Notes under the pieces: generated by a model
Databases searched by the model: none
Seen by the model: only the letters and a program-made list of their open reading frames with translations
What the model was told of the DNA's origin: nothing
DNA from: Candidatus Omnitrophota bacterium
GTDB taxonomy: Bacteria; Omnitrophota; Omnitrophia; Omnitrophales; Aquincolibacteriaceae
Direction of reading: 5' to 3'
Length of the DNA stretch: 64,000 nt
NCBI GenBank assembly: GCA_022709525.1
Contig: JAKLIQ010000003.1
Location: forward strand, 65,771 to 129,770
Part shown: positions 1-64,000 of the stretch, in pieces
Layout: every line of letters starts with the position of its first letter
Numbering within the stretch: position 1 is the stretch's first letter
Made by a program: the position numbers and the translations under genes

Positions 1-191
1 CTTCATTCGGGCCGTCCGTCCGGCATTTACGGTTTTTGGAATAAACTTATGATCTATGCCGAGCGGTTGAGCCCGCGGCGCCTTACCGTTTTTGTGACCG
101 GCCTCATGTACCGGTCCGGCAAGAAACCGGCCGTTTAAAGAAAGTTGCGCGGCAACTTCGGGTCGAATACAATAACCCCTCGGTAAAACAC

Positions 192-262
192 GCGGGCATA
201 GCTTAATGGTAAAGTCTCAGCCTTCCAAGCTGACTATGCGGGTTCGATTCCCGCTGCCCGCT
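192..262 (+). tRNA. tRNA-Gly (anticodon UCC)
   Basis: Cloverleaf: acceptor gcgggca/tgcccgc, D-arm gctt..aagt, anticodon stem tcagc/gctga with loop cttccaa (UCC), T-arm gcggg-ttcgatt-cccgc; 71 nt, no encoded CCA. Confidence 0.8.
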
Positions 263-455
263 TTGTTTTCATTAAACCAATGCGGTGCCGTGGCGGTGTA
301 AGGTCAACCGTCTACGGCATGCGCTGCGGGAGGAGAACCTCGACCGCGAATCGAAACCACAAGTTTCGATTTGTTTGCGGTGCCAGCGCATAGGCGATGG
401 CATTCCCGCTGCCCGCTTTGTTTTCATTAAACAAATACGGTGCCGTGGCGGTTTG
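246..455 (+). repeat. ~50-bp direct repeat pair (246-298 and 402-455) comprising last 16 nt of tRNA-Gly plus downstream 35 nt; copies 156 bp apart
   Basis: attcccgctgcccgctttgttttcattaaac[c/a]aat[g/a]cggtgccgtggcggt present twice; second copy lacks rest of tRNA. Confidence 0.7.
343..378 (+). terminator. perfect 9-bp stem-loop (aatcgaaac-cacaa-gtttcgatt) followed by U-rich tgtttg, between the repeat copies
   Basis: inverted repeat read directly; U-tract weak. Confidence 0.3.
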
Positions 456-491
456 GATAACGTGTACGGCAACCGTGCTCTTTTTTAAAGT

Positions 492-1403
492 ATGCCTCTT
501 TTTAAAAAAGCCTACTTCTTTTTAGAATACGGGATTTTTCGAACCGTCGCTTTCCTGCTCCGCCTGATTCCCTTACGCGCAAGCTATAAGATCGCCGGCT
601 TTTTCGGCGTTTTTGTCTCAAGAGCGCTGGGCATCCGCCGCAAGACCATGATGAAAAATCTCCGTCTGGCTTTCGGAACGGAAAAAAGCGAAACCGAACT
701 TTTGCGAATCGCCGAAGAATCCATGCAAAACCTTTTCAAGCTTGTGGTCGAATTCATCCGCACGCCGGAAACTTCCGCGCATCCGGAAAGATACATCGAG
801 CCGCCGGATGTAAGCGCGATCCTTGAAGCGATAAAGCAAAAAGGCGGCTTTGTCGCGATCGTTTCGCATTTTGGGAACTGGGAATGGCTCGCGATCCCCA
901 TCCAGAAATACGGGCTTCATGTGCATGCGGTGGGCCGTCCGCTTAAAAACCCCTTTCTTTATCGTTACATCAAAAAAATGCGCGAGGCGGCGAACCTTTC
1001 AAACATTGAAAAATCCGGCGCGGTGCGTTCTTCGCTTGAGGTCCTCAAAAAGCACGGGATCCTGGCGGTCCTGGTCGATCAGCATGAAAGCCGGGGGTCG
1101 GTATGGGTAAACTTTTTTGGCCGTAAAGCCGCGACAAGCACTCTGCCTGCCATGCTGGCCCTAAAATACGAATATCCGGTTCTTCCTGCCTTTTTTTACC
1201 GCGATGAAAAAGGGCGCTCCAAGATCCGGTACGGGCCGCTTTTCCCGCTGATCAGGACCGGGCATCTTCAAGCTGATCTTTTGGCCAATACCCAGCAATA
1301 TGTCGCCAAGATCGAGGAAGAGGTCCGGAAAAAGCCGGGCGACTGGCTTTGGGCTCACCGCCGTTGGCGGACCTCGCTTTTCGGAGATGCTCAAGAGCCA
1401 TAA
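492..1403 (+). CDS. lipid A biosynthesis (Kdo2-lipid IVA) lauroyl/myristoyl acyltransferase, LpxL/HtrB family
   Basis: 303 aa; HFGNWEW (HX4E acyltransferase motif), N-terminal membrane anchor, family-typical length. Confidence 0.7.
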   Translation: MPLFKKAYFFLEYGIFRTVAFLLRLIPLRASYKIAGFFGVFVSRALGIRRKTMMKNLRLAFGTEKSETELLRIAEESMQNLFKLVVEFIRTPETSAHPERYIEPPDVSAILEAIKQKGGFVAIVSHFGNWEWLAIPIQKYGLHVHAVGRPLKNPFLYRYIKKMREAANLSNIEKSGAVRSSLEVLKKHGILAVLVDQHESRGSVWVNFFGRKAATSTLPAMLALKYEYPVLPAFFYRDEKGRSKIRYGPLFPLIRTGHLQADLLANTQQYVAKIEEEVRKKPGDWLWAHRRWRTSLFGDAQEP

Positions 1404-1515
1404 CCGATTTAACTCATTCCATACCAATGGGTTATAAATATTAGCGGCCTTATATTTTAGACTCGGCGGGCCCCAATCCCTTAAAGCAGCGCTCTGAATA
1501 TAACTTCAGACTCCG

Positions 1516-1544
1516 TTGACTTTCGGCCAAATCTCCATATAATA
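1516..1544 (+). promoter_or_regulatory. sigma70-like promoter TTGACT-17 bp-ATAATA upstream of nusA
   Basis: near-consensus hexamers with 17-bp spacer, ~85 nt upstream of nusA ATG. Confidence 0.45.
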
Positions 1545-1566
1545 GCCCTATTAATTTTGGGAATGC

Positions 1567-1603
1567 GAAGAAGTGGGCGCACGAACCCACTTCTTTTTTT
1601 TCT
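1567..1603 (+). terminator. leader hairpin + T-tract (gaagaagtggg-cgcacgaa-cccacttctt-TTTTTTTT) 25 nt upstream of nusA start; candidate attenuator
   Basis: 10-bp stem followed by 8-9 T; sits between promoter and nusA. Confidence 0.45.
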
Positions 1604-1629
1604 CGGGACATGAAAGGGATAGTGACAAA

Positions 1630-2838
1630 ATGTCGCAGGATCTGCTGGCTTCGCTTGAATATATTGAGAAGGAAAAAGGGATCACCAAAGAGGTCCTTTT
1701 AGACGCGCTCCGTCACGCCCTTTTGTCCGCCTGCCGCAAAACCTCCCCCGAAAAAGCGGAGGCCTTCGATGTGCAGATCGATCCCCAAACCTTCAAGATC
1801 ACCATGCTTCTGGACGGCAAAGAGATCAACGACCCCCGTTTCGGCCGCATCGCCGCCCAGACCGCCAAACAGGTCATCATCCAAAAGATCCGCGAAGCCG
1901 AACGCGAATCCATTTTTAACGAGTACAGCCATAAACAGGGGGATATCGTTTCCGGGAGCGTCCATCGGATCGAGGCGAAGGCCATTATCGTCGATTTTGG
2001 GAAAACCGAAGGCATCTTGCCGGCGCGCGAACAGTCGCCGCTTGATAGTTTCCGTCAGGGGAACATCGTGCGCGCTTATGTCAGCGAAGTGAAAAAAACT
2101 TCCAAAGGCCCCGAGGTGATCCTGTCCCGCACGCATCCGGACCTGGTGGCGCAATTTTTCGCTATGGAAGTGCCCGAGATCCATGACGGGCTTGTGAAGA
2201 TCAAAGCCGTCGCCCGCGAAGCCGGGTCCCGTACCAAGATCGCCGTAGCTTCTACGGACGAAAAGATCGATTGCGTCGGTTCCTGCGTCGGCGTTCGCGG
2301 TCAACGCGTTAAGAATATCGTCCGCGAACTCGGGGGCGAGAAGATCGATATTATCCGCTACAGCGATGACGTGGAAACTTATATCAAAAACGCCATGGCG
2401 CCGGCCGAACTTAAATCGATCAAACTTGATCCCGAACGCCAAAATGCGGAGATTCTTGTCGAGGACGACCAATTGTCCCTTGCCATCGGCAAAAAGGGCC
2501 AAAATGTGCGCCTCGCTTCAAAGCTGATCGGTTGGGAACTTGATGTGCGGAGCGCCGCCCAGATGACGCCGCTCAGCGCGCTCGATGGGGTGGGAGAAAA
2601 AACAGAAGAGCTTCTGAAAGCCGCCGGGATCCAAGGGGTCAAAGACCTCCTGAAGAAGACCGCGCAAGAACTTTCCGAGATTCCGGGTATCGGCCCTAAG
2701 ACCGCAGAGAAGATCATTGCTTCGGCCCAGAAGGCCGTGTCCCGTAAAGAGGCGAAGGAATCCTCGGAGCCGGCAGAAAAGATCGAAAAAGAAGTTCCGG
2801 AAAAAAAAGCAACATCCTCTGAAGAGGAGGGCGCTTAA
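1630..2838 (+). CDS. nusA: transcription termination/antitermination factor NusA
   Basis: 402 aa from ATG with GGGA RBS; S1+KH domains and C-terminal HhH repeats (IPGIGPKTAEKI); followed by infB. Confidence 0.93.
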   Translation: MSQDLLASLEYIEKEKGITKEVLLDALRHALLSACRKTSPEKAEAFDVQIDPQTFKITMLLDGKEINDPRFGRIAAQTAKQVIIQKIREAERESIFNEYSHKQGDIVSGSVHRIEAKAIIVDFGKTEGILPAREQSPLDSFRQGNIVRAYVSEVKKTSKGPEVILSRTHPDLVAQFFAMEVPEIHDGLVKIKAVAREAGSRTKIAVASTDEKIDCVGSCVGVRGQRVKNIVRELGGEKIDIIRYSDDVETYIKNAMAPAELKSIKLDPERQNAEILVEDDQLSLAIGKKGQNVRLASKLIGWELDVRSAAQMTPLSALDGVGEKTEELLKAAGIQGVKDLLKKTAQELSEIPGIGPKTAEKIIASAQKAVSRKEAKESSEPAEKIEKEVPEKKATSSEEEGA

Positions 2839-2839
2839 C

Positions 2840-5020
2840 ATGCCTGAAAAAAAAGAAAAAAAAGCTACTCCCAAAAAAACCGTCAAAGCCGCCGCCGAAA
2901 AAAAGATCGCGCCTAAAAAAGCGGCAACCAAGGCCTCGGCGGTCAAAGCGCCTAAGCCCGTCAAAGAAAAAAAGCCAACTCCCAAGGCCGTTTCCAAAAC
3001 AAAACATGCCGGCGAAACAAAACCTGTTGAGAAAAAACCCGCTCTGGTAGCGGCGCCCGCCCCGGAGGTAAAGATCCACGCGCCCAAGCCGGCCGTTGTT
3101 ACTCCGCCGCCTAAAAAAGAGGCGCCCCCCGTTGCTCCCGCGGCCGTCAAAAAACCCGAGCCTAAGCCCGTTGAGACGCAAAAGCCAAAGTCTGTTCCTG
3201 TGCCGGCAAAACCGGTCATGCAGGAACCGCCGAAGCCCGTCACGCCTCCGCCGCCTCCCGCAAAAGTCGTAGTCGAGGTCCATTTCCCGATTACCGTAGG
3301 GGATCTCGCGCAAAAAATGAACAAAAGGATCCCCGAAGTCATCAAGGCGCTCATGGGGATCGGTATTTTTGCCAACGTCAACCAGCTTCTCAATGAAGAG
3401 ATCGTTTATGCTGGCGCCGAGGCCCTTGGCGTTGAAGTCAGAAAAATAGAGGACGAAGCCAAAGAGGTCATTAAAAGCGTCGATGCAGAAGACCCCGCGA
3501 AGCTTAAACCGCGCCCTCCGGTCGTGACCATGATGGGCCATGTTGATCATGGGAAAACCTCGCTTCTTGACGCGATCCGCAATACCAATGTGGCGGCCAA
3601 AGAAAAAGGATTCATCACACAACATATCGGGGCCTACGGCGTGGATATTCCCGGCAAAGGCCATGTGACCTTTTTGGACACGCCCGGCCATGAAGCGTTC
3701 ACGGCCATGCGCGCCCGAGGCGCTAACGTGACCGACGTTGTCGTTTTAGTGGTCGCGGCCGACGACGGCGTGATGCCTCAGACCATCGAGGCGATCGACC
3801 ACGCGCGCGAAGCAAAATGTCCGATCGTTGTCGCGATGAACAAGATCGATCTTCCGATCGCCAATCCAGCCAAGGTCATGGGCGAACTCCAGAAAATAGG
3901 GCTTGTTCCGGAGGAATGGGGCGGCAAAACGATCGTGGTGAAAGTTTCGGCAAAGACCGGCAAAGGGATCGACGAACTTTTAGACATGCTTCTTCTTGAG
4001 GCCGAAGTGCTTGAACTGAAAGCCGATCCGGACCGTCCGGCAGTGGGTATTGTGATTGAAAGCCATATCTCCAAAGGAAGCGGGCCGGTGGCGAGCGTGA
4101 TCATCCAGAAAGGAACCCTGCGCCTTGGCGACGTCGTTGTTGCGGGGCAATATACCGGTCGCGTCCGCGCCATGAAAAATGACAGAGGCAAGACCGTCCG
4201 CGAAGCCGGTCCCACTTACGCAGTGGAGCTGAGCGGTTTGAACGGTGTCCCCGAGGCCGGCGAAACGGTTTATGCCGTCGCGGATGAAAAGATCGCCAAA
4301 AAGATTACGGAGCAGAAGATCCTCGATCTTCGTGAACGGCAGATGCGCGGCGCCCCGAAACATATGTCGCTTGAAAGTCTCTACTCAAAGATCTCGGAGG
4401 GTAATTTCAAGGAACTGAAGATCATCCTTAAGGCGGACGTGCAAGGTTCGATCGAGGCGCTGACCCAATCGCTGGATAAGATCAGTTCCGATAAATGCCG
4501 GCTTCAGGTCATTCACGGCATCGTGGGCGGCATCAATGAGTCGGATGTGATGCTCGCGGCGGCTTCCGACGCCATCATCATCGGTTTTCATGTGAAGGCC
4601 GACCCGAAGGCCCTTGTGCTGGCTGAAAAAGAAGGTGTCGACATTCATTTCTACAGCATTATTTATGATGCCGTCGAACAGATCCGCAAAGCCATGGAAG
4701 GTATTTTGGAACCGGAGCTCAAGGAAGTGGTTGAGGGCAAGACGAAAGTGCGCCAGATATTCAAATCCTCGAAGATCGGCAATATCGGCGGCGCCATCGT
4801 CATGAAAGGGCGCATTGCGCGTCACCATCACGTGCGGCTTGTGCGCGAGAACGTCGTGATCTTCGACGGGAAACTTTCTTCGCTCAAGCGCTTCAAGGAT
4901 GATGTCAAAGAGGTCACCGAGGGTTATGAATGCGGGCTTTCCCTTGAAGGATTCAACGACCTCCGCGAAGGGGACATGCTGGAATCTTATCGCATCGATA
5001 AGATGGCCGCTAAATTGTAA
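2840..5020 (+). CDS. infB: translation initiation factor IF-2
   Basis: 726 aa from ATG after GAGGAGG; K/P/A-rich N-terminus, G-domain [21 protein letters not shown]. Confidence 0.95.
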
Positions 5021-5035
5021 TCATTGACCACGGAG

Positions 5036-5092
5036 GCGTTACTGACGGAAGAGGCCGGAACGCAAGCTGGCGCTTTCAGTAACGCTTTTTTT
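5036..5092 (+). terminator. terminator-like structure between infB and rbfA: 10-bp stem gcgttactga/tcagtaacgc enclosing ~30 nt, then TTTTTTT
   Basis: inverted repeat plus T-run read directly; may act as attenuator within nusA-infB-rbfA unit. Confidence 0.35.
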
Positions 5093-5109
5093 ATTCACGG
5101 AGATACGCC

Positions 5110-5466
5110 ATGCAGGGAAAACGGACCGAACGCGTTGCTTCACTTCTTCAAATGGAACTCAGCAATCTTATCCTGGAACGGGTCAAGGACCCGCGCCTCG
5201 GCTTTGTTACCGTGACCCACGTGAAGATCACGCCGGACCTGAAATCCGCCGTCGTGTTCTTAAGTGTCATGGGCGACAAGAAGAAAAAAGAGGAATCGCT
5301 TAAAGTGCTTGAACGGGCCGCGGGATTCCTTCAGCACGAAGTTGGCGTGGCGATCAAGATGCGCTACACGCCGCGGCTTCAATTTGAGTTGGACGATTCG
5401 CTCGACAAAGATTTCGAGATCGGCCAGGTCATCCGCAAGATCAAGGAAAAGGACACGCCCGCGTGA
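5110..5466 (+). CDS. rbfA: ribosome-binding factor A
   Basis: 118 aa; RbfA-typical RVASLLQMELSNLI... KH-like fold sequence; position after infB. Confidence 0.9.
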   Translation: MQGKRTERVASLLQMELSNLILERVKDPRLGFVTVTHVKITPDLKSAVVFLSVMGDKKKKEESLKVLERAAGFLQHEVGVAIKMRYTPRLQFELDDSLDKDFEIGQVIRKIKEKDTPA

Positions 5467-6206
5467 TCGATCCCAATTTCATCGACGGGGTCCTGCTCGT
5501 CGATAAACCCGAGAATTGGACATCGCACGATGTGTGCGCTTTCGTCAGGCGGCGTTTCGGGATCAAAAAAGTCGGGCATGCGGGCACACTCGATCCCCTG
5601 GCGACGGGGCTTCTTGTCCTTCTTCTCGGGAAAGCCACCAAAAGCTCCATGCCCTTGAGCGCTTGCGACAAAGAATATTTTGGCGCTCTGGAGCTTGGCG
5701 TTCAAACCGACTCGCATGACCGTCACGGCAAAGTAGTCGCGGAAGCCCCCTGGGAACACATCACGCTTGAAAAGATCCGCGCGATGGCCGCCGAACGTTT
5801 TACCGGAGAGATCATCCAGGTGCCGCCGATGGTCTCGGCCCTAAAACATGAAGGGACCCGTCTTTATAAACTTGCGCGGCAAGGCAAGACCGTGCCGCGG
5901 GAAGGGCGTCCGGTCACCGTTCATGAATTCCGTTTTGAACGCAAAGACGGAAAGTTCGTGGAATTTTTCGCTTTCGTTTCCAAAGGGACCTATCTGCGCA
6001 CGCTTGCGAACGATCTCGGCGAGGCCTTGGGCTGTCATGCAACGTTGGCGCGTTTGCGCCGCCTGCGGAGCGGGAAGTTCCGTTTGGATCAAAGCGTCAC
6101 GATCGAAGACCTGAAGCATTTCACGCCGGCTCAACTTCGCGAAAAAACACTGCCGCTTACCGCCGCCTTATCTTATGCAGATCATCCAGGATCTCCAAAA
6201 CTATAG
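5463..6206 (+). CDS. truB: tRNA pseudouridine(55) synthase TruB
   Basis: GTG start overlapping rbfA stop; HAGTLDPLATGLL catalytic motif. Confidence 0.9.
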   Translation: MIDPNFIDGVLLVDKPENWTSHDVCAFVRRRFGIKKVGHAGTLDPLATGLLVLLLGKATKSSMPLSACDKEYFGALELGVQTDSHDRHGKVVAEAPWEHITLEKIRAMAAERFTGEIIQVPPMVSALKHEGTRLYKLARQGKTVPREGRPVTVHEFRFERKDGKFVEFFAFVSKGTYLRTLANDLGEALGCHATLARLRRLRSGKFRLDQSVTIEDLKHFTPAQLREKTLPLTAALSYADHPGSPKL

Positions 6207-7149
6207 AACGCGTTCGCCCAAGCCCGTCATTTTAGCGCTCGGCAACTTCGACGGTTTTCATCTGGGCCATCAAAAATTATTGCGTTACGTGGTATCCCAG
6301 GCGCGTCTTCATCGTGGCCTGGCCGCCGTTCTGACATTTCCGCAGCACCCGCACAGCATCCTTCATCCCGGCCGCAAACCCATGATGCTTACCAGCGTCG
6401 AACAGAAACTTTTTTATCTCGCCCAGGCCGGGATCGACCTTTGTTTTTTGCAATCCTTTACCCCCGCGTTCGCAAAAATGACGCCACAGGACTTTGCTCG
6501 GAAGATCCTCGTTAAAAAAATCGGCGTTCGTGAGGTCTGCATGGGTTACGATGCCCATTTTGGCCGCGCAAGGCGCGGGGATACGGCGCTTATGGCAGAA
6601 CTTGCGCGGGCGAACGGGTTCCTTTTCAGAAAAATGGATTCTGTCATGGCCGGCGGTGAACCCGTTTCAAGTTCCCGGGTGCGCGAGCTTCTCATGAAAG
6701 GCGAGATCGAAAAAGCGGGGGAATGCCTCGGCCGTCCTTTCAGCATGTTCGGCAAAGTCGTCCACGGAAAAGGGCACGGTTTTCATCTGGGCTTTCCCAC
6801 CGCGAATCTGGAAGTCCATTCAGAGATCCTGCTCCCGCTCGGCGTCTATATCGCTTCCGCCCGTTTTTTGCCCCGGTCTTTCCTTCGCGGAGCCGCGCCG
6901 GGGAAATGGCTTCCCGGAGCCGCCAATTTCGGTAAACGGCCGACCTATCCTAAAAAGGAAACCCCGCGTCCGGTCCTGGAGCTGCACCTGCTGGATTTTA
7001 AGAAGAAGCTTTACGGAAAAATGATGGAGATCGCGCTTCATCATTTCATCCGTCCCGAGAAGAAATTCTCCAACGAAGAGGACCTGAAAGAGCGGATCCG
7101 GCAGGATGTCCTTTGCGCGCGGCATTATTATAAGAAAAAGCATTTTTAG
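6175..7149 (+). CDS. ribF: bifunctional riboflavin kinase / FAD synthetase
   Basis: 324 aa; N-terminal FAD synthetase GNFDGFHLGHQ motif, C-terminal riboflavin kinase domain. Confidence 0.9.
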   Translation: MQIIQDLQNYRTRSPKPVILALGNFDGFHLGHQKLLRYVVSQARLHRGLAAVLTFPQHPHSILHPGRKPMMLTSVEQKLFYLAQAGIDLCFLQSFTPAFAKMTPQDFARKILVKKIGVREVCMGYDAHFGRARRGDTALMAELARANGFLFRKMDSVMAGGEPVSSSRVRELLMKGEIEKAGECLGRPFSMFGKVVHGKGHGFHLGFPTANLEVHSEILLPLGVYIASARFLPRSFLRGAAPGKWLPGAANFGKRPTYPKKETPRPVLELHLLDFKKKLYGKMMEIALHHFIRPEKKFSNEEDLKERIRQDVLCARHYYKKKHF

Positions 7150-7177
7150 CCACAATATGTCCCAAATGGATAAAACT

Positions 7178-7206
7178 GGACAACCCAAGGGGTCATAGGG
7201 TATACT
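7178..7206 (+). promoter_or_regulatory. putative promoter TGGACA-18-TATACT upstream of rpsO
   Basis: hexamer match only. Confidence 0.3.
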
Positions 7207-7270
7207 CCCGCGACCTCAGAGATGAGAAAAACGACATAACCTAAGAAAAGACAAGGAGTTAGGAAGAAAC

Positions 7271-7540
7271 ATGGCATTGGCAAAGACAAAGAAAAAAGAG
7301 ATCATTTCGAAGTACAAGATCAGCAAGAACGATTCAGGGTCCGATGAGGTGCAGATCGCCCTTCTTACCGAGCGCATCAACGGTCTTTCGGGACATTTTG
7401 AAAAAAACGTCAAAGACCACCACTCGCGCTACGGACTTATCAAGATGGTCAGCCGGCGCAAAAGGCTCCTGAACCATCTCCGAACGGAAGATCCTGAAAA
7501 ATACCAGCAGATCATCGCTCGCCTTGATCTGAGGAAGTAA
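7271..7540 (+). CDS. rpsO: 30S ribosomal protein S15
   Basis: 89 aa; S15 signature; upstream of pnp. Confidence 0.95.
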   Translation: MALAKTKKKEIISKYKISKNDSGSDEVQIALLTERINGLSGHFEKNVKDHHSRYGLIKMVSRRKRLLNHLRTEDPEKYQQIIARLDLRK

Positions 7541-7553
7541 TTTCCTCGTTTTT
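7531..7553 (+). terminator. weak intrinsic terminator overlapping rpsO stop (gaggaa-gtaat-ttcctc-gTTTTT)
   Basis: 6-bp stem + T-run; analogous to the partial terminator between rpsO and pnp known in E. coli. Confidence 0.35.
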
Positions 7554-7610
7554 CAGTCTGCTCTTATCTTGCATAAGTCCCAATCACACAAGCGAAAGGT
7601 GTAATTTCCC

Positions 7611-9797
7611 ATGACAAAGATCGAAAAAGTAACCACTCAGATCGGGGGCCGTGAAATGTCCCTGGAAACCGGCCGCATGGCCAAACAGGCGCATGGCGCC
7701 GTGATCGCCCAATCGGGCGGGACGGTCGTTCTCGCGGCCGTGGTCGCCGGGTCCGACAGCAAGGAGATCCGTGATTTTTTCCCCTTGACCGTCGATTACC
7801 GCGAACGCACGTACGCCGCAGGCAAGATCCCCGGCGGATTTTTCAAACGCGAAGGCCGCCCCTCCGAAAAAGAGATCCTGACCTCGCGGCTGATCGACCG
7901 GCCTATCCGGCCGCTTTTCCCTGAAGATTATCTTAACGAAGTCCAGATCTCGGTGACCGTCCTTTCCGTGGATGGCGAGAATCCGACCGAGATCTTCGCC
8001 ATGAACGCGGCATCGGCGGCGCTTATGGTTTCGGACATTCCCTACACGACCGCCCTCGGCGCGGCCCGTGTCGGTTTGGTGGAAGGACAATTCATCGTCA
8101 ATCCCACGCGCCAAGAGCTTGAAAAAAGCGCCTTAGACCTCGTCGTGGCCGGCACCCTTGAAAAGATCGTCATGATCGAAGCGGGCGCCAAAGAGATCTC
8201 CGAAGAACAAATGCTCGAAGCATTACGGGTCGGCCATGAAGCCGTCAAACAGGCCGTGAAGCTCCAGATGGAACTTGTCAAAAAAACCGGCAGGACGAAA
8301 AAAGAGGTCAAGCCCATCGCGATCCCGGCAGAGATGGAAAAAAAGATCGAAGCCGCGATCGGAAAAGAATTTGAAAAATTATTTTCCAAAGCAACTAAAG
8401 AAGAGCAGGAGGAATTCCTCAAAGGGCTTTACGAAAAGGCCCTGGCGCAATGCGACACCGAGGCAGAAGGTTTTAATGAAGCTCTTGTGAAGATCGCATT
8501 CGCCCGCCTGGAACATGAAAAGATCCGCGATCTCGTACTTTCCACGGGGAAGCGGCCCGACGGGCGCGCGGAACGCGAGATCCGAAAGATCACCTGCGAG
8601 ATCGATATCCTTCCGAGGACCCACGGCTCCTCGCTTTTCACGCGCGGGCAGACCCAAAGCTTAAGCGTGACCACGCTTGGGACAGGCGAAGATGAGCAGA
8701 CGATCGACGCCCTGGAGGAAGAATATTCCAAGCGCTTCATGCTGCATTACAACTTCCCTCATTACAGTGTGGGCGAGGTCGGCGCGAACCGGGGAACCGG
8801 CCGTCGCGAGATCGGCCACGGAGCTCTCGCCTCGCGAGCGCTCGAGCCGGTTATTCCTTCGCAGGAAGAATTCCCTTATACCGTCCGCCTTGTCTCGGAG
8901 ATCATGGAATCCAACGGCTCCAGCTCTATGGCGACGGTTTGCGGCGGAACACTCGCGCTCATGGACGCCGGCGTACCCATCAAGGCGCCGGTGGCGGGCA
9001 TCGCGATCGGGCTTGTCACCGATGAAAAACGCTGGAAAGTCCTGACCGATATCGCCGGCATCGAAGATCATTTGGGCGATATGGATTTCAAAGCCGCAGG
9101 GACCCGCGAAGGGCTCACGGCGCTTCAAATGGATATGAAGATCGCGGGGATCACGGAAGCCCAGCTTAAGGAAGCTTTCGACCAGGCCAAGCAGGCCCGT
9201 TTCAAGATCCTCGATATGATCGCCGCTTGCATCAGCGCGCCCAAGGAGCTCTCAACTTATGCGCCACGCATCACGACGCTTAAGATCGATCCGGAAAAGA
9301 TCGGCGCACTGATCGGCCCCGGCGGAAAAAATATCCGCAAGATCGTCGAAGAGACCGGCGCTAAGATCGACATCGAAGACGACGGCCGCGTTTTTATCGC
9401 CGCGGTCAACAATGAATCTTCGGAAGCCGCCATCGCGCGCGTCCAAGCCATGACCGAGGAAGCCGAAGTGGGCAAGATCTACGACAGCACGGTCCAGAAA
9501 CTCATGCCTTTCGGCGCGTTCTGCGAGATCCTTCCGGGTAAGGACGGGCTTTGCCATGTTTCCGAGATCACCGAAGGATTCGTAAAAAGCGCGGGAGATT
9601 ATCTTCGCGTCGGCGATAAGGTCAAGGTCAAGGTCGTTGGCGTTGACGAACGCGGCAAAATAAGCTTAAGCATCAAACAGGCGGTTCCGGGCGGCATTCC
9701 CATCCTTCCGGAAGACCAGCGCACTGTGGTGGAAGCGGCTCCGCCGAGACGCGATCGCGATGATCGCGGCAGAGGCCGGTCGCGGCGCCGGGATTAA
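7611..9797 (+). CDS. pnp: polyribonucleotide nucleotidyltransferase (PNPase) with Arg/Asp-rich C-terminal tail
   Basis: 728 aa; two RNase PH domains, KH ([11 protein letters not shown]) and S1 domains; tail [18 protein letters not shown]. Confidence 0.95.
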
Positions 9798-9801
9798 AGC
9801 C

Positions 9802-10263
9802 ATGAGCGTGGCGAAAGAACAGCTCAGCGTTCTTGTCAAAACGCTCCCTCATTTTGAGGGGCTTCCGCTTCCGCAGCATATGACCGAAGGCGCAAGCGGC
9901 ATAGACCTTTTGGCTGCTTGCCAGGAACCCGTGACGCTTCAACCGGGTGACCGGGCCCTCATTCCCACCGGGATCATCATCGCCCTCCCGAAACATCTCG
10001 AGGCCCAGATCCGTCCCCGGAGCGGGCTTGCCATCAAGCACGGGATCACGCTTCTCAATACCCCCGGCACGATCGATTCCGACTATCGCGGTGAGATCCA
10101 GATCATCCTAATCAATCACGGGAAAGAGGTCTTTACCGTCACGCGCGGCATGCGGATCGCCCAAATGGTCCTTGCCGAGGTGGTAAAGGCGAAGCTCGAG
10201 GTAGTCGATAATCTTGACGGAACTCGCAGGGGCGCCGGCGGTTTCGGCCATACCGGCCACTAA
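9802..10263 (+). CDS. dut: dUTP diphosphatase
   Basis: 153 aa from internal ATG; dUTPase motifs ([26 protein letters not shown]). Confidence 0.9.
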
Positions 10264-10265
10264 CA

Positions 10266-10363
10266 CAGAGCGCAGAGCGTAGAGCGCATAGAATTCAGGC
10301 TGCTGTTTTCTGTTTCTTGAAATGTTTTACCTCTACGCTCCCCGCTATTCGCTAACCGCTAAG
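10266..10363 (+). repeat. symmetric array: 3 tandem heptads CAGAGCG/CAGAGCG/TAGAGCG (10266-10286) and 3 inverted heptads CGCTAnn (10343-10363; rc nnTAGCG), plus 10-bp inverted repeat gagcgtagag/ctctacgctc
   Basis: read directly; located between dut stop and ftsK start. Confidence 0.55.
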
Positions 10364-10368
10364 AGATT

Positions 10369-12765
10369 ATGAAAAAAGAAAGAATCAACGAGATCTGGGG
10401 AGTTTTTTTTCTGCTTTTGGGGCTTTTCACTTTCGCGAGCCTCTTTTTCTATCACGCCGAAGATATCGCGTTCTATTCTTCGCATCCAACAACGCCCGCC
10501 GCCAATTACGCGGGGGTTTTCGGGGCTTATCTCGCGTTCGGGCTTTTTCTTGTTTTTGGCGTAAGTGCTTTTATCATCCCGTTCGTTTTCCTGCTTTGGG
10601 CGGAATGTTTTTTCCTTCAAAAAGTCCCGGAGCGGAAACTTTTTAAATTTTTAGGTCTTGGGATCGCGCTCCTTTCCGTCGCGACGCTTGTCGCGATCAC
10701 CGTCGGTCCGGCGCAACGCTTTGTTTACGGAGGCGCGTTCGGTTATGTGGCCGGGAACCATCTCCTGCGTTATTTTGGCCGTCTCGGAAGCTATATTCTT
10801 GCCGGCTCGGCATTGCTTTTGTCGCTTCTTCTGGCTACCGATTTTCTTCTTTACCCGCTGTTCCGCTCGATCCTTGAAAAGTGCCAGGATCTTTTTGCCG
10901 CCTTCACCGCCAAATCTTCAAAAGGTCCGAAAAAGAACGGGAGTATTTTTACGCTGGCTCAAAAAGAACAGGAAAAACCCTCAAAAGATCTGAAACTCAA
11001 GGAAAAAGAGAAAGAAAGACCGGCCCAGCGTATGCCGGATATTCCGCTGAAGATCAAAACCTACCAGCCTGCCGCTGGCATGTCAGAAGACAAGCCGCGT
11101 CAGGAGAAAAAGATCGCTAAGGAAGAACCTAAAGAAGCTCCGAAGAAGCCCGTTGTTCCGCCACCGCCCAAAACAGAAACGCCGGCCAAAGAAAAATCGG
11201 CCGAAACGCCTTTTGCCGGCGAAGCTTCCTTTAAAGGCGTGATCGGCTCCCAGCCGAAGGCGGACGCGAATTATCAGTTCCCGTCACCGGACCTCTTGAA
11301 ACGCCCGACAGATGAAAAACTCGAAGGCGACGATCTGGCGGCCAACTCCAAAGCCATTGAAGCGACGCTTGCCGAGTTCGGGATCGAAGCCAAGGTGGTT
11401 GAAGTTGAACAGGGTCCCAAGATCACGCTTTATGAGGTCCTTCCGGCGCCCGGTGTCCGGGCTAATTCGATCTCCGCTTATGAAGATGATATCGCGATGG
11501 CGTTAAAGGCAACGAGTATCCGTATGATCATTCCGATCCCCGGCAAACAAACGATCGGGATCGAAGTGCCGAATTCCATTTCGCGGGCGATCCTTGTCCG
11601 TGAAATGATCGAGAATTCCGATTTCCGTTCGCGCAAATGCGTCCTGCCGTTGATCCTCGGGAAAGATACGGGCGGCAAGCCGATGATCGCGGACCTTACC
11701 GCGATGCCGCACATTTTGATCGCGGGAACAACAGGAAGCGGTAAGACCGTCTGCATTAATTCCATTATCGCCGGATTTCTTTATCATTGCACGCCTTCCC
11801 AGCTCAAGCTTGTCATGATCGATCCGAAAATGGTGGAACTCGCCGTTTATAACAAGATCCCGCATATGCTTTCGCCGGTCGTGACGGATGTCCGCAAAGC
11901 CGCAAACACCCTAAACTGGGTCGTGATGGAAATGGAAAAGCGCTACCGGCTTTTTTCCAAAGTGGGCGTCAGGAACATCCACGGGTTCAATAACCGCGAA
12001 CTTTCCGAAGAGGGGATTCAGGAGGTTCAGGATGCCGGCGACTCGGAGAATGTTGTGCCGGCCTCCATCCCTTATATCGTGGTCATTATTGACGAGCTTG
12101 CTGACTTGATGCTTGTGGCGCAGGACAAAGTGGAAACGGCCATCACGCGCCTCGCGCAACTTTCGCGCGCGGTCGGCATTCACCTGATCTTGGCGACCCA
12201 GCGACCTTCAGTCGATGTCATTACCGGCGTTATCAAAGCGAACTTTCCCGCCCGCGTCGCGTTCAAGGTCGCCTCAGTTGTGGACTCGAGGACGATCCTG
12301 GATAACAAAGGTGCCGACCGGCTTTTAGGCCGCGGCGATATGCTTTTTATCCAGCCGGGAAGTGACAATATGATCCGCGGCCAAGCGCCACTCATTGTCG
12401 ATGAAGAGATCAATCGCCTCGTGAGCTTTGTGTCCCAACAAGGCAAGCCGGAATATCACTCGGAGATCCAAGTCGCGCAGAGCGGCCTCGCGCAGGGCAG
12501 CGCCGGCGAAAAAGACGAAGTTTTTGAAGAAGCGAAGAGGATCGTCCTGACGACGCGTAAGGCATCGACTTCCTATCTGCAGCGCCGGCTTAGCTTAGGT
12601 TATGCGCGCGCAGCGCGCGTCGTGGATCAGCTTGAAGCCGAGGGCGTGATCGGCCCTCAGGACGGCGCCAAACCCCGCGAGATCCTTCTTCCAAATCCAG
12701 CCGGCGAATATCCCGAAGCGACGCCTGCCGGCAGCTCCGAGACGGGCGAAGAAGATAACGCTTAG
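10369..12765 (+). CDS. ftsK: DNA translocase FtsK/SpoIIIE
   Basis: 798 aa; N-terminal TM segments, P/K-rich linker, Walker A GTTGSGKT, C-terminal gamma (winged-helix) domain SYLQRRLSLGYARAARVVDQLE. Confidence 0.92.
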   Translation: MKKERINEIWGVFFLLLGLFTFASLFFYHAEDIAFYSSHPTTPAANYAGVFGAYLAFGLFLVFGVSAFIIPFVFLLWAECFFLQKVPERKLFKFLGLGIALLSVATLVAITVGPAQRFVYGGAFGYVAGNHLLRYFGRLGSYILAGSALLLSLLLATDFLLYPLFRSILEKCQDLFAAFTAKSSKGPKKNGSIFTLAQKEQEKPSKDLKLKEKEKERPAQRMPDIPLKIKTYQPAAGMSEDKPRQEKKIAKEEPKEAPKKPVVPPPPKTETPAKEKSAETPFAGEASFKGVIGSQPKADANYQFPSPDLLKRPTDEKLEGDDLAANSKAIEATLAEFGIEAKVVEVEQGPKITLYEVLPAPGVRANSISAYEDDIAMALKATSIRMIIPIPGKQTIGIEVPNSISRAILVREMIENSDFRSRKCVLPLILGKDTGGKPMIADLTAMPHILIAGTTGSGKTVCINSIIAGFLYHCTPSQLKLVMIDPKMVELAVYNKIPHMLSPVVTDVRKAANTLNWVVMEMEKRYRLFSKVGVRNIHGFNNRELSEEGIQEVQDAGDSENVVPASIPYIVVIIDELADLMLVAQDKVETAITRLAQLSRAVGIHLILATQRPSVDVITGVIKANFPARVAFKVASVVDSRTILDNKGADRLLGRGDMLFIQPGSDNMIRGQAPLIVDEEINRLVSFVSQQGKPEYHSEIQVAQSGLAQGSAGEKDEVFEEAKRIVLTTRKASTSYLQRRLSLGYARAARVVDQLEAEGVIGPQDGAKPREILLPNPAGEYPEATPAGSSETGEEDNA

Positions 12766-12860
12766 ACCCCGAAGCTTTTTATTTTCATTCATTCCAAAGG
12801 TTTTCTTCTCCGCCACTCGCTTTTTTTGTATAATACGGCCTCGGATCAAAAGGTATTTTT

Positions 12861-13484
12861 ATGACCAGTTCGGCTTCCTTACAAGCCCCGCACAACGAAA
12901 AAAAAATCCTGCTTCATTGCTGCTGCGCCCCGTGTTCTTGTTCCATCATCCAGCGGATGCTGGATGCCGGGCTTGAGCCCACGCTTTTTTTTTATAACCC
13001 CAATATCTACCCGCCGGAAGAATACACGCGCCGCAAAGGAGAAGTTCTCCGCTACGCCAAGAAAAAAGGGGTTCCGGTTGCAGACACCGATTATGAACCT
13101 GAAACATGGCTTGAAAAAACAAAGGGATACGAAGCCGAAGCCGAGCGCGGAAAACGGTGCGATCTTTGTTTTGAGATGCGGCTCGGCAAAGCGGCGGCTT
13201 ATGCCGCTGCGCACGGATTTAAGGTTTTTACGACGAGTCTCGGGATCTCGCGATGGAAGGACCTTGCCCAGGTGAACCGCGCGGGGGAGCGGGCGGCCGC
13301 GCTTTTTCCGGGATTGACTTATTGGGCCCATAACTGGCGGCTTCAGGGCGGGCAGGAACAAATGGAACAGATCTCCAGGGAGGAGAGCTTCTACCGTCAG
13401 CGTTATTGCGGCTGTCTTTATTCGCTTCGTGAATCCATACGCCGGGGACTCACCCGATTATCGGAGAATCACCCAGCCCGATAA
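12861..13484 (+). CDS. queH: epoxyqueuosine reductase QueH (DUF208)
   Basis: 207 aa; LLHCCCAPCS and CDLCFEMR, CGC cysteine motifs characteristic of QueH. Confidence 0.7.
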   Translation: MTSSASLQAPHNEKKILLHCCCAPCSCSIIQRMLDAGLEPTLFFYNPNIYPPEEYTRRKGEVLRYAKKKGVPVADTDYEPETWLEKTKGYEAEAERGKRCDLCFEMRLGKAAAYAAAHGFKVFTTSLGISRWKDLAQVNRAGERAAALFPGLTYWAHNWRLQGGQEQMEQISREESFYRQRYCGCLYSLRESIRRGLTRLSENHPAR

Positions 13485-13801
13485 AGGATCACATGCGCTT
13501 TTTCAAGCGTGATGAGGCCTTCTTTGACCATGGGGTCAAGAAGAGGCAGGAATTTCGCGATCTTTTCTTCACTGTCCACGATCTCGATCACGATGGGAAG
13601 ATCTTCCGAAAGCCGCAGGAGCTTCGTTGTGTGCAAGTGGCTTTTGCCGCCAAAACCCATAAAACCTTTGAGCGCGGTCGCCCCGGCCATTCCTTCTTTT
13701 TTGGCAAGAAGCACGATCGCTTCATAAAGCGGTTGCCCCTGCCACTTATCCGCTTCGCCAATAAAGATCCGGAGAAGCTTTCCATCGGACGGTAATTTCA
13801 T
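13469..13801 (-). CDS. DUF190 (PII-like) protein, CrcB-associated
   Basis: 110 aa; immediately downstream of crcB in same orientation; family recall is from memory. Confidence 0.55.
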   Translation of the reverse strand: MKLPSDGKLLRIFIGEADKWQGQPLYEAIVLLAKKEGMAGATALKGFMGFGGKSHLHTTKLLRLSEDLPIVIEIVDSEEKIAKFLPLLDPMVKEGLITLEKAHVILYRAG

Positions 13802-13811
13802 CGAATCCTCC

Positions 13812-14186
13812 CTAGATGATTTTTCCTAAAAGGATGCCGGCGCGAAGCGCCAGAAATCCCACAAGAACGCTTAGAGCGACGTTCATGAACGCGCGAAGAT
13901 TTTCCCCGTCCCTCATTAGATTGGCGGTTTCCAGTATGAACGTGGAAAAAGTGGTATAAGCGCCGCAAAAACCGATCATTAAAAAAACACGCGCCGCCGG
14001 CCCGAGCAGGAATTTTTCTTCACTAAGGATCGTAAGGAACCCTATCAGGAAACAGCCGGTAAGATTCACGATGAGGGTGCCGTAGGGGAACGAAGCGCCC
14101 CAAGCCCTGTAAACGGCTCCGGCCAGCAGGTAACGGGCGAAAGTTCCGAGGATGCCGCCTGAGGCCAGTCCGATCCACTTCATCAT
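13812..14186 (-). CDS. crcB: fluoride ion channel CrcB/Fluc
   Basis: 124 aa, 4 TM; GTLIVNLTGCFLIG and GFCGAYTTFSTF signature. Confidence 0.88.
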   Translation of the reverse strand: MMKWIGLASGGILGTFARYLLAGAVYRAWGASFPYGTLIVNLTGCFLIGFLTILSEEKFLLGPAARVFLMIGFCGAYTTFSTFILETANLMRDGENLRAFMNVALSVLVGFLALRAGILLGKII

Positions 14187-14200
14187 AGAAAATCCTCTCG

Positions 14201-14767
14201 CTACTTTTTTTTGCCGATCAGGAAGGCCTGTCCGAGGAATTTACCGGTCGCATAATAGGCGCTTGTGCTCGGATCGAACATAAAAGCCTTCATTTTTTCG
14301 GGGTCGGGAAAGCCCTTCGCGTTCAAAGCTGATTCTTCGACTTTAATGTCCTTGATCTCTCCGATGAACTGGGTGTGGATCCCGAGTTTGTGAGTCGCCT
14401 TAAGAGCGCATTCCAGCACGACGGGGAATTCTTTGATGTAAGGGGCGTCTACAAGGTCGCTTTTAACCGGAGTAAGGCCGGTCGCCTTAAACTTGTCTTC
14501 AGTCTTCCCGGAAACGATGCCGAAATAATCGGCTTCTTTCATGTGTTTTTCCGAAGGGATGTTTATCGTGAACGCCTTTTTTTCCATGATGTTCTCGTAG
14601 GTTTTCCGGTGGTCGCGCACCGAGATGGCGACGCAGGGCGGTTCGGAGCATGCGATTCCGCCCCACGCCACGTTCATGGCATTCGGGACCCCTTGGGCAT
14701 CATAGGTGCAAACGATAAGCACAGGCGTTGGGAAAAGAACAGGTTTCGGGCCGATTGATTTTTTCAT
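14201..14767 (-). CDS. flavin reductase-like (FMN-binding split-barrel) domain protein
   Basis: 188 aa; paralogous to 24109..24642 product (shared FKATGLTPVK / FKAFGLTPVK, ECALKA / ECKV). Confidence 0.6.
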   Translation of the reverse strand: MKKSIGPKPVLFPTPVLIVCTYDAQGVPNAMNVAWGGIACSEPPCVAISVRDHRKTYENIMEKKAFTINIPSEKHMKEADYFGIVSGKTEDKFKATGLTPVKSDLVDAPYIKEFPVVLECALKATHKLGIHTQFIGEIKDIKVEESALNAKGFPDPEKMKAFMFDPSTSAYYATGKFLGQAFLIGKKK

Positions 14768-14788
14768 GACCTACCTCCTTGCTTGGAA

Positions 14789-15535
14789 TTAACGTCCTTT
14801 AAGATCCAGTAGTTTTGTTTTTTTCTTCAGGAAGCGCAGGGTCAAATAGATCAAAAGCCCCGTTCCAAAAAAGATCCACCAGAAAAGATCGACGCTTTTT
14901 TGACGTTCGATCACAAGGTCGGCAAGCACCCCGAGGATCGTAAAAACCGTGACGATCCCAAAAAAACTCGAATGTTCCCGGCGAAGCACCGTTTTCCATT
15001 CAAAAGGAAGATCTGGTTTTTCCCAGCCACGGAATTTCGGGAAAGCCATAGGCGTTTTGTTGGACCAAGCGGTAAAAGTATCCCCGAATTTTTCCCTCAG
15101 GAACTCTTCTTCGGTATAAATGATCCTTTCGTAATAACGCCAAAAAACGATCGATCCAATGATGACAAACCACCAAACCTGGGTGAAAAGAAGCACTCCC
15201 AGCACAAGCAGGTAATTGCCGAGATAAAGCGGATTCCTTACGATGGAATACATTCCCTTTGTATTAAGGCTTTCCGCGACCTGGCGTTCCACATTACGCC
15301 CGGAAGTTCCTTTCGGGACGTATCCGGCGACAAGGCATCGGACGATAAGACCGGCCAAGGATATCAAGATACAGAACGCCTCCCAGAAGCTGTCGAACCG
15401 GTCCCCGAAAAGACGTTTTGTGTATTGAGTGTCAAAAAGCGCGAGAATGACCACCGGGATGGCCAGGAAGGGAAGATAGCTGCGCCAGCGGAAAAGAAAA
15501 GCTCCTTGTTTTTTATAGGTCTCTCGAAGTCCCAT
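14789..15535 (-). CDS. ICMT/PEMT-family membrane methyltransferase-like protein
   Basis: 248 aa polytopic; RNPLYLGNYL motif resembling isoprenylcysteine carboxyl/phospholipid methyltransferases. Confidence 0.5.
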   Translation of the reverse strand: MGLRETYKKQGAFLFRWRSYLPFLAIPVVILALFDTQYTKRLFGDRFDSFWEAFCILISLAGLIVRCLVAGYVPKGTSGRNVERQVAESLNTKGMYSIVRNPLYLGNYLLVLGVLLFTQVWWFVIIGSIVFWRYYERIIYTEEEFLREKFGDTFTAWSNKTPMAFPKFRGWEKPDLPFEWKTVLRREHSSFFGIVTVFTILGVLADLVIERQKSVDLFWWIFFGTGLLIYLTLRFLKKKTKLLDLKGR

Positions 15536-15553
15536 GATCCCTTCCTTTCCGGG

Positions 15554-15883
15554 TCACCATTTTTTAAAGATGAAAAAAACGGCGATGATCATGAAACCAA
15601 AGCCGACTAAGTAATTCCACTTCAATTCTTCCTTAAGATAAAAGACAGAGAACCCGCAAAAAACAACGAGTGTGATCACTTCCTGGATCGTTTTAAGCTG
15701 GGCCGTCGAGAAATGATACGACCCGATCCGGTTCGCGGGGACCTGAAAACAGTATTCCACGAAGGCGATAAGCCAGCTGATCATGATCACCTTCCAGAGC
15801 GCCGCGCTCCGGAATCGGAGATGCCCGTACCAGGCCGCGGTCATAAAAACGTTGGAAGCGATTAAAAGGGCGATCGCTCTCAT
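15554..15883 (-). CDS. DMT-superfamily small membrane protein (DUF486-like)
   Basis: ~109 aa from ATG just after dedA stop; 4 TM; SNVFMTAAWYGHL motif. Confidence 0.5.
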   Translation of the reverse strand: MRAIALLIASNVFMTAAWYGHLRFRSAALWKVIMISWLIAFVEYCFQVPANRIGSYHFSTAQLKTIQEVITLVVFCGFSVFYLKEELKWNYLVGFGFMIIAVFFIFKKW

Positions 15884-16509
15884 GCGGCAGGTTTTTTCCT
15901 CGAATGAAACCATTCTTTGATGATAGGCAGGATCGAGAGAAAAATGACCACGGCGATGACCCAGTGGATCTTTTTTTCGATGTTCGGGATCGAACGGCCT
16001 AAGATGAAACCCACAAGCGTCATACTAATGATCCAGAGGATGCCTCCCGCAACATTGTAGAAAAGGAACTTTCTGTAGTCCATTTTCCCGACCCCCGCCA
16101 CGGTCGGCGCAAAGGTCCGGACGATCGGGACAAAGCGCGCGATCACGATCGTTTTGGGACCGTATTTGTCGTAGAACTTCTGGGTCCGGACCAGATGGTC
16201 CTTATGGAAGAAAAAGGAATCAGTGCGGTTAAAAAGTCTCGGGCCGAAGTGATAGCCGATCCAATAGCCCGTGCTGTCGCCAACGATCGCCGCCGCCGAA
16301 AGCAAGGGGATCAAGACCCAAATATTCAGCGCGTTATCCACGGCCGCAAGAAGCCCCGCCGTTACCAGCAGGGAATCTCCGGGGAGAAAAAAACCGGCCA
16401 AAAGCCCCGTTTCAGCGTAAATAATAATCACCAGAACAAGGTAACCGCCCCAGCGGATCAGTTCTTCAAAGTGATAAAGTTTTGAAAAGAATTCTTGCAG
16501 CCATTCCAT
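15880..16509 (-). CDS. DedA family (VTT/SNARE-associated domain) membrane protein
   Basis: GYLVLVIIIYAETGLLAGFFLPGDSLL motif typical of DedA; alternative GTG start at 16518. Confidence 0.8.
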   Translation of the reverse strand: MEWLQEFFSKLYHFEELIRWGGYLVLVIIIYAETGLLAGFFLPGDSLLVTAGLLAAVDNALNIWVLIPLLSAAAIVGDSTGYWIGYHFGPRLFNRTDSFFFHKDHLVRTQKFYDKYGPKTIVIARFVPIVRTFAPTVAGVGKMDYRKFLFYNVAGGILWIISMTLVGFILGRSIPNIEKKIHWVIAVVIFLSILPIIKEWFHSRKKPAA

Positions 16510-16527
16510 AGAAAGCACAATTCCCGG

Positions 16528-16995
16528 TTAACGGTTTAAAAGAAAGATCCCGAGGTTCAGGCCGCTTGCGAATGTCACCCAAAGAAGGTACGGGATCAAC
16601 ATAAGAGCGGCCAGGATCGAAACCTTGAAAAATCGCGTTATTGTAACCAAGATCATCGCCCAAAGGAACAAAATATCCACGAGCCCGGAAAGAGGAGAGC
16701 GAAGCCCGAAAAAAAGGAAAGACCACGATACGTTCAAGATCAGCTGGATAAGGAATGCTACGAGCGCCGACCGGACCGGCGGATTTTTTAGCCCTCGACG
16801 CCAAACAAGAGCCGCGGCGATCCCCATCAGGATATAAAGGGCTGTCCAGACGGGAGCGAAGAGCCAGTTGGGCGGCGAAAAAGAAGGTTTGTTCAAAGCC
16901 GCGTACCAGTCCGGGATCGCGGAAGCGGTAAAAAACGATCCCGCTGCTCCTGCGGATAAGCACAAAAGAACACAAAAAATAAGTTTAGCGAGCAT
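16528..16995 (-). CDS. tspO: TspO/MBR tryptophan-rich sensory protein
   Basis: 155 aa from second Met; WYAALNKPSFSPPNWLFAPVWTALYILMG signature. Confidence 0.85.
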   Translation of the reverse strand: MLAKLIFCVLLCLSAGAAGSFFTASAIPDWYAALNKPSFSPPNWLFAPVWTALYILMGIAAALVWRRGLKNPPVRSALVAFLIQLILNVSWSFLFFGLRSPLSGLVDILFLWAMILVTITRFFKVSILAALMLIPYLLWVTFASGLNLGIFLLNR

Positions 16996-18631
16996 AGGAA
17001 AACCCTCCCCGGATCCGGATGGCTTTGTTTTCAAGTGTTTTGATAGTATCAAGTTTCCGCCATAATTGAAAGAACACTTCGGGTTTAAATTTTATGACCG
17101 GCTCGAAGCCTTTCTGGGTTCGGGCATAAAAGATCTTTTCTTTCAGCAATTTTCTTAGGATCTCCGCTCCTATCCCGGAACGAACCCCTTCTTTCGCGGC
17201 GATTTCGAGCGCTTTTGAAAGCGGAACCTTCGGGGCGGAAAAAGGGATGCCTTTTAGAAAATTAAGGATACGCGTGATCACAAAAAGCGTGTAAAGATCG
17301 TCGCGGCCGAATATTCCGGTTTCCACGGCCATGGCCGTAAGCCGGGCCTTAAAAGCGTCCGCTTCGGAACATGCCCTGAAGCGGCCGGCGATCGGGGAAC
17401 CGGGGACCAAATAAAAAGGCGAAGCACCCAGAAGCGCCGGAAGCTTTGCATTAAAAATAAGGGTCCGGACCATGGAAGGGACGTTGTCGCCCGGGAGGCC
17501 CAGGATCTGATAGACGACCGTCTTAAAGCCGAGGGTAGCGGCGTCCCGAACGACTTCGCGATATTTTTTCAAAAAAATCGGCCGGCGGACGGATTTGAGA
17601 AGTTTTACGTTCACGCTCACAAGCGACAGATTCAGATGCGTGAATCCCGCTCGCCTCATAAGTTTGAGGGTCTTGCGATCCAGCGTCCAATAGCAGACCC
17701 CGTTCATGGCGAGGAGCTGGATATCTTTTTTAGGGAAATCCCGGACCAGCTTTTCGCAAAGTTCGGTCATTTCTTTACGGTCAAAGCTAAGATTGTCATC
17801 CTCAAAATCAAAGACGCGATAGCCTTCCTCATAACGCGTTTTGATCTCGGAGAGAATGTCTTCAGCCGAGCGCCGCCGGCATCGATGGCCGAAAGTGTTA
17901 TGGACTGAGCAAAAGCCGCATCGATAGGGGCACCCGCGTGAAGTAATGATGAAGCAGAGAGGTTTTTTTTCGAACAAATAACGACCTTTCGGGAGATCCG
18001 AAAAATCAGGGAATGGCAAGACCTCGATCGGGAAATTTTCTTTTTGAGGATTGAAGATCATTCGCCCGTTCTTTTTATATCCCAGGTTCGGGATTTTTTC
18101 GAATCCTCGGCCGCGTTTCAAACTTTTCAGCAATTCGACAAAAGGACGCTCGCCTTCGCCTCGGATTACAAGATCCACGGCCGGATGCGCGAGCATGGCC
18201 TCCGGCATCGCCGAGACCTGCGAACCGCCGAACAGGATGGGAACGCGGCAATATTTTTTGATCATTTCCGCGCAGCGCAGCGCCTCCCGGTGATACGGCG
18301 CAAAAAGCGAGGCGATCCCGACAAGATCCGGCCTTTCTTTCGCGGTTTCTTTCGCGATCGTTTCAAAATCGGCGCCGAAATGGTAATAGTGATGAAATAA
18401 AGAAAATGGGCTTTTGTCGTCTTTGGAATAATACTCCCTCAAATAGGCGAGGTCGCGCGGAAGGGGGATCGTCCGCCGGCCCCATCCTTGATGGTAATCC
18501 CGGACCGTGACCCGGATCTCAGGAAGATGTTTCTTGGCGGCAGCTTTCAGATAAGCCAAACCGATCGGCTGGAGGCGGATATCAGTATTGTAAAAATCCT
18601 GGACCGGCGGCTGTAAAAGCAGGACCTTCAT
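16985..18631 (-). CDS. B12-binding domain radical SAM protein (class B)
   Basis: N-terminal cobalamin-binding fold (MKVLLLQPP...), radical SAM CPYRCGFC motif. Confidence 0.8.
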   Translation of the reverse strand: MKVLLLQPPVQDFYNTDIRLQPIGLAYLKAAAKKHLPEIRVTVRDYHQGWGRRTIPLPRDLAYLREYYSKDDKSPFSLFHHYYHFGADFETIAKETAKERPDLVGIASLFAPYHREALRCAEMIKKYCRVPILFGGSQVSAMPEAMLAHPAVDLVIRGEGERPFVELLKSLKRGRGFEKIPNLGYKKNGRMIFNPQKENFPIEVLPFPDFSDLPKGRYLFEKKPLCFIITSRGCPYRCGFCSVHNTFGHRCRRRSAEDILSEIKTRYEEGYRVFDFEDDNLSFDRKEMTELCEKLVRDFPKKDIQLLAMNGVCYWTLDRKTLKLMRRAGFTHLNLSLVSVNVKLLKSVRRPIFLKKYREVVRDAATLGFKTVVYQILGLPGDNVPSMVRTLIFNAKLPALLGASPFYLVPGSPIAGRFRACSEADAFKARLTAMAVETGIFGRDDLYTLFVITRILNFLKGIPFSAPKVPLSKALEIAAKEGVRSGIGAEILRKLLKEKIFYARTQKGFEPVIKFKPEVFFQLWRKLDTIKTLENKAIRIRGGFSYAR

Positions 18632-18652
18632 AAAAGATCGCACCAAGCGCAA

Positions 18653-18702
18653 CGTTCGACGCTCAACGCGTTTGTCTTTCGCCGCGCGTTGCGCGCTAAG
18701 CG
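18653..18702 (+). promoter_or_regulatory. cluster of GCKCAACG half-sites in both orientations (gcgcaacg, gctcaacgcg, cgcgttgcgcgc, gcgttgcc) immediately upstream of the radical SAM gene
   Basis: read directly; same motif family recurs at 31338-31408. Confidence 0.4.
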
Positions 18703-19424
18703 TTGCCGGCTAGAAAAAGACATTGTTCCAGATCCTCCGGCAAGGGGGATTCCACCGTAAGGCTTTTTCCGAGGGCGGGATGCGGGAGAACAAGCCGCCA
18801 GGCGTGAAGAAAGAGGCGGCGCAGGCCAAGCGCTTGGCGCAACTCCTTGTTGAACGAAAAATTTCCGTAAAGGCGGTCGCCGGCGACAGGGTGTCCGCGG
18901 AAAGCCGATTGAACACGGATCTGATGCGTTTTCCCCGTGAGAAGCTCGATCTCAAGAAGCGATAGATTAAGTTTTGGAAAGGATTCTTGCGTTTTGTAGT
19001 TAAGAAAAGCGTTCGGACGGCCTGAACGGGCCACCATGCTCCGGATGCTTCCGCCAGATCTTTTCTCGACAAGCGCGTCGCGCCACAGACCTTGAGCCGG
19101 CATCGGTCGCCTTGAAACAAGGGCCACATAGTGTTTTTTAACTTTTCTCTCCTCGAACGACTTGCGGCACGCCTCGGCGCTTTTTTTGTTTTTTACCGCG
19201 AGGAGGATGCCGGAAGTGTCCTGGTCCAGCCGGTGGATAAGCCAAACGGGCCCGCCCGGAGTCTGGAATCTCCGGTCCTCAAGATCGTAAGAACCCTCAA
19301 AAGAGCAGAATGAAATTTTAGCGCCGGGATTGGGGTGCGAAAGGACTCCCTCGGGTTTATCGATGATGATGAGATCCGGGTCTTCAAAAAGGATGGGGCA
19401 TTTTGTTAAAAGAGAAGAGCTCAT
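18696..19424 (-). CDS. RluA-family pseudouridine synthase
   Basis: 242 aa; HRLDQDTSGILL catalytic motif. Confidence 0.85.
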   Translation of the reverse strand: MSSSLLTKCPILFEDPDLIIIDKPEGVLSHPNPGAKISFCSFEGSYDLEDRRFQTPGGPVWLIHRLDQDTSGILLAVKNKKSAEACRKSFEERKVKKHYVALVSRRPMPAQGLWRDALVEKRSGGSIRSMVARSGRPNAFLNYKTQESFPKLNLSLLEIELLTGKTHQIRVQSAFRGHPVAGDRLYGNFSFNKELRQALGLRRLFLHAWRLVLPHPALGKSLTVESPLPEDLEQCLFLAGNA

Positions 19425-20384
19425 TTAGACAAGGAAAGTCTGCAAAAAGTTAAAAAGATAGCCGGTAAAAACAATGCCGAGCGCTGTGATCCCGAAAAAG
19501 ATCGCGATAAGCGGCAATTTCATTGCCCGGCGCAGCATCACGGCTTCCGGGAGACTTAACGCCGAGACGGCCATCATAAAAGAAAGTGCGGTCCCGAGCG
19601 GGACACCTTTCTGGAAAAGCACGACGGCGACGGGGATAATGGCCGCGCAACTGCCGTACAACGGGACGCCGAGCAGCGTCGCGATCGGAACGGAGAAATA
19701 GCCGGTCTTGGCGATGATCCCGTGGATCGTTTGCTCGGGGACATAATTATGGATCAAGGCGCCGATCCCGACGCCTACAAGGATCCAGACCCAAAGTTTT
19801 TTAAGGATCAAGAGGGCTTCACGGAAGCCAAAAGCGATGCGCGATTTAAGGCCGCTATAAGCCGCGCTTTGAAGTTCCGACGAGCCCTGCGGCAGCATAT
19901 CTTCCACTAGGTGGACCTCAAGCTTCATTTTTCCGAGGATGACCCCGCAGGCGATCCCGATCGCCATACCGCTTAGGATATAAGCGAGCGTGATCTTCCA
20001 ACCGAAAAATCCGAGCATCAGGACCACAAGATATTCGTTAATAAGCGGGGAAGTGATCAAAAAGGAGAATGTGATCCCGAGCGGGATGCCCGCCTTGATA
20101 AAACTTAAAAAAAGAGGGATGGAAGAGCAGGAACAAAAAGGCGTGACTGCGCCGAAAAGCGACGCAAAGAAATTGCCCCACCCTTTTTTCTTGCCGATCC
20201 ACCCTTTAACCTTTTCGTGGGGCAGCCAGGTTCGCAGGAACCCGATCGCCGCGATCATTCCGAAAAGAAGAAGAAGGATCTTGACGGAGTCGTAGAGAAA
20301 GAAGGCCACCGCTTCCGCCCATCGCGCTTCGGGCGGAAGCCGGAGAACCGTGTAAACCAGCCAGTCGACCGCTACCCGCAGCAT
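19425..20384 (-). CDS. ArsP_1/COG0701-family permease (organoarsenical-efflux-permease-like)
   Basis: 319 aa, ~8-10 TM; [15 protein letters not shown] matches the ArsP TPFcSCSxxP motif. Confidence 0.7.
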
Positions 20385-20518
20385 GGGCCCTCTGGGTCTT
20401 TTTTGGAGGCACAGCCGCAGCCGGTCTTTTTGGCCTTTTCTTCGAGTTTTTTATCGATCTTTTCGAAAAGCTTCGTGAAAAAACCTTTTTTTTCGCTTGC
20501 CGGTCCTTTTTTTTCCAT
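20372..20518 (-). CDS. micro-ORF B: 48-aa Lys-rich peptide [48 protein letters not shown]
   Basis: starts 3 nt after micro-ORF A stop; stop overlaps ArsP-like start by 13 nt; frame requires T6 run near 20399-20404 as implied by ORF-track translations. Confidence 0.45.
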
Positions 20519-20521
20519 ACT

Positions 20522-20602
20522 TTAGCCGCAGCAGCAGCCGCAACGGGATTTTTTTGCTGTTTTTTTGGCTTTCTTTTTTGATTTCTTCGCTTTCTTGGCC
20601 AT
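20522..20602 (-). CDS. micro-ORF A: 26-aa Lys-rich peptide MAKKAKKSKKKAKKTAKKSRCGCCCG
   Basis: perfect AGGAGG 7 nt upstream of ATG; same strand as flanking transporters; shares AKK[ST]x0-1CGC...CCG pattern with ORF B. Confidence 0.5.
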   Translation of the reverse strand: MAKKAKKSKKKAKKTAKKSRCGCCCG

Positions 20603-20619
20603 GTTCCTGTTCCTCCTTT

Positions 20620-20892
20620 TTAGATTTTGTTAAAGAACATTAAAAATCCGATCACCACAAAAGCCGTCGCGCCGCCGTAGCGTATAAACTCGGGTTTTAT
20701 ATATTTTGCCAGTAACGTGCCAAGGACGACCGAGATCAGCGTGACGAGCATGTACCCGGCGACCGAACCTAAAAAAACCGACAAGGGCTTTCCGGTCTTT
20801 GCGGACATGGTGATCCCCACAAGCTGGGTCTTGTCGGCAAGCTCGGCGAAGAAGATTGCGCTGAAGGTCGCTAAAAAAACTTTCAGATCCAT
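20620..20892 (-). CDS. UPF0016 (GDT1/TMEM165) single-domain membrane protein
   Basis: 90 aa, 3 TM; E-x-G-D-[KR]-[TS]-type motif ELADKTQ; AGGAGG RBS. Confidence 0.7.
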   Translation of the reverse strand: MDLKVFLATFSAIFFAELADKTQLVGITMSAKTGKPLSVFLGSVAGYMLVTLISVVLGTLLAKYIKPEFIRYGGATAFVVIGFLMFFNKI

Positions 20893-20958
20893 GAGATCCT
20901 CCTTTAAAAAACGGTTCGCGGGAACAATTCTAACGTAAATGAAAAGAACGGAAAAGAA

Positions 20959-21837
20959 TTAAAGGAGCAGGTTGAGCAGGGCCCCGGCCGCGAGGCTTAT
21001 CAACGCCAGGAGGACGATGATCAAGGAGGTTTCTCTCCGGTCTTTGTTCTCTTTTAGAAGGACCAGCATGCCGAGGCCCCCGCCCGCCGAAAGGCCCGCA
21101 ACGGCCGACCCAAAGGTGATGCCCCCCTTTAGGTAGATTTCGGCAATTGCCACGGACGCGGCGCAGTTGGGGATCAGGCCCACGGCTACGGCCAGAAGCG
21201 GCTGGAAAACAGTGCCGGCAAAAAAGAAACGCTCCATGCCCGCTTCGCCCAACTTTGCGACCAAAAGCCCGATCCCGAGCGATATCGCGAAAATAAAAAG
21301 CAGGACCTTCAGGGTGTGTTTGAGCGGAAAAAGAAAGAGCGCCTTCCATTTCGGGATCTCGCAACCGTGGGCATGACATCCGCAAGCGCGATGGCCTCCT
21401 TCAGGGACAACGGGGCCGTGCGGCGGATGCGGTTCCCGAACGGCCTTTTGATTCAAGATAAGATCGACCGCGTACCCCGCGGCGGTCGCGATGATGACTT
21501 TAACAAGAAGAAGCCAAAAAACAAGGATGGCTTTATCCGGCTGGGCGAGAAAAACAGGAACGGCTTCATCCGAGGTCGAGAGAAAAACAGCCAGAAGGGT
21601 TCCCATGGAAATACAGCGGCGGGCATAAAGCGTAGCGGCGATCACGGAAAAACCGCATTGGGGAATACAGCCGAAAAGCGCGCCCAAAAAAGGCGCGATG
21701 CCCTTTCGGTGACTGATCTTCTCCCCGATAAAGGATTCCGATTTGTTTTCAAAGAATTCAAGCGCGATATAGATCCCCAAAAGCCAAGGAAACATGGCGA
21801 AGGTGTCTTTGAGGGCGTCGGCCAGGATCTCGTTCAT
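20959..21837 (-). CDS. polytopic permease with His/Cys-rich loop (putative heavy-metal exporter-like, possibly ArsP_2/DUF2899-like)
   Basis: ~292 aa from ATG with AGGAG upstream (track used TTG at 21876); loop REPHPPHGPVVPEGGHRACGCHAHGCE; family assignment from memory. Confidence 0.5.
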   Translation of the reverse strand: MNEILADALKDTFAMFPWLLGIYIALEFFENKSESFIGEKISHRKGIAPFLGALFGCIPQCGFSVIAATLYARRCISMGTLLAVFLSTSDEAVPVFLAQPDKAILVFWLLLVKVIIATAAGYAVDLILNQKAVREPHPPHGPVVPEGGHRACGCHAHGCEIPKWKALFLFPLKHTLKVLLFIFAISLGIGLLVAKLGEAGMERFFFAGTVFQPLLAVAVGLIPNCAASVAIAEIYLKGGITFGSAVAGLSAGGGLGMLVLLKENKDRRETSLIIVLLALISLAAGALLNLLL

Positions 21838-21891
21838 TTTTTTTGCGCGGCTCCTGATTGTAGGAAATAAACACAAGGATAGTACTTAAGA

Positions 21892-22155
21892 ATGCGTTCG
21901 AAATCAAGAAGTCCGCGAGAACGGGCGCCGCTTGCGGCGGGGTTCCGATTCTGCGACAATAATGGGGTGAAAAATTATCTCTGGAAATACTTTTTGCCGG
22001 GGGCGGTCTTGGTCGGCTGCGCGTTCTGGGCCGGGACGCTTCCAAGCCCGGTCTTTGCGCTCGCGGGATTCCTTTCTTTTTTCGTGATCGGCGTGACACT
22101 GATCGTCGAAGGGCGCAAAAAAAGCAGACAGCAGACCACGGACCACAAACGATAG
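21892..22155 (+). CDS. hypothetical small membrane protein
   Basis: 87-aa ORF, 2 predicted TM; divergent from permease operon; true start uncertain. Confidence 0.3.
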   Translation: MRSKSRSPRERAPLAAGFRFCDNNGVKNYLWKYFLPGAVLVGCAFWAGTLPSPVFALAGFLSFFVIGVTLIVEGRKKSRQQTTDHKR

Positions 22156-22218
22156 CTAAAAGCTTTAGCGGAGGCCTTCAGTCCCTAGTCTCTTGTCTAA
22201 CCGAAGCAGGAGGTTTAT

Positions 22219-22611
22219 GTGGCTTACTTCAAGTGGTTGAGCATCGTTCTTGGAAGCTGGATGCTTTTAGGCGGGCTCTGGGTCGTTTTTTTCACCAGGG
22301 CCTGGAAAGACCTTGTCCTTAAAATGTGCCCCGAAAAACGTCCCGTTTGGCTTCTTTGGGTAAACCTGTTTTTCCTGGGGTTTCTGATCTGGACCTGGTA
22401 CTGGTTCCTCCTGAATCTAAGCCCTTACTCCTTTGTTGCGACCTTTGTGGTCAGTCTTTCGCTTGCGAAAATGATCCCCGCTGTTTTTTTCTATGCCAAG
22501 TTCCGGGAGATCGTTCTCGGCCTTATGAACGAACCTGTTGCGTTGCGCATGGTCATGCTGAGCTCCGCCGCTATCGGCGCCGCACTCCTTACGATGGGAC
22601 TCTTTTTTTAA
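22219..22611 (+). CDS. hypothetical membrane protein (4 TM)
   Basis: 130 aa, GTG start preceded by GCAGGAGG. Confidence 0.45.
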   Translation: MAYFKWLSIVLGSWMLLGGLWVVFFTRAWKDLVLKMCPEKRPVWLLWVNLFFLGFLIWTWYWFLLNLSPYSFVATFVVSLSLAKMIPAVFFYAKFREIVLGLMNEPVALRMVMLSSAAIGAALLTMGLFF

Positions 22612-22639
22612 CAACCGGCTTTTTCCAAAAAAGGCGCGT

Positions 22640-23797
22640 ATGAAGGTCTGCCATACCGAGAAACTTCCCATCAAGATGTGGCTTGAGGATATCGAGGAAG
22701 GGGCCATGGAGCAGCTTCGCAATCTCGCCAATCTTCCTTTCGCTTTCAAACACATCGCCGTCATGCCCGACAGCCACCAAGGCTACGGCATGCCCATCGG
22801 CGGAGTGCTTGCGACGCAGGGCGTGATCATTCCGAACGCCGTAGGCGTCGATATCGGTTGCGGCATGTGCGCGGTAAGAACCAGTCTCGAAGGGATCGAC
22901 CGGGAAATCCTAAAAAAGATTGTCTGGGGGATCAAAGCCCTTATCCCTGTCGGCTTTGAGCATCACAAGACCCCGCAAAACGAAATTTATATGCCGGATA
23001 AACATTTTGAGCTTGGCCCTGTCTGCCAGCGCGAATATCACAGCGCCTTAACGCAGATCGGCACGCTCGGCGGCGGAAACCATTTCATCGAAGTTCAAAA
23101 AGGTTCGGATGGGGCGGTCTGGGTCATGGTCCACAGCGGAAGCCGGAACCTCGGCAAGCAGGTCGCCGACCACTACAACCGTATTGCCATCCGCTTGAAC
23201 GAAAAAATGCATTCGTCAGTTCCGGCGGCGCATGAGCTTGCGTTCCTTCTCGAAGATAGCGACGAAGGAAGGGCCTATATCCGCGAAATGAACTATTGTG
23301 TGGAATTCGCTTTTCAGAACCGGAAGCTCATGATCGAACGGATCGCCGATTGTTTTTTAAAATACACCCGCTGTTTTTTCGAGCCGATGATCAATATCGC
23401 CCACAACTATGCGCGGAAAGAAAACCATTTTGGCCGGGACGTGTGGGTCCACCGGAAAGGCGCGACCTCGGCAAAAAAAGGCGAAGCCGGGATCGTGCCC
23501 GGCTCTCAAGGGACAAAAAGTTATATCGTGCGAGGAAAAGGGAGCCCCGAAAGTTTCGAGTCTTGTTCCCACGGCGCAGGCCGCAAGATGGGCCGCAAAC
23601 AGGCCCAGCGCTCACTGGATCTTAAAAAAGAGATCGAGAAAATGAATGCTCAAGGGATCATTCACGATATCCGTGGCGTTCGCTCACTTGACGAAGCTCC
23701 CGGCGCCTACAAGGATATTTCGGAGGTCATGAAACAGCAGTCCGACCTCGTCGATATCGAAGTCGAACTTTCCCCACTAGCTGTTATTAAGGGATGA
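22640..23797 (+). CDS. rtcB: RNA-splicing ligase RtcB
   Basis: 385 aa; MPDSHQGYG, GVDIGCGM, GGGNHF metal-binding motifs. Confidence 0.88.
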   Translation: MKVCHTEKLPIKMWLEDIEEGAMEQLRNLANLPFAFKHIAVMPDSHQGYGMPIGGVLATQGVIIPNAVGVDIGCGMCAVRTSLEGIDREILKKIVWGIKALIPVGFEHHKTPQNEIYMPDKHFELGPVCQREYHSALTQIGTLGGGNHFIEVQKGSDGAVWVMVHSGSRNLGKQVADHYNRIAIRLNEKMHSSVPAAHELAFLLEDSDEGRAYIREMNYCVEFAFQNRKLMIERIADCFLKYTRCFFEPMINIAHNYARKENHFGRDVWVHRKGATSAKKGEAGIVPGSQGTKSYIVRGKGSPESFESCSHGAGRKMGRKQAQRSLDLKKEIEKMNAQGIIHDIRGVRSLDEAPGAYKDISEVMKQQSDLVDIEVELSPLAVIKG

Positions 23798-23841
23798 AAA
23801 AAGCGGCTTATGTCTCACCATGAAGTGAAAGGGAAAGATCA

Positions 23842-24096
23842 ATGAAAAAAGTACCGGCAATTTTAACAATAGCGATTGCAGCAAGTATTTTTATGGGACA
23901 AACCCACGAAGCACACGCGATCCTGGGGATCCGCGCCGCGAGAACCGCGCTTGCGGCCCGGAAGGCCAAGCAAGCCCTTGCCGAAGATCCGAATGCGGAG
24001 GCGACGAAAAAAACCAATGAGGATCTCCAGCGCCTCAAGGAGGAAAACGGGCGTTCTGCCGCTCAGCCTCCGTCTTACGGGAAAACACGGTTTTAG
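23842..24096 (+). CDS. hypothetical secreted protein
   Basis: 84 aa; N-terminal signal peptide, A/K-rich helical region. Confidence 0.4.
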   Translation: MKKVPAILTIAIAASIFMGQTHEAHAILGIRAARTALAARKAKQALAEDPNAEATKKTNEDLQRLKEENGRSAAQPPSYGKTRF

Positions 24097-24108
24097 GAGA
24101 AAATACAT

Positions 24109-24642
24109 ATGAAAAAACCTTTTCCGTTGGCAAAAGTCTATACATTGCTTGAGCCGGGGGCGGTGGCGATGGTCACAACGGCGCTTAAAGACCGGGCGAA
24201 CATCATGACGATGTCTTGGCATACGATGATCGATTTTGATCCGCCGCTCGCGGGACTTGTGATCGGCGATCAAAGTCAAACATTCCAAACCTTGAAGAGG
24301 ACGGGCGAGTGCGTGATCAATATTCCGGAGACGGGGCTCCTCAAAAAAGCCGTGGCCTGCGGGAATGTTTCGGGAAGGACGGTAAATAAATTCAAAGCGT
24401 TCGGGCTGACACCCGTCAAAGCGTCCAAGGTCAAAGCGCCGCTTGTCAAAGAATGCCCCGTCAACCTGGAGTGCAAAGTGGTTCACCGGACGCTGGCTAA
24501 CCGTTACAATTTTTTCATCCTCAAAATCGTCAAGGCGTGGGCCGACCCTAACAAGAAGGATCTCCGGACGTTCCGTCATCTGGGGAAAGGCGTTTTTCTT
24601 GCGGGCGGGAAAAAGATCAAAACCTCTTCCCGGATGAAATGA
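24109..24642 (+). CDS. flavin reductase-like domain protein (paralog of 14201..14767)
   Basis: 177 aa; MSWHTMIDFDPPL..GNVSGRTVNKFKAFGLTPVK. Confidence 0.6.
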   Translation: MKKPFPLAKVYTLLEPGAVAMVTTALKDRANIMTMSWHTMIDFDPPLAGLVIGDQSQTFQTLKRTGECVINIPETGLLKKAVACGNVSGRTVNKFKAFGLTPVKASKVKAPLVKECPVNLECKVVHRTLANRYNFFILKIVKAWADPNKKDLRTFRHLGKGVFLAGGKKIKTSSRMK

Positions 24643-24644
24643 TC

Positions 24645-24908
24645 TTAAAGGGGAGAACAGCTCTGGGTTAAAAAGACCGCCTGGTTGGATTTGATCTCAA
24701 AGAAACCGGGCCCCACCCGAAAATCTTTTTCCAGCCCGATCATTTCTTTGGCGATCAATTTCCCGCCTTTGGAAGAGGTAAGATAAGGAGCGTGATAGGC
24801 GAGGACTCCCGCAAAACCGTTCTCCGTCGGAACAAAGGTATGGAAAACGGTTCCTTCGTAAGCGATTCCCTGAGGCGTGACGATCTTAAGGGAATAGGGA
24901 ACAGGCAT
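24645..24908 (-). CDS. atpC: F0F1 ATP synthase subunit epsilon, short form (beta-sandwich only)
   Basis: 87 aa; LKIVTPQGIAYEGTV...GFAGVLAYHAPYLTSSKGGKL; last gene of atp operon. Confidence 0.8.
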   Translation of the reverse strand: MPVPYSLKIVTPQGIAYEGTVFHTFVPTENGFAGVLAYHAPYLTSSKGGKLIAKEMIGLEKDFRVGPGFFEIKSNQAVFLTQSCSPL

Positions 24909-24909
24909 G

Positions 24910-27265
<2,356 letters not shown>

Positions 27266-27274
27266 AGCATTCGT

Positions 27275-28777
27275 TTATTTGAAATTACTTTTGAATTTTG
27301 TGACTGCCTGTTTTAGATTTTCCTTGAGCGTATCCGAAATAATTTTTTTCTCTTCGATCTCCAAAAAGATCTCGTGATAGTTCTTGTCGATAAAATCCCA
27401 AAGTTTCGCCTCGAAATTCTTCACGCGACCGAGAGGGATATCATCGAGGAAACCTTCGTTACCCGCAAAAATGCTGACCACCTGTTTTTCCAGCGGGAGC
27501 GGCTCAAGGTCGTTTTGTTTCAGGATCTCAACCATGCGCTCCCCGCGCGTGAGTTGGTCTTTCGTGGCCTTGTCCAGGTCGGTGGAAAGTTGGGCGAAGG
27601 CCTGAAGCTCGCGGTATTGTGCGAGTGAAAGCCGGAGCATGCCAGCAACCTGTTTCATGGCTTTGGTCTGGGCGTTGCCGCCGACGCGGGAGACGGAAAG
27701 CCCGACATTGATAGCGGGCCGTACGCCCGCGTAAAAAAGATCGCTTTCAAGATAGATCTGGCCGTCCGTGATGGAAATAACGTTCGTAGGAATGTAGGCC
27801 GAAATATCGCCCAGCTGCGTTTCGATCACGGGAAGGGCGGTGAGCGATCCTCCGCCCAGATCTTCGCGCATTTTTGCCGCGCGCTCAAGGAGTCGCGAAT
27901 GAAGATAAAAAACATCGCCCGGATAGGCCTCGCGTCCGGGAGGCCGTTGAAGCAGAAGCGAGAGTTGGCGATAGGCGACCGCATGTTTGGAAAGATCGTC
28001 ATAAACCACGAGGGCATGCTTGCCCGTAAAAAGGGATTCTTCGCCGATCGCGGCACCGGCGTAAGGTGCAAGATATTGAAGCGGCGCCGGGTCTTCGGAA
28101 GAGGCACAGACGATCGTGCTGTATTCCATCGCACCGTATTTCTGAAGCGTTTCCGTAAGCGCCACCACGCTTGAAAGTTTCTGGCCGATCGCGACATAAA
28201 TGCAGTGAACGCCGGTCTCTTTTTGATTGAGGATCGTGTCGATCAGGATCGCAGTTTTTCCGGTCTGGCGGTCGCCGATGATCAGTTCGCGTTGACCACG
28301 GCCGATCGGGATCATGGAATCGATTGCCTTGATGCCGGTCTGTAAAGGCTCTTTAACGGGCTGGCGCTGGACCACGGAAGGAGGAAGCGATTCGATCGGG
28401 CGCGTTTTCTTCGCGGGAACAGGGCCCTTGCCGTCAAGCGGTTCCCCGAGCGGGTTGATCACCCTGCCTTTAAGCGCGTCGCCGACCGGCACTTGCGCGA
28501 TCTTGCCGGTACGTTTGACCTGGTCGCCTTCCTTGATCTCACGGTCTTCGCCGAGCACCACGACGCCGACATGGCTTGGTTCAAGATTGAGCACGAGGCC
28601 GGTGGTCCCGTTGGCGAACGTGACCAATTCGCCTGCCATAACCTCGTCAAGGCCGTAAACGCGGGCGATGCCGTCGCCTACCTGGAGAACATATCCGACG
28701 GACTGCATTTCGATCTTAGCCGCGTATTTTTGGATCTCTTTTTCAATTGCTTGCGTGACTTCTTCGGGTTTAAGCAT
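27275..28777 (-). CDS. atpA: F0F1 ATP synthase subunit alpha
   Basis: 500 aa; GDRQTGKT. Confidence 0.97.
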
Positions 28778-29367
28778 CAGACGGTCCCTTCTTCGACGGG
28801 GCTTAAAAGTTGTTGTTGAATCTCTTCAAGGCGGTTCTTAAAACTACAATCGATCTCTTTGCCGTTAAAGCGCAGCACAAAGCCCCCGAGAAGATCATGG
28901 TCGATCTTGGGGATCAGCCGGATCTCGGCGCGAGATTCGGCGTTTTGAACGGACGCGGCGTCCCGGAGCCGCTGACTTAAAACAGTTCTGAGTTTTTCGC
29001 GGAATTTCTCTGAGAGGGGAATCGCCGAGAGCACTTCCACTTCCTGCACGCCTTGTTTTCGTTCGAAACGGTCATGAAAGATCTTTTGGATATCGGGTAA
29101 AAGAGCGAAACGTTTTTTATCGATCAGGACGCGGAGGAACCTTTCCAGAAGCCCGCTTCTTTTTTTCGGAAATACCTTAAGAATCAACGCGTATTTTTCA
29201 TCATTTGTGAGCGTGGGATTCGCCATAAGGAGCCCGATCTTCGGCTCCGCTTTCAAAGCCGCCACAAGCGCGAGGAGATCGGCCTCCATTCCGGCGAGGA
29301 GATCTTCTTTTTCCGCAAGCTCAAATAAGGCGCGGGCGTAACGGCCCGGGGCGATCACGTCGTTCAT
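28777..29367 (-). CDS. atpH: F0F1 ATP synthase subunit delta
   Basis: 196 aa; OSCP-like; operon position. Confidence 0.85.
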
Positions 29368-29864
29368 AGTTTTTTCTCAAGCTCTCCGAGTATCTCGAGG
29401 GCCTTTTTTTCCTGGCTATCAGCGTCCATTTTTTCCTTTAGGATTTTTTCTGCGACCCGGATCGAAAGTTCCGCAATTTCCCGGCGCATCGTAAGGCGCG
29501 CTTTTTCGATCTCAAGGTCAAGGCTCGCTTTGGCCTTTTCAAAAGAGGTCTGGGACTCCAGGCGGGCCTTTTCCTGGATGTCGCGCGCGAGGCGGCGGCC
29601 TTCCTGGACCGCTTCCTGCATTTTCGCACGGGCTTCTTCTTCGATCTTCTGAAGGTGCGCGCGGTAATCTTTCTCGAGCGCCGCGACGCTCTGCTTGGCT
29701 TTTTCGATCTCACCCCACTCGTCCTCAAACCTCTCGCGGCGGGAACGGATGATGGAAAGAAGCGGCTGCCACGCGAACTTTTTGAGCAGGGCGAAGACGA
29801 TCAGGAAAGCGACAAGCTGGACGACGACCTCCGCCAGATGAATGTTCTCTTGAAAGAACTCCAT
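29364..29864 (-). CDS. atpF: F0F1 ATP synthase subunit b
   Basis: 166 aa; N-terminal TM then charged coiled coil. Confidence 0.85.
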   Translation of the reverse strand: MEFFQENIHLAEVVVQLVAFLIVFALLKKFAWQPLLSIIRSRRERFEDEWGEIEKAKQSVAALEKDYRAHLQKIEEEARAKMQEAVQEGRRLARDIQEKARLESQTSFEKAKASLDLEIEKARLTMRREIAELSIRVAEKILKEKMDADSQEKKALEILGELEKKL

Positions 29865-29877
29865 GACGATGCCGGGT

Positions 29878-30108
29878 CTAGATCTTTCCCATCAATACGA
29901 AACCGAAGATCAGGACATAAAGCGTCAAGGCCTCGATCAGCGCGCAGCCGGCCATCATGTTGACCAGGATCTTCTGGGCGGCCTCCGGCTGGCGACCTGT
30001 GGCGTCCATGGCGGCCGCGACGGCTTTGCCGAGCGCGATGGCCGACCCGAAGGCGGTGATCGCAAGCCCCAGCGGCAGTGCAAAACCTAATGCGATGTGT
30101 GAATCCAT
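29878..30108 (-). CDS. atpE: F0F1 ATP synthase subunit c
   Basis: 76 aa hairpin; conserved carboxylate in ALIEALTLY. Confidence 0.92.
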   Translation of the reverse strand: MDSHIALGFALPLGLAITAFGSAIALGKAVAAAMDATGRQPEAAQKILVNMMAGCALIEALTLYVLIFGFVLMGKI

Positions 30109-30119
30109 GTTGATTCTCC

Positions 30120-30980
30120 TTAGTTGGTGGTTAAATGATCAGGACGGATCGTTTTTTCGTGCGCCGCGCCCGGACCTTCTTCATGGTCGTGCGGCATGAT
30201 CAGTGAAATATACACGGTTGAAAGCAAAAGGAAAACAAAAGCTTGGATGAAACTGAAAAGGATCACCAGAATATTGGCGAAAAGCTGAAAAAAGAACGGC
30301 AGCCAATGGTACATCACGTTCAATTCCGCGAACTTATAAAGCAGTTTGTCTTCGCTCGAGATATTGGCGAAAAGACGGAGCGAGAGACTTAGAGGCACCG
30401 CAAGGAATTCGATGCTCAAATTGATCACGATCATGAGGGGGATCAGGGCGAGGCCCATGATCCCGACCGGATTCCCGGCGAGATGTTTCAGGTAATTCAA
30501 AAGGCCGTGCTCCTTGATGCCGACCCACTGAACGTAGACAGTAGTGATAAGGGCTAGCGCGATCGTGGTGCTCCACGCGCTTGTGGGCGATTTCATGAGA
30601 GGAAGAAGCCCGAGCCAGTTTTGCAAGAGAATGTAAAGGAACATCGTTCCAAGGAAAGGGGCGTGCTCAATGCCTCGGGGGCCGAGGATGCCGGTAACGA
30701 AATCAACAAGGCCCTCCATAAAAAGTTCCCATCGGTTCTGGGCGCCGCGGGGAATAAACTCCTTTTTTCGCGCGGCCCGGATCGAGCAAACGCCGATAAA
30801 CCCGAGGATCAGAAGCGAAAAAACGAGATTTTCCCAGGAAAACAAAAAATGGACAAAATGGGATTTCGGGAAAAAGTGCTCCAGGAGAGTGATGAAATTC
30901 GGGAGTTCTTCGGTGGCATGTTCCTGCGCTGGCGCCGCTGCCTGCATTGCCGCTGCGATATGCTGTTCGGTTACGTTCAT
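30120..30980 (-). CDS. atpB: F0F1 ATP synthase subunit a
   Basis: 286 aa; conserved Arg in LSLSLRLFANI. Confidence 0.92.
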   Translation of the reverse strand: MNVTEQHIAAAMQAAAPAQEHATEELPNFITLLEHFFPKSHFVHFLFSWENLVFSLLILGFIGVCSIRAARKKEFIPRGAQNRWELFMEGLVDFVTGILGPRGIEHAPFLGTMFLYILLQNWLGLLPLMKSPTSAWSTTIALALITTVYVQWVGIKEHGLLNYLKHLAGNPVGIMGLALIPLMIVINLSIEFLAVPLSLSLRLFANISSEDKLLYKFAELNVMYHWLPFFFQLFANILVILFSFIQAFVFLLLSTVYISLIMPHDHEEGPGAAHEKTIRPDHLTTN

Positions 30981-31222
30981 GAATCCTTCCGTATGCTTCC
31001 TTTATAGAGAAGACGCAAGATCCTCACGGTCTGGACCGCGGAGCCGAAGAATCCCACGAGTACCAGCGCGAAGGTTGTAGCAGGGGCCCAGTTCCATTTC
31101 AGGATGAGCCACCGGCTGACGAGGTACCCCGCGAGGGGGCCGCTTAAAAGCACCATCGGCAGGGTTAGCGCCAGTCCGAGCATCCAAAAGAGCTTTTGAA
31201 GATCTTTCCTGACGGTATTCAA
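30977..31222 (-). CDS. AtpZ/AtpI-like small membrane protein preceding atpB
   Basis: 81 aa, 2 TM; first ORF of atp operon. Confidence 0.55.
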   Translation of the reverse strand: MNTVRKDLQKLFWMLGLALTLPMVLLSGPLAGYLVSRWLILKWNWAPATTFALVLVGFFGSAVQTVRILRLLYKGSIRKDS

Positions 31223-31295
31223 GAGGTCCGGGGCGGGTCCACACCCAACGCCGCTTCATGTTACATTAAAAGAATGGTAAGCGCGGATCTTCGAC

Positions 31296-31325
31296 ATTAT
31301 CTTGCAAAGCTTATTTCATTGTCAA
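31296..31325 (-). promoter_or_regulatory. atp operon promoter (minus strand) TTGACA-18-GATAAT
   Basis: consensus -35 and good -10 read on minus strand ~70 nt upstream of first atp ORF. Confidence 0.5.
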
Positions 31326-31337
31326 GGGAACTTGCGC

Positions 31338-31408
31338 TCAACGCACGACGTGCAAAGCGCAACCAAAAGTTCTTACATTGAGCGTTGATCGTTGCGCGTT
31401 GCGCCAGG
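31338..31408 (+). promoter_or_regulatory. cluster of GCKCAACG half-sites (2 direct, 3 inverted) in divergent promoter region
   Basis: gcgctcaacgca, agcgcaacc, gagcgttgatcg, cgttgcgcgttgcgcc. Confidence 0.4.
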
Positions 31409-31473
31409 GTTTAAATTTGTATGGATTTTTGGTCTCTTGCCGATACAGTAAGGCATAGGGGAAAAAGAACATT

Positions 31474-32241
31474 ATGATCAAAGGACTTTTTAACTTTATT
31501 TTCGGCCTGATAAGACTTGCGCTCCTTGTCCTTGTCCTGGCGGTTATTTTCCATGCGTGGGTGATCAAGCAGGCCCTGGTCTTTTCTTTAAGCTATCAGT
31601 TAGGCGCGGACGTTTCGGCCCAACATGTCAAAATGGACTGGAAAAATACCGGCATCGAAGTCCAGGGTCTCGAGATTGGGAATCCTTACAGTTTCCCCAA
31701 AGGGACTTTGGCGGATATCCCGCTTGTGATCATTTCGGTGGATCTGCCGAGCATCCCGCAAGGGCTTTTGAAGCTTAAGACGGTAGGGTTCGATCTTCGC
31801 GAACTTCAGGTGATGAATGTCCCCAAAAAGGGACTGAATCTTTTGGGTTTGAAGCCTTTCCAGGAAAAGGACGGGGAAGATGGTTCCTCATCTCCCCAGG
31901 ATGGCTCCCGGACGGGGATCAGGCGATACGCGCCCAAGGTTGTGATCGACGAACTTATTTTTTCGATCGGGGAGATCAGCTATTTGGATATGAGCGGCCC
32001 ATCCCTGAAACAGAATCGCTATCAGGCCGGTATCCGGGGAGCGACTTATTATGACATTCGCGGGACCAAGGATATTACCGTCATTGTTGTAACGGAAGCC
32101 CTGAAGAAGATGGGGTTTAGCTATCTTGAATCGCAGATCCAAAAGCTCCAGGGACGCTATATTCCTCAAGCCAGTAAACCAAGCAACTTTTTTAGCCGTG
32201 TTGCCTCAGTTTTCAAAGGCGAATCGTCAGATCATTCATAA
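31474..32241 (+). CDS. hypothetical membrane-anchored protein
   Basis: 255 aa; N-terminal TM helix then soluble domain; no recognised motif. Confidence 0.45.
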   Translation: MIKGLFNFIFGLIRLALLVLVLAVIFHAWVIKQALVFSLSYQLGADVSAQHVKMDWKNTGIEVQGLEIGNPYSFPKGTLADIPLVIISVDLPSIPQGLLKLKTVGFDLRELQVMNVPKKGLNLLGLKPFQEKDGEDGSSSPQDGSRTGIRRYAPKVVIDELIFSIGEISYLDMSGPSLKQNRYQAGIRGATYYDIRGTKDITVIVVTEALKKMGFSYLESQIQKLQGRYIPQASKPSNFFSRVASVFKGESSDHS

Positions 32242-32386
32242 CCCCTTATAAACAAACAGTTTAAAAGCAATTCCGCTCTTAAAATAGGGTCTCTTCCTTA
32301 ATATAGATGGGTTTTGGAAGGCCATGGGGCATGGTTTTGACTCCATTTACATCCTTCAGAAATAAATAAAAAAATCTCTAAAAAGC

Positions 32387-32414
32387 TTGACACCCTTTTC
32401 TATTTCAATAGAAT
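32387..32414 (+). promoter_or_regulatory. promoter TTGACA-16-TAGAAT upstream of tRNA-Thr/tuf
   Basis: consensus -35, good -10. Confidence 0.45.
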
Positions 32415-32570
32415 GACACCTCTTTCTTGGAGGAGGACTGTCTCCGCGTAAGGTGGTTTCTGTCTTCAAACATCTGTTTTTTCTTCGAAGAAGATCGGCT
32501 TTTTATTTTTTTTGCTGTTTGCGGTAACGATGTTGTAGCGAGCGATCGAAAGCGCTGGACCAAGTCAAGC

Positions 32571-32643
32571 GCTGGAGTAGCTCAGTCGGTAGAGCACATC
32601 CTTGGTAAGGATGAGGTCATGGGTTCAATTCCCATCTCCAGCT
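32571..32643 (+). tRNA. tRNA-Thr (anticodon GGU)
   Basis: cloverleaf; anticodon loop ttGGTaa; T-loop ttcaatt; 73 nt. Confidence 0.85.
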
Positions 32644-32682
32644 TAGGATGTGAAAACACAACTTCAATGAGGGAGAACTCAT

Positions 32683-33882
<1,200 letters not shown>

Positions 33883-34118
33883 CATCTCGTTCGTCCCAAT
33901 TTACGCTTAAAATTATAATGAAAATTGGGACAGCACTGATTTCCGATTAAAAAGTAGCGGAAAATCAGGCGGACACAAATCCTAGCATTTTTGGCGAAGC
34001 CCTGCTGGCTGTAAGGCGTTTATTTTCGCCGTAAGAGGTCTTACAGCCGAAAAACCAGTATTTAAAATCGTGTTTTTTTCCGCGGTTTTATTAAGACAAA
34101 AGCAAAGGTTTTATTTCA

Positions 34119-34268
34119 ATGCAAGAGATCATTTCCCTCGTGTCGGCTTGTGACTGCAAGGCGACCTATTGGACGCGGAAGAACAAAAAAAAGAATCCGG
34201 ACAAGATCGAGCGGAAAAAATATTGTCCGAGCTGCCGCAAGCATGTCCTTTTTCGGGAAAAGAAATAA
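34119..34268 (+). CDS. rpmG: 50S ribosomal protein L33 (zinc-ribbon form)
   Basis: 49 aa [49 protein letters not shown]; CxC...CxxC; not in ORF track (short). Confidence 0.85.
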
Positions 34269-34296
34269 GGGCGTTTTTTCGGAGACTAACGGCATA

Positions 34297-34370
34297 AAGG
34301 CCTGTAGCTCCAATTGGTAGAGCGGCGGTCTCCAAAACCGCATGTTGCAGGTTCGAGTCCTGCCAGGCCT
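34297..34370 (+). tRNA. tRNA-Trp (anticodon CCA)
   Basis: cloverleaf; anticodon loop ctCCAaa; precedes secE-nusG as in many bacteria. Confidence 0.85.
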
Positions 34371-34421
34371 GTTTTACGCAGGCGCGTGTTTTAAAACTCG
34401 AAAAGCGAGCGTGGAAATAAC

Positions 34422-34607
34422 ATGGTGCAAAAAATAGCGAATTTTTTCCAGGAAACGCAGCAGGAGCTTAAAAAAGTCACCTGGCCGACCTGGAATGAAT
34501 TATGGCAGGCGGCGATGGTCGTGATCGCAGTGACTTTCTTTGCGTCCGCCTTTATCGCGATCGTTGATTTTTGCATCTCCACTATTCTCAGGATACTGAT
34601 TGATTAA
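34422..34607 (+). CDS. secE: preprotein translocase subunit SecE
   Basis: 61 aa single-TM. Confidence 0.88.
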   Translation: MVQKIANFFQETQQELKKVTWPTWNELWQAAMVVIAVTFFASAFIAIVDFCISTILRILID

Positions 34608-34611
34608 CGCC

Positions 34612-35148
34612 ATGGCCGCCGACGCAAAGTGGTATGTAGTTCATACGCAGACGGGCATGGAAGCTAAGGCCCGGGCGAGCTTGATCGGCCACGCGGAGAC
34701 CGCGGGGCTTTCGCATTTGATCCACGAAGTGCTGATCCCGATGGAAAAGGTGAGCGAGGTCAAGGGCGGCAAAAAGAGGATCAGTGAACGGAAGTTTTTC
34801 CCGGGTTACATCTTAGTCAAGATGGAATTAACCGACGAAAGTTGGTATCTGGTTCGCAATACCCCGGGGATTTCGGGTTTTATCGGCTCGGGCAAGAATC
34901 CGATCCCGCTGACGGAAAAAGAAGTTGGCGCGATCATCAAAGAGCAGGAAGAAAAACAGACCAAGCCGAAACCCAAGGTCGAATTTGAAGAAGGCGAAAG
35001 CGTCCGGGTCAAAGAAGGCTCGTTCGCGAATTTTAACGGGACGATCGAACAGATCAATCCGGAGCGCGGCAAGATGCGCGTGATGGTCACGATCTTCGGC
35101 CGGTCGACGCCCGTCGAACTGGAATACTGGCAGGTAGAGAAAATCTAA
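34612..35148 (+). CDS. nusG: transcription termination/antitermination factor NusG
   Basis: 178 aa from ATG; NGN domain + KOW. Confidence 0.93.
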   Translation: MAADAKWYVVHTQTGMEAKARASLIGHAETAGLSHLIHEVLIPMEKVSEVKGGKKRISERKFFPGYILVKMELTDESWYLVRNTPGISGFIGSGKNPIPLTEKEVGAIIKEQEEKQTKPKPKVEFEEGESVRVKEGSFANFNGTIEQINPERGKMRVMVTIFGRSTPVELEYWQVEKI

Positions 35149-35187
35149 ATGACGACATCAGTTGCGCTGAATAGCGTAACTGATAAG

Positions 35188-35290
35188 TCGGAATTTACCC
35201 CGCACTAATTTAAAAACAGTGTGGGAAATTTGAAAAACCAGATTATTAACCGGACCCAGCAATAGAAATTAGTGCGGGGTTCAATTCACA
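35188..35290 (+). repeat. E1: ~100-bp element bounded by conserved termini tcgGAATTTACCCCGCAC ... GTGCGGGGTTCAATTCaca (the 15-bp GAATTTACCCCGCAC / GTGCGGGGTTCAATTC core is a near-perfect inverted repeat), upstream of rplK
   Basis: second copy at 62378-62495 with identical termini, divergent interior. Confidence 0.6.
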
Positions 35291-35339
35291 TAAATAACTT
35301 ATGTCGTGAAACACTCCATAAGTTATAGGTTCATTGAAC

Positions 35340-35771
35340 ATGGCAAAAGAGATCATTACAAAGATCAAGTTGCAGATCCCGGGCGGACAAGCGAACCCCG
35401 CTCCGCCGATTGGCCCCGCGCTCGGCCAGCATGGCGTCAACATCATGGAGTTCTGCAAACAGTTCAACGAACGCACTAAAGACCGCCCGGGCACGATCCT
35501 TCCGGCGGTGCTCACGGTCTATAAAGACAAATCCTTTACTTTTATTCTCAAAACGCCCCCCGTGGCAGCCCAGATCAAAAAAGCGGTCGGTCTCGCCAAA
35601 GCGTCCGGGGAGCCCGGCCGCACGATCATCGGCAAGATCACCAAAGACCAGGTCCTTGAGATCGCGCGCCAAAAAATGGTGGACCTTAACACGACTAAGA
35701 TCGAAAGCGCCTGCCGCATTGTCGAAGGCGCGGCCCGCAGCATGGGCATCGAAGTTGTGAAGTCCAAATAA
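35340..35771 (+). CDS. rplK: 50S ribosomal protein L11
   Basis: 143 aa from second ATG. Confidence 0.95.
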
Positions 35772-35784
35772 GAACGGAACTCAA

Positions 35785-36471
35785 ATGGAACGCAGTAAAC
35801 GGTATCAAAAAAGAGCGAGTTTAACGGAAGAAGGGAAGCTTTATTCTCTTCCGGAAGCCGTCAAGATCCTCAAAAAAGTCGAGATGGGAAAAGCCGACGA
35901 AACCGTTTCGCTTAATTTTCAGCTCGGCGTGCGCGCCGAACAAGGCGATGAGAACGTTCGCGGCACGGTCAGTCTCCCGCATGGAAGCGGTAAATCCGTT
36001 CGCGTGCTTTGTTTTGTCAAAGGCGAGGGCGCTAAGGACGCAGAAGCGGCGGGCGCCGATATCGTCGGAGCCGAAGAGCTTGTTGAAAAAGTAAAGAATG
36101 GTTTTCTTGATTTTGATGTTGTTGTGGCCCATCCGGATATGATGCGCGAAGTCTCGAAGCTCGGCCGTGTGTTGGGCCCCAAAGGCCTTATGCCGACGCC
36201 GAAGACCGGTACCGTAACGCCGCAAGTTGGCAAAGCGGTCAAAGAAGTGAAAGGCGGGCGCATCGAATTTAAGAGCGATAAAACCGCCGGGTTGCACGCG
36301 GTATGCGGCAAGCTTTCTTTTGCCGAGAACGCGCTTTTAGAGAACGCGCGCACGGTCATCAAAGCCGTCAAGGATTCCAAGCCCGCGACCAGCAAGGGTG
36401 AATATCTCAAAACGGTCCATATCGCGACGACCCACGGTCCGGGGCTGCGCCTCAATACAGGAGCGCTTTAA
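35785..36471 (+). CDS. rplA: 50S ribosomal protein L1
   Basis: 228 aa. Confidence 0.95.
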   Translation: MERSKRYQKRASLTEEGKLYSLPEAVKILKKVEMGKADETVSLNFQLGVRAEQGDENVRGTVSLPHGSGKSVRVLCFVKGEGAKDAEAAGADIVGAEELVEKVKNGFLDFDVVVAHPDMMREVSKLGRVLGPKGLMPTPKTGTVTPQVGKAVKEVKGGRIEFKSDKTAGLHAVCGKLSFAENALLENARTVIKAVKDSKPATSKGEYLKTVHIATTHGPGLRLNTGAL

Positions 36472-36473
36472 TC

Positions 36474-37007
36474 ATGCCTTCGTTTGAAAAAGAACTGATG
36501 TTCAACGAGATCGTTAAAGAGTTCGAAAAAAGCCCTTACGCTTTCATTTCAAACTTAAACGGAATCTCCGTTCTTGATATCTCCGACGCCCGCCGCAATC
36601 TCGAAAAGGTCTCGCGCCGTTCGCTTATGGTCAAACATGCGATGGCTCGCAAGATCTTCACGAAATTCAACGTCAGCGGCGCCGAGAAATATTTGAATGG
36701 TTCCGTCGTGATCACCTTCGGGGATAAGGACCCGCAGGAGATCTCCAAAAAGCTTGTCGATTTTTCCAAAGCGAACGAAAAATGGAAACCCGCCGCCGTG
36801 ATCTTTGAAGGTCAGCTTTACGGCGAGGATTTCGTCAAGCAGCTCGCGAAACTCCCATCGCGCAAAGAACTCCTGACGCAATTGGTGTTGCGCATGAATT
36901 CGCCGATCCAGGGATTCGCGAACGTTCTCGGCGCTCTTACGCGCAATCTTGTTTGCGCTTTGGAAGAGATCCGTAAGAAAAAAGCAGCCGCCGGCGCTGC
37001 GTCTTAA
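36474..37007 (+). CDS. rplJ: 50S ribosomal protein L10
   Basis: 177 aa. Confidence 0.93.
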   Translation: MPSFEKELMFNEIVKEFEKSPYAFISNLNGISVLDISDARRNLEKVSRRSLMVKHAMARKIFTKFNVSGAEKYLNGSVVITFGDKDPQEISKKLVDFSKANEKWKPAAVIFEGQLYGEDFVKQLAKLPSRKELLTQLVLRMNSPIQGFANVLGALTRNLVCALEEIRKKKAAAGAAS

Positions 37008-37088
37008 GCCGGTCGAAGGCCCGCCGGAATTTGTGGCGGGGGAAACGAATGTCCTGATAAAGGAAATTCAATCAAGGAGGCATCAGCC

Positions 37089-37502
37089 ATGACAGAAGCA
37101 ACAGAAACAAAACTTTCTCAGAAATCACAGAGCATTCTCACCTCGATCGAAACGTTGACCGTGTTGGAACTTGCCGAACTCGTGAAGGCGCTTGAAGAAA
37201 AATTCGGCGTCAGCGCGGCAGCGGCAGCTCCGGTGGCCGTTGCGGTCGCCGGCGGCGCGGCTGCGGGCGGCGCGGCTGCGGCGGAAGAGAAGACCAGCTT
37301 TACGGTCGTTCTCGCCAGCGCAGGTGACAAGAAGATCAACGTGATCAAGGAACTCCGTACGGTCACAAGTCTTGGGCTCAAAGAAGCCAAGGACCTGGTC
37401 GAGGGCGCTCCGAAGACCATTAAAGAAGATGTGAACAAAGAAGAAGCCGAAAAGATCAAAAAGGTCCTGGAAGCCCAGGGCGCTAAGGTCGAGATCAAGT
37501 AA
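37089..37502 (+). CDS. rplL: 50S ribosomal protein L7/L12
   Basis: 137 aa; Ala-rich hinge, C-terminal domain. Confidence 0.95.
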
Positions 37503-37557
37503 GATCCCGATAAAACAGGCGGATCACGAACACTGTCCTTAAGGAGGACAATTCACA

Positions 37558-41348
<3,791 letters not shown>

Positions 41349-41352
<4 letters not shown>

Positions 41353-44300
41353 ACTATAGCGTGAATGCTTTTGACTCTGTTTCGATCCATATCGCGTCTC
41401 CCGAGTCCATCCGCAAATGGTCGCGGGGCGAGGTCAAGAAACCCGAGACGATCAACTATCGCACCCTCAAGCCCGAAAAAGACGGGCTTTTCTGCGAACG
41501 CATCTTCGGGCCGACCAAAGATTACGAGTGCGCCTGCGGCAAGTACAAACGTATCAAGCATAAAGGGATCGTCTGCGACCGCTGCGGCGTGGAAGTGACC
41601 CAGGCCCGCGTCCGCCGCGAGCGGATGGGGCATATCGACCTTGTGACGCCGGTCTCCCATATCTGGTTCTTCAAAACCATGCCGTCGCGTATCGGCAACT
41701 TGCTGGACCTGAGCGTCCGCGCACTTGAAAAAGTTCTCTATTACGAAGAATACATCGTTCTTGATCCAAAGCAGACACCGCTCAAACCCCGCCAGCTTTT
41801 GACGGAAGATGAATATCTCAAGGCCCAGGAACAATACGGTCCCGAGAATTTCGTGGCCCGCATGGGCGCCGAAGCGATCCAAACGCTTCTTTCGGAACTT
41901 GAGCTCGACAAACTTACCGCGAAATACCATCGTCAGCTGAAAGCTGCGAAATCCAAGCAGTCCCGCGCCCGTTGCGTGAAGATTCTCAAGATCGTTGAGG
42001 CCTTCTATAAGTCAGGCAACCGGCCGGAATGGATGATCCTTAAAGCGATCCCGGTCATTCCGCCCGATCTTCGTCCTCTTGTAGCCTTGGATGGCGGCCG
42101 TTTTGCGACGAGCGACTTGAATGATCTTTATCGCCGCGTTATCAATCGCAACAACCGTTTGCGCAAACTGCTCGAACTCAAGGCACCGGATGTCATCATC
42201 CGGAACGAAAAACGCATGCTTCAGGAAGCCGTGGATGCTCTTTTTGACAACGGCCGTCACGGACGCCCCGTGCTTGGTGCCGGCAACCGTCCCCTCAAAT
42301 CCTTAAGCGATATGCTCAAGGGAAAACAAGGCCGCTTCCGTCAGAACCTTCTCGGAAAACGCGTGGATTATTCGGGCCGTTCGGTGATCGTGATTGGGCC
42401 GGAGCTTAAGCTCCATCAATGCGGCCTGCCGAAAAAAATGGCGCTCGAGCTTTTCGAACCCTTTATCATCCGCAAACTTAAAGAACGTGGCCACGTGCAC
42501 ACGATCCGTTCGGCCAAAAAAATGGTTGAGCGCGTAAAACCGGAAGTTTGGGATATTCTCGAAGAGGTAATCCAGGAGCATCCGGTGCTTCTGAACCGCG
42601 CGCCGACGCTCCATCGCCTCGGCATCCAGGCCTTTGAGCCGATGCTGATCGAGGGGAACGCGATCCGTATCCATCCGCTGGTCTGTACCGCTTTTAACGC
42701 CGACTTTGACGGCGACCAGATGGCCGTTCATGTGCCCCTTTCCATGGAAGCCGTGATGGAAGCGCGCATCCTGATGCTTTCAGCCAACAACATTTTCTCT
42801 CCCGCAAGCGGTCAGCCGATCATGACCCCGACGCAGGACATCGTGCTCGGCATCTATTATTTGACCAAATTGCGCGAAAAAGCGCTTGGCGAGGGCCTCG
42901 CGTTCAGCGACCCGCAGGAAGCGATCCTCGCGTTCCAGGACAAGCAGATCCACAAGCACGCGAAATGTAAACTCCGTTTACAGAACGGCGAGATCGTCGA
43001 AACGACCATGGGCCGCATTCTTTTTAACGAGATCCTGCCCAAAGGATTCCGTTACGTGAATGATGTCGTCAATAAAGGCCGCCTCTCCAAGATCATCGCG
43101 GAATGCTACAACACCTTCAATCACGAAGAGGTCGTAAAACTTCTCGACAGATTGAAAGCCCTCGGTTTTGACGAAGCCACCAAGGCGGGTCTTTCCATCG
43201 GCATTGACGATATCCAGATCCCGGACGCCAAGGAAGGCATCTTGAATGAAGCCCGCAAGGAAGTGAAATCGATCGAGAGCCAATACAAGCAGGGCTTGAT
43301 CACCGATGGTGAGCGCTATAACAAAGTGATCGACATCTGGACACATACAACCGACCGCGTCTCCGACGTGATGTTCGAAGCGCTCGACGCTTTCAATCCT
43401 ATTTTCATGATGGCCGATTCCGGCGCCCGCGGTTCCAAACAGCAGATCCGTCAGCTGGCCGGTATGCGCGGCCTGATGGCGAAGCCCTCGGGCGAGATCA
43501 TCGAAAGCCCGATCACCGCCAATTTCCGCGAAGGCCTTACGGTGCTTGAATACTTCATCTCGACGCACGGTGCCCGAAAAGGTCTGGCCGATACGGCGCT
43601 TAAGACCGCCGACTCGGGATATTTGACCCGCCGTCTTGTGGATGTCGCGCAGGATGTGATCATCAATATAGACGATTGCGGTACGTTGAACGGGATCGTC
43701 ATGGAACCGATCTACGAGGGTGAAGAAGTCATTGTTTCTCTTTCCGACAGGATCCTCGGCCGGGTCGCGCTTGATAACGTGGTCGATGTCATTACCGACC
43801 AGGTGATCGTCAAATCCGGCGATCTGATCGATGAAGCGACCGTGAAAAAGATCGAAGAAGCGGGGATCGAAAAGATCCGCGTCCGGTCCGTGCTTTGCTG
43901 CGAAGCCCCGAAGGGGGTTTGCGCGAAATGTTACGGCCGCGATCTTGCGACGCGCCGCCTTGTCGAACAGGGGACCGCCGTCGGCATTATCGCCGCCCAG
44001 TCCATCGGCGAGCCGGGCACTCAGCTTACCATGCGTACGTTCCATATCGGCGGTACGGCGTCGCGCGTGGTCGAACAATCCTATTACCGGACGCGCAATG
44101 AAGGAGCGCTTCAGTATCATAATTTAAAAACGGTCGTTACCAAGACGAACGAGATCGTCGTGCTGAACCGCAATGGGCAGCTTTCACTTCACGATCCAAC
44201 GGGCCGCGAACTCGAGCGTTATACGATCCCGACCGGCGCCATCATCCACTATAAAGATGGGGAAAAGGTCAAAAAAGGCGAAATTTTCGTGAAATGGGAC

Positions 44301-45398
44301 CCCTACACGGTTCCGATCTTGACCGAGGTGTCTGGAAAGGTCCGTTTCGAGGATATCAAGGCCGGCGTGACGATGAATGAAGAGCTTGATGCCACGACCG
44401 GCATGACCGAGCGCGTGATCATTGAGCATAAGGAAGACCTTCACCCGCAATTGCTTGTGGTCGGACCCAAGGACGAGATTCTTGCTTTTTATCCGATCCC
44501 GACCGGCGCCCACATCGTAGTCAAAGATGGGCAGATGATCACCGGCGGTACGCTGCTTGCTAAAACGCCGCGTAAAGTGGCGAAGACCCGTGACATCACC
44601 GGCGGTCTGCCGCGCGTGGCCGAACTTTTTGAGGCCCGCAAACCGAAGAATCCGGCCGTGATCTCGGAGATCGACGGCGTGGTCGAGATCGGCGCGGTCG
44701 TCAAAGGCCAGCGCCAGATCATCGTCAAAAGCTCGACCGGCATGGCTAAAGAATACTTGATCCCGCACGGCAAGCACCTGAACGTTTACAAAGGTGACAA
44801 GGTTTTTGCCGGCCAGCAGCTTGTGGACGGTCCTGTCGTATTGCAAGACATCCTTCGCGTTTCTGGCGAACGGAGCCTTCAGCAGTATCTCGTCGAAGAA
44901 GTGCAGGAGGTTTACCGCCTCCAGGGAGTACGCTTAAACGACAAGCATGTCGAATGCATTGTCCGCCAAATGCTCCGCAAAGTCCGCATTGAGGATTCCG
45001 GCGATACGGAGTTCCTTGTGGGGTCGCATGTTGAGAAACTCAAGTTCGCCGAAGAGAACGCCAAAATGATCAAGAAGGGGAAAGAGCCCGCCAAAGGAAC
45101 GGCGATCCTTCTCGGGATCACGAAGGCCTCCCTGACGACCGACAGCTTTATCTCGGCCGCAAGCTTCCAGGAAACGACTCGCGTGCTGACCGAAGCCGCT
45201 TCGGCCGGCAAACGCGATTACCTGCAAGGGCTTAAAGAGAACGTGATCATGGGTCATTTGATCCCGGCGGGAACGGGTTTCAGGATCCATCAAGACATCG
45301 AGTTGGAAAAAGACCTGACCGATGTGTTGCCGGACCCTGAGGCCGAGAAGAAAGAAAAAGCCGCCGAAGAAGCCGGCGCATCCAAGGAGAATTCATAA
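41349..45398 (+). CDS. rpoC: DNA-directed RNA polymerase subunit beta'
   Basis: 1349 aa; Zn-finger CxxC...CxxC, NADFDGD; ATGA overlap with rpoB. Confidence 0.98.
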
Positions 45399-45790
45399 TG
45401 GCGCCGACCATCAACCAACTGATCCGTTTTGGCCGCAACAAATTCAAGGGGAAATCCAAATCCCCGGCCTTGCATAACTCGCCTTTCCGGAAAGGCGTTT
45501 GCTTGATCGTGAGGACCCAGACCCCGAAAAAACCGAACTCCGCTCTTCGGAAGATCGCCCGCGTGCGTTTGACCAACGGAGAAGAGGTGATGGCTTATAT
45601 CCCCGGTGTTGGCCACAACCTTCAAGAGCACTCGATCGTGCTTGTGCGGGGCGGCCGCGTAAAGGACCTCCCGGGCGTTCGTTATCATATTGTTCGCGGG
45701 AAACTCGACGCCGCCGGCGTTGCGGACCGCACAAAATCGCGTTCTAAATACGGCGCAAAAACCCCGAAGAAGGATGCTAAGAAATCATGA
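45398..45790 (+). CDS. rpsL: 30S ribosomal protein S12
   Basis: 130 aa. Confidence 0.97.
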
Positions 45791-46254
45791 GAAGAAGACG
45801 TGCGCAAAAAAGAAAGATCGATCCGGACCCGAGGTACGGGGACCTGCTCATTGCCAAGATGATCAATATCGTGATGGAGCGCGGCAAAAAGTCGCTTGCC
45901 GAGAGGATCGTCTATGACGCCTTGGATATCGTGAAAGAAAAAACGGCAAAAGAACCGCTTGAAGTTTTTCGCGCGGCATTGGATAATGTGCGCCCTCTCC
46001 TGGAGACAAAATCCCGGCGCGTAGGTGGGGCGACGTATCAGGTGCCGGTCAGTGTTCCCGAAGATCGTGGTTACTCCTTGGCCCTTCGTTGGATCCGGAG
46101 TTTTTCCCGTGAACGCAAAGGGAAACCCATGCATGAAAAGCTGGCCCAGGAGCTTATTGACGGTTTCAACAAAACGGGGTCTTCCATCAAGAAACGGGAA
46201 GACATGCATAAAATGGCGGAAGCGAACCGCGCTTTCGCGCATTATCGCTGGTAA
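45787..46254 (+). CDS. rpsG: 30S ribosomal protein S7
   Basis: 155 aa. Confidence 0.97.
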
Positions 46255-46263
46255 AAAAAGAAT

Positions 46264-46345
46264 GAGGGGACTCGCCCCTCGGGACTAGGGACTCGTAAAA
46301 ACGAGGAACCAAAACGAGTCCCGAGGAACAGGTCCCGAGTCCCTT
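46264..46345 (+). repeat. R1 copy of structured intergenic repeat between rpsG and fusA
   Basis: nested hairpins; aligns with revcomp of 26331-26395. Confidence 0.55.
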
Positions 46346-46357
46346 TTGGGAAAATTT

Positions 46358-48439
46358 ATGGCAGACGAAAAGAAAATACATTTTCCGATCAATAAGATAC
46401 GCAATATCGGCATCGCCGCCCATATTGACGCGGGGAAGACGACTACCTCCGAGCGCATCCTTTATTACACCGGCCGGGCCTACAAGATCGGCGAGGTGCA
46501 TGAAGGCACCGCGGTCATGGACTGGATGGAACAGGAGCAGGAGCGCGGCATCACGATCACCTCGGCCGCGACGACCTGTTTCTGGAAAGATTGCCGCATC
46601 AACCTGATCGATACCCCAGGGCACGTGGACTTCACGATCGAAGTCGAACGTTCCTTGCGCGTGCTGGACGGCTGCGTCGCGGTTTTTGGCGCCGTCGAAG
46701 GCGTGGAGCCGCAATCCGAGACCGTGTGGCGCCAGGCAGACCGTTATCATGTGCCGCGCATCGCCTTCATCAATAAGATGGACCGCACCGGTGCGGAATT
46801 TGAAAAGAATGTCCAGCAAATGCGCGACCAGCTTGGCGCGAACGCCGTTCCGATCCAGATCCCGCTTGGGCTTGAAGAAAAACATAAAGGCGTCATCGAC
46901 CTTGTCGAGATGAAAGCGTACATTTTTAATGACGAGACTCTTGGCGCGAAATTCGATATTGCCGAGATCCCGGCAGAATACATAGAGCAAGCCAAAAAAG
47001 CTCGGGAGTTCATGATCGAAAAGGTTTCAGAATATGATGACGCTTTGCTCCATAAATTCATCGAAGGGCAAGTGCCCACAGTCGCCGAGATCAAATCCGC
47101 CATCCGCAAGGGGACGATCAGTTTAAAAATGGCCCCCGTGATCGTGGGTTCCGCCTTGAAAAACAAAGGCGTTCAACAGCTTTTGGACGCAGTCGTGGAT
47201 TATCTTCCTTCGCCAAAAGACATCCCGCCGGTCAAAGGGACCGAGCCGGGAACAGAAAATGAAATTCACCGCGAAGCCGATGATAAGGCCCCTTTGTCCT
47301 GCTACGCGTTCAAGATCGCAAGCGATAAGTTCGTGGGGTCTTTGACCTACATCCGTATTTACTCCGGAACGCTTTCTTCGAGTTCTTATATTTACAATGT
47401 TCGCACCAACAAGACCGAGCGCATCGGCCGTCTTCTTCTCATGCATGCCAACAAGCGAGAAGAGATCGATGAGGCCGGCGCCGGGAACATCGTCGCGGCA
47501 GTCGGCCTTAAAGAGGTCAAGACCGGCGATTCCCTTTGCGTTGAAAACGATCCGATCCTTCTTGAGACCATGTTCGTCCCTGAGCCCGTGATCTGGATGG
47601 CGGTCGAACCGAAGACCAAAGCGGACCGCGACCGCTTGTCGGATGCGATCGGAAAACTCGTCAATGAGGACCCGACGTTCCGCGTCAAGACGGATCAGGA
47701 AACAGTCCAGACTTTGATCGGCGGCATGGGGGAACTTCATTTAGATATCAAAGTCGACATCATGAAGCGCGAATATAACGTCCAGGTCAATGTCGGCAAA
47801 CCCCAAGTCGCTTATAAAGAAACGATCCAGGGCGTTGCCGAGGCTGAAGGAAAATTCATCAAGCAAACCGGTGGCCGCGGGCAATACGGTCATTGCTTCC
47901 TGAAGATCGAGCCTCTTGAGCGCGGCAAAGGGATCGAATTTGAGAATAAAGTTGTCGGCGGTTCTATTCCCCGTGAATATATTCCCGCCGTGGAATCGGG
48001 CGTAGAAGATGCCTGCGCGAACGGCGTCCTGGCGGGTTATCCCGTGACGGATGTCCGCGCGATCGTTTATGACGGCAGCTATCATGACGTGGACTCCTCG
48101 GAGATCGCGTTTAAAATGGCCGGCATTTTTGCCTTTAAAGAAGCTTTCAAAAGAGCAAAACCCGTTCTTTTAGAGCCTATCATGTCGGTGGAGGTGCTGG
48201 TTCCGGAAGAATACATGGGTGATGTGATCGGCGACCTGAACTCCCGCCGTTGCGTGATCCAGGAGCTCACAAACCGCGGCCATCTCAAGGCGATCAAGGG
48301 GCTTGTGCCTCTTTCCGAGATGTTCGGTTATGCGACTTCGGTCCGTTCCCTGTCGCAGGGACGCGCGACCTACACAATGGAACCGCACACTTATCAAGAA
48401 GTCCCGAAAATGATCGCGGACAAGATCATCGCAGGATAA
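46358..48439 (+). CDS. fusA: elongation factor G
   Basis: 693 aa from ATG (track used upstream TTG); AHIDAGKTT. Confidence 0.97.
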
Positions 48440-48450
48440 ACCCCGTTAGA

Positions 48451-48543
48451 GACTTGAAGTTCGGGGAGAGAAATTTAAGAAGCAGTGACAGAAAAGTATT
48501 AACCCAAAAAGGATAGCCCGAGAGGTTAAGGCCTCTAACGGGG
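48451..48543 (+). promoter_or_regulatory. S10-operon leader: 11-bp perfect inverted repeat ccccgttagag / ctctaacgggg enclosing ~70 nt
   Basis: read directly between fusA stop and rpsJ start. Confidence 0.35.
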
Positions 48544-48549
48544 TAAAAC

Positions 48550-48864
48550 ATGGCACAGGTTAAAGAAAAGATCCGTATCAAGTTGAAGGCGTACGATCAT
48601 CGCGTGCTGGACCAATCGGTCCAGGAGATCGTGGGCACGGCAAAAAAGACGGGCGCCAAGGTCATCGGCCCGATCCCGCTCCCGACCCACATCTGGAAGA
48701 CGACCGTGCTTCGCGGCCCGCATATCGACAAAAAGGCCCGGGACCAGTTCGAGATCCGGACCCACAAACGCCTGATCGAGCTTGAAGAACCCACTTCCCG
48801 GACCGTGGACGCGCTGATGAAGCTCGATCTTCCGGCGGGCGTGGATGTAGAAATCAAACTTTAA
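48550..48864 (+). CDS. rpsJ: 30S ribosomal protein S10
   Basis: 104 aa. Confidence 0.97.
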
Positions 48865-48875
48865 AAGAGACGATT

Positions 48876-49622
48876 ATGATCGGCTTATTGGGTAAAAAAG
48901 TCGGAATGTCCCAGCTCTTTGACGCGGAGGGCCAGCAGGTCCCCGTGACGGTGCTTGAGGTCGGTCCCTGTTTCGTGACGGCGCTTCGCACTAAGGAGAA
49001 GAACGGTTATCAGGGCGTGCAGCTCGGCTTCGACGCCGTAAAAGAAAAACGCCTCAATAAGGCAAAGCTCGGCGCATTCAAAAAAGCCAGCGTGCCGGTG
49101 GTCAATTTCGTCCGCGAGATCCGTACCGACGATATCGCCCATCTGAGCGTGGGAAGCGAGCTCCGGGCCGAGAATTTTGAAGCCGGGGAATACGTCGATA
49201 TCGAAGGCATTTCGATCGGCAAAGGTTTTCAGGGCGTTGTGAAGCGTTTGAACTACAAAGGGGGCGCGAGCAAAAGTCACGGCTCCATGTTCGGCCGCGT
49301 GCCGGGATCGATCGGCGCCAAAGCCGGCGGCGTGGGTTGCCGCAAGAAAGTCCGAAAAGGCAAAGGCCTGCCCGGCCATATGGGCGATGAAAAGATCTGT
49401 ATTCATAATCTTAAGGTCATGAAAGTGGATGCCGAAAATAATCTTCTCGTTCTCAAAGGCAGCGTTCCCGGGGCCGAGGGGAGTTATTTGATCGTCCGCA
49501 GCGCGCTTAAGCGCGGCAAGAAGAACGCCTGGAAAGTCAGAGGTTCGAAGCAGGAGTCCCCGAAGGAAGCGTCCTCGGAAACTTCGAAAGCTGAAAATCC
49601 TCAGGCACCGCTTAAAGATTAA
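48876..49622 (+). CDS. rplC: 50S ribosomal protein L3
   Basis: 248 aa. Confidence 0.95.
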   Translation: MIGLLGKKVGMSQLFDAEGQQVPVTVLEVGPCFVTALRTKEKNGYQGVQLGFDAVKEKRLNKAKLGAFKKASVPVVNFVREIRTDDIAHLSVGSELRAENFEAGEYVDIEGISIGKGFQGVVKRLNYKGGASKSHGSMFGRVPGSIGAKAGGVGCRKKVRKGKGLPGHMGDEKICIHNLKVMKVDAENNLLVLKGSVPGAEGSYLIVRSALKRGKKNAWKVRGSKQESPKEASSETSKAENPQAPLKD

Positions 49623-49735
49623 TTTTATGGTTAGCGGTGCCAGCACTGTTAACCCTTAAAATAAAAAAGAAAACAGTGCAGGAAGGAACCAAAGCAAGTT
49701 CCTAAGCCGGAAATCATAAGGAAAGGTAAATAAAA

Positions 49736-50392
49736 ATGAAGGTGCTTCTTTACTCTAGAGAGGGTAAGAAGAAACAAGAGGTAGTGCTGAACCCCGACAT
49801 TTACGGGGTCCGGGCCAACGACCGCCTTCTGGAATTGGTGCGGAACGCTTACGCGGGGAATCTCCGTAAAGGGACCGCGGATACCAAAACGCGCGGCGAA
49901 GTGCGCGGCGGCGGCAAGAAACCTTGGAAACAAAAAGGCACCGGCCGGGCGCGTCACGGCTCGACCCGTTCTCCGATCTGGGTAGGCGGCGGCACCGTGT
50001 TTGGGCCGCATCCGAGGGATTACAGCGTGTCGCTTTCCAAGACGATCCGCAATCAGGCCTTAAAAGTCATGCTGAGTAAGCGCGCCGGCGAGAAGAATCT
50101 GATGCTTTTAGAGGCCCTTAAGCTTGAAACGCCTAAAACCAAGGAATTTGCGGCGATCGTCAAGGCGCTGCCGATCCCGGAGAAACGCGCGCTTTATGTT
50201 GTTAAGGAAACGACGCCCAACCTGAAACGCGCGAGCCGCAATATGCGCGAGCGGGTCGAAGTAAAAACGGCGGCTGAATTCAGCGCCTATGATGTCATGC
50301 AGCGCGAAAAGATCGTGATCGACGAAGCCGCGGTGGAACTGATCGAAAAACGCTTGGCGGTGAAGGCGAAGGAGAAATCGAGTGAAGCTTAA
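49736..50392 (+). CDS. rplD: 50S ribosomal protein L4
   Basis: 218 aa. Confidence 0.95.
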   Translation: MKVLLYSREGKKKQEVVLNPDIYGVRANDRLLELVRNAYAGNLRKGTADTKTRGEVRGGGKKPWKQKGTGRARHGSTRSPIWVGGGTVFGPHPRDYSVSLSKTIRNQALKVMLSKRAGEKNLMLLEALKLETPKTKEFAAIVKALPIPEKRALYVVKETTPNLKRASRNMRERVEVKTAAEFSAYDVMQREKIVIDEAAVELIEKRLAVKAKEKSSEA

Positions 50393-50669
50393 TCTTTACG
50401 ATATTGTGATGGAGCCGTTGAGCACGGAGAAGCTTTCAAAAGCTACGGAGACAGCGAGCCAGTACGGTTTTCGCGTGCATCCCGAAGCCAATAAAAAAGA
50501 AGTCAAGGCGGCTGTCGAGAAGATCTTTAATGTGCACGTGGAAAGCGTGAACACTATGAACGTTTCGGGGAAGTGGCGCCGGGTGCGTTACCATCCCGGG
50601 CAAACGGTGGCATGGAAGAAAGCCATCGTGACCCTCAAGAAGGGCGAAAAGATCGACCTGACGAAGTAA
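50382..50669 (+). CDS. rplW: 50S ribosomal protein L23
   Basis: 95 aa, GTG start. Confidence 0.93.
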   Translation: MKLNLYDIVMEPLSTEKLSKATETASQYGFRVHPEANKKEVKAAVEKIFNVHVESVNTMNVSGKWRRVRYHPGQTVAWKKAIVTLKKGEKIDLTK

Positions 50670-50678
50670 AAAGGACCT

Positions 50679-51506
50679 ATGGGACTCATTAAATTCAGAC
50701 CGGTAACACCGACGCAGCGATACGGGAACGTTTCCGATTTTGCGGAGATCACGACAGACCGTCCGTACAAGCCCCTGACCTATGTGAAAAAAAGGACAGG
50801 CGGACGCAATAATCACGGCCATATCACTTCACGCCATCGCGGCGGAGGGCACAAACGCCGCGTCCGTTTGGTGGATTTCAGAAGGAACCGGCTCGGGATC
50901 GAGGCCACGGTCCTTTCCGTGGAATATGATCCGAACCGTAGCGCCCGCGTCGCGCTCGTGGAATACACGGACGGGCTTAAGAGCTACATCCTTTGCCCCG
51001 ACGGCCTGAAGGTCGGCGAAAAAGTGGTAAGCGGTCCCAATGTGGAAGTGAAAGTCGGGAATCATCTGCCGCTTGAAAAGATCCCGGAAGGTTCCATGAT
51101 CCATAATATCGAGCTTCGTCCCGGTTTGGGCGGCAAATTAGTGCGCGCCGGAGGCGTCGTGGCGCAGATCCTGGCCAAAGAAAATGACATGGCCCATGTC
51201 AAGCTCCCCTCGGGCGAGGTCAGACTTGTGCCGGCCAAAGCGTATGCGACGATCGGTCAATGCTCTAATATCGACAATGAAAATATCGTTCTCGGCAAAG
51301 CCGGACGCAGCCGCTGGCTCGGGATCCGTCCTTGCTCCCGCGGCGTGGCGCGTAACCCGGTCGACCATCCGCTCGGCGGCGGTGAGGGGAAGTCCAAAGG
51401 CGGCAATCATCCGCAAAGCCCGTGGGGACAGAAATCCAAGGGTCTTAAGACGCGCCGGCGCGATAAAGCATCGAACAAATTCATCGTGAAGGATCGCAGA
51501 AAATGA
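50679..51506 (+). CDS. rplB: 50S ribosomal protein L2
   Basis: 275 aa. Confidence 0.97.
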
Positions 51507-51802
51507 GCCGTTCGGCAAAAAAAGGCGTTTACGTTGACGAAAAGCTTTTAGCAAAGGCCCAGATCGCCAATCAAAAAAAAGACCGCCGTCCGATCAAGAC
51601 GTGGTCGAGGCGCTCCACGATCACGCCGGATTTTGTGGGCGTGACACTTTCCGTCCATAACGGCAAAACGTTCCATAACGTGTTTGTGACCGAAAATATG
51701 GTGGGTCACAAGCTCGGGGAGTTCTCTCCGACAAGAACATTCAAGAAGCACAGCGCTTCAGGCGATAAGGCCAAAGCCCTCGCCGAAGGCGCGAAAACAT
51801 AG
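51503..51802 (+). CDS. rpsS: 30S ribosomal protein S19
   Basis: 99 aa. Confidence 0.96.
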
Positions 51803-51819
51803 TCTTTAAAGACAACGCC

Positions 51820-52269
51820 ATGGCTAAAGAAGAGAAAAAGATAAAAACCGAAACGGCGCCGTCACCCCGAAAAGTCCGGGCGGTCACCAAGCATCTGAGG
51901 ATCGCTCCGCGGAAAATGCGCATTGTGATCGATACGATCCGGAGAAAGCCGGCTTTTGAAGCGGTCGGCATCCTGATGCTTCTGAAGAAAAAAGGCGCCA
52001 AGATGGCGGTCAAAACGCTGAAAAGCGCTATCGCGAACGCCAAAAACCTCGGGTTGAACGAAAACCGTCTTTATGTTTCCGACGCGCGGGCGGACGGAGG
52101 GCCTGTTTTCAAAAGGTTCCTGACCCGTTCCATGGGCCGCGCGGACAAGATCTTAAAACGCACCACGCATTTGACCCTCGAGGTTCGCGAAGGGTTCAAG
52201 GTTTGGGGCGGGAACGCGCCGGAAGACGCGAAAGCAAAAAATAAGAAAAAAACCGCTGCGGCGGCTTAG
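51820..52269 (+). CDS. rplV: 50S ribosomal protein L22
   Basis: 149 aa. Confidence 0.93.
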   Translation: MAKEEKKIKTETAPSPRKVRAVTKHLRIAPRKMRIVIDTIRRKPAFEAVGILMLLKKKGAKMAVKTLKSAIANAKNLGLNENRLYVSDARADGGPVFKRFLTRSMGRADKILKRTTHLTLEVREGFKVWGGNAPEDAKAKNKKKTAAAA

Positions 52270-52278
52270 GAGGTTATT

Positions 52279-53067
52279 TTGGGTCAGAAAGTCCATCCTT
52301 ACGGAATCAGAGTCGGGTATATCAAGCCCTGGAAGGCCCGTTGGTTCGCCAAGCGGGACGCGGGGACCATCTTGATGGAGGACCTCAAGATCCGTAAATA
52401 TTTAAAGGAAAAGCTCGCCGTCGCCGGGGTTTCGTCGATCGAGATCGACCGCGCCTCGAACCGCATCCGCGTCCGTATCTTCGCCGCCAAACCCGGCGTG
52501 ATCATCGGGCGTCGCGGGCAGGAGATCGACAAGATCAAAGAAGACCTTGCCGATCTGACCAAGAACGAGGTTTTTCTCGATATCAAGGAAGTCAAGATGC
52601 CGCAGATCGATGCCCAGCTGGTGGCCGAGAATATCGCGCTTCAGCTTGAGAAACGCATCGGTTTCCGTCGCGCCATGAAAAAGGCCATCCAGCTAGCGAT
52701 GCAAAAAGGGGCGCTTGGCATCAAAGTGATGTGCAAGGGCCGTTTGGGGGGCGCCGAGATCGCCCGGGAAGAAAAATATCATGAAGGCAAAGTGCCGCTC
52801 GGCACGTTCCGCGCGGATGTCGATTTCGGTTTTGCCGAGGCGTTCACCACCTACGGCACCATCGGCTGCAAGGCCTGGATCTACAAAGGCGATGTGCTTG
52901 TGAAAAAAGAGCAAGAAGCCCAAAAACTCGAACTCGAGAAAAAATTCAAAGTGGCGGAAGAAGAAACCGTTAAAGCGGAAGGGTCGGAGACGGAAAAACC
53001 CGCCTCTGAAGGCCCCGCCAAAGAAAACGAAACGCAGGAGAATAAGGGCCATGCCGCTTCAGCCTAA
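52279..53067 (+). CDS. rpsC: 30S ribosomal protein S3
   Basis: 262 aa; TTG start after TAGGAGG; MGQKVHPYG. Confidence 0.96.
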
Positions 53068-53470
53068 GAGAGTTAAGTTCCGGAAGCAGCAGCGCGGCTG
53101 GATGCGCGGGGTTTCTACCCGCGGCAGCGAGCTCGCTTTCGGGGAATTCGGCCTTAAAGCGCTTTCCTGTGCCTGGTTGACCGGGATTCAGATCGAAGCG
53201 GCCCGTGTGGCCCTGACGCGGCATGTCAAACGCGGCGGCAAGATCTGGCTGCGTGTTTTCCCGGACAAGTCGGTTTCCAAGAAACCGGCCGAAACCCGTA
53301 TGGGAAAAGGCAAAGCCGCGCCTTCGCATTATGTCGCGGTGATCAAGCCCGGCAAAATTCTTTTTGAAATGGGAGGGATCCCGGAAGAAATGGCGAAGTC
53401 GGCCATGAGGCTTTGCGCCCACAAGATCCCGTTCCGCACCAAATTCGTCAAACGCGAGGCGGCCGCCTGA
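53051..53470 (+). CDS. rplP: 50S ribosomal protein L16
   Basis: 139 aa. Confidence 0.96.
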
Positions 53471-53471
53471 T

Positions 53472-53678
53472 ATGTTGAAGACCAAGGAATTAAGAGAACT
53501 AAGCGTCGAAGAGCTTAGGGAAAAGATCGACGGCTTGAAAAAAGGGCTCATGCAGCTCCGTTTTCAGCATAAGACCGGCAAGCTTGAGCGCCAATCCGCC
53601 TTGAAGGAAGCCCGGCGGGACATTGCGCGCGTGAAAACTTTGATCCGTGAAAAAGAGAAAGGCGAGAAAAAGTCATGA
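53472..53678 (+). CDS. rpmC: 50S ribosomal protein L29
   Basis: 68 aa. Confidence 0.92.
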
Positions 53679-53938
53679 CCGAGAACGCACCTGAGGTCCA
53701 GGCCAAGCGCGTCCGCGAGGGCGTGGTCGTCAGTTCCAAAATGAACAAGACCATTACCGTGCTCGTGACCCGTTTATTGCAGCATCCAAAGTTCAACAAG
53801 ATCATCAAGCGGCATATCAAATATTCCGCTCACGATGAAAAGAACGAGGCGAAAGAAGGGGATCGCGTCCAGATCGTCGAAACGCGGCCGATCTCGAAAA
53901 CCAAACGTTGGCGCCTTGTGAAAGTGATGAAATCATGA
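53675..53938 (+). CDS. rpsQ: 30S ribosomal protein S17
   Basis: 87 aa. Confidence 0.95.
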
Positions 53939-54303
53939 TCCAGATGAGAGCGGTACTTGAGATTGCGGACAATAGCGGCGCTAAAAAAGCGGCCATGATC
54001 GGCGTGCTCGGCCGCCACAGCAAACGTTCCGCGGGAGTAGGCGACATTATCACGGCTTCCGTGAAAGAAGCGCTTCCCAGCGGCGCCGTCAAAAAAGGCG
54101 AAGTCGTCAAAGCCGTGGTCGTGAGGACCAAGTCCCCGATCCGGCGCAAGGACGGTTCTTGCGTAAGATTCTCCTCGAACGCGATCGTGTTGATCGACAA
54201 TCAGAAAAACCCGCGGGGAACCCGCATTTTCGGTCCCGTGGCGCGCGAGCTTCGCGATTCGGATTTCACCAAGATTATTTCACTCGCGCCGGAGGTTGTT
54301 TAA
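53935..54303 (+). CDS. rplN: 50S ribosomal protein L14
   Basis: 122 aa from [10 protein letters not shown]. Confidence 0.96.
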
Positions 54304-54306
54304 GCC

Positions 54307-54615
54307 ATGAAGATCCGAAAAGGCGACGAAGTGATCGTAACGAAAGGCAAGGACAGCGGCAAAAAAGGCCGTGTGATGCGGGCCTTTCCCAAAGAGGGAA
54401 TGCTTTTGATCGAAAAGATCAACTACCGTACCTGTTATTTACGCAAGAGCCAGGATAATCCCAAGGGCGGGATCACCAAAATGGAAGGAAAGCTCCATGT
54501 CTCGAACGTGAAGCTTGTTTGCCCGAGAAGCGGCAAACCTTCCCGCGTCGGGTATTCCATTCTTGCCGACGGGACCAAACACCGTATCGTCAAGGCATCG
54601 GGCGAGGTTTTATAA
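54307..54615 (+). CDS. rplX: 50S ribosomal protein L24
   Basis: 102 aa; KOW. Confidence 0.94.
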   Translation: MKIRKGDEVIVTKGKDSGKKGRVMRAFPKEGMLLIEKINYRTCYLRKSQDNPKGGITKMEGKLHVSNVKLVCPRSGKPSRVGYSILADGTKHRIVKASGEVL

Positions 54616-54619
54616 GATC

Positions 54620-55180
54620 ATGAACCAGAAAGTCACCGTATTCCCCAGATTGCTTGAAAAATATCGCAGCGAGGTCGTGCCCGAGCTTCAAAAAGAGTTC
54701 GGCTACAAGAATCCCATGCAGGCGCCGCGGATGGATAAGATCGTGGTCAACATGGGCGTCAAAGAAGGCCAGGAAGATATCAAGATCCTGGACCAGCTGG
54801 CGGTTGAGTTGGCGCGCATCGTGGGGCAAAAACCCGTGGTCACGCGCGCGAAGAAATCCATCTCGGCTTTTAAGCTCCGCCAAGGTTCGCCGATCGGGCT
54901 CAAAGTGACGCTTCGCCGCAGCCGCATGTATGAATTCATGGACCGGCTTTTTAATTTCGCGATGCCCCGTATCCGCGACTTTCGGGGATTTTTGGATAAA
55001 AGTTTCGATCAACGCGGCAATTTCACGATCGGGCTCACCGAGCAAACGATCTTCGCCGAGGTAGAGTTCGATAAAATGAAAAAAACACAGGGCATGGATA
55101 TCACGTTCGTGACCACGGCCCAGAACAGCAAAGAAGGCAAACGGCTTCTGGAACTTTTAGGATTTCCTTTCAGGAAATAA
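54620..55180 (+). CDS. rplE: 50S ribosomal protein L5
   Basis: 186 aa from internal Met MNQKVTV. Confidence 0.95.
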
Positions 55181-55188
55181 GGGACCCC

Positions 55189-55374
55189 ATGGCAAAGACC
55201 TGTTTGATCATTAAGCAAAGACTCGAACCGAAGTTTAAAGTCAGAAAATACAACCGCTGTCAGCGTTGCGGACGTCCGCGCGGCTATATCCGGAAGTTCT
55301 CCATCTGCCGCATTTGTTTCCGGGAGTTGGCCAACACGGGCATGCTGCCGGGCGTCGTTAAATCCAGCTGGTAG
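55189..55374 (+). CDS. rpsZ: 30S ribosomal protein S14 type Z (zinc-binding)
   Basis: 61 aa; CQRCGRP...CRIC. Confidence 0.94.
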
Positions 55375-55393
55375 GCGAGGAGGAAAGGGCTTC

Positions 55394-55795
55394 ATGTCGC
55401 GTTACGATTTTATCGGAGATTTTTTAACGTCGGTGCGCAACGCCTCCAAAGCGCGCAAGGATAAACTTACGGCTCCGGCATCGGCGCTTACGGTCCGCAT
55501 CGCGGAGCTCTTGAAGGACGAAGGATTTATCGAGAATGTGAAGCCCTACAATGACGGTAATAAAAATTTCGTCCGGATCCATCTGAAATATTTGCCCGGC
55601 GGCAAAAAGCCGGCGATCCAAGGGCTTAAACGCATCTCGACGCCCGGATTGCGCCGTTACGTTGGTTATGAGGAGATCCCGAAGATCCTTGGCGGTTTTG
55701 GAGCGGTGATCCTTTCAACTCCCAAAGGCGTGATGACCGGAAAACAGGCCCGCGAAGCCAAAGTCGGCGGCGAGATCCTTTGTACGGTCTGGTAA
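55394..55795 (+). CDS. rpsH: 30S ribosomal protein S8
   Basis: 133 aa. Confidence 0.95.
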   Translation: MSRYDFIGDFLTSVRNASKARKDKLTAPASALTVRIAELLKDEGFIENVKPYNDGNKNFVRIHLKYLPGGKKPAIQGLKRISTPGLRRYVGYEEIPKILGGFGAVILSTPKGVMTGKQAREAKVGGEILCTVW

Positions 55796-55812
55796 CTCTT
55801 TAAGGAAAACTT

Positions 55813-56349
55813 ATGTCGCGTATAGGAAAAAAACCAGTTACGATCCCTGAAAAGGTCAAAGTATCCCTTCAGGGTACCGCGCTTCAGGTCCAAGGGCCTA
55901 AAGGAACGCTCAACATGAGCGTTCATCCGAGGATCACCGTTAAAGTGGAAGGATCCGAGGTCAAGATCGCCCGGCCGACGGATATCCGTACGGATCGAGC
56001 GCTTCACGGTCTGACCCGCAGTCTGATCCAGAATATGGTTGTCGGCGTGACGCAAGGTTATTCCAAAGAACTCGAGATCGTGGGCGTCGGTATGAAGGCG
56101 GCCGTGAAAGGCAATCTGCTTAGCATCTCGCTCGGGTTCACGCATCCGATCGATTACACATTCGGCAAAGATATCGAGATCAAGTGCCCGAAACCGACCT
56201 CGATCCTGATCAGCGGCGCCGACAAGCAGCGCGTCGGTCAAGTCGCGGCCGAGATCCGGAGTTTTATGAAACCGGAGCCTTATAAGGGCAAAGGTATCCG
56301 TTACGCCGGCGAACATGTGCGCCGCAAACAGGGCAAAGCCGCCAGCTAA
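55813..56349 (+). CDS. rplF: 50S ribosomal protein L6
   Basis: 178 aa. Confidence 0.95.
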   Translation: MSRIGKKPVTIPEKVKVSLQGTALQVQGPKGTLNMSVHPRITVKVEGSEVKIARPTDIRTDRALHGLTRSLIQNMVVGVTQGYSKELEIVGVGMKAAVKGNLLSISLGFTHPIDYTFGKDIEIKCPKPTSILISGADKQRVGQVAAEIRSFMKPEPYKGKGIRYAGEHVRRKQGKAAS

Positions 56350-56372
56350 CCGGGTACGAAGGAGCCGTATTT

Positions 56373-56735
56373 ATGAGTCATGATAAAGAATGGGGAAGGA
56401 TCCAGAGGCACCGGCGGATCCGTAAAAAGATCCTCGGGACCGCCGAACGGCCCCGCGTGGTCGTTCACCGTTCGCTGAACAATCTTTTCGTTCAAGCGAT
56501 CGACGATGTCGCGCAAAAAACGCTCGCGTCGCTTTCATCGCTGGGGAAGACCGCGGGGAAAGGGGCTTCCAAAAAAGGGAAGATTCCCGTTTCCGAACAC
56601 CTCGGGCAGCTTTTTGCCGATCAGCTCAAGAAAAAAGGCATTCAGAAGATTTCTTTTGACCGCGGCGGCTATCTTTATCACGGTCGCGTGAAAGCATTAG
56701 CAGAATCGATCCGTAAAAACGGCATACAATTTTAA
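56373..56735 (+). CDS. rplR: 50S ribosomal protein L18
   Basis: 120 aa. Confidence 0.93.
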
Positions 56736-56764
56736 AACAGAAGCTGAAAGGAAACCCAAGCAGC

Positions 56765-57334
56765 ATGCAAAAGACAGACGCAGGGCCGAATACGCAGCAA
56801 AAGCCGGCATCCAAAGCACCGGCGGCTTCTTCAAGGTCCTCCAGGACCCCGGCCGTGTCCGCCGACGGCTCTACGACTTATGAAAAAGTGATTCAGGTCA
56901 ACCGCTGCGCCAAAGTCGTGAAAGGCGGCAAGCGTTTTTCTTTTAGCGCTCTTGTGGTGGTCGGCAACGGCGCTTCCCAGCTCGGTTACGCCCAGGGAAA
57001 AGCCAACGAGGTCGCGGATGCGATCCGCAAGGCCCTCGTGGCGGCACGCAAGAACAGCATTTCGATCACCTTAAAAGGGACAACGATCCCTCATGAAGTG
57101 ATCGGGCGGTACGGCGCCGCGAAAGTGTTACTGAAACCGGCCGCTCCCGGTACGGGGATCATCGCCGGAGGTTCGGTCCGCGCCGCATGCGAAGCTTGCG
57201 GGATCAAGGATATCTTGACCAAAAGCCTTGGCAGCGATAATTCGATCAATGTTCTGAAAGCCGCGATCGACGGTTTAACATCCCTTGTGGATCGCAAAGT
57301 GCGTTACGATGTGGAAGGCGAAAAGACAGTATGA
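56765..57334 (+). CDS. rpsE: 30S ribosomal protein S5 (N-terminal extension)
   Basis: 189 aa; no L30 gene follows. Confidence 0.95.
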
Positions 57335-57762
57335 AAGCCAAATTTCCTTATAAAAAACGTAAGAAACGGTTAGGTTGCGGGATCGGTTCCGGGCACGGGA
57401 AAACCTCGACCAAGGGCCATAAAGGTCAAAGGGCTCGCTCGGGTTTCCGTTTGAATCCCGGTTTTGAAGGCGGCCAGAACCCTCTTTATCGCCGGCTTCC
57501 CAAAAGGGGCTTTAACCGGAGCGCATTCAAAAAGATCTATGCGATCGTGAATCTGCAAACACTAGCAAAGCTCGAGGATAAAGAGATTACCCCCGAGATA
57601 TTGCTTGCGAAGAATATCATCAAGGAGCTTCATGACGGACTCAAGGTCTTAGGCTCCGGAGAACCCAAAAAAGGCGTGACCGTCAAAGCCCATCTCTTCA
57701 GCGCTTCCGCGAAGACAAAGATCGAGGCCAAAGGCGGCCAAGCTGTCCTGCTGACAAAATAA
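57331..57762 (+). CDS. rplO: 50S ribosomal protein L15
   Basis: 143 aa; overlaps rpsE stop. Confidence 0.94.
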
Positions 57763-57780
57763 AAAAAGAACGGAGTTCTG

Positions 57781-59130
57781 GTGCTGCAAGCGTTCGGAAA
57801 TATCTTAAAGATCCCGGATCTGCGTAAAAAGATCCTTTTTACCCTCGGCATTATCGCCGTTTACCGCGTTGGCACCTACGTGCCGACCCCGGGGATCGAC
57901 GGCGTGGCGCTCGCCCGCTTTTTCCAGCAGCATATGTCAGGCGGATCGCTCCTGGGTTTCATGGGGATGTTCACCGGCGGCGCGCTTCAAAAAGCGACGA
58001 TCTTCGCGCTCGGGATCATGCCTTACATCTCGGCATCGATCATCCTCCAGCTTTTAACCGTTGTGATCCCGGCCTTGGAAAAACTCGCCAAAGAGGGCGA
58101 GGAGGGCCGCAAGAAGATCATCCAGTACACGCGCTACGGGACGATCGTTCTGAGTATTTTACAGACCTTTTTTATCGCTCTTTGGCTTGAAAATCCCGCG
58201 GCCTTTGGCGGCACCGTGATCGTTCCGAATCCGGGCTGGGGTTTTCGCCTGATGTGTATGCTTACGATGACCACCGGCACGGCCTTTATCATGTGGCTTG
58301 GCGAACAGATCGACAATTACGGCATTGGGAACGGCATGTCGATCATCATCACGGCCGGCATCATCGAGGCGTTGCCGGAAGCGTTGCGCCAGACCTGGGT
58401 CCTGCTTTCACCGCTCGATCCTTCGCGCCAGCAGCTTCCTTGGTGGAAATTCGTCGTGATGTGCGGGCTTTTCGTGGGCGCGGTGATCTTCCTGATCCTG
58501 ATCATCCAAGGCCAGCGGAAGATCCCGGTCCAATATGCCAAACAGATCCGCGGCCACCGGACTTACGGCGGGCAAAGCACTTACTTGCCGCTGAAGGTGA
58601 ACCAGGCGGGCGTGATCCCGATCATTTTTGCGCAGTCGGTCATTCTTTTTCCGGCCACGATCGCGGGGTTTTTCCCGAACGCGGGAGCGTTCACCAAGAT
58701 CGCGCAGGCGATCAGTTACGGAACGGGCGGCTATATGGCTTTAGACGCGTTCCTTATTATTTTCTTTACGTTCTTTTATACGGCGATCACGTTCAATCCG
58801 ATCGAAGTGAGCGAAAACCTTCAAAAATACGGCGGGTTTATCCCCGGGATACGCCCAGGCAAGAATACTGCCGAATATCTGGATTATCTCATGACAAGGA
58901 TCGCGACGGCCGGCGCTATCATCCTGGCTTTGATCGCGCTTTTTCCCAAGATCATTTCGTCGCCGCATATTCTGAACGTGCCGTTTCTTGTCGCAAGCTT
59001 TTTTGGCGGGACCGGGCTTCTTATCATTGTCGGCGTGGTGCTGGACGTGATGAAGGCCGTCGAATCGCAGCTGGTCATGCGCCATTATGACGGCTTCATC
59101 AAACGCGGCCGTCTCAAAGGGCGCCGCTGA
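57781..59130 (+). CDS. secY: preprotein translocase subunit SecY
   Basis: 449 aa, GTG start, 10 TM. Confidence 0.96.
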   Translation: MLQAFGNILKIPDLRKKILFTLGIIAVYRVGTYVPTPGIDGVALARFFQQHMSGGSLLGFMGMFTGGALQKATIFALGIMPYISASIILQLLTVVIPALEKLAKEGEEGRKKIIQYTRYGTIVLSILQTFFIALWLENPAAFGGTVIVPNPGWGFRLMCMLTMTTGTAFIMWLGEQIDNYGIGNGMSIIITAGIIEALPEALRQTWVLLSPLDPSRQQLPWWKFVVMCGLFVGAVIFLILIIQGQRKIPVQYAKQIRGHRTYGGQSTYLPLKVNQAGVIPIIFAQSVILFPATIAGFFPNAGAFTKIAQAISYGTGGYMALDAFLIIFFTFFYTAITFNPIEVSENLQKYGGFIPGIRPGKNTAEYLDYLMTRIATAGAIILALIALFPKIISSPHILNVPFLVASFFGGTGLLIIVGVVLDVMKAVESQLVMRHYDGFIKRGRLKGRR

Positions 59131-59780
59131 TGAACCTTATTTTTTTGGGGCCTCCGGGTGCGGGGAAAGGCACCCACGCGAAAATGCTCTGTGAAAAACG
59201 CGGCATGATGCAGCTTGCCGCCGGCGATATTTTGCGCCGAAATATCAAAGAGGGTACGAAGCTGGGGGCTCTTGCGAAAGATGTGATCGCGCGCGGCGAA
59301 CTTGTCTCTGACGATCTCGTCAACGATATGATGTTTGAAGAGATCCGCGGGCTTAAAAACTCAAAAGGTTTTATTCTCGACGGTTATCCGCGGACGATCG
59401 GACAGGCCGAAGCGCTCGGGAAGTTCTTTGCTAAAGAAAAGATCCAGCTTGCGGCGGCGATCAACTTTGATGCCTCGGAGGATATTCTCGTGGACCGCCT
59501 TTCGGGGCGCCGGGGATGCCCGAAATGCGGGAAGATCTATCATGTCCGCAATATGCCGCCCAAGAAAGACGGCGTTTGCGATGTGGACGGCGAAAAGCTC
59601 ACCATTCGCAAGGATGATGAGCCCGAGACGATCCGTCACCGGCTGAAGGTCTATCACGAATCGACCAAGCCCTTGATCGAGTATTACCGTAAAAAAGGGT
59701 TGTTGCACAATATTCCGGCGGAAGGCGATGCCGAGTCGGTCCAGAAGGTTCTGGAAAAGCTCTTTGAAAAGATCCGTTAA
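59130..59780 (+). CDS. adk: adenylate kinase (zinc-lid form)
   Basis: 216 aa; P-loop GPPGAGKGT; lid CPKCGKIYH...CDVDGE. Confidence 0.95.
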   Translation: MNLIFLGPPGAGKGTHAKMLCEKRGMMQLAAGDILRRNIKEGTKLGALAKDVIARGELVSDDLVNDMMFEEIRGLKNSKGFILDGYPRTIGQAEALGKFFAKEKIQLAAAINFDASEDILVDRLSGRRGCPKCGKIYHVRNMPPKKDGVCDVDGEKLTIRKDDEPETIRHRLKVYHESTKPLIEYYRKKGLLHNIPAEGDAESVQKVLEKLFEKIR

Positions 59781-59785
59781 CTCCG

Positions 59786-60541
59786 ATGATCGAGCTGAAA
59801 TCGAAACGTGAAATTCAGCTGATCGGAGAGGCGGGCGAGATCATCAAAAAAGTATTCGCGGCCGTGTGCCCCATGATCGCCGAAGGGGTGGCGACAGCGG
59901 CGCTTGATAGCGTGGCCGAAAAGGTGATCCTGGAAAACGGGGGAGAACCGGCGTTCAAGGGATACCGCGGCTATCCGAAAACGGCCTGCATCTCGCTCAA
60001 CGAAGCGGTCGTTCACGGGATCCCGAACGGGCGGCAATTAAAAAAAGGCGATCTCGTAAGCTTTGATATCGGCGTGAAACGGAAAGGTTTTTATGCGGAT
60101 GCCGCGAGGACCTGGCAGGTCGGCACGCCCGACCCGGCAAAGCAGGCGCTGATCGATGCCGCAAAAGCGTCCTTGGACGGGGCCCTTGCGGCGTATAAGA
60201 CGGGATGGAGGATCGGAGATCTTTCGGAGACGATCCAGCAGTATGTTGAAAAGCGGGGTTTTCAGGTCGTTCGCGATTACGCGGGGCATGGGATCGGCCG
60301 TCAGCTCCATGAGGACCCTCAGGTCCCCAATTACGGAAAGGCGGGTCGAGGCGCAAAGATCGAGCCGGGATTGGTCCTCGCGATCGAGCCGATGGTCACG
60401 GCGGGTCATTATGCCGTGGAAACGCTTGAGGACGGCTGGACCGTGGTCACGAAAGACCGCAAGAACGCCAGCCATTATGAAGATACGATTGCTTTTACGG
60501 AAAGTGGATTCATCAATTTAACTAGCGACGGGGTTCTTTAA
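59786..60541 (+). CDS. map: type I methionine aminopeptidase
   Basis: 251 aa; metal ligands in DIGVKRKGFYAD..GHGIG..LAIEPMV. Confidence 0.94.
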   Translation: MIELKSKREIQLIGEAGEIIKKVFAAVCPMIAEGVATAALDSVAEKVILENGGEPAFKGYRGYPKTACISLNEAVVHGIPNGRQLKKGDLVSFDIGVKRKGFYADAARTWQVGTPDPAKQALIDAAKASLDGALAAYKTGWRIGDLSETIQQYVEKRGFQVVRDYAGHGIGRQLHEDPQVPNYGKAGRGAKIEPGLVLAIEPMVTAGHYAVETLEDGWTVVTKDRKNASHYEDTIAFTESGFINLTSDGVL

Positions 60542-60544
60542 CCA

Positions 60545-60763
60545 ATGCCAAAAGAAGATGCGATCGAAGTAGAAGGGACCGTGATCGAGCCCTTGCCCAA
60601 CGCGATGTTCCGCGTTGAGCTTGAGAACGGGCACAAGGTGCTGGCGCATATTTCCGGCAAAATGAGAATGCACTACATCCGTATTCTTCCGGGCGACAAG
60701 GTCAAGATGGAGCTTTCTCCGTACGACCTGACCCGCGGAAGGATCACGTTCCGGGTCAAATAA
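60545..60763 (+). CDS. infA: translation initiation factor IF-1
   Basis: 72 aa. Confidence 0.96.
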
Positions 60764-60781
60764 TTCATTCGAGGTGAAAAA

Positions 60782-60895
60782 ATGAAAGTCAGAAGTTCGG
60801 TACGAAGGATCTGTGAGAATTGCAAGATCGTGCGCCGTAAGGGCTACGTCTATGTGATCTGCAGCAATCCGAAACATAAACAGCGACAGGGTTAG
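60782..60895 (+). CDS. rpmJ: 50S ribosomal protein L36 (zinc-ribbon)
   Basis: 37 aa [37 protein letters not shown]; not in ORF track. Confidence 0.9.
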
Positions 60896-60922
60896 TCGGT
60901 CTTTTAAGAAAGGATCCAAAGT

Positions 60923-61309
60923 ATGCCGCGTATCATTGGGGTGGATATCCCGAGAGAAAAAAGAATCGATGTGGCGTTAACCTACCTTTATGGGGTGGGC
61001 AAGACGCTTTCCAAGAAAATTTTAAACGAAGCTAAAGTCGACCTGGCCAAACGGGCCAAGGATCTGACCGAGGCCGAGGTCTCCGTCATTACGGGGATCA
61101 TCCAGCGCACGCTGAAGGTGGAAGGCGACCTTCGCCGCGATATCCAGACGAACATCAAGCGTTTGATGGATATTCGCTGCTACCGGGGTTCCAGGCATCT
61201 GAAAGGCCTTCCGTGCCGGGGACAGCGCACGCATACGAACGCGCGCACCCGCAAGGGGAAACGGAAGACCGTGGGCGGTCTCAATCGGGCCGCACCCGCG
61301 CCTAAATAG
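60923..61309 (+). CDS. rpsM: 30S ribosomal protein S13
   Basis: 128 aa. Confidence 0.96.
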
Positions 61310-61339
61310 TCCGTCATCATCAATCAATAAAGGAACGAT

Positions 61340-61711
61340 ATGGCTAAAAAGAAAAAGATCAAACACATCGCCCGCGGCGTTGCGCACATCGCGGCGAGCT
61401 TTAACAACACCATCATCACCATTACCGATGCCGGCGGCAACGCCGTCTGCTGGGAATCTTCCGGTTCGGCGGGTTTCAAGGGGTCGAAAAAATCGACGCC
61501 TTTCGCGGCCCAGATCGCTTCCGAGAAGGCCGCAAAAAAAGCCATGGAGTACGGCATGAAAGAAGTGGAAGTTTATATCAAGGGCCCCGGCGCGGGCCGG
61601 GAATCGGCCATTCGCGCGCTTCAAGCGGCGGGTCTTGTGATCAGCGCCATTCACGATATCACACCGGTGCCGCATAACGGTTGCCGTCCGCCGAAAAAGA
61701 GGAGAGTTTAA
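61340..61711 (+). CDS. rpsK: 30S ribosomal protein S11
   Basis: 123 aa. Confidence 0.96.
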
Positions 61712-61714
61712 TTT

Positions 61715-62338
61715 ATGGGAAGGTATCGCGGTCCAGTTATTCGGTTGCACCGTCGCGAGGGCGTCAATCTCGGTCTCAAAGGCCGTCGCGTCACTGATGA
61801 AAAATATGACAAACGTTTAGGGAAGCCGCCCGGGCAGCATGGCCTTTCCCGGCAAAAACTCTCCGACTACGGGGTTCAGCTGCGCGAAAAACAGAAAATG
61901 AAAAGGATCTATGGACTTGGCGAACGCCAGTTCCGTGTATTCTTTAAGCGGGCGGTGCGTATGAAGGGCGTGACCGGCGAAATGTTGATCCAGCTTCTGG
62001 AGCGGCGCCTGGACAATGTTGTTTTCCGTCTTCTTTTCGGGTCTTCCCGCCGCGAAGCGCGTCAGATGGTCGGGCATGGGCATATCACTGTGGACGGCAA
62101 AAAGGTCGATGTTCCGTCCTACATCGTGAAAGTGGGCCAAAAGATCGGCCTAAGGCAAAAAGAAGCGACCGCCAAACGGGTGCAGGCAAGTCTTGAGAAA
62201 TGGAAAGACCTGAATGTTCCCGAGTGGTTGACCCTCGATCGCGAGAAACTGACAGCCGAAGTCATGAGACTTCCGACCAAAGCGGAAGCCGGTTTGCCGG
62301 TCGAAGAGTCGCTGATCGTGGAATTGTATTCTAAATGA
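61715..62338 (+). CDS. rpsD: 30S ribosomal protein S4
   Basis: 207 aa. Confidence 0.96.
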   Translation: MGRYRGPVIRLHRREGVNLGLKGRRVTDEKYDKRLGKPPGQHGLSRQKLSDYGVQLREKQKMKRIYGLGERQFRVFFKRAVRMKGVTGEMLIQLLERRLDNVVFRLLFGSSRREARQMVGHGHITVDGKKVDVPSYIVKVGQKIGLRQKEATAKRVQASLEKWKDLNVPEWLTLDREKLTAEVMRLPTKAEAGLPVEESLIVELYSK

Positions 62339-62344
62339 CGTCAT

Positions 62345-62372
62345 ACCTTATGCTGCATTTGCAGCATAAGGT
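62345..62372 (+). other. perfect 12-bp stem / 4-nt loop hairpin (accttatgctgc-attt-gcagcataaggt) right after rpsD stop; no U-tract
   Basis: read directly. Confidence 0.5.
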
Positions 62373-62377
62373 ATCGG

Positions 62378-62495
62378 ACGGAATTTACCCCGCACCCAGA
62401 GCGGCGCGGGGGCGGAATGAAGATTGTTTTTTTGAAATAAAGTTTTAAGGACTCCGTTCGGCTTATTTCAAGCTGGGTGCGGGGTCCAATTCACA
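62378..62495 (+). repeat. E2: second copy of the GGAATTTACCCCGCAC...GTGCGGGGTCCAATTCACA element, upstream of rpoA
   Basis: termini identical to E1 at 17/17 and 19/20 positions. Confidence 0.6.
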
Positions 62496-62567
62496 GACGG
62501 CCTAACGGCCTATCATTTAGGATGCAAAAGCGTCCTAAATAATCTGTTCATTGGAGGAGAAAATACA

Positions 62568-63575
62568 ATGGGTATTCGTTGGAAAACATTTGAAATGCCG
62601 AAGCGCCTCGAAGCGGAACAAGGGTCGCTGACGCCTAATTATGGCAAGTTCATTGCCGAACCTTTCGAGCGGGGTTATGGCACCACGATCGGCAACGCGC
62701 TTCGCCGCGTGCTGATCTCTTCGATCGAAGGGGCCGCCGTGACCAGCATCAAGATCGACGGCATGCTCCATGAATTCTCCACGGTCGAAGGGGTTGCCGA
62801 AGACGGCGCTCAGATCGTAATGAACGTGAAAAAGATCGTTCTGCGTTATCACGGGAAAGGCCCCAAGAAGATCTACATCGACGTCAAAAAACAGGGCCCA
62901 GTCAAGGCCGGCGACATTCAGGCCGACGAAACCGTCGAGATCGTCAACCCGGAGCTTGTGATCTGCAATTTAAGCAAGTCCCAGACGTTCAAAATGGAGA
63001 TGGAAGTGGGCCGCGGCCGCGGTTATGTTCCCGCTGAACGCAACAAGCAGGAAGATTCGTCTATCGGTGTGGTGACCGTGGATTCGATCTTTTCGCCCGT
63101 GACCAAGGTGAATTTTTACGTGGAAGACACCCGCGTCGGGCAGATCACCGATTACGACCGCTTGATCCTCGAGATCTGGACGAACGGCGCCATGGGCCCG
63201 GAGGAAGCGCTTCTTTACGCGTCCAACATCCTCCAGCGCCACCTGGATGTTTTCGTCAACTACGGCGAATTGCCGGAAGAAGAAGAGGAAGAAGAGGTCG
63301 AAGACAAAGAGTTTCTTGATATGATCAATAAGCCGATCAGCGAACTGGAGCTTTCCGTTCGAAGCGCCAATTGTCTCGAAGCGGCCAATATCAAAACGAT
63401 CGGCGACCTGGTGCAGAAGACCGAAGCCCAGATGCTTAAATACAAGAATTTCGGGAAAAAATCCCTCAACGAGATCAATGCCATCTTGACCGGCATGAAT
63501 CTCCATCTCGGGATGGCCCTCGAAGGTCGTTTACCTAACAAGGGCGCAGCGGTCGCGGCCCCCAGCGAATCATAA
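62568..63575 (+). CDS. rpoA: DNA-directed RNA polymerase subunit alpha
   Basis: 335 aa; NTD + acidic linker + CTD. Confidence 0.97.
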   Translation: MGIRWKTFEMPKRLEAEQGSLTPNYGKFIAEPFERGYGTTIGNALRRVLISSIEGAAVTSIKIDGMLHEFSTVEGVAEDGAQIVMNVKKIVLRYHGKGPKKIYIDVKKQGPVKAGDIQADETVEIVNPELVICNLSKSQTFKMEMEVGRGRGYVPAERNKQEDSSIGVVTVDSIFSPVTKVNFYVEDTRVGQITDYDRLILEIWTNGAMGPEEALLYASNILQRHLDVFVNYGELPEEEEEEEVEDKEFLDMINKPISELELSVRSANCLEAANIKTIGDLVQKTEAQMLKYKNFGKKSLNEINAILTGMNLHLGMALEGRLPNKGAAVAAPSES

Positions 63576-63585
63576 GGATCGTGCC

Positions 63586-64000
63586 ATGCGCCATCAACGT
63601 CGCAGAAGGACATTAGGAATCGTAAGTTCGCACCGCACGGCCCTGCTTAGAAATCTTGTGCGGGCGCTCGTCTTGAAAAAACGCATCGAGACGACCCATG
63701 CCAAAGCCAAGGAAACAAGCGCATTGGCGGATAAAATGGTCACGATCGCCAAGCGCGGCGGGCTTCATGCGCACCGGCTTTTGATCTCTAAGGTCCGGGA
63801 TCCCGAGATCGCGCGCATTCTTATCACGAAGATCGCGCCTCTTTTCAAGGACCGCAAAGGCGGCTATACGCGCGTGCTTCGTCTCGGCTACCGTGCCGGT
63901 GACGGCGCCCAGATGGCCCTCCTCGAGTGGACCGTTGTTTTTGAGGCCCCGGCCAAAAAGGCCAAGAAAAAGAAAGAAGCCAAGCCGGGCGAAAAAACCG
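63586..64000 (+). CDS. rplQ: 50S ribosomal protein L17 (3' end beyond window)
   Basis: MRHQRRRRTLGIVSSHRTALLRNL...; open to window end. Confidence 0.9.
   Translation, partial: MRHQRRRRTLGIVSSHRTALLRNLVRALVLKKRIETTHAKAKETSALADKMVTIAKRGGLHAHRLLISKVRDPEIARILITKIAPLFKDRKGGYTRVLRLGYRAGDGAQMALLEWTVVFEAPAKKAKKKKEAKPGEKT

Follow-up and report, generated by a model that had tools for sequence, protein, structure and literature searches.

The 292-aa membrane protein encoded by the permease gene of the window (the whole 64,000-nucleotide stretch of Omnitrophota DNA that was analysed) is an ordinary orthologue of the widespread ArsP_2 family, and a His/Cys-rich central loop is a hallmark of that family as a whole. 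The protein is probably a secondary transporter of a thiophilic or borderline divalent transition-metal cation, with Zn2+ or a similar ion (Fe2+, Co2+, Ni2+, Cd2+) as the best guess. It adds one member to a known, uncharacterised family. The literature searched offers one TCDB classification paper and one DUF survey, and no functional data on any PF11449/DUF2899/ArsP_2 member; because no member has been tested experimentally there, the substrate is read here from composition and gene context only. The hallmark loop, the Cys and Asp residues at helix breaks and the Fur-family and divalent-metal neighbours together give concrete and testable grounds for assigning the family to transition-metal transport.

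The gene and its sequence features are as follows:

20959..21837, minus strand: ArsP_2 / NF037962 family permease gene, 292 aa and stop, from the open reading frame, start codon and Pfam and NCBIfam matches
21851..21855, minus strand (plus-strand CTCCT): Shine-Dalgarno-like AGGAG read from the sequence, 13 nt upstream of the ATG
21652..21672, minus strand: G-C57-I-P-Q-C61-G at the helix 2 break (helices 48-56 and 62-72), from conservation and the model
21565..21579, minus strand: S87-T-S89-D90-E91 at the helix 3 break (helices 78-87 and 92-97), from conservation and the model
21340..21456, minus strand: central loop from helix 4 to helix 5, residues 128-166, predicted disordered, with 5 His and 3 Cys
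21367..21429, minus strand: conserved loop core H137-x2-H140-x8-H149-x2-C152-x-C154-H155-x-H157, from Omnitrophota orthologue counts
21154..21174, minus strand: I-P223-N-C225-A-A-S at the helix 6 break (helices 212-220 and 225-236), the second-repeat counterpart of IPQC

The open reading frame as called begins at a TTG (20959..21876, 305 aa, minus strand), and an in-frame ATG at 21835-21837 gives the 292-aa protein. Because AGGAG precedes this ATG by 13 nt and the ArsP_2 orthologues in the database (292-293 aa) begin at the same Met, the ATG is the correct start, as the initial annotation had proposed from the AGGAG. One orthologue (P0001) is 100% identical to the protein across all 292 aa.

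Family membership is clear from both profile collections. PF11449 matches in two stretches either side of the central loop (70.6 bits, E=1.8e-19; gathering score 32.5 bits), leaving about 90 central model positions unmatched, and NCBIfam NF037962 aligns residues 11-285 with profile positions 1-287 of 287 (227.5 bits; curated cut-off 100 bits). PF11449 was the sole family reported for the protein in the Pfam search, and all 120 homologues among the matches listed carry it. Pfam PF11449 ArsP_2 (formerly DUF2899), NCBIfam NF037962 and TCDB 2.A.119.2 are one and the same family, present in at least 597 species genomes, mostly of anaerobes, with more than 5000 homologues; its hosts include gut Clostridia, Melainabacteria, methanogens, CPR bacteria and Omnitrophota. 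The labels attached to it conflict: NCBI sources call it an 'arsenic efflux protein' in one place and a 'putative manganese transporter' in another, and a third label in use is 'heavy-metal exporter'. The initial annotation had likened the protein to an ArsP_2/DUF2899 class of putative 10-TM heavy-metal exporters. The family it named is correct; 'heavy-metal exporter', however, is only a database label, and the model of this protein has eight helical segments rather than ten.

The central loop (residues 134-165, REPHPPHGPVVPEGGHRACGCHAHGCEIPKWK) lies between hydrophobic helices spanning 100-127 and 163-204, in agreement with the placement between hydrophobic blocks first noted, and modelled confidence falls to a pLDDT of about 50 at residues 131-160. 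Cys and His account for 8 of the 39 residues from 128 to 166, as against 6 of the other 253 in the protein (binomial tail P=3e-6). The loop core is kept, position by position, in 82-99% of 117 Omnitrophota orthologues (H137 in 102, H140 in 110, H149 in 96, C152 in 116, C154 in 102, H155 in 106 and H157 in 114), and this cluster sits about 10 residues before helix 5. Beyond Omnitrophota, C152 is conserved in at least 90% of 118 diverse family members. When the family is clustered at 50% identity, 129 of its 149 representatives carry two or more Cys in the loop, 128 carry two or more His and 116 a C-x0-2-C pair. Family-wide, Cys makes up 5.8% of loop residues and 1.5% elsewhere, and His 10.6% versus 1.5%. 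Loop lengths range from 24 to 121 aa, and some loops are extreme His/Asp/Glu repeats, one of which (P0211) has 35 His in 102 residues. A loop that proved variable or absent in orthologues would have spoken against the metal-loop reading of the initial annotation; it is instead conserved in the 117 orthologues and common throughout the family. The reading of it as a putative metal-binding loop of the heavy-metal-transporter type is supported.

The side of the membrane on which the loop lies can be approached through charge. Lys/Arg density peaks at the loop flanks (5.05 per sequence, family-wide), and the best repeat-symmetric topology models place the loop inside in 8 of 8. The plain 8-TM model shows no charge bias (K+R 7.19 versus 7.52), and under all the other plausible topologies the family-wide spread of Lys/Arg speaks for a cytoplasmic side; a cytoplasmic loop is therefore a tentative assignment. 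The longer homologues contain no fused soluble domains that would fix the orientation, their extensions resembling junk or long loops.

The ArsP family is built of two 4-helix repeat units with a hydrophilic loop between them (PMC7176098). This organisation, which defines TCDB 2.A.119, is found in the present protein: residues 2-127 and 165-291 are homologous halves (hhalign probability 99%, E=8.9e-18), and the eight helical segments of the AlphaFold2 model (pLDDT 86.6, pTM 0.84) fall four to each side of the loop. The additional Cys residues pointed out in GCIPQCG (C57 and C61) and PNCAAS (C225) are all present in the translation. Across the 118 diverse family members S89, D90, P223, C225 and the helix-4 residue K113 are invariant, and P59, Q60, C61, G62, T88 and E91 are each conserved at 90% or more, so that conserved candidate metal-ligand residues occur in the membrane domain as well as in the loop. 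IPQC61 aligns with the second-half IPNC in the repeat alignment and with TPFCSC of a neighbouring ArsP_1 permease. A phmmer search of the protein against PDB sequences returned no relative (best E=2.4), and a Foldseek search of the model against the PDB gave no match at E<=0.001 (best E=0.16, all TM-scores 0.31 or lower). No TOG-family structure (SWEET, PQ-loop, KDELR, MPC) was among the best 50 Foldseek matches listed; the likeness to solved TOG structures that would go with TCDB's TOG superfamily is not seen in the model.

A mechanism can be proposed on this basis. The transporter would be made up of the two homologous four-helix halves, each with two helices broken mid-membrane and the breaks bearing the family's conserved residues. 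C57/C61 (IPQC), S89-D90-E91, C225 (IPNC) and K113 would then make up a site within the membrane for binding and coupling. The disordered loop, with its H-x2-H...H-x2-C-x-C-H-x-H cluster, would link the halves and may act as a cytoplasmic metal capture, hand-off or sensing element, by analogy with the His-rich loops of CDF and ZIP transporters.

The permease gene heads a co-directional minus-strand string in the order ArsP_2, GDT1, two micro-ORFs, ArsP_1 and an RluA-like gene; the members from GDT1 to ArsP_1 are as follows:

20620..20892, minus strand: GDT1/UPF0016 single-repeat protein, 90 aa, PF01169 E=2.8e-22, downstream of ArsP_2
20522..20602, minus strand: micro-ORF 1, 26 aa, MAKKAKK...SRCGCCCG, a poly-Lys/Ala run, then a Cys cluster at the C-terminus
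20372..20518, minus strand: micro-ORF 2, 48 aa, ...GCGC...PCCG, its end overlapping the ArsP_1 start by 13 nt
19425..20384, minus strand: ArsP_1 permease, 319 aa, PF03773 E=1e-59

Gaps in the string range from 66 nt down to overlaps, and the genes upstream of ArsP_2 are divergent. The gene had been described as the first of an operon; it does head the string, but promoter and terminator signals at the string ends were no more numerous than in shuffled sequence, and no such signal marks the operon's limits. The GDT1/UPF0016 family is annotated as divalent cation/proton antiporters, and a GDT1 gene of 90-95 aa follows ArsP_2 directly or stands later in the cluster at four (L003, L004, L005, L007) of seven related Omnitrophota loci (L001-L007). 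Micro-ORF 1 is present at all seven. Micro-ORF 2 occurs in the window and at L001-L003, L005 and L006, a distribution that coincides exactly with that of ArsP_1; L004 and L007 have neither. Neither micro-ORF has a Pfam or NCBIfam match. An Omnitrophota MAG has an annotated hypothetical protein identical to micro-ORF 2, and a homologue search with micro-ORF 2 returned only itself. The CGC motif that the loop was said to share with the micro-ORFs is indeed present in both (...SRCGCCCG and ...TGCGCAS...PCCG), but the orthologue loops conserve C-x-C rather than CGC, most having C-D/S-C and only 8 of 117 having Gly153. The neighbouring ArsP_1 has no His or Cys in its central loop and is, judged by a colinear alignment (24% identity, E=0.004), a remote paralogue of the permease. 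It scores 110 and 103 bits against the SO_0444 and SaoE models, below their cut-offs of 325 and 300.

A joint reading of these elements, which is quite doubtful as a whole, would make ArsP_2 an inverted-repeat transporter with re-entrant IPxC hairpins, accompanied by Cys-cluster peptides in a conserved metal-handling island of Omnitrophota. ArsP_2 may then lack the 4+4 parallel 'TOG' topology under which it is filed and have one re-entrant IPxC segment per half, and the two hairpins would meet mid-membrane to create a Cys-lined metal site. The micro-ORF peptides would be cytoplasmic trans-acting metal chaperones or buffers, with poly-Lys as an anchor to membrane or nucleic acid and a Cys cluster at the C-terminus, and micro-ORF 2 would give the loop-less ArsP_1 in trans the Cys cluster that ArsP_2 has in cis.

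Wider gene context argues for metal homeostasis, not arsenic. In Omnitrophota the orthologues stand first in clusters that also include CDF, Nramp, MgtE, GDT1 and an ArsP_1 paralogue. The gene surroundings at 80 loci from other phyla mostly differ from one another, with CDF, FeoB and CobW-type genes recurrent, and the adjacent Fur-family genes described below fit the same metal context. Rfam searches found only tRNAs in the whole window (gathering thresholds), in 19000-23000 (E<=1) and, with no metal riboswitch, at 24 related loci with long upstream regions; a screen for a yybP-ykoY-like core pattern gave one intragenic match, which is irrelevant. Riboswitches thus give no hint of the substrate.

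Clues to the direction of transport conflict, since homology suggests export and Fur-family regulators classically control uptake genes. It is possible, if rather unlikely, that the protein is a metal importer (e.g. of Zn2+ or Fe2+ in anoxic habitats) whose cytoplasmic loop would be a feedback sensor closing the transporter in the replete cell, a role also suggested for ZIP loops. In Firmicutes the genes for Fur and Zur repressors typically share transcripts with uptake systems, which counts for import. Within 6 kb at the 80 loci there are five Fur-family genes, all co-directional and tightly coupled at 12-25 bp from ArsP_2, in Syntrophus, Moraniibacteriota, Clostridia, Bacilli and Butyrivibrio; this adjacency amounts to about 6% of loci outside Omnitrophota. 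FeoB and CobW/COG0523-type neighbours, the importers Nramp and MgtE in the Omnitrophota clusters and retention of the family in reduced CPR/Patescibacteria genomes point the same way. However, the adjacent regulators all score below the NCBIfam equivalog cut-offs for Fur subtypes, PerR- or Fur-controlled efflux genes exist, and two of the neighbours, CDF and GDT1, work as exporters or antiporters. In the upstream regions of 74 operons, matches to Fur, PerR and Zur box consensus sequences did not clearly exceed the random-window background. The characterised relatives in the wider superfamily are likewise exporters, CjArsP being a permease that expels trivalent organoarsenicals (PMC6205960) and the SO_0444 family being described as a Cu/Zn efflux group (bioRxiv 10.1101/2022.07.06.499078). 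Direction is the sole respect in which the importer differs from the transition-metal transporter preferred here.

The names 'arsenic efflux protein' (NCBIfam) and ArsP_2 (Pfam) imply a different substrate, and a permease for arsenical efflux, with conserved Cys thiolates that bind As(III) or methylarsenite in the way suggested for C. jejuni ArsP, would account for several observations. Homology to the ArsP_1 family, which includes CjArsP, is remote but real, as the alignment with the neighbouring paralogue indicates; both families fall under TCDB 2.A.119 (PMC7176098), conserved Cys occupy equivalent positions, family members give weak full-length matches to PF03773, and CjArsP exports trivalent organoarsenicals (PMC6205960). 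Nevertheless, this function is very unlikely for the present protein, which does not itself reach the PF03773 score. No E. coli-type ArsR or ArsC was found by phmmer among 911 ORFs around the 80 family loci or in the 64-kb window, a search of limited sensitivity because single sequences served as seeds, so that remote forms could be missed. Counts of Pfam families in 217 neighbours include no ars family in the recurrent list, and the gene does not lie in an ars operon (arsR, arsC, acr3/arsB) of the CjArsP type. The recurrent neighbours are instead Fur-family regulators and divalent-metal transporters, and the long His/Asp/Glu loops of many members are typical of Zn, Ni or Co ligands, and arsenic-thiol chemistry does not require them. 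On these results, metagenome surveys should be wary of scoring ArsP_2 genes as determinants of arsenic resistance.

It is extremely improbable that the protein is instead a thiol/disulfide or sulfur-compound carrier, in which C61 and C225 would form a redox pair comparable to the two Cys of CcdA/DsbD. In favour of this, each of the homologous halves has one conserved P-x-C motif, at matching positions where a helix is broken, and anaerobic lineages dominate the 80 best-matching genomes, but there is no sequence or structure match to CcdA/DsbD or any solved structure and no thioredoxin-like partner among recurrent neighbours, and the His-rich loops and metal-gene context would go unexplained.

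Within the PF11449/NF037962/2.A.119.2 family, the protein resembles its relatives in the full-length profile match, the two-repeat architecture, the IPQCGFS, STSDE and IPNCAAS motifs and the His/Cys central loop, and differs in being minimal, with a central region of 39 aa and eight helical segments in place of the nominal 10. With C. jejuni ArsP (PF03773 ArsP_1, TC 2.A.119.1) it has remote homology and the two-repeat layout in common (PMC7176098; PMC6205960). Cys positions are equivalent between it and ArsP_1, IPQC61 corresponding to TPFCSC and NC225AA to SCAA. CjArsP reportedly has a Cys65/Cys66 pair, which forms no part of the evidence here. Unlike CjArsP, the present protein has no PF03773 match and no ars operon context. 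The ArsP_1-type SO_0444/SaoE proteins belong to the same superfamily and rely on Cys motifs (CSC, sometimes Sec-Ser-Cys), and the SaoE gene adjoins one for a small protein with a Cys-Cys end (bioRxiv 10.1101/2022.07.06.499078). That small protein recalls the Cys-tailed micro-ORFs of the window, which have no detectable homology to any family. The SO_0444 and SaoE models, however, match the neighbouring ArsP_1 (below cut-offs) and not the permease itself.

CDF (ZnT/CzcD-type) and ZIP transporters have disordered His-rich cytoplasmic loops of variable length between transmembrane helices. The loop of the ArsP_2 protein is like these in its disorder, its His content and its place between transmembrane helices, a likeness best regarded as a functional analogy. 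The resemblance is not one of homology, and to the His-rich loop the ArsP_2 family adds a conserved C-x-C or CC pair.

The permease gene (20959-21837, minus strand) has an in-frame ATG at 21837 and encodes 292 aa; the ORF caller begins it at a TTG (21876, 305 aa). The initial annotation had preferred the ATG for its upstream AGGAG, and this start is borne out by the AGGAG at 21851-21855 (minus strand, 13-nt spacer) and by database orthologues of 292-293 aa that share the same start Met, one of which (P0001) is 100% identical. The family named in that annotation, ArsP_2/DUF2899, is also correct: the protein matches PF11449 (70.6 bits vs a gathering score of 32.5, Pfam profile search) and, end to end, NF037962 (227.5 bits vs a cut-off of 100, NCBIfam profile search), a subfamily named 'arsenic efflux protein'. 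PF11449 proteins are placed in TCDB as ArsP subfamily 2.A.119.2 (PMC7176098), and no characterisation of any member was found in the literature searched; the protein thus adds a member to a family that is known but uncharacterised. A word-indexed search returned 5224 homologues at E<=1e-5 among 8000 candidates scored. The best 120 of these are 48-100% identical to the target, and those among them with an organism name are all Candidatus Omnitrophota, labelled 'putative manganese transporter' by NCBI. When 1.84 billion cluster representatives were searched exhaustively, 1970 clusters matched at E<=0.001. Scanning one genome per species finds the gene in at least 597 species, the best 80 genomes coming from Omnitrophota, Planctomycetia, CPR, many gut Clostridia, Melainabacteria, Methanosarcina, Syntrophus and Caldisericia.

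The His/Cys-rich loop, said in the initial annotation to lie between hydrophobic blocks and quoted there over a stretch that corresponds to residues 134-165, in full spans residues 128-166 (21340-21456, minus strand) and holds 5 His and 3 Cys, as against 6 Cys/His in total in the remaining 253 residues (binomial P=3e-6); the additional Cys claimed in GCIPQCG and PNCAAS are C57, C61 and C225 (the last in IPNCAAS). Among 117 orthologues, C152 is kept in 116, H157 in 114, H140 in 110, H155 in 106, H137 and C154 in 102 each and H149 in 96. Aligned examples without C154 often have Cys at 153, C159 is variable (16/117), and the middle position of CGC is mostly D or S rather than G. Across 149 diverse family representatives the loop ranges from 24 to 121 aa and is otherwise unalignable; at least two Cys are found in 129, at least two His in 128 and a C-x0-2-C pair in 116, commonly as GCCGH some 10-15 residues ahead of helix 5. 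Within the loop, 5.8% of residues are Cys (vs 1.5% elsewhere) and 10.6% are His (vs 1.5%); some loops are formed by extreme His/Asp/Glu repeats, such as that of the database homologue P0211 with 35 His. The His/Cys loop is a conserved signature of the ArsP_2 family and no peculiarity of this genome.

An AlphaFold2 model (m9d3df954bc35; pLDDT 86.6, pTM 0.84), built on a 118-sequence alignment, contains the following segments:

Residues 2-40: helical segment 1
Residues 48-56 and 62-72: segment 2, broken at C57-IPQ-C61
Residues 78-87 and 92-97: segment 3, broken at STSDE
Residues 100-127: segment 4
Residues ~128 to 162: low-confidence loop
Residues 163-204: segment 5
Residues 212-220 and 225-236: segment 6, broken at IPNC
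Residues 242-251 and 255-263: segment 7, broken at GGG
Residues 267-291: segment 8

Residues 2-127 align with 165-291 (probability 99%, E=8.9e-18, hhalign), and by this alignment the two halves are homologous. S89, D90, K113, P223 and C225 are invariant in the 118 sequences, and conservation is 90% or higher at P59-Q-C61-G, T88, E91 and C152; set against the modelled breaks, the conserved polar and thiol positions therefore coincide with helix breaks, the usual location of an ion-binding site.

The orientation of the central loop was addressed through charge in the 149 family sequences. Mean K+R is 0.40 at the N-terminus, 3.40 in L1-2, 1.27 in L2-3, 0.23 in L3-4, 5.05 in the central loop, 0.77 in L5-6, 0.31 in L6-7, 3.12 in L7-8 and 0.16 at the C-terminus. 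A plain 8-TM topology shows no bias (7.19 vs 7.52). Repeat-equivalent loops carry opposite charge (L1-2 vs L5-6, L3-4 vs L7-8), the pattern that inverted repeats would be expected to give. When repeat-symmetric topologies are enumerated, the best physically plausible one has the IPxC-bearing helices 2 and 6 re-entrant, with both termini out and the loop in (K+R 12.84 inside vs 1.87 outside); the central loop lies inside in 8/8 top models. No fused reporter domains fixing the orientation were found. The loop is probably cytoplasmic, which agrees with the chemistry because free thiols are improbable outside the cell, and the charge pattern hints at a non-canonical topology. No solved structure was found by sequence search, nor one of similar fold (Foldseek against the PDB, best E=0.16, TM-scores <=0.31 among matches listed), and SWEET, PQ-loop, KDELR and MPC structures are absent from the 50 Foldseek matches listed. 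For the modelled fold, this result does not support the published TOG-superfamily placement, and a 4+4 TOG assignment of the ArsP family sits uneasily with it and with the opposite Lys/Arg bias of equivalent loops.

The gene heads a cluster, with divergently oriented genes upstream; tRNA genes elsewhere in the window are listed last:

21837-20959, minus: ArsP_2, first in gene order
20892-20620, minus: single-repeat GDT1/UPF0016, 90 aa (PF01169, E=2.8e-22)
20602-20522, minus: micro-ORF 1
20518-20372, minus: micro-ORF 2
20384-19425, minus: ArsP_1 (PF03773, E=1e-59)
16528-19424, minus: RluA-like pseudouridine synthase (next after ArsP_1), B12-binding radical SAM protein and TspO, syntenic with the related locus L004
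21892-22155 and 22219-22611, plus: two small hydrophobic proteins divergent from ArsP_2
192-262, 32571-32643 and 34298-34371, plus: three tRNA genes, the only Rfam matches within the window

In orthologous Omnitrophota loci ArsP_2 is kept as cluster head and the cargo varies:

L005: ArsP_2, GDT1, micro-ORF 1, micro-ORF 2, ArsP_1
L006: ArsP_2, micro-ORF 1, micro-ORF 2, ArsP_1, pseudouridine synthase
L004 and L007: ArsP_2, GDT1, micro-ORF 1, pseudouridine synthase
L001 and L002: ArsP_2, CDF, Amt, PII, micro-ORF 1, micro-ORF 2, ArsP_1
L003: ArsP_2, CDF, Nramp, 69-aa ORF, MgtE, GDT1, micro-ORF 1, micro-ORF 2, ArsP_1

The RluA-like, radical SAM and TspO genes appear unrelated to metal transport. 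The two divergent hydrophobic proteins have no significant family match; at the corresponding divergent position L001 encodes a protein with 58% identity to the 130-aa one, and the pairing with ArsP_2 is therefore conserved. The GDT1/UPF0016 protein has 3 TM and one ELADKT motif, and no second half-gene lies anywhere in the 64-kb window; because its Lys/Arg distribution is by eye almost balanced, the protein may function as a homodimer of dual topology.

In the best 80 loci, 67 adjacent genes are co-directional; the families that recur among them without being lineage-specific are Fur (5), tandem ArsP_2 paralogues (4) and FeoB (2); among 150 further neighbours CobW occurs twice and no ars family recurs. 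All five Fur-family genes within 6 kb lie on the same strand, 12-25 bp from ArsP_2, in five different lineages. No riboswitch was found in the window or in 24 related loci (Rfam). The tandem paralogues lie directly upstream of the matched ArsP_2 (L025, L041, L042, L052) in genomes that by eye are apparently Melainabacteria-type, and carry IPECGY/IPESGY and CSDDA in place of IPQCG and STSDEA; this arrangement may point to a heteromeric pair or a substrate change.

The initial annotation read the loop as that of a metal transporter, which family match and loop conservation support. The evidence best supports a secondary transporter whose substrate would be a divalent metal, thiophilic or borderline. 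In this reading the ion would be bound by a Cys/Asp/Glu site located at the helix breaks, and the His/Cys loop, probably cytoplasmic, would serve in metal capture, hand-over or sensing. Of the possible substrates, Zn2+-like ions would best match a ligand set that mixes His and Cys; the 'manganese' label suits the GDT1 neighbour better than the Cys-rich target. As to direction, the precedents within the superfamily would speak for export, both CjArsP (PMC6205960) and the Cu/Zn efflux family SO_0444 (bioRxiv 10.1101/2022.07.06.499078) being exporters, whereas genes coupled this tightly to Fur-family repressors more typically encode uptake systems. An arsenical substrate is a weak reading because the protein falls outside PF03773 and because phmmer, run with single seed sequences that could miss remote forms, found no ArsR or ArsC homologue in the window or among the 911 ORFs that surround the family loci. 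The analysis offers a testable reassignment of the ArsP_2 family from 'arsenic efflux' to transition-metal transport, and hints that the topology may be non-canonical and that Cys-tailed peptides may be partners.

The adjoining ArsP_1 aligns colinearly with the target (24% identity, E=0.004), IPQC61 falling on TPFCSC and NC225AA on SCAA; unlike the target, its central loop has no Cys and a single His. ArsP_1 also carries a 10-letter motif and GSCAAIIP. Its best NCBIfam matches, SaoE and the SO_0444 family (110 and 103 bits), are far under the cut-offs of 325 and 300; ArsP_1 is therefore an unassigned branch of that family. Micro-ORF 1 encodes 26 aa (MAKKAKKSKKKAKKTAKKSRCGCCCG), with a poly-Lys/Ala stretch and a C-terminal Cys cluster. 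It has no family match, and its counterparts (MAKKAKK...CCCR, CCCC, RCCR or RRCC) are present in 7/7 related Omnitrophota loci (L001-L007), also where ArsP_1 is missing; the 77 non-Omnitrophota loci yielded no convincing copy. Micro-ORF 2 encodes 48 aa, in which a K/E-rich stretch, predicted to be amphipathic, precedes GCGC...PCCG; it shares a 13-nt overlap with the start of ArsP_1. It tracks ArsP_1, both being present in the window, L001-L003, L005 and L006 and neither in L004 or L007; a homologue search returned itself alone, listed for an Omnitrophota MAG as a hypothetical protein. An attractive idea is that these peptides might supply in trans what ArsP_2 has in cis. A precedent is SaoC, a small protein with a Cys-Cys terminus whose gene lies beside that of the ArsP-family permease SaoE (bioRxiv 10.1101/2022.07.06.499078).

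Follow-up and report, generated by a model that had tools for sequence, protein, structure and literature searches.

The window, by which we mean the whole 64,000-nt stretch of Candidatus Omnitrophota DNA analyzed here, has the usual gene order of the tuf-secE-nusG-rplKAJL-rpoBC-str-S10-spc-alpha array. Two of its spacers are occupied by complete three-hairpin composites, designated E1 and E2, which lie on the plus strand together with the genes around them. E1 (35146–35338) fills the spacer between nusG (34600–35148) and the L11 gene rplK (35340–35771); its 5' end is TAAATGA, the TAA of which is the nusG stop codon, and its 3' end, TTCATTGAA, stops 1 nt short of the rplK ATG at 35340. E2 (62332–62555) takes up most of the spacer between rpsD (61715–62338), the S4 gene according to the annotation of its orthologs, and rpoA (62568–63575); its TAAATGA overlaps the rpsD stop codon (TGA, 62336–62338) and its 3' end, ATTGGA, merges into the rpoA Shine-Dalgarno sequence GGAGGAG.

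Regarding the two arms shared by these spacers, which the original prediction took for the termini of the repeat, the left arm CGGAATTTACCCCGCAC was identical at 17 of 17 positions (35189–35205 in E1 and 62379–62395 in E2) and the right arm GTGCGGGGT[T/C]CAATTCACA at 19 of 20 (35272–35290 and 62477–62495), as had been claimed; the predicted positions were right apart from starts that were 1 nt off. The interiors of E1 and E2 are indeed unlike except for short common stretches, and the downstream genes lie at the distances given for them, 50 nt for rplK and 73 nt for rpoA. The 16-mer GGAATTTACCCCGCAC has two exact matches in the window and none more at up to three mismatches, and the 9-mer core ACCCCGCAC, counted together with its complement, occurs four times against 0.42 expected, a number that none of 100 shuffles reached. 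The similarity between E1 and E2 extends outward on both sides beyond the arms originally named, to a common 5' start, TCTAAATGACG(A/T)CAT, that overlaps the upstream stop codon, and to a common 3' end, GTTCATTG(A/G)A, immediately ahead of the next gene. In the stem beyond the arms, the sequence differs and complementarity is kept (CACTAATTT/AAATTAGTG in E1 and CACCCAG/CTGGGTG in E2).

Each entire spacer folds as three hairpins side by side, H1-H2-H3, with z = -9.7 for E1 and -8.6 for E2 against shuffles. In E1, H1 (35146–35197) has the foot TAAAT/ATTTA, a GA/GA 2x2 internal loop and CGAC/GTCG, followed by a long variable stem. H2 (35197–35280), ACCCCGCACTAATTT...AAATTAGTGCGGGGT, is complementary at 15 of 15 positions and is the core that had been noticed originally, a MITE-like module. 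H3 (35280–35338) has the foot TTCAAT/ATTGAA, a TC/TC internal loop and an ACTTATG...CATAAGT hairpin with a pyrimidine loop ("Y-type"). The corresponding hairpins of E2 are H1 (62332–62387), which reads TAAAT-GA-CGTC-ATACCTTATGCTGCA...TGCAGCATAAGGTAT-CG-GACG-GA-ATTTA; H2 (62387–62485), ACCCCGCACCCAG...CTGGGTGCGGGGT; and H3 (62485–62555), in which the foot TCCAAT/ATTGGA is combined with a small GGCC hairpin and a long hairpin, a subtype that recurs at two other loci (L049 and L032). Because the whole spacers fold into three consecutive hairpins, the arms are not terminal inverted repeats at the ends of the element, as had been proposed, and are instead internal hairpin junctions, the left arm joining the 3' foot of H1 to the 5' foot of H2 and the right arm joining those of H2 and H3 in the same way. 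The unit was also larger than the predicted size of approximately 100 bp, measuring approximately 150–225 nt with its three hairpins. The proposed pairing of the arms with each other is found when the fragment is folded alone, and their outer parts, GAATT/AATTC, pair only there. A closing helix of GAATT/AATTC was rejected because the minimum free energy fold in full context uses the feet of H1 and H3, and only the H3 foot covaries.

The consensus of the family is TAAAT-GA-NNNN[H1]NNNN-GA-ATTTA-CCCCGC(A/C)C[H2]G(T/G)GCGGGG-T(T/C)(C/T)AAT-TC-NNNN[H3]NNNN-TC-ATT(G/A)AA, the 3' end of which very often runs straight into GGAGG and a start codon. For 40 copies, the base of each of the three hairpins was aligned and base pairs were counted under three models, bearing in mind that parts of both arms were predetermined by the search patterns and that invariance there is partly by construction. 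Under the three-hairpin model, 96.3% of the cells were paired and 17 pairs had changed on both sides; the covariation value was 0.362, compared with at most 0.075 when the partners were slid, and was reached in none of 500 shuffles. Covariation was observed family-wide in the 4-bp segment of H1 (alignment columns 8–15) and in the H3 foot (columns 49–54 with 67–72), variants of which include TTCAAT/ATTGAA, TTTAAT/ATTAAA, TCCAAT/ATTGGA, TCAAAT/ATTTGA and TGTAAT/ATTACA. Compensatory changes keep each of the three hairpins. The second model, a single long hairpin or 60-nt inverted repeats in which H1 pairs with H3, was rejected, with 29–35 of the 40 copies unpaired at six of the eight stem pairs and 10–16 at the remaining two. 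Given that this mutual pairing fails and that the H3 foot covaries, H1 and H3 form two separate hairpins and do not constitute long inverted repeats. The third model, a four-way junction (AATGA/TCATT plus GAATT/AATTC), was as pairable as the three hairpins; its own helices are invariant and show three uncompensated G-to-A changes, and this alternative fold is compatible with the data but unproven. On the transcribed strand, G-U pairs outnumbered A-C mismatches, the G-U pairs of the opposite strand, by 52 to 24 overall (13 vs. 2 in H1, 30 vs. 14 in H2 and 9 vs. 8 in H3), which is a moderate sign of selection for the fold on the gene-sense strand and is treated as only suggestive because the copies are not independent. 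There is no conserved open reading frame: a small frame from the ATG of TAAATGA was considered and dropped, since the reading frames through E1 and E2 differ. A tRNA-like right arm, suggested by the resemblance of GGGGTTCAATTC to a T-arm, was also discarded; E2 has TCC, the complementary strand of such an arm is absent and ARAGORN found only 3 true tRNAs.

Further copies were recovered from four Omnitrophota MAGs and from metagenome loci in many unrelated gene contexts. A scan with the 17-mer left arm over one genome per GTDB species gave 81 matches, approximately the number expected by chance. Five of these were in the four Omnitrophota MAGs (L032 twice, L035, L046 and L049), and only these five had a matching right arm and the three-hairpin layout; the other matches, approximately 75, do not exceed chance and have no right arm. 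The paired-arm pattern was found at 75 metagenome loci, nearly all with the three-hairpin layout; the architecture is present on about 70 metagenome contigs, and 42 distinct complete copies were parsed, ranging from 149 to 224 nt with a median of 177. The family has so far been found only in Candidatus Omnitrophota, most of the metagenome contigs carrying no taxon label. It precedes more than 20 unrelated housekeeping genes, and the products encoded 3' of its copies include S20, RibH, P-II, MetK, IlvC, S18, ArgB, SSB, ACP, PurE, Tpx, NYN, FBA, RF2, FolK, GatC, XseB and others. A full-text literature search found no description of such repeats in Omnitrophota, and the three-hairpin repeat family is previously undescribed. 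The statement in the original prediction that no known ribosomal protein leader is matched was confirmed by an Rfam covariance-model scan, which gave none at either locus: only 3 tRNAs reached the gathering score in the whole window, and nothing relevant appeared at the two loci at E <= 10, with best local scores of 19 bits against gathering scores of 50–120.

The composites are modular. Between copies, one hairpin interior may be 85–100% identical when the other two and the flanks are unrelated. A common H1 hairpin is ACTTAYG-GA-RY..RY-GAA-CRTAAGT, and its reverse-complement type is found as H3; the conserved internal loops of H1 and H3 are GA/GA, GGA/GAA or TC/TC, TTC/TCC. The H1 loop was of the purine type in 22 of the 42 copies and of the pyrimidine type in none, and the H3 loop was of the pyrimidine type in 20 and of the purine type in 2. 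H1 and H3 are REP-like hairpins of one family, mutually inverted. Solo H1-type hairpins also exist, some of them directly 5' of TTGACA boxes. In distant relatives, copies with other hairpin sequences stand at the same junctions, namely, rpsD-rpoA (L162) and the position upstream of the NYN gene (L136, L142 and L149).

Considered alone, H2 shows classical MITE behavior. In the window, a solo H2-type MITE (48441–48543, strand not assigned), CCCCGTTAGAG...CTCTAACGGGG, lies in the fusA-rpsJ spacer between target-site duplications of TAAA on the plus strand at 48437–48440 and 48544–48547, the left of which contains the fusA stop codon TAA; the empty site, GGATAAAAAATGG, was present in two related contigs (L173 and L174). 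In a closer relative, L172 (97% identical in RplF), a solo H2 in the rpsN-rpsH spacer, for which the window has 19 nt, is flanked by TAAG/TAAG, the empty site being TGGTAAGCGAGGAGG in L173 and L174; at this place, the window reads TGGTAGGCGAGGAGG. In total, 10 solo CCCCG...CGGGG palindromes of 38–183 nt, with 13-nt arms complementary at 11 or more of 13 positions, were found in the loci examined, and 8 of the 10 are flanked by perfect 4-bp direct repeats (TAAA, TAAG, TGAG twice, TTGA twice and TGAA). In 5 solos, a long upstream ORF has its stop codon within the left repeat, and in 3, a downstream GTG start is built from the last G of the element and the TG of the right repeat. The upstream gene still terminates because the duplications usually contain its stop codon. 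The check for target-site duplications that the original prediction had proposed was positive for the solo form, with perfect 4-bp duplications and two empty sites recovered. In composite copies, the sequences on either side of H2 are TTTA and TT(C/T)A; in reverse complement these read TAAA and T(G/A)AA, a pattern resembling an ancient duplication.

Comparisons with close relatives revealed insertion polymorphism. The L11 and L6 proteins of the window are identical to those of MAG GCA_035389965.1; a 100% identical L6 is labelled Candidatus Omnitrophota and NusG relatives are labelled Omnitrophica. E1 is found unchanged in five contigs that belong to the same species and derive from separate samples. 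The nusG-rplK gap is 1–3 nt (ATCTAAAATGGCA) in L012 (NusG 95% identical), L010 (86%) and L006, L008 and L009 (85%), compared with 191 nt in the window; E1 is an insertion relative to all five. At the second locus, L174 (85% identical in RplF/L6) has an rpsD-rpoA spacer of 55 nt without the element, and the distant L162 has a different copy of the family exactly at this junction. The end of rpsD is CAAATAG in L174, with no TAAA and no element, and TCTAAATGA in the window and in L162. The rpsD-rpoA spacer of another contig, P0140, is 162 nt long. In L173 (91% identical in RplF), the rpsM-rpsK spacer, which is 30 nt long in the window, contains an H2+H3 copy that resembles E1 and shares its CACTAAT/ATTAGTG stem.

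The placement of the composites relative to genes is strongly biased. A same-strand gene starts just 3' of the element in 34 of 42 copies, 22 of them with a recognizable Shine-Dalgarno sequence, and the stop codon of a long same-strand ORF lies inside TAAATGA in 19 of 42; the mirror-image placement tests gave 9 and 7, which were largely ORFs antisense to real genes. The composites are almost always co-oriented with the flanking genes. They start with TAAA in 40 of the 42 complete copies, the left arm being fixed by the search pattern. The only filled and empty pair available for a composite, that of E1, on which the exact ends rest, fits an insertion directly 3' of the existing TAAA in ATC-TAAA-ATGG, within 1 nt, and the original stop codon was not duplicated. 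No target-site duplication of the composite was found at any offset for k = 2–6 beyond the conserved termini, and its terminal inversion is limited to 5 nt (AATGA/TCATT). Since the composite has no target-site duplication, the MITE mechanism of the solo H2 is not transferable to the whole unit. An autonomous partner was sought: in the loci examined, no transposase lies between matching arms, the long-range CCCCG arm pairs enclosing secA, lnt or ORF-free DNA, the element-rich loci L032 and L151 encode no visible transposase, and a scan for HUH plus Y..NP (RAYT) motifs gave 0 ORFs in 733 kb of fragmentary Omnitrophota loci.

Taken together, we consider it probable that E1 and E2 belong to a family of selfish, non-autonomous mobile elements of modular build, in which a MITE-like core lies between inverted REP-like hairpins. 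The original proposal of a MITE-like or REP-like mobile repeat holds as far as mobility is concerned, given the absence of the element from the orthologous spacers of relatives, its many contexts and the duplications at solo H2; it does not hold for the anatomy, and the composite is without duplication. The composite may land 3' of a pre-existing TAAA, which, in a gene-dense genome, would typically be either a stop codon followed by A or the beginning of TAA(A/G)GGAGG. A preference for TAAA or T(A/G)A(A/G) on one particular strand would explain at once the 5' end in a stop codon, the 3' end at a Shine-Dalgarno sequence and the fixed orientation. The conservation of the hairpins by compensatory change points to recognition of structure, as single-stranded DNA or RNA, rather than of long inverted repeats, and the composite may be moved by an enzyme that acts in trans and reads the hairpins in the manner of the REP/RAYT or IS200/IS605 systems. 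Once inserted, it would be co-transcribed in the operon mRNA, in which the three compact hairpins presumably keep the stop codon and the ribosome-binding site usable; its position after one stop codon and ahead of the following ribosome-binding site makes it tolerable even in the most highly conserved operons. RNase III processing and the protection of mRNA ends have been described for REP, ERIC and Correia elements. Any such benefit would here be secondary, and is unproven.

The compensatory changes in the hairpins, the co-orientation and the excess of G-U pairs may also reflect selection on RNA. This leads to a different explanation, in which the composite is a functional cis-acting RNA module, a form of "operon punctuation" that spread because it is useful, as a site for RNase III or other processing, as protective 5' or 3' hairpins, or as a means of resetting translation between one cistron's stop codon and the ribosome-binding site that follows; it could even act as a switch if a terminating ribosome melted H1 and the feet then re-paired as the four-way junction (AAUGA/UCAUU plus GAAUU/AAUUC). 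Such a role may coexist with mobility, and we regard it as possible, though unlikely, as the explanation of the family. Compensatory changes in all three hairpins speak for it, as do the excess of G-U pairs on the transcribed strand in H1 and H2, the co-orientation of 34 of the 42 copies abutting a Shine-Dalgarno sequence or start codon and the beginning of 19 of 42 in a stop codon. The GA and UC loop dinucleotides are invariant and mutually complementary, making the alternative junction 96% pairable; the same junction is occupied in a distant relative (L162), and in E2 the internal C (TCCAAT) has as its pairing partner a G that belongs to the native Shine-Dalgarno sequence. However, the same essential operons do without the element in close relatives, H3 shows no G-U asymmetry, and the helices unique to the alternative junction lack covariation and carry the three uncompensated G-to-A changes. 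Hairpin interiors have, moreover, been swapped between near-identical loci (L136 vs. L142), which suggests turnover rather than constraint, and a strand-specific TAAA target explains position and orientation without any function.

In a more specific version, which we likewise judge improbable, the three-hairpin unit is itself a mobile punctuation RNA that spreads between cistrons because it supplies a function. Its 5' end, which carries stop codons in two frames, and its 3' end, which is docked on the Shine-Dalgarno sequence, would suit such a role; the feet UAAAU/AUUUA and UUCAAU/AUUGAA could re-pair as AAUGA/UCAUU and GAAUU/AAUUC, and a ribosome terminating on the upstream gene could remodel the fold and thereby set the processing, stability or re-initiation of what lies downstream. 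A related reading is that the elements may be moved by a structure- and guide-directed enzyme, HUH-like or of a new type, that targets stop-codon tetranucleotides.

The remaining explanations are far weaker. The original prediction had left room for a leader specific to ribosomal protein genes, and both copies in the window are highly structured and stand upstream of ribosomal or RNA polymerase genes, as would be expected of an autoregulatory mimic of the L1 or S4 site or of a riboswitch for rplK and rpoA; this reading is very improbable and largely refuted by the lack of any Rfam leader or riboswitch even at E <= 10, by the diversity of the more than 20 unrelated downstream genes, by the absence from relatives, with E1 missing at 95% NusG identity, and by conserved nucleotides that form helix feet and not an aptamer-like core. 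It is just as hard to credit that the arms are a DNA-level promoter or operator bound by RNA polymerase or by a transcription factor that co-regulates the downstream genes: the A/T-rich H2 interiors and the sigma-70-like TTGACA-N17-TATATT after or fused to some copies (L032, L115, L150 and L154) would fit, but promoter and terminator scans around E1 and E2 found none, with no promoter-like site in or beside either, the H2 interiors are not conserved, many copies lie within operons directly 3' of a stop codon, and compensatory base-pair changes are not expected at protein sites in double-stranded DNA.

The modular mobile family favored here indicates that small mobile elements can colonize the most conserved and tightly packed operons of an uncultured phylum (nusG-rplK, fusA-rpsJ and rpsD-rpoA), with insertion at stop codons or TAAA sites sparing the upstream stop codon and the downstream ribosome-binding site and some insertion junctions even creating a new GTG start. 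It accounts for puzzlingly long and highly structured spacers in Omnitrophota operons, and provides a signature of sequence and structure for annotating these genomes as well as markers of strain-level variation in metagenomes. It also defines a search problem, namely, the enzyme that moves a repeat with hairpin ends, a fixed orientation and no target duplication. If the RNA is functional, the family would exemplify mobile modules that regulate or process polycistronic mRNAs.

Among known systems, the BOX elements of Streptococcus pneumoniae are similar in being modular and intergenic (boxA-boxB-boxC), with stable structures near gene starts and variable combinations of modules; their sequence is unrelated, the host and the placement rules differ, and we know of no description of a solo BOX module with target duplications. 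The MITEs known as Correia/CREE in Neisseria, ERIC/IRU in enterobacteria and RUP in pneumococcus are, like the present family, short, ORF-free and dispersed, with inverted-repeat ends and a target-site duplication (both shared by the solo H2, the duplication being 4 bp), presence/absence polymorphism between close relatives and co-transcription, presumed for the present family, into mRNAs as long hairpins; RNase III cleavage has been described for Correia elements. In contrast to these, the Omnitrophota composite has terminal inverted sequences of only 5 nt and lacks a duplication, each of its three hairpins evolves on its own, with covariation, and its target includes stop codons (T[A/G]A[A/G]) rather than TA.

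The PATEs of the IS200/IS605 family share subterminal hairpins, the lack of a target-site duplication, an apparent landing 3' of a fixed tetranucleotide (TAAA in the present case) and a strand-specific orientation. The terminal tetranucleotide of the composite (T[G/A]AA) covaries with an internal TT[C/T]A 5' of the end hairpin, a pairing that resembles that between the guide and cleavage site at the right end of IS608 and can be explained just as well if each hairpin is simply extended. The Omnitrophota elements differ from PATEs in that their end hairpins are mutually inverted and not in the same orientation, the complementary sequence at the left end sits 3' of the hairpin, and no TnpA was found in the loci examined.

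REPINs and BIMEs are paired REP sequences of Proteobacteria that are mobilized by HUH tyrosine transposases (RAYT/TnpA-REP). As in the present family, their units are hairpins formed by imperfect palindromes, the internal loops are asymmetric, and two units stand in inverted orientation on either side of a spacer; further common features are an intergenic location that is often just after stop codons in operons, transcription with the operon (presumed for the present family), a structure more conserved than the sequence, the lack of a target-site duplication and a modular organization. The differences are that no RAYT gene was found in the 733 kb of fragmentary Omnitrophota loci, that the composite, from a different host phylum, has no GTAG-type 5' tetranucleotide and is flanked instead by TAAAT-GA and GA-ATTTA, that its hairpins are longer (approximately 50–70 nt), and that its 3' end abuts the Shine-Dalgarno sequence in a near-fixed orientation. 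Furthermore, what would be the "spacer" of a REPIN is in Omnitrophota a conserved MITE-like palindrome, with target duplications of its own when solo.

In two of the loci compared, the central hairpin (H2) of the three-hairpin family occurs alone, as a solo MITE, between genes, at L151 3334-3385, L151 6132-6255 and L160 6114-6228, and at all three sites the start and stop of the neighbouring genes apparently once overlapped. At L151 3334-3385, we infer the former overlap from the flanking ATTATGAG...TGAGTAAA. In these solo H2 units, the left TGAG/TGAA target-site repeat preserves the upstream stop codon, while the terminal G of the element and the TG of the right repeat together form the GTG start of the downstream gene. 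Among the three sites, a long upstream ORF precedes the left repeat in the two L151 cases only.

Sigma-70-like promoters (TTGACA-N17-TATATT/TATACT) lie directly 3' of several family members or solo hairpins of the type of H1, one of the two outer hairpins, and some copies are therefore located at transcription-unit boundaries, not within operons. The cases are at 4277-4320 in L032, an Omnitrophota MAG, after the element at about 12224 in L115, past 5322 in L150, and at about 1476 and 6623 in L154. At L147 49-1329, no ORF of at least 80 aa was found in about 1.3 kb, and identical arms, CCCCGTTAGAAAT / ATTTCTAACGGGG, stand at both bounds; this stretch could represent two separate elements or one larger non-coding element.

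The elements upstream of orthologous NYN-domain genes in L136 and L142 are alike in their flanks (84-93% identity) and in H2 (94% identity), but their H1 hairpins differ completely in the distal stem, and the loop of the other outer hairpin, H3, contains an extra GC-rich mini-hairpin in L142. It appears that additional small palindromes have inserted into hairpin tips or taken their place. TCAT-rich stretches in the short rpsM-rpsK spacers of the window (61310-61339, GTCATCATCAATCA) and its relative L174 (15582-15612, ACTCATCACCGAG) resemble the 3' end, GCGCTCATTGGAG, of the rpsM-rpsK element in another relative, L173; they may be left over from a copy that was deleted.

A second palindromic repeat family, TTTATGGTTAGCGGTGCCAGCACTGTTAACCCTTAAAAT, which is unrelated to the three-hairpin family, was noted at 49626-49662 in the rplC-rplD spacer of the window, with further copies in the relatives L172 (447-472) and L173 (13429-13454) and related sequences at L173 10932-11037 and 15066-15145. 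It also looks mobile because the ribosomal-operon spacers that it occupies differ between the window and its close relatives.

In the window, the rpsG-fusA spacer carries a strong hairpin (46264-46345; -43 kcal/mol, z = -3.6) of repeated GGGACTCG / CGAGTCCC units; at this junction, relatives have either a short spacer or a hairpin of another kind. An imperfect 29-nt inverted repeat (10269-10346), closely upstream of an ORF starting at 10369, is unrelated in sequence to the three-hairpin family. A 51-nt direct repeat (247-297 and 402-452, 96% identical), the first copy of which starts within the 3' end of tRNA-Gly (192-262), could be a partial tRNA duplication or an att-like duplication from an integrating element.
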